A stretch of DNA of 64,000 nucleotides, from the NCBI GenBank assembly GCA_050951545.1, contig JBMNJG010000007.1, forward strand, positions 576,001-640,000. Reading direction: 5' to 3'. The position numbers were made by a program, and so were the translations under genes. Within the stretch, counting starts at the first letter, position 1. Every line of letters starts with the position of its first letter. The notes under the pieces are model-generated. The model was given only the letters and a program-made list of their open reading frames with translations, had not been told where the DNA came from and did no database searches. This DNA comes from Limnochordia bacterium. GTDB lineage: Bacteria > Bacillota > Limnochordia > DTU080. This document shows positions 1 to 64,000 of the stretch, piece after piece.

Positions 1-34
1 TCGTGCTGCGGCGGTTTCCTCTGGATGAAACTGA

Positions 35-660
35 CTACCCGTGCCATTTCCATTGATAGCCTGCTACGCTGAAGCTCCAGCGCAGCGTTGACGGTGCCCT
101 CCATATCCGACCGCCGTCTTCGCTGGGGGTCCTGCCAGTACGAATCATGAACTCCAACATCCACTCTCTGCTAATCAGGTGCTTCACCCAACGCCAAGCA
201 GCTTCTGGATGGGTACAATCGGAGCTAACCTGAAAACCGTTCATGATCAGCATGGTACCGTTGTTGTCCGGGCCCTTGGGAAGCTGTGATACGTCCTACT
301 CGAAACGGTCCCCTACCTCACGAGGCATGGACCCCAACAGAGACGGACCATCCACTAGCGAAAACCCAATTTTGCCAGCATAGAAGAACTTATAGCCGTC
401 CCACATGCGGTTGATGTCGAAGGCGATGTTATGAGTCACAAACAGATCCGTCAAAAACCCTAGACCAGCGCGGCCAGCAGGTGAGCTAAAGGTGGGTTTC
501 GTTGGCTCATCGAGCCTGTCAAAGAGAAGACCGCCTGCCTGATGGGCGAATATGGGCCAGCGATAGAAGCTGTTGTTGACCTCGACGCCCCACTGGTCGA
601 GCCTTGAGTAGCCCAATGCCAAAGAGGTGATCGCTGCCCAGTACGGCCAACTGAGCCTGC
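35..660 (-). pseudogene. ABC sugar-binding protein remnant (family 1 SBP), 5'-truncated with internal stop
   Basis: ORFs 296-622 and 35-253 are in frame and separated by TAG at 296-298: RFE*DVSQLPKGP, where intact paralogs read FEWDV. HPEAAWRWVKHL motif present. No signal peptide. Confidence 0.75.
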
Positions 661-667
661 GAGTTGT

Positions 668-2743
668 CTACTTTTCTACCAGGGCTAGGGCTGGCTTTGG
701 AAGTGCTAACGCAGCAGCATTCTCCGACAACTGCTTGCACTGCCCTCGCAAAGCGCCCAGCACACTGAAGAAACGGCGGTGTTCACCCTCCTTAACTGTT
801 CCGATCCACTTTTGCGTCAACACCTGGTCCTCTAGTGTTGCCTTGACTGGCCTGGATATGCGTAGTGGCCACAAGAGCAGCAGTGGCCCCTGTGACATCG
901 GAATGCTTTAGAGTAGCATTGGTGGCGACTACTGGCTCCACCATGCCATCAGAAAAGGCGAGCACCTGATTGCGGTGACCTTTGAGAATAGTGATGCCGT
1001 TCATTCGCAGCTCCATGAGAGAGAAAGTATGGTAGGGAACCCGCGTACCTTGAAACAGGCCTTTGACTAGGATGTAGGGTAGGCCGTCTTGTCTGTCTGC
1101 CCACTCAGCGTAGGAGAGACGTCGGATGGTCCACCGGTTTACCAGGTCCTCGGGTTCGCTGGGCGCGAGAGTCTCATGCGGCCAAAACGACTGCCCTAGG
1201 CGGAAGATGCCTGTATCAATGCCGGTTCGCTCTCGGTAGCGTAGCCACTGCCCTTGCCCAGTGAGATAGGCGACTGTGTTGAGCATACCAATGGAGGCTG
1301 ATTCCAGAGACCAGTCCGGAACTCGCCCCGAAACGATTATTTCCTGCTCCTTGATCAGCTCTCCGAAGCTGCCATGCTCAACGGGCACCCGATCGCTACT
1401 CAAGAGCAGGTAGGTCACGATAGGGGCGAGGTTCGTAATATGCCACTCCTGGTGGCCATGCTCGAGATCCACATAGGCATACTCGTGCAGCGAGCCAAAG
1501 TGGTTAACGCAGCCACGCAGCGCGTAATCCCAGACTGAGTCCTCGTACTCCTTACTGAAGTAACGAGCCAAGGCATACAGTGAAGTGGCTGACCAGGCGG
1601 CGTGCCTGTCACCGACAGCCACAGGCACCTGGTTGTGCTGCTTGTAGATGCCCTCATCACGGCGATGTTCTAGCTGCCGCGAGAAGGCATTGGTCACTTT
1701 CAGACGTTCAGCATCGGAAAAGATCGGGCTCTCTTCGATGAGGTCCCAAAAGAGGATCAGCATGTGAGCAGTGTAGTGGTACGGTCCAGCCAGAGGGTCG
1801 TCTTTGTTCTCCGTCTTTTCCCCGTCAGCTATGAGCTCCTTCATCGCCTGTTCATCGGGGAAAGCCAACCGTAAGAACTCCTGCGCGTGGAAAGCGTCCC
1901 CTGTCATGTAGTACAACGCCATGCGCTTGCTTATGATATTCCACCCGAAAAACCCCGAAGAGCCTGAGGCTACCGAGGCCTCCCAGATCTCCACATCCTC
2001 TAGCTTATCTGGAACAACCAGACCCTCACCGAGCGCTATCTCCATTAGCCAACCAACAGAAAGACGACCCGCATCCCCTTCAGCTGCCGCAAGCTCTTCT
2101 AAGAAGACATCCGTGGCTCGGCCCACACCAGTAGCATCGCTGCCACCAACCAAGATCACGTTCTTGCCATCACCAAACGGATTGTGCACACTGCGTACGT
2201 TATAGCCGCTCGCCCCCGGATACTCTAGATCGATCAGCGAGAAATGCAGGTCATAGAGGCTACTCATGGTCTTGTTCGTGGATCGGTTACCCAGCACAAT
2301 CGGTGCGCTGTCAATGGTGAGCGAGTGGGCGCCCGTCCTGCATCATAGTTAGGCGTATGCCATGCGGATGGTACGTGAACCGCTGCCTCAGGGTCAGTAT
2401 CAGTGACTATCGGAAAGGTAACACCAGTGATCTGGGCGATAGCATGCTGAATGCGTCTGGCTTCCTGATCGTACGTACCCTCATGCGAAGTCACGATTAG
2501 CGTATTGGGGCGACCCTCTTTTACTAACTCTGTATCGATGTGCAGATCCTTGAGCTCGCTATACACTGGTGGGTTGGGCTCGGGCACGGGTTGTCTTGCG
2601 GACGGTACCAAAAACACGCTACGCACCAGCAGTTTCGGCGTTGATAGCGCATGCGTGTACAAATAGACAGCAATCTGAGTGGTGCCTGCAGGAGCCTGAC
2701 CCCAAACGGTTACCGCCTCAAAGTCCTCGCTGTGCGGGATCAC
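668..2743 (-). pseudogene. Fragmented large carbohydrate-active-type protein (alpha/alpha-toroid, lyase/heparinase-like)
   Basis: Three successive overlapping ORFs (2264-2743, 792-2297, 668-898) read as one frameshifted protein. Segments NPFGDGKNVILVGGSD and ILFWDLIEESPIFSDAER. The family call is weak. Confidence 0.5.
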
Positions 2744-3193
2744 CCTCGCCTACTATGCTAAGTGTACCTGCCTTCGGATTTGCGTAAGGCTACCAGCCTG
2801 GGGGAGGCAAGAGGTGTTCGCCACCGCTGAAAGTAGGATTGGTCAGAAGATTCATGGATGCTGTGTCAGAGCACGAAGCGTTGACCGCTACCAACAGGAG
2901 GAGCAGAATTGCGAAACTGCATGTGCGGCTCAATGTGATGCCAACGTACCTTTTCATCGCTTCACGTCTACGAAGAGTCCCTCGGGCGCTCGTTGTTTAC
3001 CCTGGTACTACTGAATTCGTGGGCTTCTTTGAAAACCCTACCGAAGGAGCCCTCTCCGCGGTTGGCTGGACAGGAGATGACCGCCCGCAGGCAGAAACGG
3101 TGGGGAGCGCCACTAGCGCACGCGGTGGTGACCGGATGTGGAGGAGCGATCGTGGCAGACCAGGTGCAGTCCCGCAAGGTGAGGCGGCCGGAT

Positions 3194-4366
3194 GTGCAGG
3201 TGCTTACCGCCTTGTACTTCCTCTACTTTTTCTCCTACGGAGTCTATCAGCCGTATATCAACCTCCATTTTAGGCGATTGGGGATGCCCGGATCGCAGAT
3301 TGGTGTTCTCGCCGCCTTGCGCCCACTGCTGATCATCTTTGTGCCCCCATTTGTAGGGTACGTGGCAGACCAGCGTCATGCGCATCGCCGAGCTCTGGGT
3401 TGGCTGTTGATGGGAAGTGTGGTGCCTTTCTATCTGCTGTTGGGTACGCATGACTTTCGTCTGCTGCTGCTTACCATGTTTGCCTTCTCCGCCTTCACTA
3501 GCGCTATCACACCGATGCTCGATACGAATGCCTTGGACGTGCTGGCAGGGGACCGCACGCGCTATGGGTTGCTGCGCCGCTGGGGTTCATTGGGCTATAT
3601 GATTGCTGTAGTGGTGTGTGGCCAACTGGGCGAGAGAAGCTCAATTCCCACGCTGCTTGCCGCCTCCGGGGTGGTGCTGTTGCTCGCGGGGTGCGTCGCC
3701 TGGCACTGGGGGAGGCAGACTGTCGATTTCCCGTCGCTATCAGTGTCAGGTTTGGATTCCGACACCTCTCGGCGATGGTGGAGCGAGATGGCGAGCACCT
3801 GGGGCGAGGTGCTCCGTTTGCCGGGGATGGCAGCACTGTTTGCCGCCGGGTTTCTGGGGTGGGTGGCCTCGTCCACGTATCAGATATTCTTCACGATTCA
3901 TGCGGACGCCCTTGGAATGTCGGAAGGGCTGATTGGGGTGGCCTGGGGCATCGCCGTCGTCAGTGAGATCGTCTTCCTAAGTCTGTCGCGGCGGTTTCTT
4001 ACGCATTGGGGGGCCAGGACTCTCTTTGCCGTGGGCCTGTCCGCTGCCGCTCTGCGTTGGAGCTTGTATGCGGTGGTGGAGAACGTCTATCTGGTGTTGG
4101 GCTTGCAGATGCTGCACGGCTTGACCTTTGGTGCCCTGCAGGTCGGGGCGGTGACCTATCTTCACGCCCAAGCCCCGCCTGAGAGGCGTTCGGGGGCCCA
4201 GACGCTTTGGGTGGCACTGACCACTGGGGTCGCAGGTGCCATCGGCGCCTTTGCCGGAGGACCTCTGTCGGATGCACTGGGTATACAGCCCTTGTTTGCC
4301 CTGTCAGGAATCCTGGCCTTGGCTGGGGCGTTAGTGGGCTGGTTTGGTGTGAGGACTCGGACCTGA
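3194..4366 (+). CDS. MFS transporter (MFS_1-like, LacY/nucleoside symporter-like)
   Basis: About 12 hydrophobic segments. YGLLRRWGSLGY and QMLHGLTFG motifs. GTG start after a GGTGAGG RBS; the ORF is open from 2993. Confidence 0.85.
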   Translation: MQVLTALYFLYFFSYGVYQPYINLHFRRLGMPGSQIGVLAALRPLLIIFVPPFVGYVADQRHAHRRALGWLLMGSVVPFYLLLGTHDFRLLLLTMFAFSAFTSAITPMLDTNALDVLAGDRTRYGLLRRWGSLGYMIAVVVCGQLGERSSIPTLLAASGVVLLLAGCVAWHWGRQTVDFPSLSVSGLDSDTSRRWWSEMASTWGEVLRLPGMAALFAAGFLGWVASSTYQIFFTIHADALGMSEGLIGVAWGIAVVSEIVFLSLSRRFLTHWGARTLFAVGLSAAALRWSLYAVVENVYLVLGLQMLHGLTFGALQVGAVTYLHAQAPPERRSGAQTLWVALTTGVAGAIGAFAGGPLSDALGIQPLFALSGILALAGALVGWFGVRTRT

Positions 4367-4393
4367 TTCAAGTTCATGGGGGAGGTTTCTGGG

Positions 4394-6646
4394 ATGAACA
4401 CCATCAGTCGACGTTCCCAACGCAGTCTTCTAGCCTTGATGCTCCTGGCGGCGATCATTGCCCTCGGTGCCTGTGCCGTGGCCAGCCCAGTGGAGGGGCC
4501 AGTGAGCATCCGCACCCTGTGGCAGCTCGATGAGGCCGTTGAGCTAGATGAGTTCAGAGGTTTTTGGACGGGTGTTCTTCTACAGGAAACCGCTGAACAA
4601 CCGGAGCTGGCTGTGACCTGGTCCCTGGATAGCCAAGCCTTCTGGCCCATCTGGCGTATTCAGGTTGTCGCCAGGCGCGATGCACTGGGTGTCGGTGCAG
4701 GGGCAGGGGCGCAAAAGGAATTCTCATTGTGGCCCGGCATGGAAAGTCTCACCTTGACGACGGTTCAGCCCATACCCGGTCACCGGTACGAGTCGTGCTT
4801 AAGCTACGATCCGGATCTAGGAGGGTTGTCGGTCGTCATTACCGATATGACGGCGGGAAGTGAGATCGTCGCCGACAGCGTTGCTGTACCTGTGCGCCAG
4901 GGCGCCTTCCATCTGGCTACGGGTTTGGTGGCCGGGGGTCAGCGTCAGGAGCAGGCCTCGGCGAGTGTGTTACAGGTAGAGCATGGTTACGTGCCGTGGG
5001 GTGTGCGCTGGAATGTGGCTGTGAGCGAGAGCCCACACGGGGCACCTTTGGCGACCTTTCATGTCGATCGCACGGATGAGGCGATCCTGGATCTAAGCAT
5101 ACCTCATCCAGTGCGAGGCGAGTTCGACCTGTTGCTGGTGCAAGGCGACAGGCAGCTCGAGCTAGGGCGAGTGAGTTTGCCTGCGAGCGGCAGCGTTGCC
5201 ATTCCTCTGCAGGTGGCTGACTGGCCCCTGGGACCAGTCTCCGTGGAGCTGCGCTACTGGGACCGATCAGAGATGACGTTCTGCGCCCAAAAGAGCATCG
5301 TGGTAGGGCGCCTGGTGACGAGTTTCAGTCCGCTGGAACTCGATGAGGATCGGCAGAGCGTCCAGACGACGATGTACTTGAGCAGTCAAGACGAGATGGC
5401 TGATGTGCCCGTGGTGGTGGAGGGGCGGTGGACCGAGCGCGTATGGGACTCTGTGGCCCGCAGGTATCGGGAGCGACTAGCTGCAGATCCCCTGGTTCTC
5501 TTTGCAGGTCCACTAAGCGTAGCTGGCCCCGACTCCCCAGGCGAGGTAGCGCTGTCGATTCCGGTTCCTCGGGAGCCAGGTTTCTGGCGGTTGCAGGTGG
5601 TGCCTGCGGTTGAGTCGGGCGTCCTCGTGCAAGCCTACCCTGTTCAGACGCAAGTTTTCACTTATCCGCCCGCCCAGATTGCCAGCGGCGAGCCCTATAC
5701 GATCGCTGTGTACCCTGACGTGCAGTACTTCAGCAGAAGCTACCCTGAGATCTTGATGCGCATGAATCATTGGGTGGCGGAGAATGCGGCACAGTTGGGC
5801 ATCGGGATGCTTTTGCAGGTGGGGGATATCACGAATGACAACAACGCTGAGCAGTGGACTCGGGTGCAAAACAGCTTTCGCCTCCTAGACGGTACCGTGC
5901 CCTACGCTTTTTCGTTAGGGAATCACGACATGGCCACAGGAGGAGGTAACGTGGCAGAGCGGGGCTTGAGCCTTGTTCAGCGATTTTTCACGCCAGCGGA
6001 TTTCGCAGGCTACAGGGGGGCCTATCCGGAAGGTACCCTCGACAACACCTACCACGAGATTCGGCTGGGCGATGACGACTATCTTGTCTTGGCCTTGGAG
6101 TTCCTTCCGCCTGATGATGTGCTCGCCTGGGCCGATAAGGTGATCTCGGCGCATCCGGATCACCGCGTGATACTAGTGACGCACTTTTACTTGAACACTG
6201 TAGGCAATAGGGCCCCTGCGGGTCGTAGCTCGGGTTATCCTTTGACACAGAACCCAGCCACGACGGTGAACGAGGGCGAAGAGATCTGGCAGAAGCTGTT
6301 GCGCAGGCATGAGAATGTCTTCATGGTCTTCAGCGGGCATCTGAGCTGCACAGCAGTACCCCGCAGGGTCTCCAGAGGGGATAAGGGCAACCGCGTCTAT
6401 GAATTCCTAGTGGACTACCAAAGCGAGCCCGACGGAGGCAGCGGCTGGTTCGCGCTCGTGCACTTCACGCCTGACAACAAGGTGCTGGTCGATGTCTACT
6501 CTCCGTATCTGGGTGTCTATAAGATGGACAAAGACCGCTACGGCTTTGGGAACCGCTTCACGATCGACCTGGAGACGGGGAGGATCAGCGAACCGCTAGA
6601 TGGCTCTGTGAACGCTGATCTGATTCCCGACGATCTGGCAGCCTGA
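4394..6646 (+). CDS. Secreted calcineurin-like metallophosphoesterase with long N-terminal beta-rich region
   Basis: C-terminal motifs PDVQ, GDIT, GNHD, VTH and SGH. Signal peptide. GGAGG RBS. Confidence 0.85.
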   Translation: MNTISRRSQRSLLALMLLAAIIALGACAVASPVEGPVSIRTLWQLDEAVELDEFRGFWTGVLLQETAEQPELAVTWSLDSQAFWPIWRIQVVARRDALGVGAGAGAQKEFSLWPGMESLTLTTVQPIPGHRYESCLSYDPDLGGLSVVITDMTAGSEIVADSVAVPVRQGAFHLATGLVAGGQRQEQASASVLQVEHGYVPWGVRWNVAVSESPHGAPLATFHVDRTDEAILDLSIPHPVRGEFDLLLVQGDRQLELGRVSLPASGSVAIPLQVADWPLGPVSVELRYWDRSEMTFCAQKSIVVGRLVTSFSPLELDEDRQSVQTTMYLSSQDEMADVPVVVEGRWTERVWDSVARRYRERLAADPLVLFAGPLSVAGPDSPGEVALSIPVPREPGFWRLQVVPAVESGVLVQAYPVQTQVFTYPPAQIASGEPYTIAVYPDVQYFSRSYPEILMRMNHWVAENAAQLGIGMLLQVGDITNDNNAEQWTRVQNSFRLLDGTVPYAFSLGNHDMATGGGNVAERGLSLVQRFFTPADFAGYRGAYPEGTLDNTYHEIRLGDDDYLVLALEFLPPDDVLAWADKVISAHPDHRVILVTHFYLNTVGNRAPAGRSSGYPLTQNPATTVNEGEEIWQKLLRRHENVFMVFSGHLSCTAVPRRVSRGDKGNRVYEFLVDYQSEPDGGSGWFALVHFTPDNKVLVDVYSPYLGVYKMDKDRYGFGNRFTIDLETGRISEPLDGSVNADLIPDDLAA

Positions 6647-6687
6647 GCCACAGTGAACCTTTCTCGTCTCGAACGCCCCTTGACTAT

Positions 6688-7809
6688 GTGAGAGGTGTTG
6701 ATTGGGGGGGGGTGCAGGCGTTGCCTGTCACGTCGTACGCTAGGGATGCGGAACTGGTGGAGTTGTTCCAGCGGGGTGATAGTAGCACCGCTTACGCCGA
6801 GCTGATGCGATCTCACTTACCATGGGTCTTGGCGATGTGCCAATACAGAGTCGGCGATGACGCCGAGGACGTATGCCAGGAGGTGTTCCTGGAGGCCTAC
6901 CGGGACCTTCCTGCGTTGCGTAATCCGCAGCTGTTCAAGGCCTGGCTGGCGGCCATCGCCCGAAGGCAATGCCAGAAGGCCATTGCGCGTCGCCACGAAA
7001 CGATTCCACTGGATTTCGCATCACCGCACTACGATCCATGGTCCGACGTCACGAACTCGCTGGATGCTGAGGCAGCCTTGATGTGCTTGACGCCGTCACA
7101 ACGTCAGACGGTTACCGTAGCACTCCTCTATGGCTATCGCGTGCAGGACACTGCGCGAATCCTGGGCATTCCAGTGGGAACTGTGAAGAGCCGACTTCAT
7201 AGCGCCCGACGACGCCTCAAGGAATTCCTACAGAATCGAGAAGGGGAGTCGAAGATGGATTCTTCTGCCAAACGGATCGTTGCCGAGGTGGAGAAGCGAC
7301 TGGAGGAGTTCGAGGCTGCGATGATCAGACCTGTTGACCGGAATCCGGAGCTGCTCGACCCGAACGTGCGCTGGTGGCACGAACGCCGTCAGGCGGATGC
7401 CGAGAACAACGCTCGGCTGTATGGCATCGAGGTGCCGGATGTGGGTATGAGAATGACCCGAGAGAGGATCATGAGCGGGACGCTCTCGAGAGGGTGGGTT
7501 ACGCGTGAGCACTGGGCCATTCCCGAGGGAGCCTCGTGTATGGATGTACGGGATCTGTCGCGACGACTGCTCGTGTCACCGTTTACCATCTGGGAATGGA
7601 GTCGCCAGGGCATGCCGACAATACGTTACTACCCGTGGCGGCGGTATGAATGGGACATGGTATCGCGATGGCTGGCTGATCAGGAAATAGAGATCGCCCG
7701 CGAGGCGTCAGTTACCCAGCTCGATAACCTCACACGTTATGTCTTGGAGGAGGTCCGATGTGGACGGGGCAGCGTTGCTGACGCCGAGGAGATACTTGAG
7801 AGTATGTGA
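6688..7809 (+). CDS. ECF sigma factor with C-terminal extension containing a helix-turn-helix
   Basis: Sigma2 (DAEDVCQEVFLEAYRDL, FKAWLAAIAR) and sigma4 (TARILGIPVGTVKSRLHSARRRL), then about 185 extra residues. The true start may be 6712 or 6721. Confidence 0.85.
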   Translation: MRGVDWGGVQALPVTSYARDAELVELFQRGDSSTAYAELMRSHLPWVLAMCQYRVGDDAEDVCQEVFLEAYRDLPALRNPQLFKAWLAAIARRQCQKAIARRHETIPLDFASPHYDPWSDVTNSLDAEAALMCLTPSQRQTVTVALLYGYRVQDTARILGIPVGTVKSRLHSARRRLKEFLQNREGESKMDSSAKRIVAEVEKRLEEFEAAMIRPVDRNPELLDPNVRWWHERRQADAENNARLYGIEVPDVGMRMTRERIMSGTLSRGWVTREHWAIPEGASCMDVRDLSRRLLVSPFTIWEWSRQGMPTIRYYPWRRYEWDMVSRWLADQEIEIAREASVTQLDNLTRYVLEEVRCGRGSVADAEEILESM

Positions 7810-7927
7810 CTGGAATAGTCTCTGCTAAGCAGCGGCGGAGTGCGGCAGAACGACTCGATCGATCTGGAGTTGCATATGTATCCACCTCCTCGTGCAGTCT
7901 ACAGACGACTGACGGGAGGTATGGTGT

Positions 7928-8176
7928 ATGAGAGGCAAGATTGCTGTCGATGATGAGCTGGGCAATGTGCGTCAGGCACTGGCGGATGCTGGCTATGAGG
8001 TGGTCGGTATCGAAGAACCCACCGAGTCTGCGGATGTGGTCGTCTTGAGTGGTATGACGCAGGACATGGCTGGCTATCAGGGGATGCAAAGTGACAGCGC
8101 CGTGGTCAACGCCGCGGGCATGTCTGCGGAGGATGTCGTGGTCGAAGTGGGAAAGCGACTACGCAAGAGGCTGTAA
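7928..8176 (+). CDS. YkuS/UPF0180 family protein
   Basis: 82 aa with the pattern KIAVDDELGNVRQAL..GYEVV..VVNAAGMSAEDV. GGGAGG RBS. Confidence 0.8.
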   Translation: MRGKIAVDDELGNVRQALADAGYEVVGIEEPTESADVVVLSGMTQDMAGYQGMQSDSAVVNAAGMSAEDVVVEVGKRLRKRL

Positions 8177-8283
8177 TCGGTCAAGTTTGCGCATCCCGCG
8201 CGGTTTGACGACGGTTCGCTTCTCCACTTTTACTTGGACATGGACAGTAATCGGGACACAGGCCGTCAGGGTACTTCGTCGCA

Positions 8284-9307
8284 TCAGGGTGTGGACGTCA
8301 TGGTCACACTGTCCGAAGGAAACGTCTCGATATCAAGCCACAGCCCCACATATTCCCGAGATCGAGTTTTCGCCGGGGGTATGGCTATTGACGATACGTT
8401 GTATGTCGTGCTGGAAGCTCCGCTGTACGGAGATGAGGAAATTATTAACTTCGTACCCCTGATCGAGGACCTCGGGCGTATACTCATATTGCCATATTCG
8501 CTGTCGACCGTCCTTCTCTGTTAAGGTTTTCGCCACCAGATTCACCGAGGCGTTGGGGTCATATGCATAGTCTGTTACTATGGGACCCTCTACGGCAAGT
8601 CCCCGCTCGTCGTAATCGATGCTTAGTATCTCAACCCCACAGTAGCCCGTCACCTTAGTGATCACAACTTCTACTTCATAGACCCCTGGGGAGGGCAAGT
8701 CAAAACGAACAACCGGCCAGTCCTTGACATCATCACCCCAAGACCAACCCCCAATGTTGCCGTGTGTTTCTTGTTTTAACCACGCAGTCTCCCCCAGCTT
8801 GCGCGCCCGGACCACGTAGTAGATTTCCTTCCTGATCGGTGTAGCTACATAGAAGGTCTTCACCTCTATGTAGCCATTGGCGATTGCCGGTGTAACCCAG
8901 ATCCATCTCCTTTGGCTATAATCGAGCCAAACACCGGAATCAGATTGGGCAGTCGCGACCCCCTGGGTAATATCAACCAGCATGTCGCGGGTCTGGGTGA
9001 CATTGCCATTGCTATTATCTACGGTGTTTTCCCGCACCAGATAGGTATCCTGTTGCTGACGCGTGTATTGTTTGAGCGGGGTCTGAAAACGGGATTCATG
9101 CTTGCTTACTTGAGTGGTTGCCTCTGCCTCGCTACCCACAACATGCTGACTATTCACCACCTGGTTGCCATACCAGTCCCAACCCATCAGATTCACCGAA
9201 GGCGGCCCCGGTTCAAACGCGGCGTTGTATAGCGTCGTCGTCTTCTTGGTGGGCAGCCTATACTCTGGATGGTAGGTGTACTCTACCAGTTTTTTGTACC
9301 GCTCCAT
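8284..9307 (-). pseudogene. Internal fragment of an Rhs/YD-repeat protein, inverted relative to the adjacent Rhs core
   Basis: YD-like segments VEYTYHPEYRLPTKKT, NGNVTQTRD and TDYAYDPN. Apparent frameshift near 8420. No proper start. Confidence 0.6.
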
Positions 9308-10160
9308 CGCCGGACACCGTGTAGCCAAGGTGAGCGATGGCCAGGTGCAGCACCTGACCACCGACCATCTGGGTTCGGTGCGGGTGATCAGTGACCAGAC
9401 GGGCGCCCCGGTGCAGCGCTTCGACTACCAGCCCTATGGTGCAGACCTCTACGAGAACACACAGACGGGACCCAAGTTCACAGGTAAACCCCAGGATGCA
9501 GTGGGGTTGTACCACTACGGAGCCAGGTTCTACGACCCTGAGCTGGGCAGGTTCATCACGATGGACCCGGCCAAGGATGGGCTAAATTGGTGGGCCTACT
9601 GCAGTGGCAATCCACTGAAGTATGTGGATCCGGATGGGTACTCCTTCGTACCACCTCAATTAGCAGGCATGATAGGTGGGGCTATTGCAGGGGGTATTTA
9701 CCAAGCATACAGAACATACGTCGACGAGGGGCAAATCAACTGGCGTTCGGTTGCAGACGGGGTCGCATACGGCGCGCTTGCAGGAGTCGCACTCTATGAA
9801 CTTTGCAGCTTGGTTAAAGCTGCCCCAACCCCTGTCTTATACCCCGCCACCCAGGGGACGAGTAAAGCTGCAACGGAGCTACGTGTAATCGGTCACTATC
9901 CCGAGTATGTTCAATTGGCCAACAAGTTAGATGCCAAGGTGTTTTCAATACCACAGGAAGTGTGGTCGAAGATGTCCCCAGCGGAACAATGGGCGGCTAA
10001 CCAGAAGTTCCTAGACCGTGCAATCGCGAAGGGTGCGGAGTTTATCTTGGCTACACCGATTGATCAGGTGCGCTCAGGTTCATTCTTGGAAAAAGAGATC
10101 GCATATTTGCTGTCGCAAGGTTACCGTCTGATAGAGAGTGGAACCAAGCTTGTGAAGTAG
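9306..10160 (+). CDS. Orphan Rhs repeat-associated core plus C-terminal toxin domain (5'-truncated)
   Basis: TDHLGSVR, FDYQPYG, FTGKPQD, GLYHYGARFYDPELGRFITMDP and YCSGNPLKYVDPDG motifs, followed by a variable C-terminus. Confidence 0.9.
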   Translation: MAGHRVAKVSDGQVQHLTTDHLGSVRVISDQTGAPVQRFDYQPYGADLYENTQTGPKFTGKPQDAVGLYHYGARFYDPELGRFITMDPAKDGLNWWAYCSGNPLKYVDPDGYSFVPPQLAGMIGGAIAGGIYQAYRTYVDEGQINWRSVADGVAYGALAGVALYELCSLVKAAPTPVLYPATQGTSKAATELRVIGHYPEYVQLANKLDAKVFSIPQEVWSKMSPAEQWAANQKFLDRAIAKGAEFILATPIDQVRSGSFLEKEIAYLLSQGYRLIESGTKLVK

Positions 10161-10179
10161 CAGCAGGAGGGAGATACTC

Positions 10180-10620
10180 TTGGCCTTAGTTGATGACGCC
10201 ATAGCCGCAACAGAACTGCTGACTCGTGACGGTACCTTTTCGTTAGGCGAGGTCCGGCAGGATGAGGCAAATTTTGGCAACTTCGTTTTCGTGCTCACGT
10301 CAAAGGCCGGCTTTTGCCTGAGATTCGTGAGAGATAGGGGCGACGTCTGGTGCGATATTCGCCCAAATGGCTCACAGGGTGGTTGGTATTACCTAAACGA
10401 TGTTCTGGCGGTTCTAGGAATCGATGCTCCTGCTGGTATTAGCGACTGGAAGAAAACGGTTGCTGCAATATCGGGCATAGTAAAGGGAAATATGTCTACC
10501 CTCGCCGAGGCTCTCAGCCCAAACGCTGCTCCTGTGACCATTGAAAAGGTCAGGGCCTATGCTCTGAGGCGAGTGATGGGACGTTTTGGAACTTCAAACC
10601 TGATATCAGATGATGTCTGA
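10180..10620 (+). CDS. Putative Rhs immunity protein
   Basis: Small, lower-GC ORF 19 nt after the toxin stop, with a strong AGGAGG RBS. The call rests on position only. Confidence 0.65.
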   Translation: MALVDDAIAATELLTRDGTFSLGEVRQDEANFGNFVFVLTSKAGFCLRFVRDRGDVWCDIRPNGSQGGWYYLNDVLAVLGIDAPAGISDWKKTVAAISGIVKGNMSTLAEALSPNAAPVTIEKVRAYALRRVMGRFGTSNLISDDV

Positions 10621-10745
10621 AGAGCAAATGGTACCCTCTGCCATGTGTGGCGGCAGAACTACAATTCTGCAGCCGATCATGACCCCTGCAACATCCACAC
10701 AAAGCGTCAGAAGCGGCAATGACGCAACTGCCACTCCTGATGGCC

Positions 10746-11270
10746 ATGTCTTGTCAAGTGGTGTAATTGCAGCTCCAACGCGTCAAGACAAAACTAGATC
10801 GCTGCGACTTCTGCCGAGCTCTTCTGCGTCACGGACTCATACAGCTTGCTCATAGATTGCTCACTAAAATACCTTTTTCCTGTCATCCAATCCTCGTGCT
10901 GTTCGAGCAGTATTGCTCCGGCAAGTCGTGTCGTCGCTGACCGATTCGGGAATATGCCGACCACGTCGGTACGGCGGCGAATCTCGCGGTTAAGGCGCTC
11001 CAGAGGGTTCGTTGATCTAATCCGTCGCCAATGGCTTGACGGGAAATGCATATGGCTCAACAAGTCTGCAGCAGCCGAATCAAGGATACCTGCCGCCTTT
11101 GGAAAACGTTTCTCCAGTTCCAACACGATTCGTTTGAGCTGGGCTTCTGCGAGTCGGTGGGTGGGTTGCTGAAGGATTGTCCGGACCAGATTCCCCACTT
11201 CTGGCTGAGCCGATTTTGGATCATGGGTGAAAACGCTACGTTTCAACTGCGCCAAAATGGCCTAGAACGC
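10746..11270 (-). mobile_element. IS256-family remnant (3' part of the transposase plus right end)
   Basis: HWRRIRSTNPLERLNREIRRRTDVVGIFPN motif. Terminal sequence TTACACCACTTGACAAGACA on the minus strand just after the stop. Confidence 0.85.
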
Positions 11271-11363
11271 TCACAGTAAAGTGGGCCGCCAATTCCGCGC
11301 GCTCTTCAAAGGTAGGCCACTGCTTTTTGTCCACCACATTCCGACCCTTTCAACGTTGGGCCA

Positions 11364-11405
11364 TGGATTCTGATGGACAACTCTTCGAGTTGCCCACAGA
11401 CTCCA
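11364..11405. repeat. Imperfect palindrome (TGGATTCTG..GGACAACTC ttc GAGTTGCCC..CAGACTCCA)
   Basis: Directly visible inverted repeat of about 42 nt between IS remnants. Confidence 0.6.
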
Positions 11406-11471
11406 CAGCCCCGACAAAAAGCCATCCATCGATTTGTTTATTAGTCAGTCGATGTGCAGAGCCAAACCGCA

Positions 11472-12925
11472 CGGTACGTGTCAAGCCCTGTGAGACACCT
11501 ACATACAAATTTTACTGAACTGACGAGGTCACATCATCTCCTTGGGGCGGGTTGATCCACACGGCCGTTGGAACTGCAGCGGATCGGGGGGCGGCCCCCA
11601 CGAAACGCTCCGGATGTGCCGCATAGGCGGCGTCAAGGATCTGCTGCCTTCGGGCCAACACCTCATCGGCACGGCCGTAGTGTAGCGTTTCCGGGGTGAG
11701 AAGGCCAATTCCGGAGTGCCGATGACGCTTGTTGTACCAGTCGAAGAAGTGCTGGCAGAAGGCTCGGGCGTCCTGAATCGAACCGAAACGTTTGGGGAAA
11801 TCAGGCCGATACTTCAGCGTCTTGAACTGGGCCTCTGAGAACGGATTGTCGTTGCTGGTATGGGGTCTGCTGTGCGTTTTCGTGATGCCCAGGTCCGCCA
11901 GCAGGAAGGCAACAGCCTTGGAGGTCATCGCTGACCCACGATCGGCGTGTACTGTAAGTTGGCCAGGCGAAACCCCCTGTTTGTCCACGGTGAAGGCAAT
12001 AAAGCGTTCGGCAAGAGCTGCGCTTTCACGTTCGGCTATCATCCAACCGACGACGTAGCGGCTGAAGATGTCCATGATGACATAGAGATAGTAGTACGTG
12101 CATTTGGCTGGTCCAAGCAGTTTGGTGATGTCCCAGGACCACACCTGGTTTGGGCCTGTGGCAAGCAGCTCGGGCTTTTGGTAGTTGGGATGGCGCAGTT
12201 GGTCACGGCGCTCTCGCACCTCGCCGTGTTCCTACAGGATGCGGTACATGGTCCTGATGGAGCAGAGGTAGATCCCGTCCTCGTCGAGTAGCGTGGCGTA
12301 GACGCTAGCAGGGGCTTGATCGACAAAACGCTCTGAGCGAAGCACTTTGAGCACCTCTTCCCTTTCGTCATCACTTAACGCCCGGGCCGGCTTGGCCCTT
12401 ACCGCATCGCCTGTCTGCTGCCTGGGATTGCGCTTCCGGTACACGGTCGCCCGGGGGACACCTAGCACACGGCACGCCTCCGCTGTGCCGACAAGGCCTG
12501 AAAGCTCCTCTACACCCTCGATCAGCTGCTCCCGCCACTGGAGGAGCCCTGAGTCGGAAAGCCAAGCAGATCTGAGATTTTTTTTGCACCTCGATGACCG
12601 TTTCGGCTTTCTCTAGCCTCGCCTTTAGCTGCTCCACCTCACGCTCTAGTTCAGCAATCCGGCGTGCCTTGGCCCGATCGGCGTCTTGCTTTGGGCCCCG
12701 TTTCTGCGTGGCTAGTCCCGCTAGAGAACCCTTTTCCCTCTGCTGCCGCCAATAGGTCAGATGTGAGGCATACAGTCCTTCGCGGCGCAGCAAAGCGCCC
12801 CTTTCCTGGGCCGTACAAGCCTCCGCTTCCTTTAGGATTCGTAGCTTGTACTCCGCTGTGAAAGTCCGTCGCGTGGCCCGCGGCACCACCTCCGGGTTTG
12901 GTGGTACCTCTAGACCTCTGGCCAT
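11472..12925 (-). mobile_element. IS3-family element (orfA/orfB), inactivated
   Basis: orfA has RRTFTAEYKLRIL..GALLRREGLY. An A8 run lies near 12578-12585. orfB has WSWDITKL, HADRGS and NDNPFSEAQFKTLKY (DDE) but an in-frame TAG at 12232-12234. Right end TGTCTCAcagggCTTGACACGTACCG; no left end found. Confidence 0.85.
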
Positions 12926-12995
12926 GCCTTGTCCGTCACCCTTGTTAACGTCCGCCTTGCTGTTTCACCACGAAAGGCGAGATCGTTAGTGACGA

Positions 12996-13356
12996 GTGCA
13001 TAAAGGAGCTTCTCTTGGCTGCCATCAGCGGCGACGGCTACCCCTATGGCTATCGCAAGCTGACGAGCTGGTTAAAGAGAGAGCACGGGCTCAGAATCAA
13101 CAAGAAAAAAGTGTACAGACTCTGCAAAGAGCTAGGGATTTTGCAGACTCAACGTCGATTGCGGCCTCGCCTTGCGAAACGCAAGGTAGCCACGAACAGG
13201 GAAATCACAGGTATCAACCAGCTGTGGGAGACTGACATCAAGTATGGTTACATTGCCGAAGAACGTCGCTTCTTCTTCGTACAGACGGTGATAGATGTGT
13301 ACGATCGCATGGTGCTCGACTATCACATTGGGCTCAGTTGCACGGCCGAGGAAGCG
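12996..13356 (+). mobile_element. IS3-family orfB fragment from a second element
   Basis: YGYRKLT..INKKKVYRL..NQLWETDIKY..IDVYDR motifs. Breaks off at about 13356 into unrelated sequence. Confidence 0.8.
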
Positions 13357-14979
13357 CTCTCGGCCCCATTGCCGTGTCAGGCGGAGAGCGTATGGCTATA
13401 TGGGACCGTTTTGTTTCCGAGAGTTACCTTGGCCATATCGGCAAGAAAACAAGCGCCCGTGAGTTCGGTTATCTCAACTACGGTGATTGGTTTGGTGAAC
13501 GAGGACGCAACTGGGGCAATAACGAGTACGATCTGGCCCATGGCTTTTTTATGGAGTTTGTCCGGACCGGTGATCGTCGCTACTACCGCCTTGCGTTGGC
13601 GGCGGCCCGTCACCAAGCGGATGTCGACATCATTCATGCCTATCCCGATCCGACTTATGTTGGTGCAAATGCCGAGCACTCTGTCGGACATACAGGTGCC
13701 TGGTCTCAGCATCTTCCGCATGCGACTTGGAGCAAAGCTTTCGACGCGAGTTTTTAGGCCTCAAACGGTCACACTTGGGCAGATGGAATGATGGACGCTT
13801 GGTCTCTTGCAGGGGACGCACGGGTGATGGAAGCCGCGCTGGCTCTCGGCGAGCATATCGCATGGTCTATGGTCCCGGGTTTAAGGCTCTCGGCACGCAC
13901 GAGCGTTCAGCTGGTTGGTCCCTCAAGGCGCTCACGGAACTGTTTCGTGCCACGTACGATCGGTTTACATGGAAGCCGCTCGGCACATCGCCTCCGTGGT
14001 CCCAAAAGAGCAGGATTTGGAGGGAAGTGGGGCATGGCCGCATCCTCTTCCAACAGACCACAGTGGTACTCGCCCCGGAACGGTTGGCAACAACCTATTT
14101 CTGATGGGTGTCTTACTCAGCGGTATGCAGGCTTATCATGCGGAGACGGATGATCTCGAGGTGTTTAGGTCGCTCGAAGCCGGAGTGGAATGGGTAGTCA
14201 AGTCATGGGATCCGCAGCGAAAAGGGTGGCCGTACTCCGCCGCGGTGGAAGGCGAACCATTGTATGTGGCAAACCCAGGGCTGAACACCCTAGTGGTGCC
14301 CGCGATAGCGTATGTAGGATCAATTCGCAACGACGACCGTTTACTGGAAACAGCGGATGCGGCAATGGATGCGCACGTGCGGGCGGGGGCCAGGGGCGAC
14401 GGCAAATTGATTGCCCAGAGCTTGCATTTTTCATCCGAAATCCTCGCCCGTTTGTCGGACTGGAAGATTCCCGTGTGGATTCACTTTGCGGGTGAGGTGC
14501 GCGAAAACGCGCTGCTTCGGGGGCAAGTGGCGCTGGGGATCAGCGTACTCACCGAGGCCCCGGACGACTTTGTGGAGATCGGGGTTACGCTTGACGGCGA
14601 GGGGATCTTGACGAGCACTCGCCTTGACGCTGTGGAGACCTATGTACTGGATACTCTGGCCCGTGCCACGCTGAGCAATGAGTACTTGGTCTGGTCGACG
14701 CCGCTGCTGCAAGAGTGTGAGGTCACCTTGTATGCTCAGCCCATGGAGCTTACGGGCGGGGTGGTTCTCGCGGTCTCTGAGGATGGTATACACTGGCAGG
14801 ATGTGCCCTACGAGACGCAGGTGGTGGGCACCTCGCCAGAGGGCTGGCAGCAGGTGTGCCTGTGCTACACCTCCTCGGCGGATGTCGCTACGCATTGGTT
14901 ACGGTTGACTCTCACAGAGGCGCTATCGCCTGAGGTACAACTGGGCGAGGTGGCAATGAAAGGTCTGCGGGTGGAGTAG
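13357..14979 (+). pseudogene. Frameshifted C-terminal part of a YetA/PcRGLX-like (exo-rhamnogalacturonan lyase-like) protein, chimeric at its 3' end
   Basis: FGYLNYGDWF..WGNNEYD..ARHQADVD motif. The reading frame jumps across ORFs 13338, 13788, 13727 and 13915. Confidence 0.6.
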
Positions 14980-15074
14980 ACGAGGAGCGAGGGGGTAGGA
15001 TGGACCGCCGGGCGATTCGACTTGCGCTTTGACAGGCAGTGAGTACTGCGTTTATTGGTAGCATCTGGCAGCGA

Positions 15075-15111
15075 AGAGCAGGCCGTCGCGGTATGTGCGG
15101 CGGCCTGCTCT
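15075..15111. terminator. GC-rich hairpin between convergent genes
   Basis: AGAGCAGGCCGTCGC..GCGGCGGCCTGCTCT. Confidence 0.55.
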
Positions 15112-15134
15112 GCTATGGGGCGAGATGCATTCGA

Positions 15135-18100
15135 TTACTGTTCACGGTGGGCAGTCAGGAGGTTATCTACCAGCATGGCCGCGTTGCTGGGATTGAGGTG
15201 TCCAAACATCTCATGTCCGCCAGCATAGCCAAAGTTGGAGCTGGTGAGCACCAGTGTGCCCTGACCGATCCTTATCTGCATCAAATAAGGGAAGAGCCTG
15301 TCATCTGCCATGCGCATCCTGGCCATCACTGTCCAGGCGTCTGAAAGTGGCTTGTAGCCAGTTCCAGGAGTGGTCTTCTTCTGAATAACGGCTTCTAGGG
15401 CATGGGGCTTGCGCAGCCAATCGCCGTGTTCGTACCAGGCAGTGACCCGGTTTGGATGATAGTCCCAACCGCTCCATTGTACGCCTGCTTCTTCACCAAA
15501 CCACTTGTCCAACGGAAGTGCGCCAGTGGCCGCGATCAGAAGCAGGCCGCCCTCTTCAACGAACGGACGCAATTTGTTGGCCACGAATTCATCAGACAGG
15601 CGAGCATTGCTGAGATGACGCAGTACGATCACGTCTGCTCCCTTGGCCAAAGCTGAACTCAGCTCGGCCTCGCCTTGGAGTATGTGAGTGGTGCTGAACC
15701 CCGCCTTGACGAGTTCTGCGTAGAGAGTGTTGGCTCGCTGCGGGTCGCCCTTGCCGCTCGCATCGTACAGCAAAAGACGCTTCTGCTGAGGCACTGTCTC
15801 GACAAGCCTCACGTCGGCGAAAGTGGCGGGGTTGTGAAAGGCGGCATCGGGCCAGCCTGTGTTGGGGCGGCCCGTTCCCGAACGCTTAAAGGACATCCTC
15901 CATGTCGTAGGCTTGATCATCGCTGAATACGGCGGGAAGCGCCAGATACCTGTCGCAGAAGGTGTCGGCTTGATGCCAAAGGAGGCCAATGGCAGCGCTA
16001 CATCGGCGATCCAACTGGTTTTCCCGATGCGTGTCTGGGCGAGCCATTCTGCAGACCAGGCTTCATCGATCGTTAGCGTGGCGTCAGCGCGCGCCTCGTA
16101 GCGCGCTCCGTTAGCATTGATTGCGAGATGAAAGTAAGCGGCGGGTTCGGATGGATCCTCTAAGAAGAGTTCGATGGCGTCGTCCAAGAGACTATCCATC
16201 TTGAGCTGCTCTGTCTGCGCGTAGCTAATAAAACGCAGATAAAGCGCCTCTTCGTCCCAAAGAGCCAGCACATGCGTCCTGTCGAGGGCCTCTGCGCCCT
16301 GGCTGTCTTCGAAAGCGGGGAGCCGAGCAGCGTTTTTCCAGGCCGGATCATCGATGGTCGCGTTGAGGCGTGGTCTGGCCGCAGCTCGAGGAATGTGAGC
16401 CTCATAGTGAGCGGTTCGTCCTTGCTGCGTCAGATACGTTTGGTGCCACTTGCTGAGCATGGCTGCTTCGAGGTTGATCTGTTCTTGGATGCGCTTATGC
16501 GTGATTTCATCGGTGACCGTCACCAGCGCCCGCCGGGCCTCCTGGAGACAGGCATCGGCTGTCTGAAGGAGCTCTCGTGACAGGAAGCTGCCAGAGAAAC
16601 CGGAGGCCGGATTGTGCACATAGGAGATGGGCTGGGTCGTGCTGCGCCAGGCGCGGTCCATGGCCTCGTAGTACAGACGCATCGGCTCGTCTGCTGGACC
16701 GAAGACGTAGGTGGCCCAGTCGCACATGACGTCTTCCGGACGAGTTCGTGCATCCCACATTGCTTGTGCCGCGGCGTAGAGCGCCATGCGGTTGGTCACC
16801 CAGTTGTCATCTTGGGGCGGGTGACTTGCGGGCGACCGATAGGGTGCTGTCTCAGAAGTCCAGCCTTTCAGGCCGTTTTGGTGGGCCCAGGCGATCTCAT
16901 CGACGATAACCGAAGTTTGGGGCACGAATAGCTTCTCGTTGAAGATGCAAAAGTGGTAGCCGCGTATTCCCATCGGTACTCCGAGTGCTTGCCAGCTCAA
17001 GATCTCTTCGCGAGCGGCAGCGTTCGACGGATCGGTCATGGGTTTGGTGTAGTTGATGTTGTAGGTGGCATAACCGACAAGATCAAAAGGAGCTGCCTCT
17101 GTGGGGACATTGCGGTAGGCCTGATAGCCCAGGGTCGAGTGTGTCCCACCGGGGTGTAGTTCGTTGACGCGGTCGATGACGATCTTCGAGAATCTCTGCC
17201 AGCGTGTGCTCACATCAGGCGCGAAAGCTTGGCATTCATCGCATTCACAGAAGTAGTTGTGGTCGGCTCCGTAGAAGCTCACGGTGTCGATATGTGGGTT
17301 GCTCTCCCACCAGCCAGCGATGGTCTGGGCCATGGCCTCTTGCACGGCAGGATTGGACCAGCACAGGTGCGGTGGATGCCCCGCTGGCTTCTGACGTTTG
17401 CCGCCATACAGAGCCATATACTCGGGGTGCTGATCCAAGATGCTCTGGGAAAGCACGGCATTGTGACCGGAGAGAGTCACCTGGAAGCCGCGCAGTTTCA
17501 TGGCGTCAACCTGCCAGGCTTTGGTCTCTAGGTCGTGCCACTTCATGTAGTGCACGTTCATGCGATTGCGCGCCATCCAAATGAGAGTGTCTTCGTCGTA
17601 GAAGGGGCTGTTGATGGCAATTGAGCGTACCTCAATGCTTGGTACATGACGTATGTCCGAGGCAGGGATGGCGATGCTCTCTTGTCGCGGAGAATACTCG
17701 CCGCTCTGTCCGGGCCAGAACCAGCGGACGCCGATGACCTCCTGCAGCAGGGTGTAGGTTGCATACAGTGCCGCCCGTGGCGTGGGTCCTGCTAGGTACA
17801 GCGTGGAGCCTTGCTGAGCGATGCAGATTTCCTCAGGGTGGCTGGTATCGAAGAGATCGGCAGCGGCTACCGCCGCAGAACTCTGCGGTGTGCCAATGAT
17901 CACACGGAAAGGCATGTCTGGACTGATCCGCTCTGTGATAGGTAATGTGGCGCCGCTGACGCGCTCAACAGCACGTTGCAGCTCTTCAGCGGCGTAGCGC
18001 TCAGTCGGCGAAGCCGCCCTCTCTACCACGATCTGGGCTTGCGGCTCGCCTTGCTTAACCAGCCACAAAAAAGCCTCATTCTCGCTGGTCTGCACAGCAG

Positions 18101-18164
18101 CCGTCGCTGGGCAAGGGAAGCAAGCGACAAGCGAGAGAAGCAGGAGTAATGCGCTTAGTGACAT
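15135..18164 (-). CDS. Secreted DUF4838-like glycoside-hydrolase-type protein with CBM9-like domain
   Basis: GH20/GH67-like N-terminus (ERYAAEELQ..SGATLPI; IGVRWFWPG). HPEYMAL..LCWSNPAV and FCECDEC motifs. CBM9-like LWDEEALYL..DAIELFL. AGGAGG RBS. Confidence 0.75.
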   Translation of the reverse strand: MSLSALLLLLSLVACFPCPATAAVQTSENEAFLWLVKQGEPQAQIVVERAASPTERYAAEELQRAVERVSGATLPITERISPDMPFRVIIGTPQSSAAVAAADLFDTSHPEEICIAQQGSTLYLAGPTPRAALYATYTLLQEVIGVRWFWPGQSGEYSPRQESIAIPASDIRHVPSIEVRSIAINSPFYDEDTLIWMARNRMNVHYMKWHDLETKAWQVDAMKLRGFQVTLSGHNAVLSQSILDQHPEYMALYGGKRQKPAGHPPHLCWSNPAVQEAMAQTIAGWWESNPHIDTVSFYGADHNYFCECDECQAFAPDVSTRWQRFSKIVIDRVNELHPGGTHSTLGYQAYRNVPTEAAPFDLVGYATYNINYTKPMTDPSNAAAREEILSWQALGVPMGIRGYHFCIFNEKLFVPQTSVIVDEIAWAHQNGLKGWTSETAPYRSPASHPPQDDNWVTNRMALYAAAQAMWDARTRPEDVMCDWATYVFGPADEPMRLYYEAMDRAWRSTTQPISYVHNPASGFSGSFLSRELLQTADACLQEARRALVTVTDEITHKRIQEQINLEAAMLSKWHQTYLTQQGRTAHYEAHIPRAAARPRLNATIDDPAWKNAARLPAFEDSQGAEALDRTHVLALWDEEALYLRFISYAQTEQLKMDSLLDDAIELFLEDPSEPAAYFHLAINANGARYEARADATLTIDEAWSAEWLAQTRIGKTSWIADVALPLASFGIKPTPSATGIWRFPPYSAMIKPTTWRMSFKRSGTGRPNTGWPDAAFHNPATFADVRLVETVPQQKRLLLYDASGKGDPQRANTLYAELVKAGFSTTHILQGEAELSSALAKGADVIVLRHLSNARLSDEFVANKLRPFVEEGGLLLIAATGALPLDKWFGEEAGVQWSGWDYHPNRVTAWYEHGDWLRKPHALEAVIQKKTTPGTGYKPLSDAWTVMARMRMADDRLFPYLMQIRIGQGTLVLTSSNFGYAGGHEMFGHLNPSNAAMLVDNLLTAHREQ

Positions 18165-18249
18165 GTAGTTCCCTCCTGAAAGCCTGTGAAAAGGGGATGC
18201 TGCTCGCTTGACCTGCAACATCCCCTGATTGGAGCTGCTTCGGTCTGAC

Positions 18250-19518
18250 TTACTTGCCTATCTCGGCTTTCCAGTCAGCGAGTAGGCGAGTCCATTGAGC
18301 ATGGGCCTGTTCGAGGGCTGCCAAGGGGGCCATTTCTACCTTGTAGACTCTTTCGATCAGCTGGCCCAGCTCGGTTTGGCTGGTGTTGCGTGGCGGCGGA
18401 AGGACAGAGGCTTGCATGAAGGGGAAGATGTCATACCATAGCTGGATGCGCGGCTGGGTGCTCATCATGCGCTGTAGCATGTCCGTGCGTCCGCAGAAGA
18501 ATCCGCCAACGCGCTGCGTCCCCAAGATCACCTCATCGCTCATCAGCAAGGCGATGAACTCCCAGGCGAGGTCCTTGTTTCGGCTAGCACTGGGGATGGC
18601 CAGACCGTCGGTAAACAGATGCGCTACTGGGGTGCTCGTCGGGGTCTGGCGTGGGGCGAAGAGGGCGAAATCATTGAGTAGGAAGTCTGGGTCAACTGCC
18701 AGCATAGAGACGATCTGCTGCGGATTGCTGTACTGCATGGCGATGCGACCGCGCTCGAAACCTCCAGCGAGAATGGGCCTGCTGTTGGCGCCCGCCTCAT
18801 AAAGCTCCTGCAATGTTTCCAGGGCCATGAGGGTCTTAGGATCCAGGAGATTCGAGGTGAAAGTCTTCGTGTCGATCTCGGTTAAGCCAGCTTGGCGCAT
18901 GAACCAGAAGAGCTGTTGGGCCGCACCGCCTCCGGTAGTGTTAACGAAGCCGCGCACGGCCACGTTGTCGCCCTCAAGCCGGGTCAGGCGCCGCGCGGAT
19001 TGGATGAGTGCAGACCAGTCTTGGGGTGGATTGTGCGGATCCAATCCTGATTGGGCGAAGAGCTCCTTGTTATATCCTATGGCTCGAGGGGCTACGTTTT
19101 GCGGGACTACTACTACTTGGCCTTGCCACGTGACGGCATTCCAGAGTGTCTTAGGGAAGCGAGGAGTATACTTCCATTGCGCCAGGTAGTGGTCTAAGGG
19201 CTCTAGCAGACCTAAGGATCCTTCTTCGTATGGGGAGTAGAAACCCGTGCATATGACATCGGGAGGAGTGCCCCCGGCGGTCAGCACCATGAAGCGTTCC
19301 ATGCGAGTGTTCCAGTTGGCATTGAGCAGGACGACGTCCGCACCGTGTTCCTGGCGGAAGACCGGGATGACCTCATCCTGAACGTACTTCCTAAGCGCGG
19401 CGGTGTATCCGACGGCGAGAAAGGTGATCTCCTTGGCTGACACAAGGGTGCTAGTGGCAAGGATCGCTATCAAAGCGAAGACCAGGCTGGCCATCAGGCG
19501 ACGACTTCTTATGTGCAT
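18250..19518 (-). CDS. ABC sugar-binding protein (family 1 SBP)
   Basis: Signal peptide; AGGTPPDV, YNKELF..GLDP..PP.DW and KDLAWEFI motifs. Confidence 0.9.
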   Translation of the reverse strand: MHIRSRRLMASLVFALIAILATSTLVSAKEITFLAVGYTAALRKYVQDEVIPVFRQEHGADVVLLNANWNTRMERFMVLTAGGTPPDVICTGFYSPYEEGSLGLLEPLDHYLAQWKYTPRFPKTLWNAVTWQGQVVVVPQNVAPRAIGYNKELFAQSGLDPHNPPQDWSALIQSARRLTRLEGDNVAVRGFVNTTGGGAAQQLFWFMRQAGLTEIDTKTFTSNLLDPKTLMALETLQELYEAGANSRPILAGGFERGRIAMQYSNPQQIVSMLAVDPDFLLNDFALFAPRQTPTSTPVAHLFTDGLAIPSASRNKDLAWEFIALLMSDEVILGTQRVGGFFCGRTDMLQRMMSTQPRIQLWYDIFPFMQASVLPPPRNTSQTELGQLIERVYKVEMAPLAALEQAHAQWTRLLADWKAEIGK

Positions 19519-19906
19519 TGTCTGAAACCCTCCGTTTTGCTTGTATTTCATCTGAGTGAGCGCATGGCCATGTGAGTAGCCAGTAACACCTCGCTACGGG
19601 ATTTCCAGGCTTCCCCTTCATCTCCTGCCCTGCTATTGGCGGTTGTTGATGTGACAGTGAGATGCTAAGGAGGGGGAAATCATCTGCATTGGGTATGCTT
19701 GGCTGGTTTTCTCGGCTCTGTTCGATTGGTGTGATGAGCCAGAGGAAGCGAGTGCTAACTCCCGGTGTCCTTATCGGGACTATCATTCTGCCAACGCAGC
19801 ATCTTTGGCGTTCCGGTGTTTTTGCCGGCACTATGAAGGACTTCGCAGTTTGTCTGGGAAACAAGGTGCTACGCTACCTGAAACTGACTACATGGAGGGG
19901 ATCAGA

Positions 19907-21187
19907 GTGCGGAGAGTCCATCTGGCTGCGTTCATTGCGATGCTCACGATGCTGTCGGTTACGTTCTCGACGCAGGCCAAGACGAATATCGGCTTCGTCA
20001 GCCAGTTTACAGACCAACAGGATGACCGGGGTGAGGTGTGGCGAGGACTCATACAGGAGTTTAACAAGAGCCAGAATGCGATTGAAGTTGAGATCCTTTC
20101 TTGGGGATCATCCAGCCCCGGGCCGCAAAGTGAGAAGATGCTCGCCTGGGTGGCCGGAGGCCAAGCCCCGGATGTCTTCGAGTTTCACGGAACGAATCAT
20201 GGACCTTGGGCTGTCCAAGGCATCATCGCGGACTTGACGCCTTTCTTGGACCGAGACTCTGATGTCAACCTGGCGGATTTCTACCCAGCGGTCATCAATG
20301 ACTACACTCGAAGCGGCAAGGGGCGCCTGCGTGCTCTTCCGCTTCAGATCCAGGTCTATGCGATCGAGTACAACCAGGCCCCCTTCGATGCCGCGGGGGT
20401 CGACGTACCTCCGAAGAAATGGGACGATCCCGCCTGGAATTGGGATACCTTTGTTGAGGTTGGCAAGAAACTGACGATCAGTCGTAGCGGGCAGGGGGAG
20501 CCCGATCAGCATGCCTTCCAGGGGCGTACTGATGTGACGGGGGGCTTGCTTACGTATGTGTGGCAGTCGGGTGGTGACGTTGTCGATACCCAAGGTAACT
20601 TCGCTCTGCACTCGCCCGAATCGATGAGGGCTTTGCAGTACGTCATCGATCTCAAGAACCGGCATGGTATCGCGCGGTCAGGCGGCTTTCCGCGGCAGTC
20701 CGCGATGCGCATCAGTACCCCCTCTGGATATCCCGTGCTGCAGGCTGCCTACCCTGATATCACTTGGGATCTGGCACCCCTACCTAGGGGACCCGTGCGT
20801 TCAGCAGGAATCCTGGGCTCAACACCGTTGGCGATGTTCTCTCAGACTAAGCATCCGCAGGCGGCCTGGGAGTTCTTTAAGTACCTTATGAGTCCTGAGT
20901 TCCTCAAGCAGATTGCTGTCAGGGGTGATCACGTGCCTGTACGCCGGAGCATTCTCCAATCACGGGCCTTCCGCGAAATCGCTGCTCCTGCCAGCTATTA
21001 CGTTGCTGCTGATGCAGTGGCCTATGCCTATCCAAGCGCTGATCGAGGTCCGAACTGGGGCCGGATAGCACCTATCATTCAGAGCGCATTCAACCAGGCA
21101 TGGAATGGTGATCTACCAGTTCAGACGGCCATCGAGGGCGTACGTAGCGCCGTGGAGGCTCTGCTTCGAGAGGGTTGGCAACAGTAG
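19907..21187 (+). CDS. ABC sugar-binding protein
   Basis: AGGQAPDV, DLTPFL, WDLAPLPRGP and KHPQAAWEFFKYL motifs. Confidence 0.9.
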   Translation: MRRVHLAAFIAMLTMLSVTFSTQAKTNIGFVSQFTDQQDDRGEVWRGLIQEFNKSQNAIEVEILSWGSSSPGPQSEKMLAWVAGGQAPDVFEFHGTNHGPWAVQGIIADLTPFLDRDSDVNLADFYPAVINDYTRSGKGRLRALPLQIQVYAIEYNQAPFDAAGVDVPPKKWDDPAWNWDTFVEVGKKLTISRSGQGEPDQHAFQGRTDVTGGLLTYVWQSGGDVVDTQGNFALHSPESMRALQYVIDLKNRHGIARSGGFPRQSAMRISTPSGYPVLQAAYPDITWDLAPLPRGPVRSAGILGSTPLAMFSQTKHPQAAWEFFKYLMSPEFLKQIAVRGDHVPVRRSILQSRAFREIAAPASYYVAADAVAYAYPSADRGPNWGRIAPIIQSAFNQAWNGDLPVQTAIEGVRSAVEALLREGWQQ

Positions 21188-21279
21188 CGGCCTTTCTCAG
21201 GAACACGGGTGGCGGAGTCATCTGGCTCCGCCGCACCTGAAGCGGCAAAAGCCTGGTGCGGGCAAAGGGGAGAGAGTAG

Positions 21280-22467
21280 ATGGGCGTGCAGTACTCCGTT
21301 GATATTCAGCAGTATGGAGCTGTCGCTGATGCAAAGACAGTCAATACCGGCGCTATTCAGAAGGCTATTGATGCGTGTCATGCGGCAGGTGGAGGCAGGG
21401 TGTTGTGCGGGCCCGGGACCTTCATCACGGGTTCCTTGGTTTTGAGGAGCCATGTGGAGCTGCACTTGATGGCAGGCTGTCGGCTTGTGGGAAGTAGCTC
21501 TGTGGACGACTACGATGATCTGGTTGCCGCTGGTTTCAGGTCGGAAAGGGCACCGGAACGCACCTCGAAGAGTCTCGTCCGAGCGGTGAACGCCGAGCAT
21601 GTCGCCATCACTGGCCTGGGTGAGATCAATGGCTCTGGGCTGGCCTTTTTCAACACCGAAGACATGGGCGGGCGGTTCTTTCGCAAGCCGAGCATAGCCC
21701 GGCCACGAACGGTGATGTTCTACCAGTGTCGTGATGTGCGCCTCGCAGGTATATCGCTGATTGACTCGCCGTGCTGGACCGTGTGGTTGATGAAATGTGA
21801 GAGAGTAAGTATCCACGGGATGCGTGTTTTCGGCGATCAGAGAATGATCAACAATGACGGCATCAACCTTGATGCGTGCCGTGACGTAGTGGTGAGCGAC
21901 TGCATTATACGCACTGCGGATGACTGTATTGCGCTGCGGGCGATCAGCGGGGTCTACGACACGCCAGCGGTGTGTGAGAACGTGACCATCAGCAACTGTA
22001 CTCTTGATAGCTGGTGCTCCGGTATTCGAGTGGGCTGTCCCGGTGATGGTGTGATTCGTGCATGCACATTCAGCAACATCGTGATCAAGAGCGCCAGTAA
22101 CGGGATCGTGATCGATAACCTCAAGCGTTACCTGCCTGCAGACAGTGAGGGAAGTGCCGATATCCATGATCTAGTGTTCTCTCAGGTCATCATCGATTGT
22201 GACGCCATTCCTCTAAGGGTGAGCGCTGAGGAGGGGGTCAGATTGCCTCGGTTAGGTGATCTGAGTTTCTCGGATTTTCGTATCAGGAGCGGCGGCCCGT
22301 GTCTTGTCGAAGGGAATCCGCAGACCATCATCCGCAACGTAAGCTTTGATCATATGCATATCTGCACGTCCGGCAAAGATGCATTCGTCTGCCGCTACTG
22401 TGAAGGTGTTCGATTCTCGGAGGTCTGCATGTCCAACCGGAGTTCTATGCAGACTGCAGTTACATAG
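21280..22467 (+). CDS. Glycoside hydrolase family 28-like beta-helix protein
   Basis: YGAVAD..NTGAIQKAIDAC, NNDGIN and DDCIALR motifs. Confidence 0.85.
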   Translation: MGVQYSVDIQQYGAVADAKTVNTGAIQKAIDACHAAGGGRVLCGPGTFITGSLVLRSHVELHLMAGCRLVGSSSVDDYDDLVAAGFRSERAPERTSKSLVRAVNAEHVAITGLGEINGSGLAFFNTEDMGGRFFRKPSIARPRTVMFYQCRDVRLAGISLIDSPCWTVWLMKCERVSIHGMRVFGDQRMINNDGINLDACRDVVVSDCIIRTADDCIALRAISGVYDTPAVCENVTISNCTLDSWCSGIRVGCPGDGVIRACTFSNIVIKSASNGIVIDNLKRYLPADSEGSADIHDLVFSQVIIDCDAIPLRVSAEEGVRLPRLGDLSFSDFRIRSGGPCLVEGNPQTIIRNVSFDHMHICTSGKDAFVCRYCEGVRFSEVCMSNRSSMQTAVT

Positions 22468-22589
22468 AATGGTAAGTCTTCGCAACAGGGAGGGGGTATA
22501 CGGTGAGCCGGCTGAGTTACCGTTGCTGTCTGCGCACGCTCACGGTGCTTTGCGTTCTGGTCTCCTTTGGATCCTCTGTGATGTCTACA

Positions 22590-23604
22590 AAGGTTAAGAT
22601 CTGTACAGAATGACCTCCTGATGGACGTTTCGCAGCTGCACAAGGGGGCTCCTGTTGCCATCGACCGCTGGTTTCCTATATGGCGCCAGATGGCGATGAT
22701 TGGGGGGCATCTCTACGGCGTTCCGTGCGATACGGCGCTATACACGGTTGGCCTGAATCTGGATATGATCAGTGAGGCAGGCCTGGTAGTGTCAGACAAC
22801 ACCTGGACGTGGGATGAGTACATGGGCATGGCAGCCAAGCTCACGAGGCGTGATGCGGAGGGGAATATCACGCATCTCGGGGGCAGCCTACCGATGTTCC
22901 ACTCGTGGCTAGCCCCCGGCTATCTTCGATCCTTCGGAGGCAGCTTTGTGACGCTGGACGGGGATATTGGCATTGATAGACCAGAGAGCCTCAAAGCCTA
23001 TGAATTCCTAAGGGATCTGTATCAGACTGTGGCTGGTTCTCCCGCCTTGGTGGCCGCGTCCGGTCTGCATATGAGCGGTGGCCAGTTCGACCAAGGTCGT
23101 GTGGCGATGACTACGAGTGTGGGCTGTTGGGAGATTGGCCCGCTAATGAGTCAGGTCGGATTCGCGTGGCGGGTAGCGAAGGTCCCAAGAGGGCCTGCTG
23201 GCCGCTATATCAATGCCACGAACACGTTCAACGCGATACCCAAAGGGGCGCAACACCCCAAGGAGGCCTGGGAGCTAATTCGATTTCTGAACAGCGACTG
23301 GGCCCTCAAGTACTACGCGCAGGCAGGACGGAACTGGCCACCTTCACCTCACATGATGTCCGCGGCGTTTGCCCTTACAGGAGCCGATGCGTCCGTTCTT
23401 CAGGATGTTATCGTTGGGCAGCTGCTGGACTCAGCATACATAGAGCAGCCTGTAGGTTGGTATAACGAGGCCAGGAAGCTTGTAGACTCAATCATCAACC
23501 CCGAAGCATTTGGCGACGGAGCGCGGTTCAGGGGGCCTATCAGCGTGGCGGCCAAAGAGGCAGCTCGGCGTGTTCGCGCCGAGATCCTGCCCCGATATCG
23601 TTGA
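22590..23604 (+). pseudogene. ABC sugar-binding protein lacking its N-terminal ~100 aa
   Basis: LYGVP, WTWDEY, VPRGPAG and HPKEAWELIRFL motifs. No in-frame signal peptide. Confidence 0.7.
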
Positions 23605-23625
23605 CATGCGAACTGGTGTGAGACC

Positions 23626-24903
23626 CTAGTCGGAGTTCGCCTCAGCCGCATTAGGCGCTAAAACTGAACCCATAAAGAGCATCGCCCCAGTCATCTCATC
23701 TCGGATGACCAGGAAGAACGGGCGATCGGCGATGAAGTTGAACTGGTACATTGGGGCACTGGTAAGCCGCATGCCTACGGAGGTTGCCGCGGCTGCTTCG
23801 GTGCCCTTTTCATTCACCAAAAGGAAGCTCTGATGGATCACTTCACTGATGGACAGATTGGCGCCAGGCGAGACGGGTCTCATACCGCTGAAGTCTGCTC
23901 GGTTGGCATCGAAAGCGATGGCCATGCCGAGTTCTTGGAGAGTCCTATTGAGCTGGACTTTGAAGTCGAGTCGGAAGCGAGGTATTGCGAGGCGGCCTCT
24001 TTTCTGTGAGAAACCCGCCAACCATTGCTCCCAGTTGTCGTAGGTGAGCTGTTCGTGAAAGGTTTTCAGGTCAGAGCCCAGGTCCGGAAGGAAGAGATAC
24101 ATGGCCATGAGGCCCTCTTTGCCATAGGGAAGCCGCACGGCTTGGAATCCCTGGCCTTGGTAATGCTGAAAAGAGCCTTCCATGTGCATCATTGGCATAT
24201 CTTGCTGACCGCCTCCAGCCAGGTGGAAGGGCATCGTACGGGTGAGCCGGGGGTCGAAAGGCTGTGTCCAGTCGCCTTTAAAGTAGGTGGCGTTGATCAG
24301 AAACAGCACGGATCGCGGGCTAATCTGCTCCAGGAGGCGGGGGATGCGGCCTTCTGTGTGCTCACTTACCCACTGGTTGATGACGTCAACACTGCCAGGT
24401 GCGGCAAAGTCCAGAGAACGGACAGTGGCCTGGTAGAAGCGCTGGTTGCGCCGTAGGAAGTCTCTGCTAAAGGCGACACCTTCGTGCTGCCATAGGCCAT
24501 TGGCCATGCGCAGTGCGATGCCCTCTGTGTTGGCTGAGGTATGGGCGACTTGCTGCAGCAGAGCAGCGTAGGAGCTGTTGATTGTGTCCAAGGAAAGGGA
24601 GTCGTAACCAAGGGCGTGGGACATGGCGGTTTGGGTCTCGCCCCGAGCGCCGTTATAGGTCATGGCCAACGCAAGAGCGATACTGGAGGGTGAGATGAAG
24701 ATGCCCTGTTCGTTTGCTGTGCCTCCAGAGGCTAGTCTGTGGTAGAGGCTGAGGCCGAATCGGTTCTGAGCAGCGATCACGGCGGGATCGACTGTGTCTG
24801 TGGCCTGTGGATCAGTCAAGGGCGTGCAGCCAGTCATCGCCAACATCCCTATCAGTGCCAAAGGGACGATCAGGTGGAGTGGCCATCGCGCTCTACAGCT
24901 CAT
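23626..24903 (-). CDS. Serpin (serine protease inhibitor), lipoprotein
   Basis: IFISPSSI, LINATYFKGDW, hinge VNEKGTEAAAATSV and FIADRPF signature. Lipobox MTGC. Confidence 0.95.
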   Translation of the reverse strand: MSCRARWPLHLIVPLALIGMLAMTGCTPLTDPQATDTVDPAVIAAQNRFGLSLYHRLASGGTANEQGIFISPSSIALALAMTYNGARGETQTAMSHALGYDSLSLDTINSSYAALLQQVAHTSANTEGIALRMANGLWQHEGVAFSRDFLRRNQRFYQATVRSLDFAAPGSVDVINQWVSEHTEGRIPRLLEQISPRSVLFLINATYFKGDWTQPFDPRLTRTMPFHLAGGGQQDMPMMHMEGSFQHYQGQGFQAVRLPYGKEGLMAMYLFLPDLGSDLKTFHEQLTYDNWEQWLAGFSQKRGRLAIPRFRLDFKVQLNRTLQELGMAIAFDANRADFSGMRPVSPGANLSISEVIHQSFLLVNEKGTEAAAATSVGMRLTSAPMYQFNFIADRPFFLVIRDEMTGAMLFMGSVLAPNAAEANSD

Positions 24904-25130
24904 GGGATTACCCGCTTTCTGTGTGAGATTCGCATCAGTCTCAGGGCGACCGAGGGCGTGTTTTGACCCCAGTATGGTTGTTTGGGTCGATGCGTCCCCG
25001 CGACGTTACCCAACTCGCAATGCCGAAAGCAAGAAGAGGACGACTTTAGTGCATGTAGAAGAAGACACGCGCGAGTCTTCTTCGTGCAGAAGCCAGTTTT
25101 TTATCCTATTCACATTAGGGGGTATGTTGG

Positions 25131-26387
25131 GTGTGGCGTAGGTGGAGTCTGTCGGCAGTGTGTCTCTTGCTCGCATTATCAGTCGCGGTGGTAGCATCAG
25201 CTAAGACTCCTATTCGCATGGTGACGTATGGTGAGGCTGATACCCTGGCCATATTCAGGCAGATTGCCGAGGTGTTCAACCAGTCTAACCCTGACTACGA
25301 TCTACAGGTGGAAGTGTATCCCTATGGCGAGTACCCCACGAAGATCACTATCATGCTGGCCAGTGGTGTGTACCCGGATCTTTTCTTGACCTGGGCTCAG
25401 TACAAGCCCAGCTGGGCGGAGCAGGGTCTTCTGCTCGATATTGAGCCGCTGTGGCAGAAGAGCCAGATCGCTCAAAGGGCCCGATTGTACCCGTTCGCTA
25501 TGGAGGCAGCCAAGTATAAAGGCCGCCTCTACGGTGTTCCCTATGACTTTAGTTCTATAGTGTGGGCCATGAATCTAGATGCGCTTGCTGAGGCTGGCTT
25601 GCCCGAACCGCCTTATAGCTGGGACGTTGATATGCTCAAGCAGTATGCGCTGAAGCTGAACAAGCCGTCAGAGGGCAGATACGGCGTGAAGCTTGGTGCG
25701 GCTGGTGGTATCACGAACTGGCAGTGGTGTGCTAACTATACTGGCCAGGGCTGGGTCTCTGATGACCTTCAGCAAGTGAATGTGGAGAACCCGAAAAACA
25801 TCGAGATGCTAGAGTTCTGGCAGGATATCGCGTGGGCTTACGATGCAGCGTATGTTTCTGGCAAGCCGACTGTTAAGAACGAGTTTCAGGGCGGCTATGC
25901 CATATGGTGGAGCTGGGCGCACTGGGGCGCCAGGCACGAGGTATCGCCGTTTGAGTGGACCTTTACCACCTACCCCAGAGGGCCAGCTGGGCAAGACAGC
26001 TTCGCCCACGGCCATCTGTGGACGATTCCGGCGATGGTGCCCCGACCAGAGTTGGGGTGGAAAGTCCTGGAATGGATGCTCTCGCTAGAAGGCCAGAGGG
26101 CGGTGGTGGAGATCAACTTCCGTCAGCCCCTATCTCCTAACAACGACCTATGGAATCGCTACTACAGCAACTTGTCGTCGCAGAACCGCGAACGCGTGCA
26201 AAAGGCCGTGATGGAGAATATCTATGGGAAAAACCTCATTCGCACGATGAACTACTGGCCGACGTGGCCGGACGTGGAGAGGGCGATGAACGCCCACTTG
26301 GCCAATGTCTTCAACCGACGCCAATCTCCCACGAATGAGATGGCCGCGGCAGCGAAGGAGATTAGGGCCATTCTCAACCTGAAGTAA
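25131..26387 (+). CDS. ABC sugar-binding protein
   Basis: Signal peptide; ASGVYPDL, GRLYGVP and YPRGPAG motifs. Confidence 0.9.
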   Translation: MWRRWSLSAVCLLLALSVAVVASAKTPIRMVTYGEADTLAIFRQIAEVFNQSNPDYDLQVEVYPYGEYPTKITIMLASGVYPDLFLTWAQYKPSWAEQGLLLDIEPLWQKSQIAQRARLYPFAMEAAKYKGRLYGVPYDFSSIVWAMNLDALAEAGLPEPPYSWDVDMLKQYALKLNKPSEGRYGVKLGAAGGITNWQWCANYTGQGWVSDDLQQVNVENPKNIEMLEFWQDIAWAYDAAYVSGKPTVKNEFQGGYAIWWSWAHWGARHEVSPFEWTFTTYPRGPAGQDSFAHGHLWTIPAMVPRPELGWKVLEWMLSLEGQRAVVEINFRQPLSPNNDLWNRYYSNLSSQNRERVQKAVMENIYGKNLIRTMNYWPTWPDVERAMNAHLANVFNRRQSPTNEMAAAAKEIRAILNLK

Positions 26388-26483
26388 GCAGAATCACATA
26401 GGGCTTGGTCAACAGGGGGCTGTGGATTGCGGCAGCCTCCCACTGCCTTTGTAGCGAGGCTCCAGATGACGAGGAGGGGTACC

Positions 26484-27221
26484 ATGTATCGGTTGTATGA
26501 GTCTACCATAGCTCTCTTGCTCATCCTCATGGGTTGTGCAGGCCTGGTGACGGCAGAAGCGCCCCAGGTGTTTGGTGTGGTAATAGGCGATAGTATTGCA
26601 GAAGGTCACCCCGCATTGCATGGGGCGCTTCATCCTGGCCGGGCGGCATATGATCCCACCTATGCCAGTCAACCTGGTCAGCTATCGTACGAATTAGGTG
26701 TCTTGAGTGGGTACCACTGGTACAACAACGGCATCGGCAGCCAGTCGACGGAGCATATTCGGGCCCGCTGGAACCGAGACGCTTTGGGTAGGCAAGATGA
26801 TCCGCAGGATGGGCGGGGCAATCGCACGCTGCCCGGCACCCCCTATGCGGTGGTAGTGGCTGCAGGGGTCAACGATATTTCTTTGAAGGTTCCCGCAGAG
26901 GCCACCCGCGCTAATCTGAGGTTTATGGCCGATTCGCTGAATAGTGCTGGTGCATATGTGGTTTTCCTGACTCTGCCCCCATCGAACAGAGCCACATCAG
27001 AGCAGATACAGATGGTTCAGGACATGAACACGTGGATGCTTCAGAACCTGCCCTCGGAGAGGGTCGGTGTCGTGGACTTGTACGCCTGGTTTGAAGATCC
27101 GCAGAATCCTGGTAAAGTGAACTCGGCCCTAGCCGCTGACTATATCCATCCGTCTAAGGACGGGTATAAGGAGTTGGCCAGCCTTGCTTGGGCGGTCTTG
27201 AGCAAGATCAGCTCAAGATAG
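26484..27221 (+). CDS. SGNH/GDSL hydrolase
   Basis: GDSI, NNGIGSQ, AGVND and DYIHP blocks. Confidence 0.9.
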   Translation: MYRLYESTIALLLILMGCAGLVTAEAPQVFGVVIGDSIAEGHPALHGALHPGRAAYDPTYASQPGQLSYELGVLSGYHWYNNGIGSQSTEHIRARWNRDALGRQDDPQDGRGNRTLPGTPYAVVVAAGVNDISLKVPAEATRANLRFMADSLNSAGAYVVFLTLPPSNRATSEQIQMVQDMNTWMLQNLPSERVGVVDLYAWFEDPQNPGKVNSALAADYIHPSKDGYKELASLAWAVLSKISSR

Positions 27222-27454
27222 GGCTCTAGAAGCAACGTGGTGGGCAGTGCGAGGCCCAGTAGGGGGTTTTGGTGAGGTGGAGGCTGTGCATTGTGTGCAG
27301 CCTTCTCTGTGTTTTGGCGGCTGATGCTCGCTGGTATTGCAGTCGGTGATCTTCTCCAGTCTGTTCCATCGGTGTGATGCGCGGTCAGACTGCCACGAGG
27401 AAACACTAACGTTGCCATGGTATGCGTGTGTCATGTAGCAGGGCACATCCCAGC

Positions 27455-28387
27455 TTAGTGACTCTCGGTGAGCAAGCAGAGATCGTAACTCCAAAGTGTG
27501 GGCGTCGGTGCTTGTCTCCAGGAGTTGTTGAACCAAGCCAGGTAACGTTCGATGTAGCGGACTGCTATCCCGCGAAAGGTTCGCATCCAGTGACGAAAGG
27601 TGAGTTGATGTCGGGCAGCCACTGCACGGATAGCGGCGGGGTCATCTGCGATTGCGTCTGTGAGTGATCGGTTACGCCGGGCCTGACCGCCTAGCAGCCA
27701 CTTCACTTTGGCGGAACCGCTCCATGGACGGCCTGGCACGCGCGAGGTGGGATTGTCGCTCACCACACCCTGGCCTAGTGGTGACAGGACCGATGTGCCC
27801 GGTGCGGCATACTCCGACACGATGTTGGCCAGCTCGTTGCGCCCCGGACGATGGGAGGCGTAAAGGCTGATCTGGTCGACAATTCGCTTCTCGTCGCACT
27901 GTAGGAGATGGGTGATGGTGCCTGCGCTGTACCCCTTGGGGATCAGCCCCGGGAAGCGGGCCACTGATGGGACAAGACGCCCCGTGTCTCGGCTAACCCC
28001 TTCCTCCGAATGCACCGGTTCTGCGGAGGTGACGGTAGTGAAGAGTACTACCACGCAACCTTGAACAGAGGACTCTTGGGAGTCGTGTTCCAGGCGTTGC
28101 AGATACTGATGGCGCCAACGAAAAGCAGTAGACAGGGCGACGCCGACCTGCTGAGCTAAGGCCCGCAAGGGAAGTGGCTCGTGGCAGAGCTTCAGGAAAG
28201 CTGCGTGTTTCTCCACCAGACGGATACCGCCCGAGTTGGGGGTCGTCGTGGGCCCGAAGGAACGTCCGCAGCCACGGCACAGGAAGCGCTGCTGACCACG
28301 TCGATAGCCGTTACGTACCACGTGAGAGGATGCGCAACGCGGGCAGTTCGTGCTTTCACTACCGCCGCTGGTGAATGATGAATCCAT
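27455..28387 (-). CDS. IS1595-like transposase-derived protein (Zn ribbon + HTH) with degenerate catalytic domain
   Basis: CPRC..VVRNG..QRFLCRGC, LRALAQQVGVALSTAFRWRH and FRGIAVRYIERYLAWF motifs. No DET motif. AGGAGG RBS. Confidence 0.7.
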   Translation of the reverse strand: MDSSFTSGGSESTNCPRCASSHVVRNGYRRGQQRFLCRGCGRSFGPTTTPNSGGIRLVEKHAAFLKLCHEPLPLRALAQQVGVALSTAFRWRHQYLQRLEHDSQESSVQGCVVVLFTTVTSAEPVHSEEGVSRDTGRLVPSVARFPGLIPKGYSAGTITHLLQCDEKRIVDQISLYASHRPGRNELANIVSEYAAPGTSVLSPLGQGVVSDNPTSRVPGRPWSGSAKVKWLLGGQARRNRSLTDAIADDPAAIRAVAARHQLTFRHWMRTFRGIAVRYIERYLAWFNNSWRQAPTPTLWSYDLCLLTESH

Positions 28388-28687
28388 CTGTCAGTCCTCC
28401 TAACCAAAGGCCCGAGTAGAACGAATGTTCCCTTCCACTCTACCACGTCGCGGTCCGAGAAGGCAAGACTAGCGATGCTACGCGCTCCGGAAGTGGGCCA
28501 TCGCGTGACATCACACGGATGGAACAGAACGGACGTTCGCGATGCGCTATGCCTGAGGCCGCCCGTTACTGCTGACCTACTGGCTAGCAGGACATTGAAT
28601 TGTGATTCTAGATCAGAGAAGAGAAGCGCCATACGGTATAGAAATAGAGGAATTATAATCCAAAAATAGGCGAGGGGGAGGGTACGA

Positions 28688-30001
28688 TTGTTGATTCAGT
28701 GTAAGCGGTACCGAGTAATCTGTTGTCTAGTGCTGTCGTTTCTTTTTGCTTGTGCGTTGGTAAATGGAGCTTCGGCTCGCACGGTAGTCAACCACTTCAA
28801 CAACACAGCGCATGGATTGGGCTGGCTATCGTGGCTACAGGAGCAAGTCCCCAGGTTTGAAGCAGAGAATCCCGATATCAAGATTGAGCTCACGACACCG
28901 ACCACGGGGGGGAATGCTGAGCAATTCATGGTATTTGTCGCCTCTGGCGTTTCCATTGATGTGTCTGAGCTTGTGGTGCGGATGGGCGCCTCTGTTGCCG
29001 CGTTAGGGGGATACAAGGATCTGAGGCCCTACCTGCAAAGAAGCAAGAAGGTCTCCTTCGACTCTTATGTTCCGATCGCTCGTTCCGCAGTGACAAGGCT
29101 TGACGGCCTCGTTTGGGGGCTTCCAGTAGATCTGTATGTCGTACCCACACACTACCATGCCGATATGTTCGCAGAAGGAGGCCTGGCCACACCAGCTGAG
29201 CTGGGCGAGGAATGGAACTTCGATGCAGCAGTAGCTACAGCCAAACGACTGACGATTGACCGCAGCGGCGATGGAGTCCCAGAACAGTGGGGTACCCACA
29301 GGGCCTTTACCTTCTGGGTCTATGGGAATGCGTTTGAGAATCGTGACGCCAAGATGTTCGATCGTAACGTCGAGCCGACGCGCAGTCTTCTCAACACACC
29401 CAAGGTGGCGCAAGCTTTCCAGTGGATGGTGGATCTTCATCTCGTGCACAATGTAGCGGACATCTCGGGCGGTGTCTACTCTGCGGAGTTCCGCAAGGGC
29501 AAGTATGCCTGGAGCATGGGAGCAGGTCCCAACGCCGCGCAGGGCATGGTTCAGGCCAATGCCACATTCAGGTGGGGCGTTGCACTGCCCATAGGTGGGG
29601 AAAAGCGGGGGGCCTACACAGCGGTGGGCAGCCTACAGATCCCTGTAGCGTCCCAGAATTCCGATGCAGCATGGCGCTGGATGGAATTCCTGGCGAGTTC
29701 AGCTGACTCATGGACATCCTTCATCGCCAATACTTCGCGGTTACCAGCGAGCCAGCGGCAAATGAACCAGTGGGTCAAGCACATACAGCGCATGCCCAAT
29801 CCTCCCGAAGCCATCGACAACTACATTCAGGCGGCTATCAGACCGGACAACTACGTGCCTGTGTCCAGTCCCCACTATTCCAGGTTTGAGACACTCTCAT
29901 TATCCCTGGTTACCCAAGTGTTGCGGGGTCAACGCGACCCTGGTTCTGTGCTTGAGGAGCTTCACCAGCACATGACTGCACTCTTCAACGAGACGAAGTA
30001 G
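28688..30001 (+). CDS. ABC sugar-binding protein
   Basis: FEAENPDIKIEL, DLRPYL, WGLP and AAWRWMEFL motifs. Confidence 0.9.
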   Translation: MLIQCKRYRVICCLVLSFLFACALVNGASARTVVNHFNNTAHGLGWLSWLQEQVPRFEAENPDIKIELTTPTTGGNAEQFMVFVASGVSIDVSELVVRMGASVAALGGYKDLRPYLQRSKKVSFDSYVPIARSAVTRLDGLVWGLPVDLYVVPTHYHADMFAEGGLATPAELGEEWNFDAAVATAKRLTIDRSGDGVPEQWGTHRAFTFWVYGNAFENRDAKMFDRNVEPTRSLLNTPKVAQAFQWMVDLHLVHNVADISGGVYSAEFRKGKYAWSMGAGPNAAQGMVQANATFRWGVALPIGGEKRGAYTAVGSLQIPVASQNSDAAWRWMEFLASSADSWTSFIANTSRLPASQRQMNQWVKHIQRMPNPPEAIDNYIQAAIRPDNYVPVSSPHYSRFETLSLSLVTQVLRGQRDPGSVLEELHQHMTALFNETK

Positions 30002-30204
30002 GCCGGCCAGATCATACATATCACACCAGTGAAACAGACTGGACAAAACTTGACCGACTACGGGCAGCCCTCTACGCTAGGGGGCTGTCCTAGTTTTCTG
30101 ATGGGGCCCTGGCGCGCAAGGAGTATCGCCAGCAAAGCGAGAAAACCAGTGCGAGCCCAGAAACCCATCCACCATACATCTCGCTCAATGCAGGGAGGAG
30201 TCTC

Positions 30205-31434
30205 GTGCACAAGGGCAACGTACCAGCGAGTCTGCCAGAGGACGTCGACGTCATCCGAAAGGCTAGCCTCGAGGATCGCGAAGCTATTCTGGAGTTAGCA
30301 GCAGGCATCTTCTTTCAGAAACCGGGTGAATGGTACGCCAATCGCTCATGGTATCGTCTCTCACCGGAAACGGTTGATCCTAGCGAGTTCTTGGTCGCCG
30401 TATCAGCGGGGAATATTGTGGGTGTGAGTGCTTTCCGCAGTTTTACGCTGAGAATGCCAGGACTGAACCTTCCATGGGTAGGCGTGGGTAGCGTCTGTAC
30501 AGCCCCGGAGTTTCGGGGTAGAGGTGTCATGGGCAGCATGTTGCAGGCAGGGATCCGCGATACCGATGAGCGAGGCGTGCCAGTGAGCATCCTGTGGGGT
30601 GACCGAGCGCGCTATGGGCATTTCGGCTGGGAGCAAGCAGGAAGACAGATTGAGTTAGGCGTCAGCCGGCGACACTTTCGCGATCCGGGTTGGACAGACG
30701 CTGATGTTGGAGAGTTGGTTGGCATGGGCAAAGACACCCAACTGCCGCCGGATTTGGGTGATCGTTTGGCCCGCATACAAGAGCACTATGCTGGTCGTCT
30801 ACTGAGACCCTCGGATGAGCAGCTGGGGCTGATCTCCAGTCCGAGGTATCGTACAGTCTGGGTTGCGCAAGGCGACGACGAGGCCTACGCAGTGCTCGAG
30901 GCAGGGCCGAGGCCTCGTCAACTGCTAGAGGTAGGCGGGGCCCCCGATCTTCTTGCCGCTTTGCTCGGCCATCTGATGCGGGAGTCGTCTGATACGTGGC
31001 GGGCGGCTATTGGTCTGGAGCCACACCCCGCGGAGCAGATGCTGGTCGATCGGGCGGATTACGTGCAGATCGGTGCGACTGGCAAGGTTCGCATTCATGA
31101 CCTTGCTTCACTACTGGCCCACTATGAACCCTGGTGGTCCCAGAGACGGCGTCTTGGATCCGGAGCCGTTGTCTTGGCGATGCAAGACGACTCAGGTGTT
31201 GAACAGCAGACCGTGGGCTTGCGATGGACTCCGAAGTCAGTCAAGGTTCGCCGCCTCGAGCCGGGTGGGCGGCTGCCAGACACGGCTGTCATCGCCGCGG
31301 ATCGTCGGGCGTTGGCGCGTCTTGTGTTTGGTCCACTTGCACCCGAACTCGCTCTTGGAGACTCGCCTGGGGCCTGGCGTGTAACTGAACTATTCCCAGT
31401 GCCGCTGTATGTGCCTGCACTGGAGCGCGTATGA
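30205..31434 (+). CDS. Eis-like GNAT acetyltransferase
   Basis: GVGSVCTAPEFRGRGVM and RYGHFGWE motifs; 409 aa with an SCP2-like tail. Confidence 0.8.
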   Translation: MHKGNVPASLPEDVDVIRKASLEDREAILELAAGIFFQKPGEWYANRSWYRLSPETVDPSEFLVAVSAGNIVGVSAFRSFTLRMPGLNLPWVGVGSVCTAPEFRGRGVMGSMLQAGIRDTDERGVPVSILWGDRARYGHFGWEQAGRQIELGVSRRHFRDPGWTDADVGELVGMGKDTQLPPDLGDRLARIQEHYAGRLLRPSDEQLGLISSPRYRTVWVAQGDDEAYAVLEAGPRPRQLLEVGGAPDLLAALLGHLMRESSDTWRAAIGLEPHPAEQMLVDRADYVQIGATGKVRIHDLASLLAHYEPWWSQRRRLGSGAVVLAMQDDSGVEQQTVGLRWTPKSVKVRRLEPGGRLPDTAVIAADRRALARLVFGPLAPELALGDSPGAWRVTELFPVPLYVPALERV

Positions 31435-31453
31435 GGGGGAGGTGTTGGGGAAA

Positions 31454-32356
31454 ATGGTGGAAGTGCAGAGAATATGGGATCAGGCATCTCACAACGCGTT
31501 TACCGATCTCGTACGCTTTCAGGATCGCTGGTTCTGTGTCTTTCGGGAGGGGAAGGCTCATGTATCGCCAGATGGCGCGCTACGGGTGATCACATCGACG
31601 GATGGTGACACGTGGGAATCGGCTGCGCTCATCACTTCGGGAGACTCCGACCTGCGCGACGCCAAGATAACCGTAACCCCGGATGGCCAGCTCATGCTGG
31701 CGGGGGCAGAGGCATTGCACGACAAGTCTAGGCAGACGCACCAATCACTGGTCTGGTTCTCTCCCGACGGCCGCACGTGGAGCGACAAGCATGAGATCGG
31801 CGACCCTAACATCTGGTTGTGGCGTATCACCTGGCATGACGACAAGGCATATGGTGTGGGCTACGGTTGTGGCAAGGAACGCCTAGTTCGGCTTTACGTC
31901 AGCAGCGATGGCAAGCGCTACGAAACGCTTGTGGATCGACTTCATGATGTCGGCTATCCGAATGAGACCTCTCTAGTCTTTGACGGGGACACATTGTACT
32001 GCCTGTTGCGGCGCGATGGCGAAAGCAACACAGGTTTGCTGGGCATCTCGCAGCCGCCGTATACCCAGTGGGAGTGGAAGGGTCTGGGCGTGCGTATCGG
32101 TGGGCCGCACATGCTTCGTCTGCCTGACGGCCGCTTCGTATCGGCGGTGCGCCTCTACGATGGCAGTGTGCGTACCTCGCTCTGCTGGATCGATCCGCAG
32201 GCGGGCACGTGCACCGAGTTTCTTGCGCTCCCGTCCGGTGGCGATACGAGCTATGCTGGTCTTGTCTTTCACGATGGGTTGCTTTGGGTGAGTTACTACT
32301 CCTCTCATGAAGAGAAGACGGCCATTTACCTGGCCAAGGTCAGGATTCCGGGTTAG
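31454..32356 (+). CDS. Sialidase-like (BNR/Asp-box) protein
   Basis: HNAFTDL, Asp-boxes STDGDTW and SPDGRTW, GGDTSYAG. Confidence 0.85.
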   Translation: MVEVQRIWDQASHNAFTDLVRFQDRWFCVFREGKAHVSPDGALRVITSTDGDTWESAALITSGDSDLRDAKITVTPDGQLMLAGAEALHDKSRQTHQSLVWFSPDGRTWSDKHEIGDPNIWLWRITWHDDKAYGVGYGCGKERLVRLYVSSDGKRYETLVDRLHDVGYPNETSLVFDGDTLYCLLRRDGESNTGLLGISQPPYTQWEWKGLGVRIGGPHMLRLPDGRFVSAVRLYDGSVRTSLCWIDPQAGTCTEFLALPSGGDTSYAGLVFHDGLLWVSYYSSHEEKTAIYLAKVRIPG

Positions 32357-32372
32357 GGGGAGAGAACGCGTC

Positions 32373-32825
32373 ATGCCAACCTCGTACCGGAAGCTAAATC
32401 ACGAGCTCATTCGCCAAAGGGCTTCGGACATAAGAAGCAACATCGTGTTTTTGCGGGGTCAAGCCACGCGTCCCGATGAAGACTTTCTTTCCGATGATCT
32501 CGCGATCCGGGCATGTCGGTACGCTTTCATCGTGATTAGTGAAGCGGCTGCCAACATCTGCTCTCATACTATCGCTAAGTTGCTGGGGCGAACAGCAGAG
32601 ACGTATGGAGGGTGCTACTCGCTACTGGCGGAAAACGAGCTTATTACCCCCGCTTTGGCTAATCGACTTCGCAAGGTAGCCGGATTTCGCAGCCTTCTTG
32701 TTCACGGATACGCACGTATTGACGATCGCCAGACCCTCCTAATAATGCGTCACAGTCTAGGCGACATGGAGGACTTTCTCACGCAGATCTTTGCACTGAC
32801 GCTTCAGGGGACTGATGCGCCATGA
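32373..32825 (+). CDS. HEPN/DUF86 (HepT-like) toxin
   Basis: RX4HXY motif as GFRSLLVHGYARID. Confidence 0.85.
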   Translation: MPTSYRKLNHELIRQRASDIRSNIVFLRGQATRPDEDFLSDDLAIRACRYAFIVISEAAANICSHTIAKLLGRTAETYGGCYSLLAENELITPALANRLRKVAGFRSLLVHGYARIDDRQTLLIMRHSLGDMEDFLTQIFALTLQGTDAP

Positions 32826-33244
32826 AGAAGCATCATGCCCTCCCTTCCTGCGAACGTGATCGCCTGGAAACGCATCTACACCGTTTTCTCATGGACCAAG
32901 AGAACGTATTGTTTGCCTTTCTCCATGGCTCATTCCTCGATCATGATCTCCCCTTTGGAGACATAGACGTAGCCGTGTTCTTTCGACACAATCCTAAAGA
33001 CCCGGTCAGGGCAATTCTCGACCTAAAGGAAACGCTTGAGAGCGGAATCAACTTCGCATATGAAATCGATGTGCAGATGCTAAATGGTGCTTCGCTTGGT
33101 TTCCGCTTCCATGCGAGTCGAGGTACGGTGTTGGCCTGCAAAGATCAGGAGGCTCTCGATACCTTCCGCCAAGAGACTTGGCTCCGTTACTGGGACTGCG
33201 AGCCGTTTTTGAGGCAAAGTCTGACGTACCTTCTCGAACCGTGA
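32822..33244 (+). CDS. Minimal nucleotidyltransferase (MntA-like antitoxin)
   Basis: FLHGSF..GDIDVAV..IDVQMLN motif; ATGA overlap with the HEPN gene. Confidence 0.85.
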   Translation: MKKHHALPSCERDRLETHLHRFLMDQENVLFAFLHGSFLDHDLPFGDIDVAVFFRHNPKDPVRAILDLKETLESGINFAYEIDVQMLNGASLGFRFHASRGTVLACKDQEALDTFRQETWLRYWDCEPFLRQSLTYLLEP

Positions 33245-33337
33245 CATTCGACACACCAGGAACTGAACAGCGAAGGGAAGTCCGGACATGAAGCCAGACT
33301 TCCCTTTCCTGGTGGCGTGTGGAGGGGACCCCCGACG

Positions 33338-36300
33338 CTAATCCACCGGGAGGCCCACGAACAGGCGGCTGTCGATATCCGCAAGAGGGTCAGTCTCGCC
33401 GGCAGCGGCAGCTCTTGCGAAGACGATACCGGGTCGCTCGGCTCGCATGGCCCGGAGCAAGACGGTATAACCTTCGCGCTCGTGGCGAGCGGCCATGGTC
33501 CGTGACCACTGTTCCCACTCTGAGTGGAGCTTGCCAAACCTGCGCCAGGTGTTGGCAGCCACAGCCCGCAGTTCAGTACAGGTGAGGCCAGCGCTGTAAC
33601 CGTGCCTGATGGTGAGGGATTCCCTGCTGGCATCGGTTACTTCCCGACCACCGGTGATGAGCATGGCCAGTTGGGCGAAGCTTCCTCGAGCCATGCTCTT
33701 TACTGCTAGAATCTGGGGCGCCAGTGGATCAGCTGGTGTGCAGGGCGTGGAGGCCAGATACTCTGCCACTGCTTCGGAATCCAAAGCACTGTCGCCCAGG
33801 TGACCTGCGACGGATGCCCACGACACGAACGGGGCCAGGGACGCTCCCGTGGTTTTGGCTACGGCCAACCCTCTGTGTAGCAGGCTCGTGAGCACTGCGA
33901 TGAGCTCTTGTGTTCCTTTCTCAGCATGAAGCTGCTGGCAGGCTTGGATGAGGGTGGCGCGAGTGACATAGCCCGATGGCGCGGCCACAGTTAGGCCTAC
34001 CAGGGCATCAATCTCTTCTTTCCCGGCGGGGGTCAGGCTGTGCCAGGCCAGCCCCCACATGGCCTCATTGCGTGGTATGAGCTCGGCAAGCAAACTGGGG
34101 TCTCTCTGTAGATGTCCTTCCACCGAAAGATGGACTTCAGCATCCTTCAGTCCGGCAGCCGTGAGGGGTAGGAAGACGGCCACCTGGTCACCATCGAAGT
34201 CCGCCTGTAACCATTGGCACACCAGAGGATGAAGCTGCATAGCGTTTCCCGGCACGCGGACAGGGCGCAGCGCCACCAAGGCCGTAGGGGTAAGCGAAGG
34301 AGCCCGATTGACCAGTACCATGTGCTCTGCCATTACTGCATCGAGCAGCGTGTCATGGTCCAAGTCTTGGGACTTGGGGACGCGGCTGAGATAGCGTCGG
34401 ACGAGGGGTGCGAACATGGTCTTGGCCATAGGCTCAGGAAGGCCGACCTGGCGCATGTCGAGGTCCGCTCCCGGGGTGATGACTGTTCTGGCACTGAACA
34501 TCAGGCGGGAGCGTAGCCGCAGATGGGCTGGCGTAACCAAGGCATCGCATACCTCACTTACGCAGCGGGCCAGGGCTGTAGTGGCTGCCTGCACGAGGGC
34601 GGCGGGGGCTCCGCTCTTCTGCATGCGGGTGAGATGTGCATTGGCTTTCTCGAGATCCTGATAGGCCACGTCAGGCACCACGCCAATCTCCACAAGCTCT
34701 TTCTCTGGGATCCAGGGATGGGCGACAGGTGCAGCGAGTCCTATGACGGTTGTGCAACCTGTGTCGCTGGGGGCGCCAAAGGTGAAGGTGAGCTGCCCAT
34801 CGTGCAGGACGCTCCGTATTCCGGCAGCGGCCAATCGCTGTTGGAGCTCTAAGAAGACCGACGTCGCTTCAGCTGCCTGTACTACTTCGCCCCAGCTTAG
34901 TCGCTCAGCCAATACTGGTGCATCGCGGTGGGCGCTGGAGGCGATGTCTAGCTGCTCGGCAATCAGATCATAGGCCCCGACCGCGCGCAGTGCTGCGAAT
35001 TCCGACGCCCCTAGGATCTGCCCTTCAGGCTCAGCAGCACATACGTGCAACTTGTGACGAGCAAGGTGATTGGTACAGCCCCAGTACACCCAACCAGCAG
35101 TGACCGGCTGCTCAAGACGAGTCTCGGCCTTGGCCATATGCAGGATCTCCTGGCCATCGGTGGGCAGATTCAACCGGCGCAGACGTTCCTGGACGTAGCT
35201 TTCGTCAGGGGCAGAGAAGGGGCGCGCCACAAAGGCTTGGCCTGCTGCCCGGGCGATGCGGCCAGCGATGGCCTCGCGCAACTGGCCGAAGTTCAGGCGG
35301 GTATGCAGGCCGATGAAACTAAAGATCAGATCCACTGGGGTGCCATCGCTGAGCTGTGGCATGTCGCTGTCGGGCAGCACCGTGCTTACTACGCCTTTGC
35401 TGCCGTGTCTATTGGAGAGCTTGTCGCCCGGTTCAAGCGGCTCGCCGTGGCCTAGCCTGTGGGCCGCTGATGCGCTGATGACGATGCCGTCGTCAACCGT
35501 GTCCCCTCCCCACGATGTAAAGGCTGTAAGCAGGTTGCATCCGTGCCAGAAGCTCTTGTCATCAGGTTCGATACCGGACTGCACGAGAGCAGCCTCGGGT
35601 TCATTCGGCATAAGCCACTGACGCATCATATTGGCCCCCATCAGTGTGCGTGCGGGGTCGCTGTGTTCTAAGAAGGGAATCATCGCGGCAGATGGTCCCA
35701 AAGCCAAGACGTCACTGTCACTGTCGCTGGCGGAAAGAAGCTGGCCGTTTTCTATCGTGGCGCCCAGAGCGATGGTCAGTACTCGACCACAGTTGGGGCC
35801 TTCCGGCGTTTCGATGGGGCACACACGTCCGGCGTGGGCGGGAAAAGACGTGGGTGGACCCTCGTTGAGGAGTAGGCGCCGCAGATGGATGCGTCGGGAC
35901 AACCAGTTGGTGGTGTCCAACCGCTGCGCACGCTCTTGCAGAAACGACTCTGTCCACAACTCTAGAGGTAGAAAGGCCTGCAAGAGCGACTCATTCCATG
36001 GAAGCTGGGAGGCAGCTTCTCCAAGGCGAGTGGAGACATACTCAAGCAGTTGCTCACCCACGCACAGGACGCGCGCTCGATCTAACTCGGGCTGATCGGC
36101 GATCGGTACCACCACCCACGCCTCCCCTAGATAGTGAAAGAGGCCCGACAGATCAGGGGTCGGAACGGTGTAGGCGGTCTGCACATCGGCGACCGTGATG
36201 TGCACCGTCACAGTGTCGTCACTGTTCCATAGCGTGTGATACCCTGCCAGAGGCAGTCGCTCATCAAGCAGTCGGGGCAACGTTTCATCTATGCACCGCA

Positions 36301-36355
36301 CAAATGACGCTCGGTGCCAGGGGGTGGCGAAGTCTACACGGCGATGTCTAGACAT
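33338..36355 (-). CDS. Miniature single-chain RNA polymerase (fused RpoB-RpoC catalytic cores), 1005 aa
   Basis: Beta motifs in order: GRVCPIETPEGPN, IPFLEHSDPARTLMGANMMRQ, GDKLSNRHGSKGVV, DMPQLSDGTPVD, RLNFGQLRE, HLARHKLH. Then beta-prime motifs: SARTVITPG, NRAPSL, LHPLVC, QADFDGDQ, ARGS. AAGGAG RBS. Confidence 0.93.
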   Translation of the reverse strand: MSRHRRVDFATPWHRASFVRCIDETLPRLLDERLPLAGYHTLWNSDDTVTVHITVADVQTAYTVPTPDLSGLFHYLGEAWVVVPIADQPELDRARVLCVGEQLLEYVSTRLGEAASQLPWNESLLQAFLPLELWTESFLQERAQRLDTTNWLSRRIHLRRLLLNEGPPTSFPAHAGRVCPIETPEGPNCGRVLTIALGATIENGQLLSASDSDSDVLALGPSAAMIPFLEHSDPARTLMGANMMRQWLMPNEPEAALVQSGIEPDDKSFWHGCNLLTAFTSWGGDTVDDGIVISASAAHRLGHGEPLEPGDKLSNRHGSKGVVSTVLPDSDMPQLSDGTPVDLIFSFIGLHTRLNFGQLREAIAGRIARAAGQAFVARPFSAPDESYVQERLRRLNLPTDGQEILHMAKAETRLEQPVTAGWVYWGCTNHLARHKLHVCAAEPEGQILGASEFAALRAVGAYDLIAEQLDIASSAHRDAPVLAERLSWGEVVQAAEATSVFLELQQRLAAAGIRSVLHDGQLTFTFGAPSDTGCTTVIGLAAPVAHPWIPEKELVEIGVVPDVAYQDLEKANAHLTRMQKSGAPAALVQAATTALARCVSEVCDALVTPAHLRLRSRLMFSARTVITPGADLDMRQVGLPEPMAKTMFAPLVRRYLSRVPKSQDLDHDTLLDAVMAEHMVLVNRAPSLTPTALVALRPVRVPGNAMQLHPLVCQWLQADFDGDQVAVFLPLTAAGLKDAEVHLSVEGHLQRDPSLLAELIPRNEAMWGLAWHSLTPAGKEEIDALVGLTVAAPSGYVTRATLIQACQQLHAEKGTQELIAVLTSLLHRGLAVAKTTGASLAPFVSWASVAGHLGDSALDSEAVAEYLASTPCTPADPLAPQILAVKSMARGSFAQLAMLITGGREVTDASRESLTIRHGYSAGLTCTELRAVAANTWRRFGKLHSEWEQWSRTMAARHEREGYTVLLRAMRAERPGIVFARAAAAGETDPLADIDSRLFVGLPVD

Positions 36356-36373
36356 TGGGCATCTCCTTGCCTG

Positions 36374-36988
36374 TCAATCTGTATCGGGGGTGTGCGCTTC
36401 CCACAGTTGGGCCAGAGACTTGCGGGCGTGATGCAGTCGAGAGCGTACTGTTCCCTCTGGGATGGCCAAGAGGCGAGCTACCTCACGGGAGTCGAGTTCC
36501 TCTTCGTGGATCAGACGGACAACGTCACGCTTTCCTTTTGGCAGGCTGTTGACGAGCTCGTCAAGCAGACGACGCTGCTCAGCTCGCTCCAGGGCAGTCT
36601 GTGGGTTACACGTTACAGTGTCAACCAACCAGCCGGGCACAGGGAGCTCTTCATCGTCTTCAGTAGTTGCTGTCTGCATGACCAGTGGTTGCTCGCGGCG
36701 ACGGTTGAGGGTGCGTAGTTGGTTCAACGCGAGATTGGTGGCGATGCGATAGAGCCAAGCTCGACATGATCCCTGCTCATGCCACGATTCGGCTCTAGTC
36801 CAGACTCTGAGGAAAACCTCTTGCACGATATCATGGGCACTTTCCCCATCCCGTAGGGTGCTGATCACGTGCCGATGCAAAGGTGATTGGTAGCGCTTGA
36901 GGAGAACTTCAAAGGCTACGCTATCTCGCTGCTGCACTTGCCTAAGCAGCTCCTCGTCAGTCTGATGACCTTCGGCCAAGCGCTTCAC
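36374..36988 (-). CDS. ECF RNA polymerase sigma factor, operonic with the mini-RNAP
   Basis: DIVQEVFLRVW, AWLYRIATNLALN and EVARLLAIPEGTVRSRLHHARK motifs; 204 aa. Confidence 0.93.
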   Translation of the reverse strand: MKRLAEGHQTDEELLRQVQQRDSVAFEVLLKRYQSPLHRHVISTLRDGESAHDIVQEVFLRVWTRAESWHEQGSCRAWLYRIATNLALNQLRTLNRRREQPLVMQTATTEDDEELPVPGWLVDTVTCNPQTALERAEQRRLLDELVNSLPKGKRDVVRLIHEEELDSREVARLLAIPEGTVRSRLHHARKSLAQLWEAHTPDTD

Positions 36989-37004
36989 ACCCCTTCACCC
37001 TTAG

Positions 37005-37032
37005 AGACACCGCGCCATCGCCTGGCGTTCAC
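37005..37032 (-). promoter_or_regulatory. Putative ECF-type (autoregulatory) promoter
   Basis: GTGAAC-N18-GTCT on the minus strand, ending 16 nt before the sigma GTG. Confidence 0.55.
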
Positions 37033-37081
37033 TTTTGGTGAGGGGATATCCTGGTTCGCATCACGTGAAGGCGAGCTGGGC

Positions 37082-37110
37082 TTGATTCCTCACCCGATGG
37101 GGGCTATAAT
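37082..37110 (+). promoter_or_regulatory. Sigma70/SigA-type promoter
   Basis: TTGATT-N17-TATAAT. Confidence 0.75.
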
Positions 37111-37175
37111 GCAGGCACTTCATCAGGGGTAGAAGAAGTATGTGCGGAAAAACGTTTTCGAGGAGGTCGCTTAGC

Positions 37176-37376
37176 ATGTTGGCAGTCGTGTACACTGCAC
37201 CCAATCGCCCCGTGGCAGACATGCTGCTCGATATGCTGAAAAACGAAGGGATCATAGGCACGCTACGACCCATCGGTCTGCCGCATCTGGGTGCATCCGC
37301 CAGCGTTGAAATGCTTGTGCCGGAATCACAGGCAGAAGAGGCGACGGAGATCATAAACGCATTTTTCGCGTCCTAG
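37176..37376 (+). CDS. Small DUF2007-like protein
   Basis: VVYTAPN..ADMLLDMLKNEGI..VEMLVPESQAEEATEII pattern; AGGAGG RBS. Confidence 0.75.
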   Translation: MLAVVYTAPNRPVADMLLDMLKNEGIIGTLRPIGLPHLGASASVEMLVPESQAEEATEIINAFFAS

Positions 37377-37495
37377 GCTTAACTTGGGGTGACAACCGTC
37401 GGTGAACGGAGTCTTTGAGTGGGAGAACCCCATTGCCGAGAAGCGAGAACCAGATGCACGATTTAGGGCTTAGATCGCCAGCCTATGTATGCAAG

Positions 37496-37523
37496 AAAAA
37501 GGCACCCCTTGGGGTGCCTTTTC
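37496..37523. terminator. Bidirectional intrinsic terminator
   Basis: AAAAA-GGCACCCC-TT-GGGGTGCC-TTTT between convergent genes. Confidence 0.85.
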
Positions 37524-37625
37524 TCCGGTGCGAATGTCTGTGCGAACTAGGCTGCGGGTGTCCCAAAATCGAACCTGTGACCTCGCCAGGTCAGTCCCTT
37601 TGCGCGATCATGCGTGAGCGTGGTA

Positions 37626-38900
37626 TCATCTGACGAGCGTACGCCGCCATTCCTGCAATCGCGTATTGGCCACGCGGACTGCTTCGTCCAGAGCGGCCTT
37701 TACATTGCCATTCTGGGCGAACTGTGTCTTATAGAACTTCGTGATCTCCGGAGCCACGGACTCCTGCCAGAACGGCACCTTGGGCCGGGCATAGGCGACA
37801 TCCATTTGCTCGTAAGTCACGCGATAGCGCGGTTCATCAGCGAATCGAGTTCGCATGATGGGTGACGTGAAGGTAGAGCGCCGAGCTCCCATGTACCCGG
37901 AAGCCGCGGAGAACCGCGCGTGCTGATCCGTCGAGGTGATGGACTTCAGGAACGTCCAAGCGGCCTCTTTTTGCGCGCTCGTACCAGTATTCATCAGGAA
38001 GAAGTTGCCACCGCCGATGGGGGCGTAATGTTCCTTATTACCTGCCAGTGGGGCTACGCCCATGTCAAAGGTCGCTTTCAGTATGTTGTTGCCCAGCGAT
38101 GCGGTTGATCGCTCTGTCATGCCCAGCTGGTTGTTCCAGAAGAGGTTGTAGCCGCTGCTACCCGCATAGTAGGCTACGCCGTGTTCGTGCACCATGTTCT
38201 GCACAAACTGCATGGCCTCCACTGCGGCGGGGGAGTTGAAGGTAAACTCAGTCAGATCGTCGTTGAGGATGCGTGCCCCATTCTGACCTATCCAGGCTTC
38301 GAAGAGCCAACCCCAGGAGTAGAAGTCAAAACCATACACATCGTTCTTGCCATCGCCGTCTGTGTCACGGGCGATTTTCTTGGAGAAGGCAAGGATCTCG
38401 TCCCAGGTCTTGGGAGCCTGTGGTTGCAGACCCGACCGCAAGAAGAGGTCCCTATTGTAGTAGATCAGGGGGGTGCTGTTGTTGTAGGGCAGACCACAGA
38501 TGTTGCCGTCGTAGGTGACGGCACCCAACATGCTCTGCGAGAAATCTTTCAGATCGATGCCGTTGGGTCCCTTAATGTAGGGCCCGATATCCAAGAGGGC
38601 GCCGGAGTAGTAGAAGGCTGCGCTGCGGGTCTGCTCAAACATGGCCACATTGGGAGCCGCTCCACCAGCCCAGGCGACCAACGCCTTTTCCATTCCTTGC
38701 ACGTATCCCCCGATATAGACGATCTCAGCCTCTATCTCCGGATGGGCCTTGCTGAAATCTTCGCAGATGGCGTCAAAGGACTTTGATGCCTCGCCAGTAT
38801 CCAGCGAGTGCCAGACAGTGATACTCTCTTTCGCGAACGTACTAGGAACCATCAGCAGAGCGACTAGGACCACGGTCGACACAACGAGTCGGCATCTCAT
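37626..38900 (-). CDS. ABC solute-binding protein (UgpB-like)
   Basis: GLPYNNSTPLIYYNRDLF, PKTWDE, PIGGGN and AAWTFLK motifs. Confidence 0.9.
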   Translation of the reverse strand: MRCRLVVSTVVLVALLMVPSTFAKESITVWHSLDTGEASKSFDAICEDFSKAHPEIEAEIVYIGGYVQGMEKALVAWAGGAAPNVAMFEQTRSAAFYYSGALLDIGPYIKGPNGIDLKDFSQSMLGAVTYDGNICGLPYNNSTPLIYYNRDLFLRSGLQPQAPKTWDEILAFSKKIARDTDGDGKNDVYGFDFYSWGWLFEAWIGQNGARILNDDLTEFTFNSPAAVEAMQFVQNMVHEHGVAYYAGSSGYNLFWNNQLGMTERSTASLGNNILKATFDMGVAPLAGNKEHYAPIGGGNFFLMNTGTSAQKEAAWTFLKSITSTDQHARFSAASGYMGARRSTFTSPIMRTRFADEPRYRVTYEQMDVAYARPKVPFWQESVAPEITKFYKTQFAQNGNVKAALDEAVRVANTRLQEWRRTLVR

Positions 38901-39204
38901 TTCGTGAACCCCCCATCAAGTCACTTGCCCCTGTCAGAGTGAGAAGTTACCAGATAGCAGTAGTTAATTCTCTCTGGGGGTTAGCCACTCCTGCTGCTGG
39001 TTCTACAGATGTTAGCTGGTGCGGATTACGCTCTACGTGAGTGTGTGGATCCCAGAGTGGATGCCGAAGCGCGTTCCTTGCGAGGCGATGCGATCAATCG
39101 TCGGCGAAGTGTTTCTATGATACCCATCGCAGGCAATCGTTCGGGAGAGGAAGTGTCTTGGTGTTGCAGAAATGACTCACCATGATACAAGGGGGGCATC
39201 AGGC

Positions 39205-40065
39205 GTGCATATACACATCCTGGGGTCGGCTGCTGGCAAGCCAGTGCCACGCCCCTTTTGCGCTTGTCGGGTGTGTGAGCACGCCCGACACGTCGGAGGA
39301 AAAGACCTCCGCACACGTACTACGGTGTGTTTGTACCCGGGCGACACGTGGAGTATGCAAGGTCCGATCAAGAAGCCGCGCTACCAGGTTGACCTGTCTC
39401 CCGATCTGACATACCAGCTAGATCGTCAGCGTGTTGATCTGAGCGATCTCGAGCATTTACTTTTCACTCATGCACATGCCGACCATTGCTGTGGGCAGTA
39501 TCTGGCTTTTCGTCGCACTGTGCGCGGCCCGGTCTCGGCACTGCCTCTGCTGCATGTCTACGGGGACTCCGGGGTGCAACAGCGCTTGCTCGCTGACATC
39601 CAGGACCTCGAGGCGAATCGTTGCGAATTCCACCTAGTTGATGGTGGCGACACACTTGACGTAGGGGAACTCCGTGTCACAGCCTTTGCGTCCACACATG
39701 GTGGAGCTCTGGGTTGCCTGCATTTCGGCATTGATGATGGCCAGCATAAGGTGCTTATGGCGTGGGATGGCTGGTGGGAGGAGCAGGTATGGGATCGTCT
39801 GCGCGACTGGAGCTTTGATGCACTGATTATGGAGTGTACCTATCTCGGGCCGCATGAGACGAAGATGGCTAGCCATCTCAGAGCCGCGGATTTTCTGGAG
39901 ATCAGGCGGCGGTTGATTGCTCAGGGTACTTTGGATTCCGATGCACTGACTGTGGCGTTGCACATCGGTGACAATGGCGGCTTGACCCATGAAGAGGCCC
40001 AGGATCTGTTGAGTGAGCACGATATCATCGTGGGCTACGACGGTCTAGTGGTAGAGGTGTGGTGA
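39205..40065 (+). CDS. MBL-fold metallohydrolase (PhnP-like)
   Basis: LGSAA..PFCACRVC, THAHADH, MECT and SHL motifs. Confidence 0.85.
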   Translation: MHIHILGSAAGKPVPRPFCACRVCEHARHVGGKDLRTRTTVCLYPGDTWSMQGPIKKPRYQVDLSPDLTYQLDRQRVDLSDLEHLLFTHAHADHCCGQYLAFRRTVRGPVSALPLLHVYGDSGVQQRLLADIQDLEANRCEFHLVDGGDTLDVGELRVTAFASTHGGALGCLHFGIDDGQHKVLMAWDGWWEEQVWDRLRDWSFDALIMECTYLGPHETKMASHLRAADFLEIRRRLIAQGTLDSDALTVALHIGDNGGLTHEEAQDLLSEHDIIVGYDGLVVEVW

Positions 40066-40176
40066 GGCTGGAGATGCCTGTGTGATCCGCATGTCTACGG
40101 AGCGCTGACTGGCAAGTAGGCACTGTGAGGGGTGGGGCTGTACACCCCACCCTAGAACCTTTCCGCAGCGCTCCCA

Positions 40177-40539
40177 TCACCACCCCAGCTCTGGTCTGAG
40201 CTGGTGGATCATGATGTTGTTTCCTTCACTATCCTTGATCCATGCGGCGCGGCAGTAGGCATCGGGCTCTTGCTCAACGGATGGCCTAATGTCCGCCACT
40301 ACCTCCACACCGAGGTTCCTCAGACGGGTAATCTCTAAAGCGATATCATCCGTCTCCAGCGCTATGTACGGATGTTTTGCATGTTCCAGCGCAATGGCAC
40401 AACCGCACCCAGTCGTGACCTCTACCCAGGCGTCCTCATTCCAGTCACCAGCCCTTAGCCCCAACACTTCCCGATAGAAGGCCCCTGCGCGCTTGGGGTC
40501 TGTGGCTGGCAGGGCTACGAAAGCCAATCCTTTGATCAT
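40177..40539 (-). CDS. VOC/glyoxalase family protein
   Basis: AFYREVLGL and KDSEGNNIMIHQ motifs. Confidence 0.85.
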   Translation of the reverse strand: MIKGLAFVALPATDPKRAGAFYREVLGLRAGDWNEDAWVEVTTGCGCAIALEHAKHPYIALETDDIALEITRLRNLGVEVVADIRPSVEQEPDAYCRAAWIKDSEGNNIMIHQLRPELGW

Positions 40540-40649
40540 GTCGTCGACTCCTTTCTGCTCAGTTAGCTCCCGGATCTACTCACCTCACATGAGTTCGTTC
40601 ATCGATGGCCAAGACCTGCACCAGACCCATCAACTGGCGACCACCTGCT

Positions 40650-41040
40650 CGCTGAGTGGCGACGCAAGGGATTGAATGCACCAGTGCTTATGCTTACGGC
40701 GCTAGATGCGGTGGCCGACCGAGTCACTGGTCTTCGCGGCGGCGCCGACGACTACCTGGTGAAGCCGTTTGCCTTCGAGGAGTTGCTGGCCCGCTTAGAG
40801 GCGCTGGTCCGACGCGGTCAGAAGTCCTGGGGTACGGAACTGCGTGTGGGTGATCTGTTCCTGGACACAGAGACGGGCTGCCTTTTCGCTGGTGGCAAGC
40901 GGGTCAAACTCACTGCCCAAGAGTTCCATCTTATGGAGCTTTTCATGCGGCACCCGGGTCAGATCCTCTCACGGCAAACCATCACAGACGCTTGCTGGAC
41001 CGAGCCCGAAGAGATCTCGGACAACGTCATCGAGGCGCCA
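40650..41040 (+). pseudogene. OmpR-family response regulator fragment
   Basis: PVLMLTA..GADDYLVKPFAFEELLARL..LTAQEF; both ends missing. Confidence 0.8.
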
Positions 41041-41072
41041 CATAAAGAGGGCCCAGAGGTGATGCCCCGGAA

Positions 41073-41417
41073 GTGGTAGGGGCAGGTGGGCAGGCTGATG
41101 CGGCGATAGGACTTCCACTGGCTGGGATGCCGCGAGTAGAGCGGAGGTCACCCCCGTCAGGCCTGCAACGCCCAGGATGGCAGCCGCCGGAGGGCGTGCA
41201 ACCCTCCGAGCAAATGCGGCGACCTGAAAGGATGCAGCTACCTGAGGCGATGCAACCACCTGAGGGCCCTAGAGGAGATGGACCTGGGCGAGCTTCGCCA
41301 ACCGTTCGGACGCTAGGCCTGCCGACCGAGCATCTAGAACCGCTTGCTGTGTTAGCGGGTCTCCTCTTGGTAGCCACAGGTTTCATATGGCGTCGCCGAC
41401 CGCACACTGTGGTGTGA
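41073..41417 (+). pseudogene. C-terminal fragment of a membrane-anchored protein with Pro/Gln-rich 6-aa repeats
   Basis: WQPPEG-VQPSEQ-MRRPER-MQLPEA-MQPPEG repeats, then a hydrophobic helix and RRR. Confidence 0.5.
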
Positions 41418-41482
41418 GGATGGGGTGAGACTGAGTGGGGCAGCACGCGGATGTGGCCGCAACTGCACAGCAGTCATGTGCG

Positions 41483-42703
41483 CTACGAAGCCGCCTGGCC
41501 AGCTGCAGGTGAGACGCGGTACGCTGTGAGCAGTGACATGAGGGCGATGATCGCTGCCACAGCGAAGACCGCCGAGTAACCAGCTCTCATCCAGAGTAGC
41601 CCTCCCACAAAGGGGATGGTCATAGAGACCGCATGATCAATGGTCACGCCCAGCGAGAGGGTGGGGGTTATGTCCGCTTTGCTCAAGGCGATCCGGTTCA
41701 TATACATGGTGCGGGCCATGGTAGTGGCAATGAGCAGCTGATCGAGTACGAAGCAAGCATAAGCGAGGCGAATGCCCCACATCCCCCAACTCAAGCGAGG
41801 GCCGAATCCGTAGCCCAAGCACACCAGCATGAGTAAACAGGCGTCGGCCATAAGTACGAACCGCTCTCCCTTGCGGTCGATGAGCCGCCCGAGTGCTGGC
41901 CGGAAGACGACACCTATCGATCCGGAGACGATCCAAAGCTTGGCGATGGTAGAGGCTGGTTCACCCAATACCTTGATCAATACCCACGGCCCAAAGGTGA
42001 TGAAGACCTGCTTGCGGGCCCCATACAGCATACACAGAAGGTAGTACAGGCTGTACTCCCTGCGCACCACGAAGCGTGCGGTACCGGGCTTGCCCATCTG
42101 TGGGGTGCGCATTCGAAACAGGAAGGCGGCGGCTACAAGAGCGAACAAGGCACCCGTAATGAACAGGCGCGCAAACCCAAGGTGGAAATAGTCACTTCCT
42201 AACCAGACGATACCAGCGCCCACGATGATTGCCGTTGTCTTGGCACCTTCCAGCTGACCTAGCCGAGCCCCCACTTGTCCATCACGCGCCGTGGTGAGAG
42301 CCAAAGAGGCCTCTAGGGGCATGTTCAGATGCGTCCCCATACTCCAGAGAACCATTCCGAGGATCATTGTGGTATAGGTAGGTGACATAAACCCCAGACC
42401 CAACAGACCCATTGCGATACATGAGGCGGCTACGACGGCTGCTCGGCTGATGCTGAGGCGGAACAGCAAGCTGGTGGAGACAGCTACGAGGAACCCGGGC
42501 AACTCGCGGGGGAATTCCAGGGCCCCTCGTGCTCCGGCGCTGATCCGGAACGTCTCGTTGAGGTAGCTGTTGAATGAGGTGTCAAAGATGCTGTTGGCCA
42601 CGGCGACACAGGCGGCAGCTATGAGCAAAGCGGTGAGGTTGCGTCGAGCGCAATCAGGTGTGTGGGCTGTGGCTAGATCCGAAGCTGTGCCCAGGATAAA
42701 CAC
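41483..42703 (-). CDS. MFS transporter
   Basis: 12 TM-like segments; LEFPRELPG and GRLIDRKGER motifs. Confidence 0.85.
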   Translation of the reverse strand: MFILGTASDLATAHTPDCARRNLTALLIAAACVAVANSIFDTSFNSYLNETFRISAGARGALEFPRELPGFLVAVSTSLLFRLSISRAAVVAASCIAMGLLGLGFMSPTYTTMILGMVLWSMGTHLNMPLEASLALTTARDGQVGARLGQLEGAKTTAIIVGAGIVWLGSDYFHLGFARLFITGALFALVAAAFLFRMRTPQMGKPGTARFVVRREYSLYYLLCMLYGARKQVFITFGPWVLIKVLGEPASTIAKLWIVSGSIGVVFRPALGRLIDRKGERFVLMADACLLMLVCLGYGFGPRLSWGMWGIRLAYACFVLDQLLIATTMARTMYMNRIALSKADITPTLSLGVTIDHAVSMTIPFVGGLLWMRAGYSAVFAVAAIIALMSLLTAYRVSPAAGQAAS

Positions 42704-42720
42704 CTCGTTGTTGGCGGAGA

Positions 42721-43686
42721 TCAGGCAGTCAGACTATGGATATGCTCGATAGTGTCGTCTGTGACCGCAGTACCAGCGGCCTCCAGAGCCAGAAGGGCAC
42801 TGCCAGCAAGAGCGGATCCCGGGTGCCAGCGATCTACTCTTGCGCCATAGGCCTGCAGTTGACTGTCGATCAAGTTGACAAGGAACGGACTTCTGGTCAA
42901 GACACCTCCGGTGTAACCCACCTGAATGGGTGATGCCAGCTTCAGCTGCCTACAGAGACTGCGGATATACCCTGTGTATTCCTCGGCGGCAGTCTCTATG
43001 GCCCCTCGGGCGCCAGGATCCCCCTCCTCGGCAAGGGCCAGGACAAGTGGTGTGGCTTGCCCGAACTCCCGTCGCATAAGCCGACCCTCATAAAGCGCCC
43101 AGGCCAGCTCGCGCAGTGAAGTCATTGAGAATAGCTGTAGAAGGCGTTCGGGCAATGCGGAGTCGGGGCCGCGCTTTTCGCTTGCTGCAATAGCTGCCAT
43201 GACGGCTCGCTGGGCGATACCCCAGCCACCGCCTACGTCCCCAAAGAGGTATCCCCAGCCCCCGACGGTCAACCACTGTTCCCCGTTGTAACCTAAAGCC
43301 ACCGTGCCAGTGCCACCGACAAGGGCTATGCCGGGGGTCTTCCACAGGGTACCCGCGTAGGCAGCTTCCCTGTCTTCCACAAGTAGTATCTGAGAGGCAG
43401 GAAAGGTCTGCGCCAGAAACTCACGGAGGCCCGCTGGCCAACCGCTGAGGCTGCAGCAGATCCCACCGACTGCTTGTGGTGCGCAGTCGGCTTCGACAAG
43501 CAGAGCCGCGACGGCTGCTTGGATACCCTCGAGTTGGGTAGGGGTAGGGTGCCCGCCGCTGGTCGGCTCCGTGGAGTAGTGAAACCCGGGCGCTTCGCGT
43601 TGAAAGGCCTCGTTGGTCAGGCAAGAACCCAGCCAGATGGCTGTAGAAGTCTGTCCGCCGTCGATGGCGAGAATAGCGTCGTGCAA
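42721..43686 (-). CDS. BadF/N-acetylglucosamine kinase-like ATPase
   Basis: AIDGGQTST, GGTGT and GGWGYLFGDVGGG motifs. Confidence 0.85.
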   Translation of the reverse strand: MHDAILAIDGGQTSTAIWLGSCLTNEAFQREAPGFHYSTEPTSGGHPTPTQLEGIQAAVAALLVEADCAPQAVGGICCSLSGWPAGLREFLAQTFPASQILLVEDREAAYAGTLWKTPGIALVGGTGTVALGYNGEQWLTVGGWGYLFGDVGGGWGIAQRAVMAAIAASEKRGPDSALPERLLQLFSMTSLRELAWALYEGRLMRREFGQATPLVLALAEEGDPGARGAIETAAEEYTGYIRSLCRQLKLASPIQVGYTGGVLTRSPFLVNLIDSQLQAYGARVDRWHPGSALAGSALLALEAAGTAVTDDTIEHIHSLTA

Positions 43687-44028
43687 CTGCGTCGCTCCCT
43701 TCTGAGATCACACAGTCGATATCTGCGATATTCTCGGCCGCATCGGCGGTCTCCTGCGCGTGGTTACCGTGGTGCTAGGTGCCCGGCGCACCCTGGTCTA
43801 GCACTGATTCACTGGCTAATCGTGGTCGAAAAAAGCCTGTGCCCAAGCAGGACAACTAATGATTGCGTTGAACCGAAATGCAGGGTAACGCATCCGCTGT
43901 CACCTACACCATTTCACACAGTGAGTGGTAGGGCAATGTGCGATACCCAAGCTTGACTGTGACTGTAACTGCGTACTGACCAGCAACTGATCAATCGCCC
44001 GCACCAAACAAACATGGGAGGTAAGGAC

Positions 44029-45360
44029 ATGACAAACGCATCGAAAGCCATAGCGCATCGTCGCCGGCGTATGATCACTCTAACAACTGTCACCGCATTG
44101 GTCATTGTTTTCGCGCTGACCCCGCTGATGCACGCCAAGCGTGTCACGATTGAACATGCGGTCAACTCAGGTCACGGGCAAGCATATATCGACGCGACGA
44201 CGGAAATCGCGGCTATGTTTAGTAGATCTCAGGACGAAATAGACGTGGAAGTGACCGTGTTAGCTAACTACAATGAGTCGATCATCGTTCGAGTGGCTGG
44301 TGGCGCTTCGCCGGATACGCTCACGACTAATCGGTATGGCGACTTCGCCGGGCGGAACATGCTACTCCCGATGGACGCTTTCTTAGGCAAGGGCAGTCTT
44401 GAACGCCGCTATGTGCCCGCTGCCCTTGAGCACGGTCGATGGGACGGTCAACTCGTACAGCTTCCACTTTTTGTCCAACCAGCGGTTACCTACTACAATA
44501 CCTGGCTTTTTAATGGGGCGGGCCTTGAATCCCCGAATGAGATGGACGCTCGGGGTGCGTGGGATTGGGATGGTTTGATCAAAACGGGAAAGAAAATGGC
44601 CCGGGACACTACGGGCGACGGCATTCTCGACATTTTCGCTACCGGTGGGTCATGGGTGAGTATTGAGCGACTCATTTTCTGGATTGGTCAAAGTGGTGCC
44701 TATTACTTCGACAAGTACACGAACCCGACTGAGAGCCGAGTCAAGACTCCGGAATTCGAGCGAGCCTTGAAGTTCGTACATTCCCTGGCACACGAATACC
44801 ACATTACGGAGGTCAGCGGGCTCACCGGAATGCCTGTATCGAAGTTCACAGACGGTCAAGCAGGCACGATGTTCGATGGACCGTGGCGTATAGCTGGCAT
44901 TCGAAACGCTGGCATGCCCGATGAATCATGGGACGTCGCTCCCATGCTATCGGGACCGGCCGGAAAACCTGCTTTCGTCCATGTTGATGGCGTGCAGATA
45001 TCGGGCGTGACTCGCCATCCCGAGAGCGCGTGGAAATGGCTCAGCTTCTTAACCACGGATCCCCAGGCGAATAACATCCTCATTCAAGTTGTCAATCGTC
45101 CTACAGCATACATCCCGACACTGATGAAATACACGGATATGATCACGGCGGGCGGCCACCCCAAACACGCCAAAACGTATTGGAACATATTGACGACATC
45201 GACTGAAGCGATTCCCATATCGCCGTTGGTACCCAATACAAACCGCTTTTTCAGTACTCACTCACCGGAAGTCGGCAGGTTCTTACGGGGCGAGCAGAGT
45301 GCTGCGGCTACAATGGAAGCCTTAGACCACGCGTTTAGCCAGATTCTCAAAGGTGACTAA
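44029..45360 (+). CDS. ABC sugar-binding protein
   Basis: AGGASPD, WDWD, WDVAPM and HPESAWKWL motifs. Confidence 0.9.
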   Translation: MTNASKAIAHRRRRMITLTTVTALVIVFALTPLMHAKRVTIEHAVNSGHGQAYIDATTEIAAMFSRSQDEIDVEVTVLANYNESIIVRVAGGASPDTLTTNRYGDFAGRNMLLPMDAFLGKGSLERRYVPAALEHGRWDGQLVQLPLFVQPAVTYYNTWLFNGAGLESPNEMDARGAWDWDGLIKTGKKMARDTTGDGILDIFATGGSWVSIERLIFWIGQSGAYYFDKYTNPTESRVKTPEFERALKFVHSLAHEYHITEVSGLTGMPVSKFTDGQAGTMFDGPWRIAGIRNAGMPDESWDVAPMLSGPAGKPAFVHVDGVQISGVTRHPESAWKWLSFLTTDPQANNILIQVVNRPTAYIPTLMKYTDMITAGGHPKHAKTYWNILTTSTEAIPISPLVPNTNRFFSTHSPEVGRFLRGEQSAAATMEALDHAFSQILKGD

Positions 45361-45381
45361 GTCGTCACCATCGAATGCCCG

Positions 45382-45416
45382 AATAGGTTGCCCGTTAGAT
45401 AACGGGCAACCTATTT
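45382..45416. terminator. Intrinsic terminator / perfect inverted repeat
   Basis: AATAGGTTGCCCGTTA-GA-TAACGGGCAACCTATT. Confidence 0.8.
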
Positions 45417-45486
45417 GCTGTACGCTCGGCATGTCTGCTAAGCCGAGGCGGGTATCGGCAGTTGCCTGCGCGCGCTTGCCGTGCTA

Positions 45487-46752
45487 CTAAGTGCTGGGCG
45501 TGTTCAGCTTGTACCAGCGCTTGGGGTTGTCGCAGAAGATTAGCTGTGCGATATGCAACGCGTCCTCTTCACTGAAACGCCCTTTCTCTACCTTCTGAGC
45601 CAGAACCACGGCGACATTGGCCCGAGCAAGCTGTAGGTGGCCGTATATCTTCTCCGGCACGTGGTAATCGCCTCCAAAGGCAAATATCTTCGTGACTGGT
45701 ACGGCATCGAGCCACTGTGAGAGCGCCCGCCGCGAGACATCAGGCCCCATGATGTGCATCCAGCACATGTTGAGGGTCACATTCTCGAAGTACTTGCCCA
45801 GGCAGGTCATATCTTCCACGAAGGGAAATGAGCCGTGGAAGAGGTCGAAGCGCGTCCTGGGATAGTCGCGCAACAGACTCCACAGATGAGTGGCGCGAGC
45901 GTTGCGGATGTCATTGTGGACCCCAGCTTGGTAGCCAGTATGAATGACCACAGGCAAATCAACGTCGGTGCAGGCCTCGACTGCCCGACGGAGGAGGTAG
46001 TTTTCCAGTAACTCGCGGTCGGCTGAACTGATGCCTTGGACGATGCCAGCTCGCATACGGATGAAGACGCCTTCAGCCTCGGCCTGAGCGACATCAGGGA
46101 AGTCGATACGCCGCTGATACGCCGCACTCACTTTGTAACCGACTGCACCCTCTTGTTTGCGATCTGCCACGTACTGCCTCAGCGCAGAGACATACTCGCT
46201 AAGAGTGTGGATGGAACGATTGGTCTCCTGCTCTAAAGCGGCCCTGGGGATACCACAGGCCCTATCTGGGCACAAATAAACGAAGAAGTCCTGATCGTCC
46301 CTTACTACTCTGCCAGTACACTGAATGGCCATCTCAATTCCACAGAGCTCCTGGATAGTCCGGCGGTAGTACCCCGGCTTGAGACTGTCCTGCATTTTCT
46401 GGGAGATGGCCTCGACTGTGTCGTCATTGATGTCGTCAAAGCCCAGGACGTCACGGACATAGGCTAGCGCCGGGTAGGCGTAACTACCGAAACGAATTGC
46501 CTCAAACGCTGGTTTGAGCTTCTGCCAGCGAGGCACAAGGGGTTGCGTGGTGTCGAACACCTCGTTCTGTTCCCTACCATAGGGTAAGCCTGCGCAGGAG
46601 AGGTCAGCCAAGCAGTAGTGCGAGAAGAGAGTAGTGACATCGGCCTTGTGGGCCAGTCGCTCTGCCTCGGTAGGCAGGTGTTCGTGGCAGTCAACCACCG
46701 GGATCTTTTTGATCTCGTCAAACAACGCCGCCGAGAGTCCTTGTAGCCGCAT
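45487..46752 (-). CDS. Amidohydrolase family protein (uronate isomerase-like)
   Basis: VDCHEHL, IHTG, LFHGSFP and FGGD motifs. ATG at 46752 with AAGGAGG RBS. Confidence 0.85.
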   Translation of the reverse strand: MRLQGLSAALFDEIKKIPVVDCHEHLPTEAERLAHKADVTTLFSHYCLADLSCAGLPYGREQNEVFDTTQPLVPRWQKLKPAFEAIRFGSYAYPALAYVRDVLGFDDINDDTVEAISQKMQDSLKPGYYRRTIQELCGIEMAIQCTGRVVRDDQDFFVYLCPDRACGIPRAALEQETNRSIHTLSEYVSALRQYVADRKQEGAVGYKVSAAYQRRIDFPDVAQAEAEGVFIRMRAGIVQGISSADRELLENYLLRRAVEACTDVDLPVVIHTGYQAGVHNDIRNARATHLWSLLRDYPRTRFDLFHGSFPFVEDMTCLGKYFENVTLNMCWMHIMGPDVSRRALSQWLDAVPVTKIFAFGGDYHVPEKIYGHLQLARANVAVVLAQKVEKGRFSEEDALHIAQLIFCDNPKRWYKLNTPST

Positions 46753-47111
46753 CGTTCGCGCCTCCTTCTCATACCGGGGTAATTGACGGTGGGGTGCCGT
46801 AATCCTTCCTACGGGCGGTTGGACTAGCGGGGGCGTACTCCTATCTTGCGCGCACGAGCGAGAGCGATAGGGCGCGAGGTCGGCCGTACTCACTCCGGTT
46901 AGCCGATGGATGTAAGCTATTTCCCTATCGCATAGAATTAGATAGCAGCGCTTGGTCTGCAAGCCGCTTGGCTGCCCTGTGACACCAGTTGGCGATCGGT
47001 GTCGTATGATGATATCTCCGGCGGTGCTACTGAACGCATTTGCTATAGCCAAAAACAGAAATAACGACTGTTTGGCGGAAGTAGGCCAGTAGTTCCATTG
47101 CTCTTAGTGCG

Positions 47112-47141
47112 TTGACACACGTATAGGGGGCGGGGTATCCT
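47112..47141 (+). promoter_or_regulatory. SigA-type promoter
   Basis: TTGACA-N18-TATCCT. Confidence 0.5.
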
Positions 47142-47193
47142 TATAAAGGAACATATGCTCATTACGTCCGGAAGGAGAAAGGAGAGGATCACT

Positions 47194-47580
47194 ATGCCGC
47201 GCGGTGACGGAACGGGCCCAACAGGGCAGGGACCAACGGGTGGAGGCAGGCAGGGCTCGGTCGGGGGTGGTCGAGGTCAAGGTCGAGGTCTACGACGAGG
47301 TGGTCGAGGCTGGCGCAACTGGCCAGTTGGTATAGAGCAACCGCTCCCCGTTGATGCGCCGCACATCGAGGAGACGCCTGCTGTTCCGATCGCTCCGGTT
47401 GCCGCTGAGACCGAGGTGGCGTTGCTCAGGGGTCAGCTTCAGGAGTGTCAGCAAGCGATGGCTGCTCTGAATGAGCGCATCCTGCAGCTGAGCGAGAATG
47501 CGAGGGAGCGCAGTGCTCAGCAAGGGCATAAGCAGCAGGATAGAGCCAAAGAAAGTAGGGATGAGGAGACTGAGAGTTGA
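47194..47580 (+). CDS. DUF5320 family protein
   Basis: MPRGDGTGP.GQGP start, Gly/Arg-rich stretch, GRGWRN, C-terminal coiled coil. Confidence 0.8.
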   Translation: MPRGDGTGPTGQGPTGGGRQGSVGGGRGQGRGLRRGGRGWRNWPVGIEQPLPVDAPHIEETPAVPIAPVAAETEVALLRGQLQECQQAMAALNERILQLSENARERSAQQGHKQQDRAKESRDEETES

Positions 47581-47722
47581 GCCTAGCGGCAGCGTGACGA
47601 GGCTTGTTACCCAGTCTGATCCAGCATAAGGCGCCGTCGAGGCGGCCAGCTCGGCCAATGGTATTGGGGCGAGCGGCATGCGGCGGCGCTCTGATTTTTC
47701 TCTAGCGAAAGGTGGGGTCCAT

Positions 47723-48580
47723 ATGAGGGCTATGAGCGAGACGACCTCGGCAGTGTTGCTGACCGTCGTCGTGGATAACGTTGTGCAAGCGCCGAAGCTG
47801 TGGGCGGAGCACGGGCTTTCCATCCTTTTAGAGACACCAGAATGCCGACTGCTGTTTGACACAGGGCAGTCAGGCAAGGTGCTCCTACATAATACTGAGG
47901 TGTTGGGTGTCGATCTGGGTCGACTCGACGCGGTTGTGCTGAGTCACGGGCACTATGATCATACTGGTGGCTTGCCAAGCGTGCAGTTGCAGCCTGACAT
48001 GGCGAAGCTCTATGCGCATCCAGGAGCGTTCGCAGAGAAGTTCAGCAGAAGCCCCGCAGGCGTTTTGCGTCCCATCAGCAGCGGCCTGACCCGGCAAGCG
48101 GTGGGGAGTCTGGAGCTGGAGCTGGTCTCTACCGAAGCACCCCAGATGATCGCGCCTGGCATTCTGGTGTGCGGTGAGATTCCACGGGTCACTGACTTCG
48201 AGAGGGTTCCGGCGTCCTTTCTGTGCAGGCGAGGCGGGAGTTTGATGCCCGATCAGCTTCTGGATGACCAAGCACTTGTCGTCGAGACACCTACCGGGCT
48301 TGTGGTGCTGCTGGGGTGCGGGCATGCAGGAGTAGTCAACACCTTGGAGCATGTTCGGCAATTGGGCTTTAGCGGGCCTATTCGGGCGTTGATTGGTGGG
48401 CTGCATCTTCAGAGTGTCTCAGAAGAACAGCTGCGTCTCACGATTGAGAGCTTCGATAGGTACGATGTCGAGGTTGTGGTGCCACTGCACTGTACAGGCT
48501 TCGCGGCTACTGCCCGTATAGCTCGTGAACTGGGGAAGCGCTTTGTGCTGGGAATGGTGGGCAGTAGGCTGCACTTCTGA
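47723..48580 (+). CDS. MBL-fold metallohydrolase (COG1237-like)
   Basis: EHGLS, LFDTG, SHGHYDHTGG, GCGHAG, GGLHL and HCTG motifs. Confidence 0.9.
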   Translation: MRAMSETTSAVLLTVVVDNVVQAPKLWAEHGLSILLETPECRLLFDTGQSGKVLLHNTEVLGVDLGRLDAVVLSHGHYDHTGGLPSVQLQPDMAKLYAHPGAFAEKFSRSPAGVLRPISSGLTRQAVGSLELELVSTEAPQMIAPGILVCGEIPRVTDFERVPASFLCRRGGSLMPDQLLDDQALVVETPTGLVVLLGCGHAGVVNTLEHVRQLGFSGPIRALIGGLHLQSVSEEQLRLTIESFDRYDVEVVVPLHCTGFAATARIARELGKRFVLGMVGSRLHF

Positions 48581-48822
48581 GTCGTGGCGGCCAGCTCTGT
48601 CTTGGCGAGAGGGAGCGGGCGGCGTCTTTTGCTCTGGCTCCGCGCTGACGCCCAGAGGTCATCGCGTGGACAACCTCACTGTTGGGGAGATGATCGACTC
48701 TGACATGGTGGGCACACACGCCAGGTTGTACAGTAATGCGTGAGGTCGAAGCGCAAAAAGGATTCCAGTTTCCTGACTATTCGTGATATATTAGAGTCGC
48801 AAGGCAGAAGGGAGATGAAAGA

Positions 48823-49932
48823 ATGTATCCCCCTCTTCCTGGAGTCTGTCTGTTCGTTCTCATGATGGCCATAGCTGCACCACTCCCTGCATATGCGCAG
48901 CATGTACTCGCGTCGCTACCTCAGGGCCTTGGTCTGGCTGCTCAGTACCCTGGTGATGTGGGCATTGCCAGCCATCCTCACGCGGTCTTTGTCGAGGGCT
49001 TTGAGGTCGCTGGTGTCGAGCATCTCCAGGAACGATGGAGCACGGTAAAGGACCCGATGACATTGCGGGTCAGTGAGCTTGCTCCCGTTGGCAGTCCGGG
49101 CTCTCGGTCTCTGCAAGTGATTGCTAGACGGGGTGAAAACACTGGTGGCTACGTGTTCAAGGTGTTGGATGACGGATACGACAAGCTCCACATGCGCTTC
49201 TATGTCAGATTTGCTGCGGATCATCCCTATTCGCATCATTTTGTCCGGATGGGGGGAAGGGTTGATGCTCCCCCCTACCCGTTAGGAGGAGCTGGCAAAC
49301 GGCCCGAGGATCACTTCTCTGTGGGTCTGGATGCCATGACAGCCTCTGGGAATACCTACCCAGCTGTCAAGTATTCACCTCCCGGCGTGTGGGGCTTCTA
49401 CAACTACTGGCCTGAGATGCGTTCGTGGCAGACTCCGTGGGGAGATGCAGATCCGACCAATCCAAGCTACTACGGCAACACCTTCCACCCTCGTCCGCCA
49501 GTGCCTATCCCGCGAGAGGCATGGATCTGCGTGGAGATCATGGCCAAGGTGAACTCGACGCCAGAGGTCTCTGACGGGGAGCTAGCCCTGTGGATCGACG
49601 GAAGACTGGTGGCTCACTATGCGCCAGGCAGCATCGCCGGGTACTGGGTGCGTGACGCCTTTCGTACAGACCCCACCAATATGCAGAGCAGGCCGTTTAC
49701 AGGCTTTCGCTGGCGGAACGACACTCGGACTAAACTCCGGACTGTTAAGCTGGAGAACTACCTTGAAGATCGAGCCTACGAGTGGACCGAGGCATATCTG
49801 CGTGAGCATCTGGGAGTCATGGCCAATACGAAGGAAGCCATCGTCTGGTTTGACCATCTTGTGGTAGCGACGGAGTACATCGGGCCGATGGGAGCTAGTG
49901 CAAGCGAGACACACAAAGGACAGGAGGAGTGA
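48823..49932 (+). CDS. Secreted beta-sandwich protein (polysaccharide lyase/LamG-like), function unknown
   Basis: Signal peptide; HMRFYVRF, WICVEIM..DGELALWIDG and VWFDHLVVATEYIGP segments. Confidence 0.6.
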   Translation: MYPPLPGVCLFVLMMAIAAPLPAYAQHVLASLPQGLGLAAQYPGDVGIASHPHAVFVEGFEVAGVEHLQERWSTVKDPMTLRVSELAPVGSPGSRSLQVIARRGENTGGYVFKVLDDGYDKLHMRFYVRFAADHPYSHHFVRMGGRVDAPPYPLGGAGKRPEDHFSVGLDAMTASGNTYPAVKYSPPGVWGFYNYWPEMRSWQTPWGDADPTNPSYYGNTFHPRPPVPIPREAWICVEIMAKVNSTPEVSDGELALWIDGRLVAHYAPGSIAGYWVRDAFRTDPTNMQSRPFTGFRWRNDTRTKLRTVKLENYLEDRAYEWTEAYLREHLGVMANTKEAIVWFDHLVVATEYIGPMGASASETHKGQEE

Positions 49933-51212
49933 AAATGACGAGGCGCGCGCCTGCAGGTGTCTGGGTTCTCGCATTGGTTGCGATCGTTGTGACACTCTCG
50001 GCGACCGCAGCGGCTAAGGTGAAGATCGCTGTGACGATCTGCTGCGAGCAGCTGGATCGTCACGAGTGGCTGATGAGTACGGCAGAAGCCTACATGAAGG
50101 AGAACCCCCGAATTGAGATCGAGCCACTCCTCGACGTGGGAATCAGCAAATTGACACCCATGATCGCAGGTGGGGTAGCCCCCGATCTTATCTGGACCGG
50201 GCAGTCGTGGGGGAACCAGATGGGGTATTTCCTGCCCCTCACAGAGTTCTACGCCAAGAATCCGGCTTTTGTGAAGGACCTGGTACCCGGTATGGTAAAG
50301 GGTTTCTCATTCAATGGAGTCAGCTATGCGATACCTTTTAGTGCCTCAAGTCGAGCTGTAGCCTTCAACGCCGAGCTGCTCCAAAAAGCTGGTACCCAAC
50401 CTCCGTCTCGAGAGTGGACGTGGAACGAGGCTTTGAGCATGGGGAAGAAGCTCACACGTGATACGGACGGCGACGGTGTTCCGGACACGTGGGGCATGGT
50501 CCTGAACTGGCAACCCTGGAGCTTCTTTGCCTACGGAGAGAGCATCTACACGGACGATGGCCAGGGCGCGAATATCTTCCAGGAGGCCATACTCAAAGCT
50601 ACGGGAATCTGGCTCGATGTCTATTCCGGCAAGCTCGGAATCATGCCTTCATCGATCGTTGGCGTGGATACCTCTGCCGGTGATCTTTTCACGCAAGGCA
50701 AACTCGGATTCTGGGACATTGGCATCTTTGAGGTGCCTTTCATTCGTGAGCGCACTTCTTTTGAGTGGGACGTACAGGAGTTTCCGATGCTTGAGCATGG
50801 GGGCCAGATGCTGCGTGGAGGCGTGTGGACTGGGGAGGGCTATGGCATCTACAAGGACTGCAAGCATCCCGAAGAGGCCATGCGTTTTGCGCAGTTCATG
50901 CTCTCGCGTGAGAATCTCTCTCGGCTTGCGGACACGGGGGCCATCATGCCTGCCTCGCAATCGACATTGGCCACTTCCTTCTTGCGAACGACGCAAGCCC
51001 CCAAGAATCTGAAAGCCTTCGTCAATTCCCTGGATTACCAGATGGCTGCTTGGGCGCATCCGGCGTTTGGCAATATCATGAGCCAGATGTTCGGGCCTAT
51101 ATGGAATCAGACGTCGGCTCACAATGGATCGATACCCGTGGAGACATTACTGGAGGCCTCCCAGAAGGCACTACAGCGTGCACTCGACGATTTCTGGGTT
51201 ACCACCAAGTAG
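49929..51212 (+). CDS. ABC sugar-binding protein
   Basis: IAGGVAPDL, YAIPF, WTWNE, FEWDV and KHPEEA motifs. Confidence 0.9.
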   Translation: MKMTRRAPAGVWVLALVAIVVTLSATAAAKVKIAVTICCEQLDRHEWLMSTAEAYMKENPRIEIEPLLDVGISKLTPMIAGGVAPDLIWTGQSWGNQMGYFLPLTEFYAKNPAFVKDLVPGMVKGFSFNGVSYAIPFSASSRAVAFNAELLQKAGTQPPSREWTWNEALSMGKKLTRDTDGDGVPDTWGMVLNWQPWSFFAYGESIYTDDGQGANIFQEAILKATGIWLDVYSGKLGIMPSSIVGVDTSAGDLFTQGKLGFWDIGIFEVPFIRERTSFEWDVQEFPMLEHGGQMLRGGVWTGEGYGIYKDCKHPEEAMRFAQFMLSRENLSRLADTGAIMPASQSTLATSFLRTTQAPKNLKAFVNSLDYQMAAWAHPAFGNIMSQMFGPIWNQTSAHNGSIPVETLLEASQKALQRALDDFWVTTK

Positions 51213-51284
51213 CAGCTAAGCAACTAGAAGGCTGGTGTACTGAGCCATCTGTCCGTACAAGGCGTTTCGGGCAGATGGCTCGTT

Positions 51285-52496
51285 TCACGCATATTTCTCG
51301 GCTGCTTCAATCGCCAGCCGGGTCCACACATGCAGGCGGTCCTGGTTGCCAGCGAGGGTCTGCAGTTCTCGTAGCACAACCTGGACGTAGCAGCCCTGTA
51401 GCTGCCGCAGCCCTTCGTCCAAGTCATGTCTGAGTGCGGCTTCGTCGGGGGCAAACACGACCGTACTGGCCTTCTGACGCCACATGATGACGTGTTCGGT
51501 GCCGACGCGTTCAATGACCGTCGGCAGATCAGTCCAGGCGCTGCAGACAAAAATGCGGAGGTTGGGGATAGCCAGCACACCGTCGATCTTGTGGGTGAGG
51601 TTTTCGCAGCAGCCGTAACCGACGAGACCGAACTTCTCGAAGATGGGCAGTTGATAGTTGAGGCAGAACTCTTGCCACATTTGCGGGGAAACCTGATCGA
51701 ACTCTTGGCTGTTAGCCATCACCCACAGGTTCTTGTAGGTTACAGGCTCACCAGGTGGCGAGGGAGCAATGGGGGCGCTACAGGTCATAGGCCCAGTGTT
51801 GTTGGGAGTAAGCAAGCCAGTTGCCTCCACTTGACGCATGCTTTGCAGCACTCCGTCTCTCAGATGACTCATCAGGCGATGCATCAAGTGAGGGGCGTCG
51901 ATCATGTCTAGCATCATCTGGGTGAGGCCGCGCAGATAGGCAGCGGGGTTACATAGGGTAGCCGTAAGGGGCGGTGCGCACACCAATCTGACGGGCAGGA
52001 TGTCACCAAGAAGGTCATGGGCTCGTGACAGGTTGATCTGGGTCCGTTTCTCGTTGAAGGTCAGGCGGGGCAGACGTAGTTTGGCGAAGTCTTCTTCCGT
52101 CTGTAGAGGAGGATCGTAAGCCCAGGCACCGTCCTCTTCCGCGGGCCTTGTTTGGTGGATGTCGACTCCCCATACATTGGGAGGGTCGTAGCTAAACACG
52201 GCAGAGACCGGAAAGGTGCCCTCCAGAGGGGTATCGTCACCGATCTCCAACTTGATGATTTCCATGCGTAGGTGGCGTTCAATGGTGCGGAGCCAAGGTT
52301 CGCTGCACAGCAGAGCGTCTTCAGGCAGAAGCTCCTTCCAAGCGCCAACTGGCCTGCACCACACAGGTGGCCGGTCGGGTTTGCGCAACGCGTTCACATC
52401 ACGCCAACGCTGACAGATCGTGGCGTTTCTAGGACTGGCCGCAGCTTCGGCCAGGCGTTGCGCCAGAGCGCGCAGATAGGAACGTTCGTCTTGCAT
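51285..52496 (-). CDS. Uroporphyrinogen decarboxylase/methyltransferase-like TIM-barrel protein
   Basis: LRGLTQMMLDM, SQEF..VSP.MW.EF and YGCCE motifs; ATG with GGAGG RBS. Confidence 0.7.
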   Translation of the reverse strand: MQDERSYLRALAQRLAEAAASPRNATICQRWRDVNALRKPDRPPVWCRPVGAWKELLPEDALLCSEPWLRTIERHLRMEIIKLEIGDDTPLEGTFPVSAVFSYDPPNVWGVDIHQTRPAEEDGAWAYDPPLQTEEDFAKLRLPRLTFNEKRTQINLSRAHDLLGDILPVRLVCAPPLTATLCNPAAYLRGLTQMMLDMIDAPHLMHRLMSHLRDGVLQSMRQVEATGLLTPNNTGPMTCSAPIAPSPPGEPVTYKNLWVMANSQEFDQVSPQMWQEFCLNYQLPIFEKFGLVGYGCCENLTHKIDGVLAIPNLRIFVCSAWTDLPTVIERVGTEHVIMWRQKASTVVFAPDEAALRHDLDEGLRQLQGCYVQVVLRELQTLAGNQDRLHVWTRLAIEAAEKYA

Positions 52497-52604
52497 GCCG
52501 GGTACCTCCAGACCATGTGCTCGCCGAGAGTAGACGCTGTTCATGTGTGGTCCATGACCTCTGCTCGCCTGTTCTACTCGTTCAGGGCAATTCCTGTCAA
52601 TCAC

Positions 52605-53100
52605 CCAACGTTGATGCGGGACTCGGAGCGCTTCAAGGTCAAGAAGCACGAGGAGCGCACGGTAGAAACGGCGATAGGCCAGAGTGTGCGCTTTCGCCGG
52701 CGGCAGTACTTTGACTGCAAGAAGAACAAGTACGTGTTCCTGCTGGATGAGGCGCTCAGCCTAGAGCCCTACAAGCAGATCAGCCCGCTGTTGGCAGAAA
52801 CGCTCCTGGAGATGGCCGTTAACACCTCGGCCTACCGGAAGGCGGCTGATAGCCTGGAGGCGATTCAGGGGCATCGGGTCGTCAGCCACGAGACGGTGCG
52901 TCAGAGGGTCCTAGAGGCTGGTGAGCGTCTACAGGATGCCCAGGATGCAGAACTGGCCGATCCATGCGGAAAGGGTCGTGTGCCCGTCCTGTTCCTTGAG
53001 GTAGACGGGTTGTGGGTTCACCTTCAGCAGCAGCAGCGGAAGTCAACTGAAGAGAAGATGCTGACGGTGCATGAGGGTTGGCAGCCACGTTACTCGGAGG
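52605..53100 (+). mobile_element. ISLre2-family (UPF0236) transposase fragment
   Basis: RFRRRQY..FLLDEAL..SAYRKAA..VSHETV..LFLEVDGLWV..VHEGW; truncated at both ends. Confidence 0.8.
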
Positions 53101-53159
53101 GAAAGTCTGGTGGCTCCGTCGCGAATGACTGGCTTTTGTAGTAGAATTGACATATACGC

Positions 53160-55139
53160 GTGGCAGTAAAGGAGCGATGCCTGATGATGCGCAGGGCTTG
53201 TGGTGGTGCGAGTGCCTGGATCCTCGCATTTTTGCTGTGGTGGCCAGTCCCTATCGTAGTTGCCCAGGCCGTTGGTCCTGCTACGCCAGATCGCCCACTA
53301 GACGCAACTGACTTGGAGACGTTCTTTGATGGCCTTATGGCTGCTCACTTCCAAGCCTACCATATTCCCGGGGCTTCAGTGGCCGTAGTCAAGGACGGGG
53401 AGATTCTCCTCGCCAAGGGATATGGCTACGCCGACCTCGACAACGGGACACCTGTTGAGGCCACAAAGACTCTCTTTCGGTTGGGATCGGTTTCGAAACT
53501 GTTCATCTGGACTGCGGTCATGCAACTAGTCGAGCGCGGTCTGCTCGATCTGCATCAGGATATCAATGCATACTTGGCTGATACAGATGTCCGTGTGCCT
53601 CCGGCTTTCTCCGCTCCCATCACCATGGCTCACCTCATGAACCACTCCGCGGGCTTCGAGGATCGAAACATTGGCTTGTTTAGCCGCGACCCCGAGAGTG
53701 TGCGTCCGCTTGGTGAAGTGTTGGCCACCAGGCTCCCCCAGCGTGTACTACCGCCTGGTGAGGTCACTGCCTATTCGAACTACGGGACGGCGCTGGCCGC
53801 CTATGTGGTAGAAGCGATCAGTGGCCTACCTTGGACCACCTATGTGGAGGAAAACATCCTGAAGCCGCTGGGTATGGAGCAGACCACGCCACGACAACCA
53901 GTTCCAGCGCCTCTACAAGACAACCTGGCTGTGGGTTACTACTATAGTCCTGCTTCGGCGGACTATGAGCCGCAACCGTTTGAGTACGTACCTGCAGCTC
54001 CGGCTGGCGCCTTTAGTGCTACGGCCACGGATGCGGCAAGGTTCATGATCGCCCATCTGCAGCTGGGGCAGCTCGACGACGCCCGGATCTTGAAGGCCGA
54101 GACAGCTCAGAGCATGCACAGTGCTAGTCTTCGTCAGGACTCGCGACTGGGTGGTGTAGCTCATGGCTTCCTGGAACGGCCCTACGGCAGGTTACGCACC
54201 ATGGGTCATGGTGGCGATACCTTTGCGTTCCACACGGAGTTGCGTCTGGTACCTTCCCATGATCTGGGCCTCTTTGTCGCCTACAACAGCCCCGATGGCG
54301 CTATGGCTCGCGACCAGTTGGTGCGGGCGTTCTTCGATCGCTATTTCGCTAGCTATGCCAACGAGTCTGTTGAGAGCGGAGACAAAGGGGCGCGAACAGG
54401 CGAGGGCGAGGGGCTGAGTCAGCATGCTGGTGTGTATCGCTCTACGAGGGTGCCTCGCACCACTCTAGACCGGATGATGGAGCTCCTGAGTGTCACTACT
54501 GTTCGGGTCAACCGAGCAGACCCCACTGGCACTTCGCTTCTGGTCGGCTTTGGGCTGGGTAAAGAGCCACTGCAGTTTCGCCAAGTCGACGATGGGGTAT
54601 TCCAGGAGGTTGGGGCTACGGGGCACATCCGGTTTGTCACCGACCAGCAAGGTCAACCGGACAGGCTGCTCATGGGCTCTGTCTGGATGTCAGAGAAGAT
54701 GAGCTGGTACCAGACTCCTGGTGTGCAGTTTGGCATCGTGGTGGCCTGCGCGCTGGCGTTGCTCTCAGCGGTGACCGCATGGTCAGTGGCTGCGCTGCGC
54801 CAGAGACGTCGGGGGCCAGATGCGCAGTGTCTGCAACGAGCGAGGTGGCTCGCTGGGGTCGTGAGCGCTTTGTATCTTATCGTGTTGGTGTCCCTGGTGG
54901 TGGTTCTGAAGGATCCGATGGAACTCGCCTTTGGGGTGCCCAGAGGGCTACGGTTTATGCTTGGCGTAGCCACGCTCGCAGCGCTACTATCGCCAGTAGT
55001 GGCGGTGGTGGCAGTCGTTGTGTGGCGGCATCGCTATGGTAGTTTGGCAAGCCGAGTGCACTACCTACTGGTAGCCTTGGCGAATGTGACACTGGCTTTG
55101 TGGTTCAACCACTGGAACCTTTTTGGGGCTCGTTTCTGA
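53160..55139 (+). CDS. Serine hydrolase (beta-lactamase/AmpC-like) with C-terminal membrane helices
   Basis: SVSK (SxxK), YSN and HGG motifs; four C-terminal TM segments. Confidence 0.9.
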   Translation: MAVKERCLMMRRACGGASAWILAFLLWWPVPIVVAQAVGPATPDRPLDATDLETFFDGLMAAHFQAYHIPGASVAVVKDGEILLAKGYGYADLDNGTPVEATKTLFRLGSVSKLFIWTAVMQLVERGLLDLHQDINAYLADTDVRVPPAFSAPITMAHLMNHSAGFEDRNIGLFSRDPESVRPLGEVLATRLPQRVLPPGEVTAYSNYGTALAAYVVEAISGLPWTTYVEENILKPLGMEQTTPRQPVPAPLQDNLAVGYYYSPASADYEPQPFEYVPAAPAGAFSATATDAARFMIAHLQLGQLDDARILKAETAQSMHSASLRQDSRLGGVAHGFLERPYGRLRTMGHGGDTFAFHTELRLVPSHDLGLFVAYNSPDGAMARDQLVRAFFDRYFASYANESVESGDKGARTGEGEGLSQHAGVYRSTRVPRTTLDRMMELLSVTTVRVNRADPTGTSLLVGFGLGKEPLQFRQVDDGVFQEVGATGHIRFVTDQQGQPDRLLMGSVWMSEKMSWYQTPGVQFGIVVACALALLSAVTAWSVAALRQRRRGPDAQCLQRARWLAGVVSALYLIVLVSLVVVLKDPMELAFGVPRGLRFMLGVATLAALLSPVVAVVAVVVWRHRYGSLASRVHYLLVALANVTLALWFNHWNLFGARF

Positions 55140-55780
55140 AAGTCGTCGACGCACAGCCAGAGTCGACATGTTCGTACTCCGTAAGGGTCACGAGGTCCCC
55201 CTTGATGATAACTCTACTGTGCTCACCTAGCATCGACTGGGTGAGCGCCTTTTGGATGATCCCCTCTTCCCGAAGATCCTGCTCGAGAATCTCCCGTCTG
55301 CATGCTCCGCTATACCTAGCGCTTCTCTCAATTTGCGTCACACGTTCCGTGGTGGCGCCCTGGATTTCTCCGATCTCAGCGAGTGTAAGCGGGGGGCAAC
55401 CTCCCAAGCCCGTGCGCCTCTATCAGGGCGAACTCACTATCTGACAGATCGGCTTGCGCGATATACCCCAGGGAAAGAGACATGAGGTCAAGTAGGCTAT
55501 CACGCCCCGTAACCCCAATAGCTGCTAACTGAGTAAGGGCGGGAGGCGCAGAAAGCTCTCAACGAGATCGTCCCTCACAGATACAATCTCGGCAACAACG
55601 GATTCACGGCCACTGCAAACCACCCTTAGACTCTCGTCGGACAGAGCGACAAAGTCTTCGGGTTTTCGCACGCGGGCATCCAGAACGACTGCAAAAGCAT
55701 CTGGCGTCAGTTCCTGCAGTGCCTCTGCAAAAAGTGTGTCCCGTAGCTGCGAGAGCGCAAGGTTATTGGGCAAGGTAATA
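55140..55780 (-). pseudogene. Remnant of a protein with a sigma70 region-4-like HTH
   Basis: PLTLAEIGEIQGATTERVTQIE in broken ORFs. Confidence 0.4.
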
Positions 55781-55999
55781 CTCCTACATCAGGGATTCTA
55801 AGACATCACCAGCCATATTCGCTCTAGTTCGTGTCTCCGAAACAATTCAAGGTCTGTAAGGCATGTCCTGCATAGCCGTGAAGCGTATGCAGTGCGGGCC
55901 GCAAGGTATGAGCGGACCTATTGAAGAAGGAAAGCCTGTCCAGATTTCTAAATGGGTTCTTGGGTTGCGCACAATATGTATACATGAGGAGGAAAGGAA

Positions 56000-57211
56000 T
56001 TGAATGAACGTATTGAACAGGCGCGTCAAGCTGCACTGGACATTCTGCAGCCGAGCAAGAGGGATCTTGAGCATGGGCTAGAGCTTCATAAAAACTCGCT
56101 CGTATGGGACTCCTATGGCTTTGCCCCGCGTGCGGCGATTGACGGCGATGCGTTGCAGAAGGCCTTGGAGAGCGGTGCTTCAGAGGTAGAGCTTCGCGAC
56201 ATGACTGAAGACATGACGATGACGCGCCAGGTCACCGATCCGGTTGAGCGCCAAGAGTTTAAGGAGGCTTGGGAAGCTGCTGGCGTCACTTGTATCTTCC
56301 AGAACGCCGGAGTAGAAAGCCAAGACCCACTCCAAATCATCAAGCGCTTGTCACGTTTCACATATGCGGCAGACGCAATGGACGAGTTTTTGATCCGGGC
56401 CAGCTTTCCCAGTGACGTTGAGCGAGCCCAGGCAGAGGGTAAGCACTGCTTCTACATGAGTTCCAACGGGGTACCTCTGGCGCAGCAATGGGTCTCTTTA
56501 GAGGAGGAGCTCACCTACATAAAGACGTTCTTCTATTTGGGTCATCGTATGATGCATATGACCTATAACCGGCGCAACATGATCGGTGATGGGTGTGCGG
56601 AATCAGCGAACGCTGGTCTGAGCGACTTTGGTCGAGCAGTCGTTGCTGAGATGAATAGAGTCGGTGTCATCGCTGATGTGGCGCATTCGGGTTGGCGGAC
56701 CAGCAAGGAGGTTGCTGAGGCTTCGTCCAAGCCCATGGTGGCCAGCCACTCGGGATGTGTGGCCGTCAATGAGCACATTCGCTGCAAACCAGACGAAGTG
56801 ATTCGGACGATCGCCGATACAGGCGGGTTCATCGGCATCTGCTGTATACCAGAGTTTCTCGGACGAGGTCAAGACATCCAGGCTCTGCTCGATCACATAG
56901 ATCATGTAGCCAAGAATTTCGGAGTCGATCACGTGGCTATTGGTACCGATGCGGCCTATACGTCTAGGCAGATGGGTGCTGGGTACAAAAAGGTGTCGCG
57001 TCGGCGCCGGGTGCGCAGTATCTGGGAGAGCTTCTGGCCAGAAGGTGCGCTCGGGGGAGCGGTCGACGAGAAAGCACGGCTCAGTCTCTCGTGGACAAAC
57101 TGGCCACTGTTCACTGTTGGCCTCGTTCAGCGGGGCTATTCCGATGATGATATTCAGAAGATCCTTGGTGGTAACGTTTTGCGAGTCGCCAAGGCAGTGT
57201 TAGCGCAGTGA
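56000..57211 (+). CDS. Membrane dipeptidase (peptidase M19)
   Basis: GLSDFGRAVVAEMNRVG..DVAH, ASHS, RCKPD and HVAIGTD motifs. Confidence 0.9.
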   Translation: MNERIEQARQAALDILQPSKRDLEHGLELHKNSLVWDSYGFAPRAAIDGDALQKALESGASEVELRDMTEDMTMTRQVTDPVERQEFKEAWEAAGVTCIFQNAGVESQDPLQIIKRLSRFTYAADAMDEFLIRASFPSDVERAQAEGKHCFYMSSNGVPLAQQWVSLEEELTYIKTFFYLGHRMMHMTYNRRNMIGDGCAESANAGLSDFGRAVVAEMNRVGVIADVAHSGWRTSKEVAEASSKPMVASHSGCVAVNEHIRCKPDEVIRTIADTGGFIGICCIPEFLGRGQDIQALLDHIDHVAKNFGVDHVAIGTDAAYTSRQMGAGYKKVSRRRRVRSIWESFWPEGALGGAVDEKARLSLSWTNWPLFTVGLVQRGYSDDDIQKILGGNVLRVAKAVLAQ

Positions 57212-57262
57212 TTGTTGCATGAGGTTCCCGAAGGGATCTCCAGATAAGAGGGGGTACCACCA

Positions 57263-58555
57263 ATGTCCAAGGGAAAATGGGTCCTGGCCACGGCGGTCTT
57301 GCTTCTTCTCATGTCACTGTCGACCACGGTTTTCGCTGCTGAAACCATAAAGGTGCTGATCTCCTCAGCTGCACTTCATGTTGCTCGTGCTGAGGCCCTG
57401 AGGGCTGGTTTTGAGGAGACACATCCGGGACAAAAGGTAGAGCTGATCCATTCATCGGGAGATCATCACTCCTTCCTTACCGTGCATTTGGCGGCTGGCC
57501 TCGAACTCGATGCCTGGACCGGTTGGCATACGCGCAATCACGAACTGGTGATGAAGGGCGTCGCCCTGGATTTGCGTCCTTATGTTCGACGTGATCTATC
57601 GAAGAAGGATATCGACGATTTCCTGCCGGGGATGTGGGCCTCTACCTACGTCAACTGGGGTGAATACGGGGAAGAGCAGTATGGCCTACCCTACTATATG
57701 AATGTCTGTGGCGTTGCCTACCGGACCGACCTGCCGCTGGAGGCTGGTCTGGCCGATCTGAATGACTTGGATTCCAGGAATCAGTGGACCTGGGGAGCCA
57801 TGCGCGAGTATGCCCGCAAGCTTACCCAGGTCGTAAATGGTGAGACCACCCGTTACGGGCTGCGGATGTCCACAGATGCCACCTACACTGCCCCATGGGT
57901 GTTCGGGATGGGTGGGGCTTTCTTTGACGCCGATGGCAAATGGGTGTTGGGAAGTGAGAAGAGCCTTGAGGGACTGGAATTTGCTCAGCAGATGATCCAT
58001 CAAGATGGCAGCGCGGTTCCCTGGGGTAGGGGACAACAGATCTGGACTGGGGGTGCAGCCATCCAGCAAATGAGCGTCAGCGGCATTATGGACGCCCCGC
58101 AACGTACAGAGTTGCCTATAGACATGGTGCGTCGTCCGGTGAGCCCAATCGGGAAGCGTGTAGAGATCTTCGCTAACGACCAATGGAGCATCAACCGTAG
58201 GTCGACGAGACCTGAGGCTGCTTGGGCCTTCATCAAGTATGCGGCAACTGACGGAGCGCAGGTTCTGGCGGGGTTAGGTACGCCTCCAGCCCGGATCAGT
58301 GCTTTGAAACGTTTCTTCCAGTCGGTGCAGACTCGCAGTGATAGATTCCTTCCCGTGAGCCAAGCTGCCCTGATGGGAGCGGTACTCAATGCGCGGCGGG
58401 CTCTGTTCTTCGACTTTCCCACACATAACGTCATTGAGGTGGAGAATCTCATTGACAGGGAGGTCGTGCAGAGGGCCCTGCACGCAGGCGAGATTCCGTT
58501 GACCACTGCCATCGACGATGTCGGGCGGCGGATCCAGCACTTGCTGCTGCACTGA
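57263..58555 (+). CDS. ABC sugar-binding protein
   Basis: Signal peptide; LDLRPYV, QYGLP, WTW and PEAAWAFIKY motifs. Confidence 0.9.
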   Translation: MSKGKWVLATAVLLLLMSLSTTVFAAETIKVLISSAALHVARAEALRAGFEETHPGQKVELIHSSGDHHSFLTVHLAAGLELDAWTGWHTRNHELVMKGVALDLRPYVRRDLSKKDIDDFLPGMWASTYVNWGEYGEEQYGLPYYMNVCGVAYRTDLPLEAGLADLNDLDSRNQWTWGAMREYARKLTQVVNGETTRYGLRMSTDATYTAPWVFGMGGAFFDADGKWVLGSEKSLEGLEFAQQMIHQDGSAVPWGRGQQIWTGGAAIQQMSVSGIMDAPQRTELPIDMVRRPVSPIGKRVEIFANDQWSINRRSTRPEAAWAFIKYAATDGAQVLAGLGTPPARISALKRFFQSVQTRSDRFLPVSQAALMGAVLNARRALFFDFPTHNVIEVENLIDREVVQRALHAGEIPLTTAIDDVGRRIQHLLLH

Positions 58556-58590
58556 GATTCCCGTACTGGCAAGCAGAGGAGGTAGCAACT

Positions 58591-59880
58591 GTGACAGGTC
58601 AAAGAGCACCAGGAATTGCGGCATTCATCACACTGTGTATGGTTGTGCTAGTGATGGGTGGCGTTGTCGCCCATGCTGCGGACAAGGAAGTCGTGATCTG
58701 GCTGTGGAACGCGCATCTGACGGACCAGTATCAGTCATGGGCGGAAAAAGTGACCACTAGCTTTGAGAAAGAGAATCCAGGGGCCACTCTTAGATTTGAG
58801 TACACTGACAATTGGACCAGTGAGAAGCTGATCGTATCTATCGCCGGTGGAGCTCCTCCTGATGTGAGCCTGGTTTCCATGTCCCGCGCTCGTGGTTTCT
58901 ATGAAGCAGGGATGCTCACAGAGCTCAACGCCTATGTCGACAAGACTCCTCATATGGCGCTCGACAAGTTTCTGCCCAGTGCAGTCCCCTTTATCCAGAA
59001 AGCGGGTAAGATCTACGGTCTTCCCTGGAGCCTAGAGGCGAATGTGGTTCTCTATAACCGTGAGTTTCTCAACGAGGCGGGTCTGGATGACCGGCCCCAG
59101 GCCTTGGGCACTTGGGATAATCTGATCAAATATGGCAGAGTCCTCGTCAAGCGAGACGCGAACCAGGTGGTTCAGCGCAGTGGGATGATCATCAGGGGCG
59201 GTGTCCCGCATTTTGCTGCTTATCTGTACTCGAATGGTGGTCAGTTCTACAATGAGGCAGGTACTGCAGCCGCCTTCAATGACTCTAAGGGCGTGCAAAC
59301 TCTGGAGATGATGGTCAAGTACGCGAGGGAATACGATGTGACGGCAGCTAGGGCCAACTGGTGGAAAGACTTGGCGAATCGGACCGCGGCGATGACGATA
59401 GCGGATACCTCCTCAGTGGATTTCATCCAACCGCTAGCCCCTGACTTTGTTTCATGGATGGGAATGGCTCCTATCCCGCGGGGGCCACAAGGGAAGCGTT
59501 CGTCGACGGCGAGTTGGAGCAATATGTTCTCGGTCCCCCAGGGTGCCAAGAACCCGGACCTCGCTTGGAATTTCATCAAGCTGTGGCTGAAGCCCGACAC
59601 GGTTGTTCAGCATTTCCAGCACTTCGGCGGGCAGAATGTGAACTCGCCACGAAGAGACTTTCTGCAAAGTCACGCCTTCAGAGTGGCCATGCAGGAGATA
59701 CCCTATATGGCGGCGATACCTGAGGTGTTCAACAACGCAGGGCCCTATCCGTTTATTCGCTTTCCCGACATCACGGCTAAGATGGGTCCACTTCTCACTC
59801 GGGCGGAGAGAGGCGAGATGGCGCCAGCAGCTGCTTTGCTGGAGGCTGAGCGCATCGTTAATGCCATTTTGCAGGAGTGA
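58591..59880 (+). CDS. ABC sugar-binding protein
   Basis: IAGGAPPDV, IYGLPW, YNREFL and KNPDLAWNFIK motifs. Confidence 0.9.
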   Translation: MTGQRAPGIAAFITLCMVVLVMGGVVAHAADKEVVIWLWNAHLTDQYQSWAEKVTTSFEKENPGATLRFEYTDNWTSEKLIVSIAGGAPPDVSLVSMSRARGFYEAGMLTELNAYVDKTPHMALDKFLPSAVPFIQKAGKIYGLPWSLEANVVLYNREFLNEAGLDDRPQALGTWDNLIKYGRVLVKRDANQVVQRSGMIIRGGVPHFAAYLYSNGGQFYNEAGTAAAFNDSKGVQTLEMMVKYAREYDVTAARANWWKDLANRTAAMTIADTSSVDFIQPLAPDFVSWMGMAPIPRGPQGKRSSTASWSNMFSVPQGAKNPDLAWNFIKLWLKPDTVVQHFQHFGGQNVNSPRRDFLQSHAFRVAMQEIPYMAAIPEVFNNAGPYPFIRFPDITAKMGPLLTRAERGEMAPAAALLEAERIVNAILQE

Positions 59881-59943
59881 CGCTGCGAGCTGCGTAAGTG
59901 AAGCATGAGATGTTTCCTGACAGTAAATCTGCAGCAAGAAAGA

Positions 59944-59970
59944 GAGAGCCTAGGGTCGCCCTGGGCTCTC
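59944..59970 (-). terminator. Hairpin with pyrimidine tail on the minus strand
   Basis: GAGAGCCTAGGG-TCG-CCCTGGGCTCTC. Confidence 0.6.
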
Positions 59971-60199
59971 GGAGTTTGCCCGAAGGGACGGAAAGATCAG
60001 TATTCATGTTCGCAGCGAATGGTTTGTTCACTGGATCAAGGGATGGAACCCAAATAATCCCGGCTGCCTGCTCTTTTGCCTGGGCGCCTGACCCTACGGG
60101 TGGCTGAGCGTCAGGAACAATAGGTCGATGCCAGGCCCAGAACGCAGAGTCCCCGGGCAAGGGATCCCGGGGACTGCGCGTGTGCAGGTCTTACTCTGG

Positions 60200-61499
60200 T
60201 CACTTCTGACGCTGTTTGGCCATGATGTCGTCAAGGTCTTTCTGGATCGATACGGTGATTTCATCCAGAATCTGTTTGGCGGTTACTTCTTGGCGTACTG
60301 CCTTGTAGACACCAGCGTTGAGTTCATTGTAGTATTTCCCCTGATTGGGCACTGGTGGGCGAGTGTGGCGAGCGCCCTGTAGTATCTCCAGGAAGTGGGC
60401 TGCGATTGGATCTCTGGTCAGGTGCGGAGAAGTCAGTGCAGACTTGAGGCCGGAGAATGCGCCGGAGATCTCGCCATATTTGCGGGTTCCTTTAGGATCC
60501 GCAGTGGCATAGTAGATGAACTCCCACGCCGCGTCCGGGTCTTTGGCCCCCGAAGACATAACAAGCGTGAAGCCACCAATCCAGGTCTGCGGCTCATTCA
60601 CATAGGCCAGATGGTAGGGTAGAGGGCTTAGGCCGAATTCGAGATCAGCGAAGTTGGTGGCAATGTTCCTGGACATGCCCTGATGAGCGCATCGGAATGC
60701 TACTCGTTGCGCTATAAAGGAATCCTGACCACTGGGTAGATTCGCTAGGAGCTGGTTAACTGCCTCAAAGCCGTAGCGTCGCGCAGGGTCTCCCATCCAT
60801 TCCAGAGCCCGGACAACCTGAGGATCGTTGGCTGTGATCTCTCTCCCTTGCAGGATCCCAGAAACTACCACCAAAGGCCCAGCCCCACGTATATATGCTG
60901 TTACCAGCACCGTGGACGTCCCAGGGAACGGTAGTGGTCTGGGTCAGCGTCCCATCGCTGGCAAACTTCGTCAACTTAGGTGCCATCACATCCAGCTGTG
61001 TTATTGTTGTCGGTGGTTGCACACCCGCGTTGTTGAGCATTTCCTTGTTATATACCATCGAGAAGTTGGCGTCGAGGTACAGTGGTAGTGCCCATATGTG
61101 CCCGCCCCAGACGGCCTGATCCCACGACGGTTCGACAAAGTGACTTCTCTTGAGGCCTTTTCTCTCTACCCACTGTGTGAGGGGCTGAATAGCTCCGGAC
61201 GCCGCCCAGCTGGTCGCTAGGGTTCCGTCGGCCCACACAACGTCGGGCCCGGTCCCTGCCGCCAGGTGGAGAAAGAACTTCTCGCCCCGAAAGTCTCCCA
61301 TATGCTCCGGAGTCACTTTGATGTGCGGATGCTCCTCCTCAAATGCGGCGGCCAGTAGGTTCATGCTTTCCCCGCGTGTGTAGTGCCATAGAGTCACCGC
61401 GCGCTCTTCGGCTGCTATAGCTCCCACAGCAGTGAGTAGAGCGCCAACCAAAAGAACAGCCACGAGCAGAAATGGAACAATGCGATGGTTCGGTCTCAC
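60200..61499 (-). pseudogene. ABC sugar-binding protein split by a single frameshift near 60850
   Basis: FGGSFWDPA (ORF 60765-61499) continues as GREITANDP (ORF 60200-60910). Confidence 0.8.
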
Positions 61500-61847
61500 G
61501 GCAATCCTCCTAAAACTAGGCAGGTATGCGTGCGCCTGCCTTTAGTTGTGTAGTGAATTCGGTACTCCACGCATGTTGTCCTGCGACTGTAAGTAATTTA
61601 GTCATGCTGAGGAAAATAGCTAGTGCGACCTAAATATCGCGCATATTGCCTGATGAAGTTCGCCCGCAGCATCTTTCTACCTCTCGTCTTGCCCGTGCGG
61701 AGAGGAAGTGAACGCGGGTTCGTGAAGTTACTGAGGGTAGGGTCTCCCGACGTGACTTGCGCGTTCTGTCAACGCTACAAGCGACGCAGATGAAGCGACT
61801 CCATATCGACGCGTAGCGAATAGGGATTGCGGAAGGAGGACGAGGAC

Positions 61848-62639
61848 GTGGCCACATACGAAGAGTGGGGGAGCATCCGGGCGTGGCGAGAGGGCTGGAT
61901 CACATACTTGCCAAGCTGGGCGGCCTATCTCGCGGCGGCGATGGCGGCAGTCTTGGTACTGCTTACACCTGTAGGTGCGCGTTATGTTGTGGCGGTTATC
62001 GCGGTCGTCGGTGAAGTCATTGCTTCGAACTTCACCTACTGGGGTGGTCCACTGATATATGCCGCTCACCTTTTCTCGGTGGGCTATGTGAGGCTGATAT
62101 GGCCGTTCTTGCTCGCTGCTGTTCCTGCAGGGCTAGTGCTGGGGTATCTACGGAGAAGGTTTGGTTTTCGCTACCGGCACATACCGTGGCATCCATACGA
62201 GGCACGTGTTCGTCTGCCGTGGCCATTGCATGGCATGATCCTCTACGCGTCAGGTCCGCTCCTTCTCTATGCCATGGCTCTTTACGTAGACCGCAGGGTC
62301 TATGTGCGGCTGCTGGCAGGGCACTTCATGTTTTGGGCTACTTCAGGAGTGCTGGCCAAGATCCTATGGGAGGCTTTCACCGACCTGATACTAATCGTTG
62401 GTGCCAAGTCGGGTCTTTGGCCAGAGCCCCAACGGAAGCTCGACGCCGAGTACCAGATACGTCGATTGCTTGACGGGTATGCCGAACTGAGCACGATGCG
62501 CGTGAGGGATATCAATGTCGATCGAGCAGGCCGCGCGGTTGTCACAGGGGTGATGACACCTGCTCAGAAGCGGCGTCTTCAGGAACTGCTCGAGCATCAT
62601 TTGGCAGGTATAGTCAGCTTGGAGATCATAGCTGTCTGA
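61848..62639 (+). CDS. Hypothetical membrane protein with a possible BON-like C-terminal domain
   Basis: About five TM segments, then IRRLL..RDINVD..GRAVVTG. AGGAGG RBS. Confidence 0.6.
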   Translation: MATYEEWGSIRAWREGWITYLPSWAAYLAAAMAAVLVLLTPVGARYVVAVIAVVGEVIASNFTYWGGPLIYAAHLFSVGYVRLIWPFLLAAVPAGLVLGYLRRRFGFRYRHIPWHPYEARVRLPWPLHGMILYASGPLLLYAMALYVDRRVYVRLLAGHFMFWATSGVLAKILWEAFTDLILIVGAKSGLWPEPQRKLDAEYQIRRLLDGYAELSTMRVRDINVDRAGRAVVTGVMTPAQKRRLQELLEHHLAGIVSLEIIAV

Positions 62640-62769
62640 GCGTCTCTCAAACCTACCTGTACCCAACCCAGTACCTCTTCCGACGAGCCACCCGAACGCA
62701 GTGTCCTCGAAGGAACCTCTCCGACTTCAGCGAAGCGTAGCGACAATGTCTCGCGCAGGAGGCTCATCT

Positions 62770-64000
62770 ATGGATTGGTTGTTGCTCGGTCGACATATGC
62801 TACTTTCACTGTTGATAGTTGTGGTCATGCTCTTTGCACTCCCTATGGCCCAAGCTTGGGCGGCAGAGCAGGCTTGGACGGTGCACCGCACAGCGGATGG
62901 TTTTCAGCTGGCTAGCGATGCTCTGACGCTGGAGATCGACACTGAACGAGCCACGTTGCGCAGTGTGGTGGTGGGTGACAGATCCATCGTTTGGGCGAAT
63001 ACCCAGCCGTTGCTGCAAGCCAGCTTGATCGAGAGTCAGCGTTACGATCAGCGTACAGACTATATGCCCGATGGTCGTGACCTGGCGGGGACGTTCGTGC
63101 CAGGGCACGTCGAGTACGCCATCGACGGTGAGAAGGCAGTGGTGCTCATCAAGGGTGCGCTGCGTTTTTCGGGCGATGACGCGCTCGATTTCCAGCTGCG
63201 ACTGGTCGGGCGGGCTGGGGAACAGGCGCTACAAGCAGAGGTATGTCTTGATGCTCGTGGACCTTTCACCAATCGCTTTGTGCGAGACGTGAGTTTTCGC
63301 CTTCCTCTAGCCCTCAACCACCGCAAGAGGATTGCCCAGGGCGGTGACCAGGGCTTTACCTGGGACACGCGCTATTTCCACCAGTTCCACCTCAATACCA
63401 CTATGGGGCTGCTCGCTGAACCGGACACGAACGAGTGGCGCTTGTTTAGTGTCGACCAACGCACGCCAGTAGCGTACCAGATCTGGCGAGCGGAGAGCGA
63501 GACCACTGCTCCACTAGTCATGCAGCAGGGCGCCCAGGCTGCAGGCTGGACATCGATCTACGACGAACAAGGCGGCATGCTCTTCGCCTACCGGGATCTT
63601 GCTCGCTTGGCACCTAAGGCTTTGCGCGTTCAGGCTTGGGATCGGGGGGCGGCGCTGGTGATGCTGCATCCAGACTCCTCACGGGCTATCAGTCCCTATG
63701 GGCCGCAAGCGGCGCAGGTTTTGGGCGTGACACATAGCATCGATATGCTCTTTTTCACAGGAACATATGAGAGCGCACAGCCTACAGCACAACTTGCATC
63801 TCGCTGGGGCGAGTCCTCACTTGCGAGTGATCCTCCGATTCGCATTGAGCCTAAGTTCATGGTGGGGCACGATGCGTGGTTACCCAAGCAGATGAGCAGT
63901 GGTGACCTGGCGCCGTGGATCACGGGTGGCGTTGCTCTACCGCGCGGCCAGGTGCGTGATCCCTACGGCTTGCAGCTGTTTCGTGGGGCCCGGGCGCTGT
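62770..64000 (+). CDS. Large secreted protein, YetA/PcRGLX-like (runs off the window)
   Basis: ATG after GCAGGAGG, signal peptide (AWA), frame open to the window end, ITGGVALPRG motif. Not listed in the ORF track. Confidence 0.65.
   Translation, partial: MDWLLLGRHMLLSLLIVVVMLFALPMAQAWAAEQAWTVHRTADGFQLASDALTLEIDTERATLRSVVVGDRSIVWANTQPLLQASLIESQRYDQRTDYMPDGRDLAGTFVPGHVEYAIDGEKAVVLIKGALRFSGDDALDFQLRLVGRAGEQALQAEVCLDARGPFTNRFVRDVSFRLPLALNHRKRIAQGGDQGFTWDTRYFHQFHLNTTMGLLAEPDTNEWRLFSVDQRTPVAYQIWRAESETTAPLVMQQGAQAAGWTSIYDEQGGMLFAYRDLARLAPKALRVQAWDRGAALVMLHPDSSRAISPYGPQAAQVLGVTHSIDMLFFTGTYESAQPTAQLASRWGESSLASDPPIRIEPKFMVGHDAWLPKQMSSGDLAPWITGGVALPRGQVRDPYGLQLFRGARAL

What the first reader, a model, noticed from the sequence alone, without database searches (positions are those of the whole stretch)
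33338..37032. Miniature single-chain RNA polymerase co-encoded with its own ECF sigma factor
Seen: an intact 1005-aa ORF with a good RBS carries RpoB core motifs in the correct order, followed directly by RpoC core motifs. It lies 18 nt downstream of an ECF sigma gene. Key residues are kept (E. coli numbering, aligned by eye): beta D814, K1065/K1073 (GDK..RHGSKG), R1106 and H1237; beta-prime R352, R425 (NRAP) and the DFDGD Mg-binding triad. Known: normal beta plus beta-prime is about 2400-2750 aa, the Helicobacter and Wolbachia RpoBC fusions are full length, and single-chain two-barrel enzymes such as phage SPbeta YonO are far more diverged and not sigma-linked. The locus is not in the rplK-rpoBC-rpsL context and has no phage genes nearby. 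Inference: a streamlined second RNAP derived from the cellular enzyme, forming a two-gene transcription module with a dedicated sigma.
Basis: partly seen in the sequence, partly recalled or inferred. Interest (0 to 1): 0.97.

Follow-up and report, generated by a model that had tools for sequence, protein, structure and literature searches.

The report
Miniature one-chain RNA polymerase with sigma
This bacterium carries, beside its normal RNA polymerase, a conserved 1005-residue protein that fuses only the catalytic cores of the two large polymerase subunits and is always encoded just behind its own sigma factor, which looks like an undescribed second, minimal transcription enzyme whose targets are still unknown.

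Summary
Window 33338-36355(-) is an intact 1005-aa ORF with Pfam Rpb2_3, Rpb2_6 and Rpb1_2 in beta-then-beta' order. It starts 18 nt after an ECF sigma gene (36374-36988, -). Full-size rpoB and rpoC lie on another contig.

It belongs to a large family, all labelled 'hypothetical'. All 120 clusters listed by the protein search are near full-length. The genome scan confirmed 282 matching stretches, in at least six named phyla. Catalytic residues are invariant (GDK, NR, DGD in 61 of 61). dN/dS is 0.12-0.23 in other lineages. The fold is confident (pLDDT 90.6).

Sigma sits directly upstream in 69 of 72 evaluable loci, and no other neighbour is conserved.

The chain keeps both barrels, fork, switch 2, funnel, bridge helix and the clamp helices. 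It lacks lobe, flap, zinc finger, lid, rudder, jaw and trigger loop.

An ECF-type promoter (TGAAC-N14-CGGTGTC) precedes sigma in 42 of 71 loci. As a promoter-placed site it was found only there in all six genomes scanned, so no regulon is visible.

Sigma binding to the chain is not shown.

The pair lies in a 6.9-kb stretch that a same-genus genome lacks.

Seven literature searches for the family found no description.

This scan flagged the same family before on other DNA (e1-1169773, e1-4460861, e1-1516490).

The parts
37006..37031 (-). ECF-type promoter of the operon: TGAAC (37031-37027), 14 nt, CGGTGTC (37012-37006). It ends 17 nt before the sigma GTG start.
   Evidence: Sequence read. The same bipartite motif with a fixed spacer (40 of 42 sites) occurs in 42 of 71 upstream regions of cognate sigma genes. 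TGAAC is in 51/71 upstream regions against 9/70 controls; GGTGTC in 41/71 against 3/70. It is the only TGAAC-N14-CGGTGTC site in the 3.64-Mb genome.
36374..36988 (-). ECF (group 4) sigma factor, 204 aa, with regions 2 and 4 only. Conserved linker motif P-x-W-[ML]-[IV]-D.
   Evidence: Pfam Sigma70_r2 4e-17 and Sigma70_r4_2 2e-13. TIGR02937 is over its cut-off. Cognate sigmas in 50 other loci are 38-51% identical, with D53, Q56, W63, W78 invariant and W120, D123 at 90% or more.
36356..36373 (-). 18-nt spacer between the sigma stop and the mini-polymerase start, holding AAGGAG (36368-36363).
   Evidence: In other loci the two genes overlap or lie close (gap list; ATGA overlap in L052).
34745..36355 (-). 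Beta-like half (residues 1-537): an N-terminal beta fragment, fork, hybrid-binding region, and the beta double-psi barrel with GDKLSNRHGSKG (residues 310-321, nt 35393-35428) but no flap insert, then the beta C-terminal segment.
   Evidence: Profile alignment to the genome's own RpoB: mini 106-204 ~ RpoB 402-512, 206-264 ~ 578-636, 260-295 ~ 708-743, 303-537 ~ 879-1129. The match 46-85 ~ 91-134 is weak. RpoB 135-401 (lobe and protrusion) and 744-878 (flap) have no counterpart.
33338..34744 (-). Beta'-like half (residues 538-1005 plus stop): LAAPVAHPW remnant, clamp helices (residues 560-610, nt 34526-34678), switch 2 (FSARTVI), the beta' barrel with QADFDGD (DFDGD = nt 34187-34201), funnel, bridge helix, and a conserved 48-aa C-terminal block.
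   Evidence: mini 560-777 ~ own RpoC 264-516 and 771-957 ~ RpoC 553-762; mini ~534-544 ~ RpoC 102-112; mini 977-1001 ~ RpoC 1110-1134, weak (score 41 against shuffles 30.6 +/- 3.9, maximum 45). RpoC 1-101 (zinc finger), 113-263 (clamp core and lid), about 25 rudder residues, and roughly RpoC 763-1095 (trigger loop and jaw) have no counterpart.

Best explanation
The ORF encodes a catalytically competent, single-chain minimal RNA polymerase. It is a fusion of bacterial beta and beta' pared down to the active-site core: two double-psi barrels, fork, switch 2, funnel, bridge helix and clamp helices.

It is co-transcribed with a dedicated ECF sigma from an ECF-type promoter that sigma itself most likely recognises, giving positive autoregulation. 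Because the mini-polymerase must first be made, the host enzyme carrying this sigma probably fires that promoter.

I then take the retained clamp helices to mean that the same sigma also docks on the mini-polymerase through its region 2 and lets it start RNA chains at sigma-specified sites. Without flap, lid, rudder, zinc finger, lobe, jaw and trigger loop, it would be a simple, poorly proofreading enzyme with an open RNA exit path.

Shown: homology, architecture, conservation, selection, gene pairing, promoter.

Inferred: catalysis, sigma docking, template and targets.
For: Homology and fold
- Pfam and NCBIfam hits to beta and beta' catalytic domains.
- Family profile against PDB: bacterial beta 2.9e-73, beta' 5.5e-48.
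- AlphaFold model pLDDT 90.6, pTM 0.89.
- All 50 listed Foldseek PDB hits are RNA polymerase second-largest (beta or B) chains or entries holding one; best 2.5e-22.

Conservation and selection
- Catalytic residues are invariant or nearly so in 61 members.
- dN/dS is 0.115-0.228 in all 53 pairs above 60% identity, out of 153 pairs of 18 genes.
- The tree follows phyla: 7 label changes against a shuffled mean of 34.5, with 0 of 200 shuffles as low. That points to long vertical maintenance.

Pairing with sigma
- Sigma is directly upstream on the same strand in 69 of 72 evaluable loci, and within 3 kb in 71 of 72.
- No other neighbour family is shared by more than 10 loci.

Retained elements
- The clamp helices are kept although the rest of the clamp is gone. 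That they are the main docking site of sigma region 2 in canonical enzymes is recalled.
- Switch 2 and funnel are kept. Ruprich-Robert & Thuriaux 2010 (PMC2919709, abstract) link both to transcription of double-stranded DNA.

Precedent
- YonO has no trigger-loop homology yet makes RNA as efficiently as the multisubunit enzyme (PMC5467207, passages).
Against: - The flap is deleted. It binds sigma or TFIIB in cellular enzymes (PMC7824862 passage). So are the zinc finger and the lid region. Sigma region 4 therefore has no known anchor, yet the promoter keeps a strict -35/-10 spacing (40 of 42 sites), as if read by a core that holds both sigma domains.
- The strict promoter motif occurs once in the window's own genome.
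- In five other complete genomes only the five self sites are intergenic and followed by the sigma gene. Of the 12 further hits, 10 lie inside or antisense to unrelated ORFs (TPR-glycosyltransferase, macroglobulin, Lon, ATP sulfurylase, WD40 and others) and 2 (L105, L106) are intergenic before unrelated genes. No target other than the operon is visible.
- The bridge-helix block is the least conserved region of the family: 2 of 32 columns at 90% or more.
- The window's copy is among the more diverged: it keeps 244 of 277 conserved columns, third lowest of 61, with NTWRRF in place of GAREGL.
- There is no biochemical or expression evidence.
Confidence: 0.45

Rival explanations
1. Sigma is only the operon's regulator and works on the host core enzyme. 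The mini-polymerase is the effector and acts without sigma. It might start at ends, nicks, single-stranded DNA or RNA templates, or at sites it recognises itself as YonO may. It would make RNA (primers, R-loops, antisense or template-copied RNA) under the condition that switches sigma on.
For: - Sigma's promoter is unique to its own operon in 6 of 6 genomes scanned.
- Bootstrapping needs the host enzyme to read it.
- The promoter geometry is ordinary for ECF sigmas on a full core (recalled), with a fixed spacer.
- The flap, lid, rudder and zinc finger are missing. The YonO paper's discussion passage gives roles for these elements, including lid-dependent RNA/DNA separation and prevention of R-loops.
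- Sigma region 2.2 is canonical, with D53, Q56 and E57 invariant or nearly so, so it should fit a normal beta'.
- An earlier check in this scan reports that the sigma docked on the ordinary enzyme in models (e1-1169773; not tested here).
Against: - The clamp helices are retained while almost all other clamp parts are lost, which calls for a reason.
- The pairing is almost never broken (71 of 72), and the two genes often overlap. That is tighter than needed for a mere regulator.
- The sigma linker carries a family-specific conserved motif.
Confidence: 0.3
2. The protein no longer polymerises. It would be a sigma- or nucleic-acid-binding regulator: a decoy core in the gene slot where ECF operons usually hold an anti-sigma factor, titrating its sigma.
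For: - It occupies the position directly after the ECF sigma gene, and no anti-sigma gene is conserved there.
- The clamp helices are kept.
- The trigger loop is absent.
- The Asn of NADFDGD varies: N 42, D 10, Q 6, E 2 of 61.
Against: - Every metal- and NTP-binding residue is invariant or nearly so across phyla. A decoy would not need that.
- Fork, switch 2 and funnel are also kept.
- 1005 aa is far more than needed to bind sigma region 2.
Confidence: 0.08
3. Artefact: a chimeric assembly or a decaying rpoBC pseudogene.
For: - The window's copy sits on the longest terminal branch noted for it (0.97 against a median of 0.28).
- It deviates at 33 of 277 conserved columns.
Against: - The same architecture and length occur in 78 of 80 fetched loci, including complete chromosomes.
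- Eight cluster members at 98-100% identity come from several sources.
- The frame is open, with a ribosome-binding site.
- Purifying selection acts in the family.
Confidence: 0.01

Closest known systems
Canonical bacterial RNA polymerase core (RpoB + RpoC) with an ECF sigma holoenzyme
   Same: - Clear sequence homology to bacterial beta and beta': profile E 2.9e-73 and 5.5e-48 against PDB chains.
- It matches bacterial models better than archaeal ones.
- Same catalytic motifs.
- Clamp helices, switch 2, funnel and bridge helix are present.
- The partner gene is an ordinary ECF sigma with an ECF-type promoter.
   Different: - One chain of 1005 aa instead of 1241 + 1192 aa in the same genome.
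- No lobe or protrusion, flap, zinc finger, lid, rudder, jaw or trigger loop.
- Scores are far below the NCBIfam cut-offs: 150 against 801 for rpoB, 93 against 963 for rpoC.
- It is not in the rpoBC operon.
- No alpha or omega gene is linked.
Full-length beta/beta' fusions (NCBIfam NF011417 and NF007172; Helicobacter/Wolbachia type, names recalled)
   Same: Beta then beta' in one polypeptide.
   Different: Those models are 2839-2890 positions long, with cut-offs of 4632 and 5372 bits. This protein scores 161 and 147 bits. The full-length fusions replace the normal enzyme. This one coexists with it.
YonO of Bacillus prophage SPbeta (Forrest et al. 2017, PMC5467207; abstract and passages read)
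   Same: - A single chain of about 100 kDa of the two-barrel type.
- No trigger-loop homology.
- YonO is nevertheless an efficient DNA-dependent RNA polymerase. This shows that such a reduced enzyme can work.
   Different: - YonO shares only a few catalytic residues with multisubunit enzymes and is prophage-encoded. It transcribes phage late genes, and the paper leaves open whether it needs factors.
- This family is plainly beta/beta'-derived, chromosomal, sigma-linked, and has no match at E <= 1e-20 in 50,697 phage records.
Yeast cytoplasmic linear ('killer') plasmid RNA polymerase, Orf6 Rpb2::Rpb1 fusion (Ruprich-Robert & Thuriaux 2010, PMC2919709; outline and passages read)
   Same: A simplified fusion of the second-largest and largest subunit cores in that order, encoded outside the main transcription apparatus. 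Its size of about 1000 aa is recalled.
   Different: It is eukaryotic-type and plasmid-borne, with no sigma. I ran no sequence comparison here.
Phage multisubunit-type RNA polymerases (IMG/VR relatives; jumbo-phage enzymes)
   Same: Reduced beta/beta'-like enzymes outside the host operon.
   Different: The best viral contigs reach only E 2e-20 over parts of the protein. They encode two genes (903 + about 1010 aa) or an 1815-aa ORF. No compact single-chain look-alike appeared in BFVD.

Membership tests
Two-double-psi-barrel (multisubunit-type) RNA polymerase catalytic core | Beta'-type barrel with the DxDxD metal triad | tested here: met
   DFDGD at residues 719-723. D721, G722 and D723 are 61/61 and D719 is 59/61. 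Pfam Rpb1_2 3e-21.
Two-double-psi-barrel (multisubunit-type) RNA polymerase catalytic core | Beta-type barrel supplying two basic residues | tested here: met
   In GDKLSNRHGSKG, K312 is 61/61 and K320 is 59/61. Pfam Rpb2_6 1e-31.
Two-double-psi-barrel (multisubunit-type) RNA polymerase catalytic core | Switch 2 and funnel, shared by DNA-dependent members (PMC2919709 abstract) | tested here: met
   FSGR(A/S/T)VI with R623 58/61. Mini 771-957 aligns to own RpoC 553-762, which covers Pfam Rpb1_4.
Two-double-psi-barrel (multisubunit-type) RNA polymerase catalytic core | Bridge helix | tested here: inconclusive
   A long helix at 926-957 in the model aligns to the RpoC bridge-helix stretch. The block is the least conserved of the family, and the window reads NTWRRF where the family has GAREGL.
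Canonical bacterial RpoB / RpoC (TIGR02013, TIGR02386) | Score over NCBIfam's curated cut-off, with the full domain set | tested here: not met
   150.2 bits against 801 and 92.9 against 963.5. Only 3 of the 11 Pfam domains found in the genome's own RpoB and RpoC are detected.
Canonical bacterial RpoB / RpoC (TIGR02013, TIGR02386) | Trigger loop | tested here: not met
   Only about 5-10 residues lie between the bridge-helix alignment (ending near residue 957) and the C-terminal block, which aligns weakly to RpoC 1110-1134. Roughly RpoC 763-1095 has no counterpart.
Canonical bacterial RpoB / RpoC (TIGR02013, TIGR02386) | Flap (insert in the beta barrel), which binds sigma in cellular enzymes (passage) | tested here: not met
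   Own RpoB 744-878 is replaced by about 8 residues (mini 295-303).
Full-length beta/beta' fusion (NF011417, NF007172) | Score over the cut-off; about 2800-2900 aa | tested here: not met
   161.5 against 4632 bits and 146.8 against 5372 bits; 1005 aa.
YonO-like single-chain polymerases | Prophage or mobile-element context and only remote similarity to beta/beta' | tested here: not met
   Strong beta/beta' similarity. No hit at E <= 1e-20 in phage or plasmid records. Neighbours are ordinary chromosomal genes. I made no direct sequence comparison with YonO.
ECF (group 4) sigma-70 family, for the upstream gene | Regions 2 and 4 only; family model over its cut-off | tested here: met
   Sigma70_r2 plus r4_2 with no r3 hit. 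TIGR02937 103.4 against 42.9.
ECF (group 4) sigma-70 family, for the upstream gene | Cognate anti-sigma factor gene next to it (common, not universal; recalled) | tested here: not met
   The next gene is the mini-polymerase in 69 of 72 loci, and no other conserved neighbour exists. I did not search for anti-sigma genes elsewhere in the genome.
Sigma-dependent holoenzyme (works like) | Physical binding of sigma to the chain | not testable with these tools
   It needs pull-down or a solved structure. See Tried and rejected for the modelling attempt.

The most novel reading that the evidence does not exclude
Sigma plus this single 110-kDa chain is a complete, self-sufficient, promoter-specific RNA polymerase. 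That would make it the smallest cellular-type holoenzyme, working without alpha, omega, flap or trigger loop. It would hold sigma by the clamp helices and a new contact, perhaps the conserved sigma-linker motif. It would form an orthogonal, self-amplifying transcription circuit, and its real output would be RNA made at sites too degenerate to see by motif search, or persistent RNA-DNA hybrids.
Probability: 0.35. Interest if true: 0.95.

Novelty: new variant of a known kind. Interest (0 to 1): 0.85.

Why it matters
All cellular transcription is thought to rest on a five-subunit core of about 400 kDa (PMC5467207 abstract).

A conserved chromosomal 110-kDa beta-beta' core with its own sigma would be a natural experiment. 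It would show which parts of RNA polymerase are needed for catalysis and for sigma-directed initiation. It would offer a tractable minimal model for structural work. It could also become a compact orthogonal transcription unit for engineering.

It would further mean that some Chloroflexota, Poribacteria, Planctomycetota, Latescibacterota, Armatimonadota and others run a second polymerase whose physiological role is unknown.

The missing regulon is itself a sharp, testable puzzle.

Tried and rejected
Complex prediction. I sent sigma residues 8-196 (alignment A2) with chain residues 195-1005 (alignment A1) and collected. Result: no verdict (0.01 and 0.07 against a mark of 0.32; controls not run). 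This counts neither for nor against binding.

RNA runs: no RNA holder was listed.

Database scans.
- PADLOC: no hit for the chain; two weak CARF-model hits on sigma region 4, taken as helix-turn-helix noise.
- Rfam, gathering threshold, on the whole window: no match.
- PHROGs: only generic phage beta/beta' and sigma families.
- Plasmids and phages by tblastn: no match at 1e-20.
- IMG/VR: only distant relatives.
- BFVD fold search: only generic large-subunit hits.

Regulon search.
- My first patterns had the spacer one base too long; I corrected this.
- The looser GAAC-N15-GGTGTC gave 12 hits in the window's own genome. Other spacers gave 3-12, and a reversed-genome control gave 23, so there is no enrichment.
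- In five other genomes there were 17 hits against 2 for the reversed pattern. The 12 non-self hits share no gene family. I rejected them as targets. Two of them (L105 before a carbonic anhydrase gene, L106) are intergenic and were not excluded individually.

P0094 as a sigma-polymerase 'Rosetta stone': rejected. It is an N-terminally partial protein with an in-frame junction from sigma region 2 to chain residue ~70. It lacks sigma region 4 and the chain's N-terminus. L052 is not fused.

Mobile-element context: rejected as a rule. I scanned 108 of 133 nearest neighbours. The 25 dropped were mostly near-duplicate Poribacteria and Chloroflexota loci. The commonest family was MFS_1, in 4 of 108. 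No transposase, integrase or phage family was among the 25 families listed out of 104.

C-terminal profile (940-1005) against the genome's own RpoC by HMM: no hit. Only a weak pairwise match was found.

Literature. Seven searches looked for a description of this family. An eighth located the YonO paper. None of them turned up a description.
- Casas-Pastor et al. 2021 (PMC7826278): the main text has none of my six terms. Its supplements, where ECF group contexts are listed, are closed and may bear on this.
- Iyer & Aravind 2012 (PMC3769190): not held. It may bear on this too.

ESM Atlas: two clusters of this family (73 and 135 members) and unnamed fused forms of 1221-1787 aa. These are leads only.

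Full report
WHAT IS THERE

The minus strand of the window holds a 204-aa ORF (36374-36988, GTG start). After an 18-nt spacer that contains AAGGAG comes a 1005-aa ORF (33338-36355, ATG start).

Pfam places Sigma70_r2 and Sigma70_r4_2 on the first ORF. On the second it places Rpb2_3 (residues 171-201), Rpb2_6 (307-441) and Rpb1_2 (667-739), all over the curated cut-offs.

NCBIfam matches bacterial rpoB, rpoC and the full-length beta/beta' fusion models, but far below their cut-offs (150 against 801, 93 against 963, 161 against 4632 bits). Bacterial models score better than archaeal ones.

The genome is 3.64 Mb in 16 contigs and 94% complete. It has a normal rpoB (1241 aa) and rpoC (1192 aa) side by side on another contig.

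IT IS A FAMILY, NOT AN ACCIDENT

The protein search returned 613 proteins at E <= 0.001 among 8000 scored candidates. All 120 listed are 960-1135 aa, cover 93-100% of the query at 41-48% identity, and carry the same Pfam set. Sources call them 'hypothetical' or list the Pfam domains.

In one genome per species (185,579 species), 282 of 446 candidate stretches encode a relative. The 80 best loci come from six phyla that the tree tool named: Chloroflexota, Poribacteria, Planctomycetota, Latescibacterota, Armatimonadota and Hydrogenedentota. One record is titled 'Candidatus Moanabacter'; I recall that genus as Verrucomicrobiota. Several loci lie on complete chromosomes.

In an alignment of 61 members the catalytic residues are fixed: GDK and NR 61/61, K320 59/61, H430 59/61, R623 58/61, R684 60/61, D719 59/61, D721-G722-D723 61/61.

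My own Nei-Gojobori script gave dN/dS of 0.115-0.228 for all 53 gene pairs above 60% identity, out of 153 pairs of 18 genes from Poribacteria, Latescibacterota and Chloroflexota.

A FastTree tree of 78 proteins follows phyla closely. It needs 7 label changes where the minimum possible is 5; the shuffled mean is 34.5 and 0 of 200 shuffles are as low. The window's protein falls in a starred set of 28 rows, of which 26 are Chloroflexota. The family therefore looks old and mostly vertically kept within phyla, with a few transfers.

ANATOMY

AlphaFold with the family alignment gives a confident model (pLDDT 90.6, pTM 0.89). Its Foldseek PDB hits are RNA polymerase second-largest-subunit chains (best 2.5e-22).

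I aligned the family profile to the genome's own RpoB and RpoC, whose Pfam domains I mapped. The retained pieces are:

| Mini-chain residues | Canonical counterpart | Element |
|---|---|---|
| 46-85 | RpoB 91-134 (weak) | N-terminal beta fragment |
| 106-204 | RpoB 402-512 | Fork; fork loop 2 region about 11 residues shorter |
| 206-264 | RpoB 578-636 | Beta region before Rpb2_6 |
| 260-295 | RpoB 708-743 | Beta, start of Rpb2_6 |
| 303-537 | RpoB 879-1129 | Beta barrel and C-terminal segment |
| ~534-544 | RpoC 102-112 | LAAPVAHPW remnant |
| 560-777 | RpoC 264-516 | Clamp helices (two long helices, 566-606), switch 2, DFDGD barrel |
| 771-957 | RpoC 553-762 | Pore, funnel, bridge helix |
| 977-1001 | RpoC 1110-1134 (weak: score 41 against shuffles 30.6 +/- 3.9, maximum 45) | C-terminal block, the second most conserved of the family |

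The following have no counterpart in the mini-chain:
- RpoB 135-401 (lobe and protrusion)
- RpoB 744-878 (flap)
- RpoC 1-101 (zinc-finger region; the chain has a single Cys in residues 500-560)
- RpoC 113-263 (clamp core and lid)
- about 25 rudder residues
- roughly RpoC 763-1095 (trigger loop and jaw)

The Asn of NADFDGD is Gln here. It varies in the family: N 42, D 10, Q 6, E 2 of 61.

The window's copy is among the more diverged members. It keeps 244 of 277 columns that are conserved at 90% or more, third lowest of 61, and it reads NTWRRF where the family has GAREGL. It shares W at position 937 with 3 other members, and all catalytic residues are intact.

THE PARTNER SIGMA AND ITS PROMOTER

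Of the 80 loci, 2 had a truncated chain and 6 had under 650 nt upstream. That left 72 to evaluate.
- 65 have a cognate sigma directly upstream on the same strand.
- 4 more (L042, L044, L056, L068) do too, once my over-long ORF calls are discounted.
- L046 has sigma 690 nt upstream.
- L081 has an unrelated S9 peptidase gene in between.
- L037 has an IS200-like transposase and no sigma.

All-against-all clustering of the flanking ORFs found no other family in more than 10 loci, apart from shadow ORFs. The downstream neighbour is convergent in 44 of 66 loci. The nearest neighbours are ordinary metabolic and transport genes (108 of 133 scanned).

The sigmas are 38-51% identical to the window's. 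They have a canonical region 2.2 and a conserved linker motif, P-x-W-[ML]-[IV]-D.

Upstream of sigma, 42 of 71 regions carry TGAAC-N14-CGGTGTC with a fixed spacer (40 of 42), mostly 17-35 nt before the start codon. In the window it sits at 37031-37006(-), 17 nt before the GTG.

NO REGULON IS VISIBLE

The strict motif occurs once in the window's own genome, at the operon itself. Looser forms are not enriched over other spacers or over a reversed-genome control.

In five complete genomes of other carriers there are 17 hits against 2 for the reversed pattern.
- Five are the self sites, all intergenic and followed by sigma.
- Of the other 12, ten lie inside or antisense to unrelated genes: a duplicated TPR-glycosyltransferase, a macroglobulin-like protein, Lon, a sugar-phosphate-isomerase-fold protein, ATP sulfurylase, a WD40 protein and others.
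- The remaining two (L105, L106) are intergenic before unrelated genes.

Sigma's only recognisable target is therefore its own operon, and the mini-polymerase is its only visible output. The enzyme cannot transcribe its own gene before it exists. The host core with this sigma, or a housekeeping promoter, must fire first.

DISTRIBUTION AROUND THIS GENOME

- 0 of 300 other genomes sampled from the same, unnamed phylum have a match at E <= 1e-60.
- Among 40 relatives, 2 of 5 same-family genomes have contig-end fragments at only 45% and 49% identity.
- 0 of 2 same-genus, 0 of 6 same-order and 0 of 27 same-class genomes have a match.

A same-genus genome is collinear on both sides but holds a single 221-aa outer-membrane-barrel gene (1.3 kb) in between. 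The window has 6.9 kb there: HepT, MNT, the mini-polymerase, sigma and an ABC binding protein. The pair lies in a variable stretch here.

The family has no match at 1e-20 in 72,556 plasmid or 50,697 phage records. IMG/VR holds only distant two-gene or 1815-aa relatives (best 2e-20).

HOW IT MOST LIKELY WORKS

The invariance of every metal- and substrate-binding residue across phyla, the purifying selection, and the kept fork, switch 2, funnel and bridge helix point to a working templated polymerase.

YonO shows that a single chain without trigger-loop homology can make RNA as efficiently as the full enzyme, with lower fidelity and no proofreading (PMC5467207, passages).

The near-unbreakable pairing with sigma argues that sigma region 2 docks on the chain. 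So do the often overlapping genes and the kept clamp helices in an otherwise stripped clamp. I give this holoenzyme reading about 0.45.

Against it stand the loss of the flap, the strict -35/-10 spacing of the only known promoter, and the absent regulon. These fit the rival (about 0.3), in which sigma acts on the host core merely to switch on the mini-polymerase, which then acts on its own on some other template. The open RNA exit side (no lid, rudder, flap or zinc finger) makes long RNA-DNA hybrids or non-duplex templates plausible. A non-catalytic decoy gets about 0.08 and an artefact about 0.01.

KNOWN OR NEW

Seven full-text searches found no description of the family.
- The 2010 survey of non-canonical two-barrel enzymes covers killer-plasmid fusions, insect-virus, phage and YonO-like proteins, but no sigma-linked bacterial family.
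- The ECF re-classification main text holds none of my terms. Its supplements are closed.
- Iyer & Aravind 2012 is not held.

No NCBIfam, PADLOC or PHROG model names the family.

This scan has met the same family before on other DNA (e1-1169773, e1-4460861, e1-1516490), with the same reading. A later check there priced the sigma-partner claim at 45/100.

- the domain-by-domain deletion map against the genome's own subunits
- the promoter consensus and its uniqueness per genome
- the phylum-congruent tree
- the dN/dS values
- the indel against a same-genus genome

I class the finding as a new variant of a known kind, the two-barrel RNA polymerases.

Noticed in passing
window 32307-33244 (+): A HepT-like ribonuclease (PF01934, 2e-23) and a Pol-beta-type nucleotidyltransferase (PF18765, 8e-13) overlap by 4 nt. 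They look like a HEPN/MNT toxin-antitoxin-type pair, convergent to the mini-polymerase gene.
   Followed up: partly
window 32340-39206 versus L110 (G306:C48): A same-genus genome is collinear on both sides but has one 221-aa OMP beta-barrel gene (1.3 kb) where the window has 6.9 kb. That 6.9 kb holds HepT, MNT, the mini-polymerase, sigma and an ABC solute-binding protein.
   Followed up: partly
window 37176-37360 and 39066-39131: Short stretches match other contigs of same-genus genomes at 83-85% identity (G306:C18; G306:C70 and G307:C316). They may be small dispersed repeats. Rfam found nothing in the window.
   Followed up: no
window 36374-36988 (-), sigma residues ~118-129: The sigma2-sigma4 linker of the cognate sigmas carries a conserved P-x-W-[ML]-[IV]-D...P motif: W120, D123 and P129 are at 90% or more of 51 sequences. 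ECF linkers are usually variable (recalled), so this is a candidate contact with the mini-polymerase.
   Followed up: no
window 34202-34204 (-), residue 717: The Asn of NADFDGD, invariant in canonical enzymes (recalled), varies in this family: N 42, D 10, Q 6, E 2 of 61. It is Q in the window.
   Followed up: yes
window ~33533-33550 (-), residues 935-940: The bridge-helix motif GAREGL of the family reads NTWRRF here. W at position 937 is shared by 4 of 61 members, including the two nearest hits shown. The bridge-helix block is the least conserved part of the family.
   Followed up: partly
P0094 (metagenome protein, 1135 aa): An in-frame junction joins sigma region 2 (up to about residue 140) to the chain from about residue 70. 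It lacks sigma region 4 and the chain's N-terminal domain, and its N-terminus is partial. It could be a natural deletion or an assembly product.
   Followed up: partly
L037 4107-4538 and L081 3233-5638: Two loci break the rule. L037 has an IS200-like transposase (PF01797) and no sigma upstream of an intact chain. L081 has an S9 peptidase gene inserted between sigma and the chain.
   Followed up: yes
L116 2766-8213; L117 4194-9954; L122 4167-10074 (IMG/VR contigs): Viral contigs encode distant beta/beta'-like enzymes, either as one 1815-aa ORF or as 903 + about 1010-aa gene pairs. The ESM Atlas also lists unnamed fused forms of 1221-1787 aa. This suggests a graded series of reduced fusions.
   Followed up: no
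L010/L013 versus Poribacteria loci: Two Latescibacterota chains branch as sister to the Poribacteria clade (97* support). Their promoters share the downstream AGTGAAAGCCTTTT stretch with Poribacteria, which hints at a transfer between these phyla.
   Followed up: no

Follow-up and report, generated by a model that had tools for sequence, protein, structure and literature searches.

A sigma-linked, single-chain mini RNA polymerase predicted to lack the trigger loop in a Limnochordia genome and its wider protein family

We analysed a 64,000-nt stretch of contig JBMNJG010000007.1 from a Limnochordia bacterium, called the window below. It carries a gene for a single-chain protein resembling RNA polymerase (mini-RNAP), preceded on the same strand by an ECF-type sigma factor gene and a promoter-like motif (Table 1). 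The stop codon of the sigma gene and the mini-RNAP start downstream of it are 18 nt apart, and the pair is probably a single operon. Neighbours in the window are a HepT/MNT pair and a gene for a solute-binding protein. The genome also carries separate canonical rpoB and rpoC genes, so that the mini-RNAP would be an accessory polymerase.

Table 1. Mini-RNAP locus: positions of the genes and of the elements discussed in the text, numbered from the first base of the window
Feature	Position (nt)	Strand	Description
Mini-RNAP gene	33338..36355	-	1005-aa single chain; open reading frame without internal stop
Region-H-like C-terminal element	33353..33472	-	residues 962-1001
Junction	33473..33484	-	residues 958-961; non-helical short linker in the model
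Bridge helix	33485..33580	-	residues 926-957; one continuous helix in the AlphaFold model
SGARG-type motif (SMARGS in the window copy) and F-loop-like hairpin	33581..33730	-	residues 876-925
Catalytic Mg-binding DFDGD (within QADFDGD)	34187..34201	-	residues 719-723
ECF-type sigma factor gene	36374..36988	-	Pfam Sigma70_r2 and Sigma70_r4_2
ECF-type promoter-like motif TGAAC-N14-CGGTGTC	37006..37031	-	upstream of the sigma gene

By Pfam and hhalign, the mini-RNAP descends from RNAP beta in its N-terminal half and from beta' in its C-terminal half. The Pfam matches were Rpb2_3 (residues 171-201), Rpb2_6 (307-441) and Rpb1_2 (667-739). With hhalign, residues 85-520 aligned with the genome's own beta (E 3.5e-75) and residues 558-952 with its own beta' (E 1.8e-44). 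The alignment to beta covered 433 of ~740 columns, and large parts of beta are absent. The canonical beta and beta' sequences used for comparison were drawn from 80 rpoB/rpoC operons kept in a profile scan of the genome contigs; all 80 loci were canonical operons because the scan patterns of the family alignment (A1, 55 sequences) are common to ordinary rpoB. In the profile-profile alignments, A1 was set against 20 canonical beta' sequences headed by that of the genome itself. The AlphaFold model of the mini-RNAP was very confident (pLDDT 93.8, pTM 0.92). In the PDB, phmmer matched the mini-RNAP to beta chains (E 1e-34) and beta' chains (E 2e-22), while Foldseek, which gave no residue-level alignment, matched the model mainly to beta chains and to at least one beta' chain. 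Against BFVD, Foldseek returned only generic RNAP subunits of large viruses. The PHROGs search found RNAP-beta-like families only, and the PADLOC search gave no match for the polymerase. Judged by these alignments, the chain keeps both catalytic barrels, the fork, switch-2-type elements, the clamp-helix region, SGARG, the F-loop, the bridge helix and region H. Everything that beta' has between its bridge helix and region H is gone, the trigger loop included.

The catalytic centre is well preserved. The beta-type double-psi barrel carries a GDKxxxRHGxKG-type motif (Pfam Rpb2_6, E 1.3e-31), whose SNRHGSKG occupies residues 314-321, and the beta'-type barrel carries the DxDxD triad (Pfam Rpb1_2, E 2.8e-21). 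Within A1, D719, D721 and D723 were invariant, as were G310, D311, R316 and G318 of the beta barrel motif; K312, N315, H317, K320 and G321 of the same motif, and R684 and P686 of the NRAP motif, were nearly so. Among 197 full-length relatives, the Asp triad was intact in 191, had Asn at one position in 4 and was unscorable in 2. This conservation indicates that the active site is under selection across the relatives. More variable was the residue matching N458 of beta', the residue that reads the NTP sugar: in the 197 relatives it was N in ~127, D in 33, Q in 24 (including the window copy), E in 6 and other residues in the remainder. The variability may point to an altered substrate choice rather than to an ordinary RNAP.

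The trigger loop appears to be absent throughout the family, with no room left for one. Residues 876-952, which comprise SGARG, the F-loop and the bridge helix, matched beta' 702-780 with a probability of 97% (E 5.8e-11); within this match, the SGARG and F-loop part aligned with own beta' 702-751, and the strands of the F-loop-like hairpin lay at 904-907 and 913-916 in the model. Beyond the bridge helix, residues 962-1004 matched beta' 1115-1156 (E 0.011), and residues 978-1001 matched beta' 1130-1153, which is region H (E 0.04; E 0.0025 in the reverse direction). Taken by itself, the region-H match is weak (E 0.0025-0.04), yet it is collinear with the rest; its score of 22.9 compared with 13.6 +/- 2.4 for column shuffles (maximum 21.9), and 0 of 120 shuffles reached the real score. 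The region-H element was also among the best-conserved segments of the family (top-residue frequency 0.74). Between these two flanks, ~9 residues of the mini-RNAP replace ~330 of the own beta', including the GEPGTQLTMRTFH trigger loop and the segment after it. The own beta' has GEPGTQLTMRTFHTGG at frame position 913, between the aligned flanks, in the segment that is absent from the mini-RNAP. Canonical beta' segments 890-960 (trigger loop), 960-1114 and 781-1114 found nothing in the family, the best E being 0.4-0.5 over 13-16 columns (0.41 over 13 columns for the trigger loop). A strict trigger-loop pattern occurred in 0 of 269 collected proteins.

The predicted structure agrees with this reading. 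After the helix at 926-957, the model contains only helices of 7, 11 and 7 residues, and its secondary structure has no helical hairpin behind the bridge helix. Block 951-960 had a mean pLDDT of 74, the lowest in the C-terminal part. The empty trigger-loop site is thus read from sequence collinearity and secondary structure, not from 3D superposition, and helices 965-971 or 975-985 may be a short structural equivalent of the loop. The shortening is not peculiar to the window copy. In 176 full-length relatives, the median distance from DFDGD to the C-terminus was 294 residues (5th-95th percentile 286-310), against 739 in the own beta'. This family-wide spacing rules out a one-off deletion or an assembly artefact; the unbroken frame and the conservation of the active site rule out a pseudogene.

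The lack of a trigger loop had been proposed in the earlier note, and the alignments bear it out: the flanks align to the own beta', the trigger-loop segment finds nothing, and the condition is common to the whole family. The strings quoted for it are present, namely AVKSMARGSFAQL at 884-896, GYSAGLTCTEL at 919-929, GYTVLLR at 962-968 and VFARAAAAGETDPLADIDSRLFVG at 978-1001; they fit the proposed span 33338-33700 except at its end, since AVKSMARGSFAQL starts at nt 33706, six bases beyond. VFARAAAAGETDPLADIDSRLFVG, taken in the earlier note as the terminal clamp element, spans the residues 978-1001 that match region H. The supposed pairing of GYTVLLR with the bridge-helix end SGYLTRR is not supported; its counterpart is the region-H helix ESFLSAAS, within the match of 962-1004. 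The short jump of about 8 residues nevertheless holds: because GYTVLLR belongs to region H and the bridge helix is 926-957, ~4-9 residues separate the two elements.

The bridge helix, which aligned up to residue 952 (beta' 780 by hhalign), was the least conserved segment of the family. Its mean top-residue frequency was 0.35, compared with 0.55 for the whole mini-RNAP. In the 20 canonical beta' sequences the corresponding values were 0.89 and 0.72, and there the bridge helix is among the best-conserved segments. The low conservation would fit a helix that has been freed from its trigger-loop partner.

The mini-RNAP has a conserved genetic linkage to a sigma-70-family factor, as a sigma-dependent module would. 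The sigma gene of the window scored 103 bits against the NCBIfam sigma70-ECF cut-off of 42.9. Of 30 loci that hold a complete mini-RNAP gene, 27, the window among them, had an ECF sigma gene as the adjacent upstream gene in the same orientation; of the other three, one had a sigma gene 1.2 kb upstream and two had none. The cognate sigmas of the loci matched the sigma of the window with E values of 1e-41 to 1e-61, and no other neighbour was conserved among the 25 loci compared. One lineage fuses sigma residues 6-150 to the mini-RNAP from residue 70 onward. The sigma2-sigma4 linker of the cognate sigmas, VPxWMIDxAxLGPxAALE, was unusually conserved, with P118, D123 and P129 invariant. A two-block motif, TGAAC-N14-YGGTGTC, was present upstream of sigma in 19 of 21 loci (shuffle mean 0.02). 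TGAAC-N14-CGGTGTC matched exactly at one site of the window and at no other place in the 3.64-Mb genome. The motif was not enriched in the genome, where 53 sites with at most one mismatch were found against 54 in the control, and a looser pattern gave 5 sites against 10. A complex prediction for mini-RNAP 440-1005 (A1) and sigma (A4), run without controls, scored 0.12 against a mark of 0.32 and counts neither for nor against sigma binding.

The mini-RNAP family is widespread but patchy. At E <=1e-30, 345 representative clusters were found, and named members came from Chloroflexota, Armatimonadota, Planctomycetota, Hydrogenedentes, Poribacteria and Bacillota; where these were annotated, they were called "hypothetical protein" or given a plain list of Pfam domains. 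Most relatives, at ~40% identity and from several phyla, keep an intact frame of ~1000 aa. A deletion remnant (L118) and two broken copies (L145 and L146) were also found. With two candidates per genome scored, the family was found in none of the 300 further genomes sampled from the phylum of the window and in 2 of 401 genomes of the phylum of genome G301; because only two candidates were scored, some copies may have been missed in these large samples. None was found in the 4 genomes reached through the loci. Among 30 relatives, the family was present in two of the five from the same family and in neither of the two from the same genus. No member was found in 50,697 phage records or in 72,556 plasmid records; the tblastn matches in the phage records covered at most 37% of the query and fell mostly in rpoB/rpoC-like genes. 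Longer fused forms, sought among proteins of 1760-5000 aa with query residues 450-1005, gave none at E <=1e-30, which is weak evidence. Fused clusters of 1330-1790 aa do occur in the Atlas, and some of these include Rpb1_5. The 24 sequencing runs listed were all DNA (digester, bioreactor, landfill and sludge metagenomes), and 20 of the 24 hold the stretch. The literature searches turned up no account of a sigma-linked family of beta/beta' mini-polymerases, although an earlier one may exist. Iyer and Aravind are said to have surveyed unusual RNAP forms in 2012. The main text of the ECF reclassification paper (PMC7826278) does not mention Rpb, rpoB, rpoC or Chloroflexi.

The anatomy, the loss of the loop across the family, the sigma linkage and the promoter motif described above are observations that need an explanation. 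We believe that the mini-RNAP is probably a sigma-directed, trigger-loop-independent minimal RNAP with two barrels in a single chain, reduced from bacterial beta and beta'. On this explanation, nucleotide addition would rely solely on the two-metal centre and those basic NTP-contacting residues that have been retained, with no trigger loop to close, as is reported for YonO. Substrate proofreading, intrinsic transcript cleavage and trigger-loop-mediated pausing would be missing, because these functions depend on the trigger loop. The mini-RNAP and its dedicated ECF sigma would be made from one operon behind a promoter conserved across phyla, and the cognate sigma would direct the mini-RNAP to promoters. 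Catalytic activity, rate, fidelity, sigma binding and the template used are what we infer here from these features. A bolder form of the proposal, which we put forward only tentatively and hold to be somewhat doubtful, is that sigma and mini-RNAP make up a self-contained orthogonal unit, a two-protein holoenzyme of ~135 kDa acting on its own TGAAC-N14-CGGTGTC promoter and elongating with a canonical-type active site without a trigger loop.

The earlier note preferred a poor, non-processive polymerase that makes short products only, such as primers, abortive-type oligonucleotides or signalling RNAs. Its activity would be weak because the trigger loop and most of the domains that hold downstream DNA are lost. 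Removal of the trigger loop from canonical bacterial RNAP cuts the catalytic rate by orders of magnitude, and this counts for such a reading, as do the canonical type of the active site and the absence of large beta parts (433 of ~740 columns aligned). However, linkage to a promoter-specificity factor fits the transcription of genes better than the synthesis of oligonucleotides, and YonO, of similar size and likewise without trigger-loop homology, is reported to be fast and more processive than multisubunit RNAP (PMC5467207). We consider a poor polymerase unlikely. It is decidedly unlikely that the function of the loop is supplied in trans, whether by another protein, by the sigma2-sigma4 linker at initiation or by a mixed assembly with host subunits. 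The unusual conservation of VPxWMIDxAxLGPxAALE in the cognate sigmas speaks for it, and a precedent is the yeast linear-plasmid polymerase, whose C-terminal beta' regions are carried by the separate small subunit K2ORF7p (PMC6211774). But a sigma linker could serve initiation only, sigma was the only gene conserved beside the mini-RNAP in 25 loci, and nothing resembling a trigger loop was found in the family.

The variable N458-equivalent, which is the sugar-reading residue, and the absence of the trigger loop, a further contributor to substrate selection, would suit a chemistry other than RNA synthesis on DNA: the enzyme might be RNA-templated or accept dNTPs, like the two-barrel enzymes QDE-1 and PolD. 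Against this stand the nearest sequence relatives, which are bacterial DNA-dependent beta and beta', the nearly invariant R684 of the NRAP motif and the promoter-recognising sigma partner, which points to double-stranded DNA templates; such a chemistry is very improbable. We regard as slightest of all the chance that the protein is a non-working polymerase, either a regulatory pseudo-enzyme (a sigma-binding decoy or a DNA-binding scaffold) or a decaying remnant. The Asn in the Asp triad of 4 of 197 relatives, the remnant L118 with the broken copies L145 and L146, and the poorly conserved bridge helix could be read in this way. Yet active-site motifs, among them the Asp triad and the beta barrel motif, vary little or not at all at ~40% identity across several phyla, most relatives have an unbroken frame of ~1000 aa, and the AlphaFold model is very confident.

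For all cellular RNAPs, the trigger loop is given a central part in catalysis, fidelity, pausing and cleavage, and YonO, a very remote single-chain relative, showed that it can be dispensed with. If the bolder form of the proposal, a self-contained orthogonal unit, is true, the mini-RNAP would be the smallest natural sigma-dependent RNAP, and the family would be a natural experiment in running a bacterial active centre without the element held to give most of the speed, fidelity and proofreading. Since the family aligns over ~800 residues, the effect of losing the loop could be read against a familiar active site. Sigma dependence has apparently been kept, and this would be the simplest system for sigma-directed initiation. 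As a self-contained unit, the enzyme might serve to amplify its own operon, to transcribe at times when host RNAP is blocked, or to act on foreign DNA. The sigma and mini-RNAP pair would also be a compact orthogonal transcription part for engineering.

Compared with bacterial RpoB and RpoC, the mini-RNAP shows clear homology and shares both double-psi barrels, the Asp triad, the fork-loop region, the switch-2-type RVxFSGRAVI, SGARG, the F-loop, the bridge helix and region H. By contrast, one chain of 1005 aa stands in place of ~2450 aa in two chains, and the trigger loop, the segment that follows it and much of beta are absent. The scores were far below the equivalog cut-offs, at 150.2 against 801.15 bits for TIGR02013 (rpoB) and 92.9 against 963.5 for TIGR02386 (rpoC). 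The best-scoring NCBIfam models were PRK14844 and PRK09603 (161 and 147 bits), which represent the full-length rpoB-rpoC fusions of Helicobacter/Wolinella. These fusions also have beta followed by beta' in one polypeptide, but they are complete, at ~2,840-2,890 aa, and are the only RNAP of the cell; their cut-offs of 4632 and 5372 bits were not approached.

The yeast linear-plasmid system of K2ORF6p and K2ORF7p is similar in its beta-to-beta' fusion (~974 aa) and in the shortened spacing between conserved regions. For Orf6 of pGKL2, no homology to the trigger, switch 1 or switch 5 was reported in an earlier analysis, and the C-terminal beta' regions are on the separate small subunit K2ORF7p (PMC2919709; PMC6211774). 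Unlike the mini-RNAP, that system is eukaryotic, belongs to a poxvirus-like lineage, has the separate small C-terminal beta' subunit, and uses a capping enzyme and a helicase, not sigma.

The one characterised precedent for the missing loop is YonO from the Bacillus subtilis prophage SPbeta. This DNA-dependent RNAP has no trigger-loop homology and reportedly forms phosphodiester bonds as efficiently as multisubunit RNAP with higher processivity, is less accurate and is without transcript cleavage (PMC5467207). Of the properties that the earlier note had deduced from the loss of the loop, this precedent favours "error-prone", while it counts against both "slow" and "short products only". Like the mini-RNAP, YonO is a single polypeptide of ~100 kDa that carries both barrels and shows no detectable homology to the trigger loop. 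It reportedly shares few catalytic residues with multisubunit RNAP, whereas the mini-RNAP family aligns with it over ~800 residues; YonO is prophage-borne with no partner sigma described, whereas the mini-RNAP is sigma-linked, a separation drawn from description. Two-barrel polymerases without a trigger loop are thus already known from YonO, and the mini-RNAP family is far closer to the bacterial enzyme.

The mini-RNAP gene holds three Pfam RNA polymerase domains in one ORF. This domain content marks the protein as a β-then-β′ fusion of about two-fifths of the joint size of both subunits. The NCBIfam rpoB and rpoC models gave piecemeal matches, far under their cut-offs. In the source genome (3.64 Mb, 16 contigs, 94% complete), ordinary rpoB and rpoC sit on a different contig; therefore, the mini-RNAP gene is an extra. 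The β′ subunit of this genome (own β′) shares 74% identity with its counterpart in a Pelotomaculum MAG, which puts the organism in Bacillota. A HepT-like RNase gene (32307-32825, +) overlaps an MNT-type nucleotidyltransferase gene (32822-33244, +) by 4 nt, an arrangement like a toxin-antitoxin pair. These genes (32307-33244, +) are convergent with the 3′ end of mini-RNAP, and the adjacency is not conserved at other loci.

Features of the mini-RNAP module: nucleotide positions in the window, residues in mini-RNAP
Feature	Position	Strand	Remark
Mini-RNAP ORF	33338-36355	-	1005 codons; trigger-loop question concerns the 3′ end
ECF sigma gene	36374-36988	-	18 bases upstream of mini-RNAP, same strand
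Two-block motif TGAAC-N14-YGGTGTC	37006-37031	-	Upstream of the sigma gene
Gln717, matching β′ N458	34187-34207	-	Neighbouring three Asp fixed
Rpb2 domain 3	residues 171-201		Pfam
Rpb2 domain 6	residues 307-441		Pfam, E 1.3e-31
Rpb1 domain 2	residues 667-739		Pfam, E 2.8e-21
SGARG-region helices	residues 879-886, 893-900		AlphaFold2 model
Hairpin downstream of SGARG region	residues 904-907 and 913-916		AlphaFold2 model
Single long helix (bridge helix)	residues 926-957		AlphaFold2 model
Non-helical stretch	residues 958-964		AlphaFold2 model; regional minimum of confidence
C-terminal helices	residues 965-971, 975-985, 994-1000		AlphaFold2 model

The strings quoted in the earlier note were all found: AVKSMARGSFAQL at residues 884-896, GYSAGLTCTEL at 919-929, GYTVLLR at 962-968, and VFARAAAAGETDPLADIDSRLFVG at 978-1001. 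An alignment of 55 full-length relatives (A1) was compared, as a profile, with 20 canonical β′ sequences headed by own β′. Residues 558-952 aligned with β′ 273-780 (probability 100%, E 1.8e-44). The C-terminal part alone aligned 876-952 with β′ 702-780 (E 5.8e-11), spanning SGARG, the F-loop, and the bridge helix. The next collinear match paired 978-1001 with β′ 1130-1153, which is region H (E 0.04; 0.0025 from the β′ side), and a looser setting lengthened it to 962-1004 against β′ 1115-1156 (E 0.011). The region-H match, weak alone, scored 22.9 vs 13.6 ± 2.4 (maximum 21.9) for column shuffles, exceeding 120 of 120. The GEPGTQLTMRTFHTGG of own β′ lies at frame position 913, within about 330 residues that have no mini-RNAP counterpart. 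As a negative control, canonical β′ segments 890-960, 960-1114, and 781-1114 were compared with the family, and the best match had E 0.4 over 13-16 columns. Since the flanks align to β′ and the canonical trigger-loop segments match nothing in the family, the trigger loop is absent from mini-RNAP, as the earlier note had proposed. Its match of the C-terminus to a terminal clamp element also held, 978-1001 being collinear with region H. Its pairing of GYTVLLR with the end of the bridge helix did not; in the 962-1004 alignment, this string falls in the first helix of region H (ESFLSAAS in β′).

The AlphaFold2 model built with A1 had a mean pLDDT of 93.8 and a pTM of 0.92, with 871 residues at 90 or more. 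Past the bridge helix 48 residues are left, and region H takes up approximately 40. A helical hairpin was looked for there, and the model contains no long-helix pair fit for the trigger-loop hairpin. The predicted fold may hold a short structural stand-in for the trigger loop. Foldseek returned RNAP β chains and at least one β′ chain with E down to 4e-22 (matches without residue alignment).

An exhaustive representative search gave 345 clusters with E of 1e-30 or lower, mostly of 1000-1060 aa. A word-based search listed the identical sequence and 120 further matches, 41-48% identical; all of those listed carry Rpb2_6 and Rpb1_2, and most carry Rpb2_3. Among 176 stored full-length relatives matching DF[DN]GD, the median distance from this motif to the C-terminus was 294 residues (5th-95th percentile 286-310). 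A lone outlier of 496 residues arose because the pattern happened to match at an earlier position. Own β′ has 739 residues from its DFDGD-type motif to the end. The strict trigger-loop pattern occurred in 0 of the 269 proteins stored when searched. The short C-terminus is thus common to the family, and a one-off deletion in this copy is ruled out.

Of 197 full-length relatives, 191 retained the complete Asp triad; Asn replaced the first Asp in three and the third in one, and two were unscorable. The position matching β′ N458 varied among the 197 (N approximately 127, D 33, Q 24, E 6, the rest rare), which may indicate relaxed or altered sugar recognition. The bridge helix had the lowest conservation of the family segments scored (top-residue frequency 0.35 vs 0.55 overall), with 0.77 for the β barrel motif and 0.74 for region H. 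The canonical values were 0.89 for the bridge helix, 0.88 for the trigger loop, and 0.72 overall; as these alignments are not equally deep, the comparison holds for the rank within each alone. This pattern fits a helix freed from working with the trigger loop. Other fused β/β′ protein clusters of 1221-1790 aa exist, alongside the stored proteins P0263 and P0267. The longer clusters in the ESM Atlas (1330-1790 aa) include some with Pfam Rpb1_5, and larger fused relatives with that region therefore probably exist outside the mini-RNAP family. These other fused forms may be intermediates between the full-size and mini forms. One carries a pyrophosphatase domain, and P0267, a 2309-aa fused protein of another family, has a loop-like GEPMTQL string.

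Two of the relatives' loci were fetched through genome searches, and 60 by scanning metagenomes with a C-terminal alignment specific to the family. A complete polymerase frame was present at 30 loci (27 metagenome, 2 genome, and the window), with L100/L101, L106/L107, L125/L126, L141/L142, and L129/L130/L144 being near-duplicates. A sigma homologue is the immediate upstream neighbour, in the same orientation, in 27/30, including two with only a 113-aa sigma-like frame and one cut by the contig end. At another locus, a 370-aa ORF separates the two genes, and the sigma gene is 1.2 kb upstream; the two loci without sigma are copies of one sequence. No other recurrent neighbour was found among the compared loci. 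Full-length cognate sigmas matched that of the window at E 1e-41 to 1e-61. Their alignment (A4) showed a shared sigma2-sigma4 linker, VPxWMIDxAxLGPxAALE (window residues ~115-137), with P118, D123, and P129 invariant. Linker conservation this strong is unusual, and it may be through the linker that the sigma fits the reduced polymerase.

The two-block motif occurred just 5′ of the sigma frame at 19 of 21 loci, vs a shuffle mean of 0.02. The loci carrying it (the window, L088, L089, and L093-L140) come from distant phyla. No exact copy was found elsewhere in the 3.64-Mb genome, and near-matches were not enriched; judged from this, the sole recognisable target of the sigma is its own operon.

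In two metagenome proteins of one lineage, P0095 and P0277 (1135 and 1160 aa), sigma residues 6-150 (sigma2 and linker, without sigma4) continue in frame into the polymerase, which starts at its residue 70. These proteins are either functional fusions or deletion derivatives; a partial member of their cluster is labelled Bacillota. A deletion remnant (L118:4924-5638) has a 106-aa sigma2-only ORF followed by a 127-aa ORF with only the SGARG-to-C-terminus part. Similar short C-terminal ORFs occur at L110, L111, and L135, and the gene is in pieces at L145 and L146. At L088:4548-7472, a 974-aa adenylate/guanylate cyclase, NB-ARC, and TPR protein adjoins the module, a single occurrence.

We believe that these sequences are most economically read as a minimal RNAP directed by a sigma factor, with chemistry that would be independent of the trigger loop. 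The kept parts are the ones that hold the RNA-DNA hybrid and bind the NTP and the two metals; judged by homology, the clamp-helix region is among them. Missing are, among others, the trigger loop, the β′ segment after it, and much of β. The earlier note had read the enzyme as slow or limited to short products. Loss of the trigger loop from a canonical RNAP active site lowers the rate by orders of magnitude, and this reading therefore stays alive. For a sigma-directed minimal RNAP, the relevant analogy is YonO, the single-chain two-barrel RNAP of the Bacillus subtilis prophage SPbeta. YonO is reported to equal multisubunit RNAP in efficiency of bond formation, to exceed it in processivity, to have a higher affinity for wrong NTPs, and to lack cleavage activity (PMC5467207). 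By this analogy, mini-RNAP would be expected to be a competent enzyme of lower accuracy that lacks proofreading and does not respond to pausing mediated by the trigger loop.

The family occurs patchily across genomes and was not found in the phage collection, the plasmid collection, or PADLOC. An RpoB or RpoC orthologue was rejected, with the NCBIfam cut-offs missed and the trigger loop absent. By its sequence, mini-RNAP is a reduced bacterial β/β′ pair by descent. YonO, as described, is likewise a single-chain two-barrel enzyme without a trigger loop; however, the mini-RNAP family is not phage-borne, and the shared architecture does not imply kinship. The K2ORF6p fusion of a yeast linear plasmid also resembles mini-RNAP in architecture. 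Lack of a trigger loop as such is therefore no novelty. As far as the searched literature shows, what is new is the close bacterial kinship, the sigma partner, and the conserved promoter.
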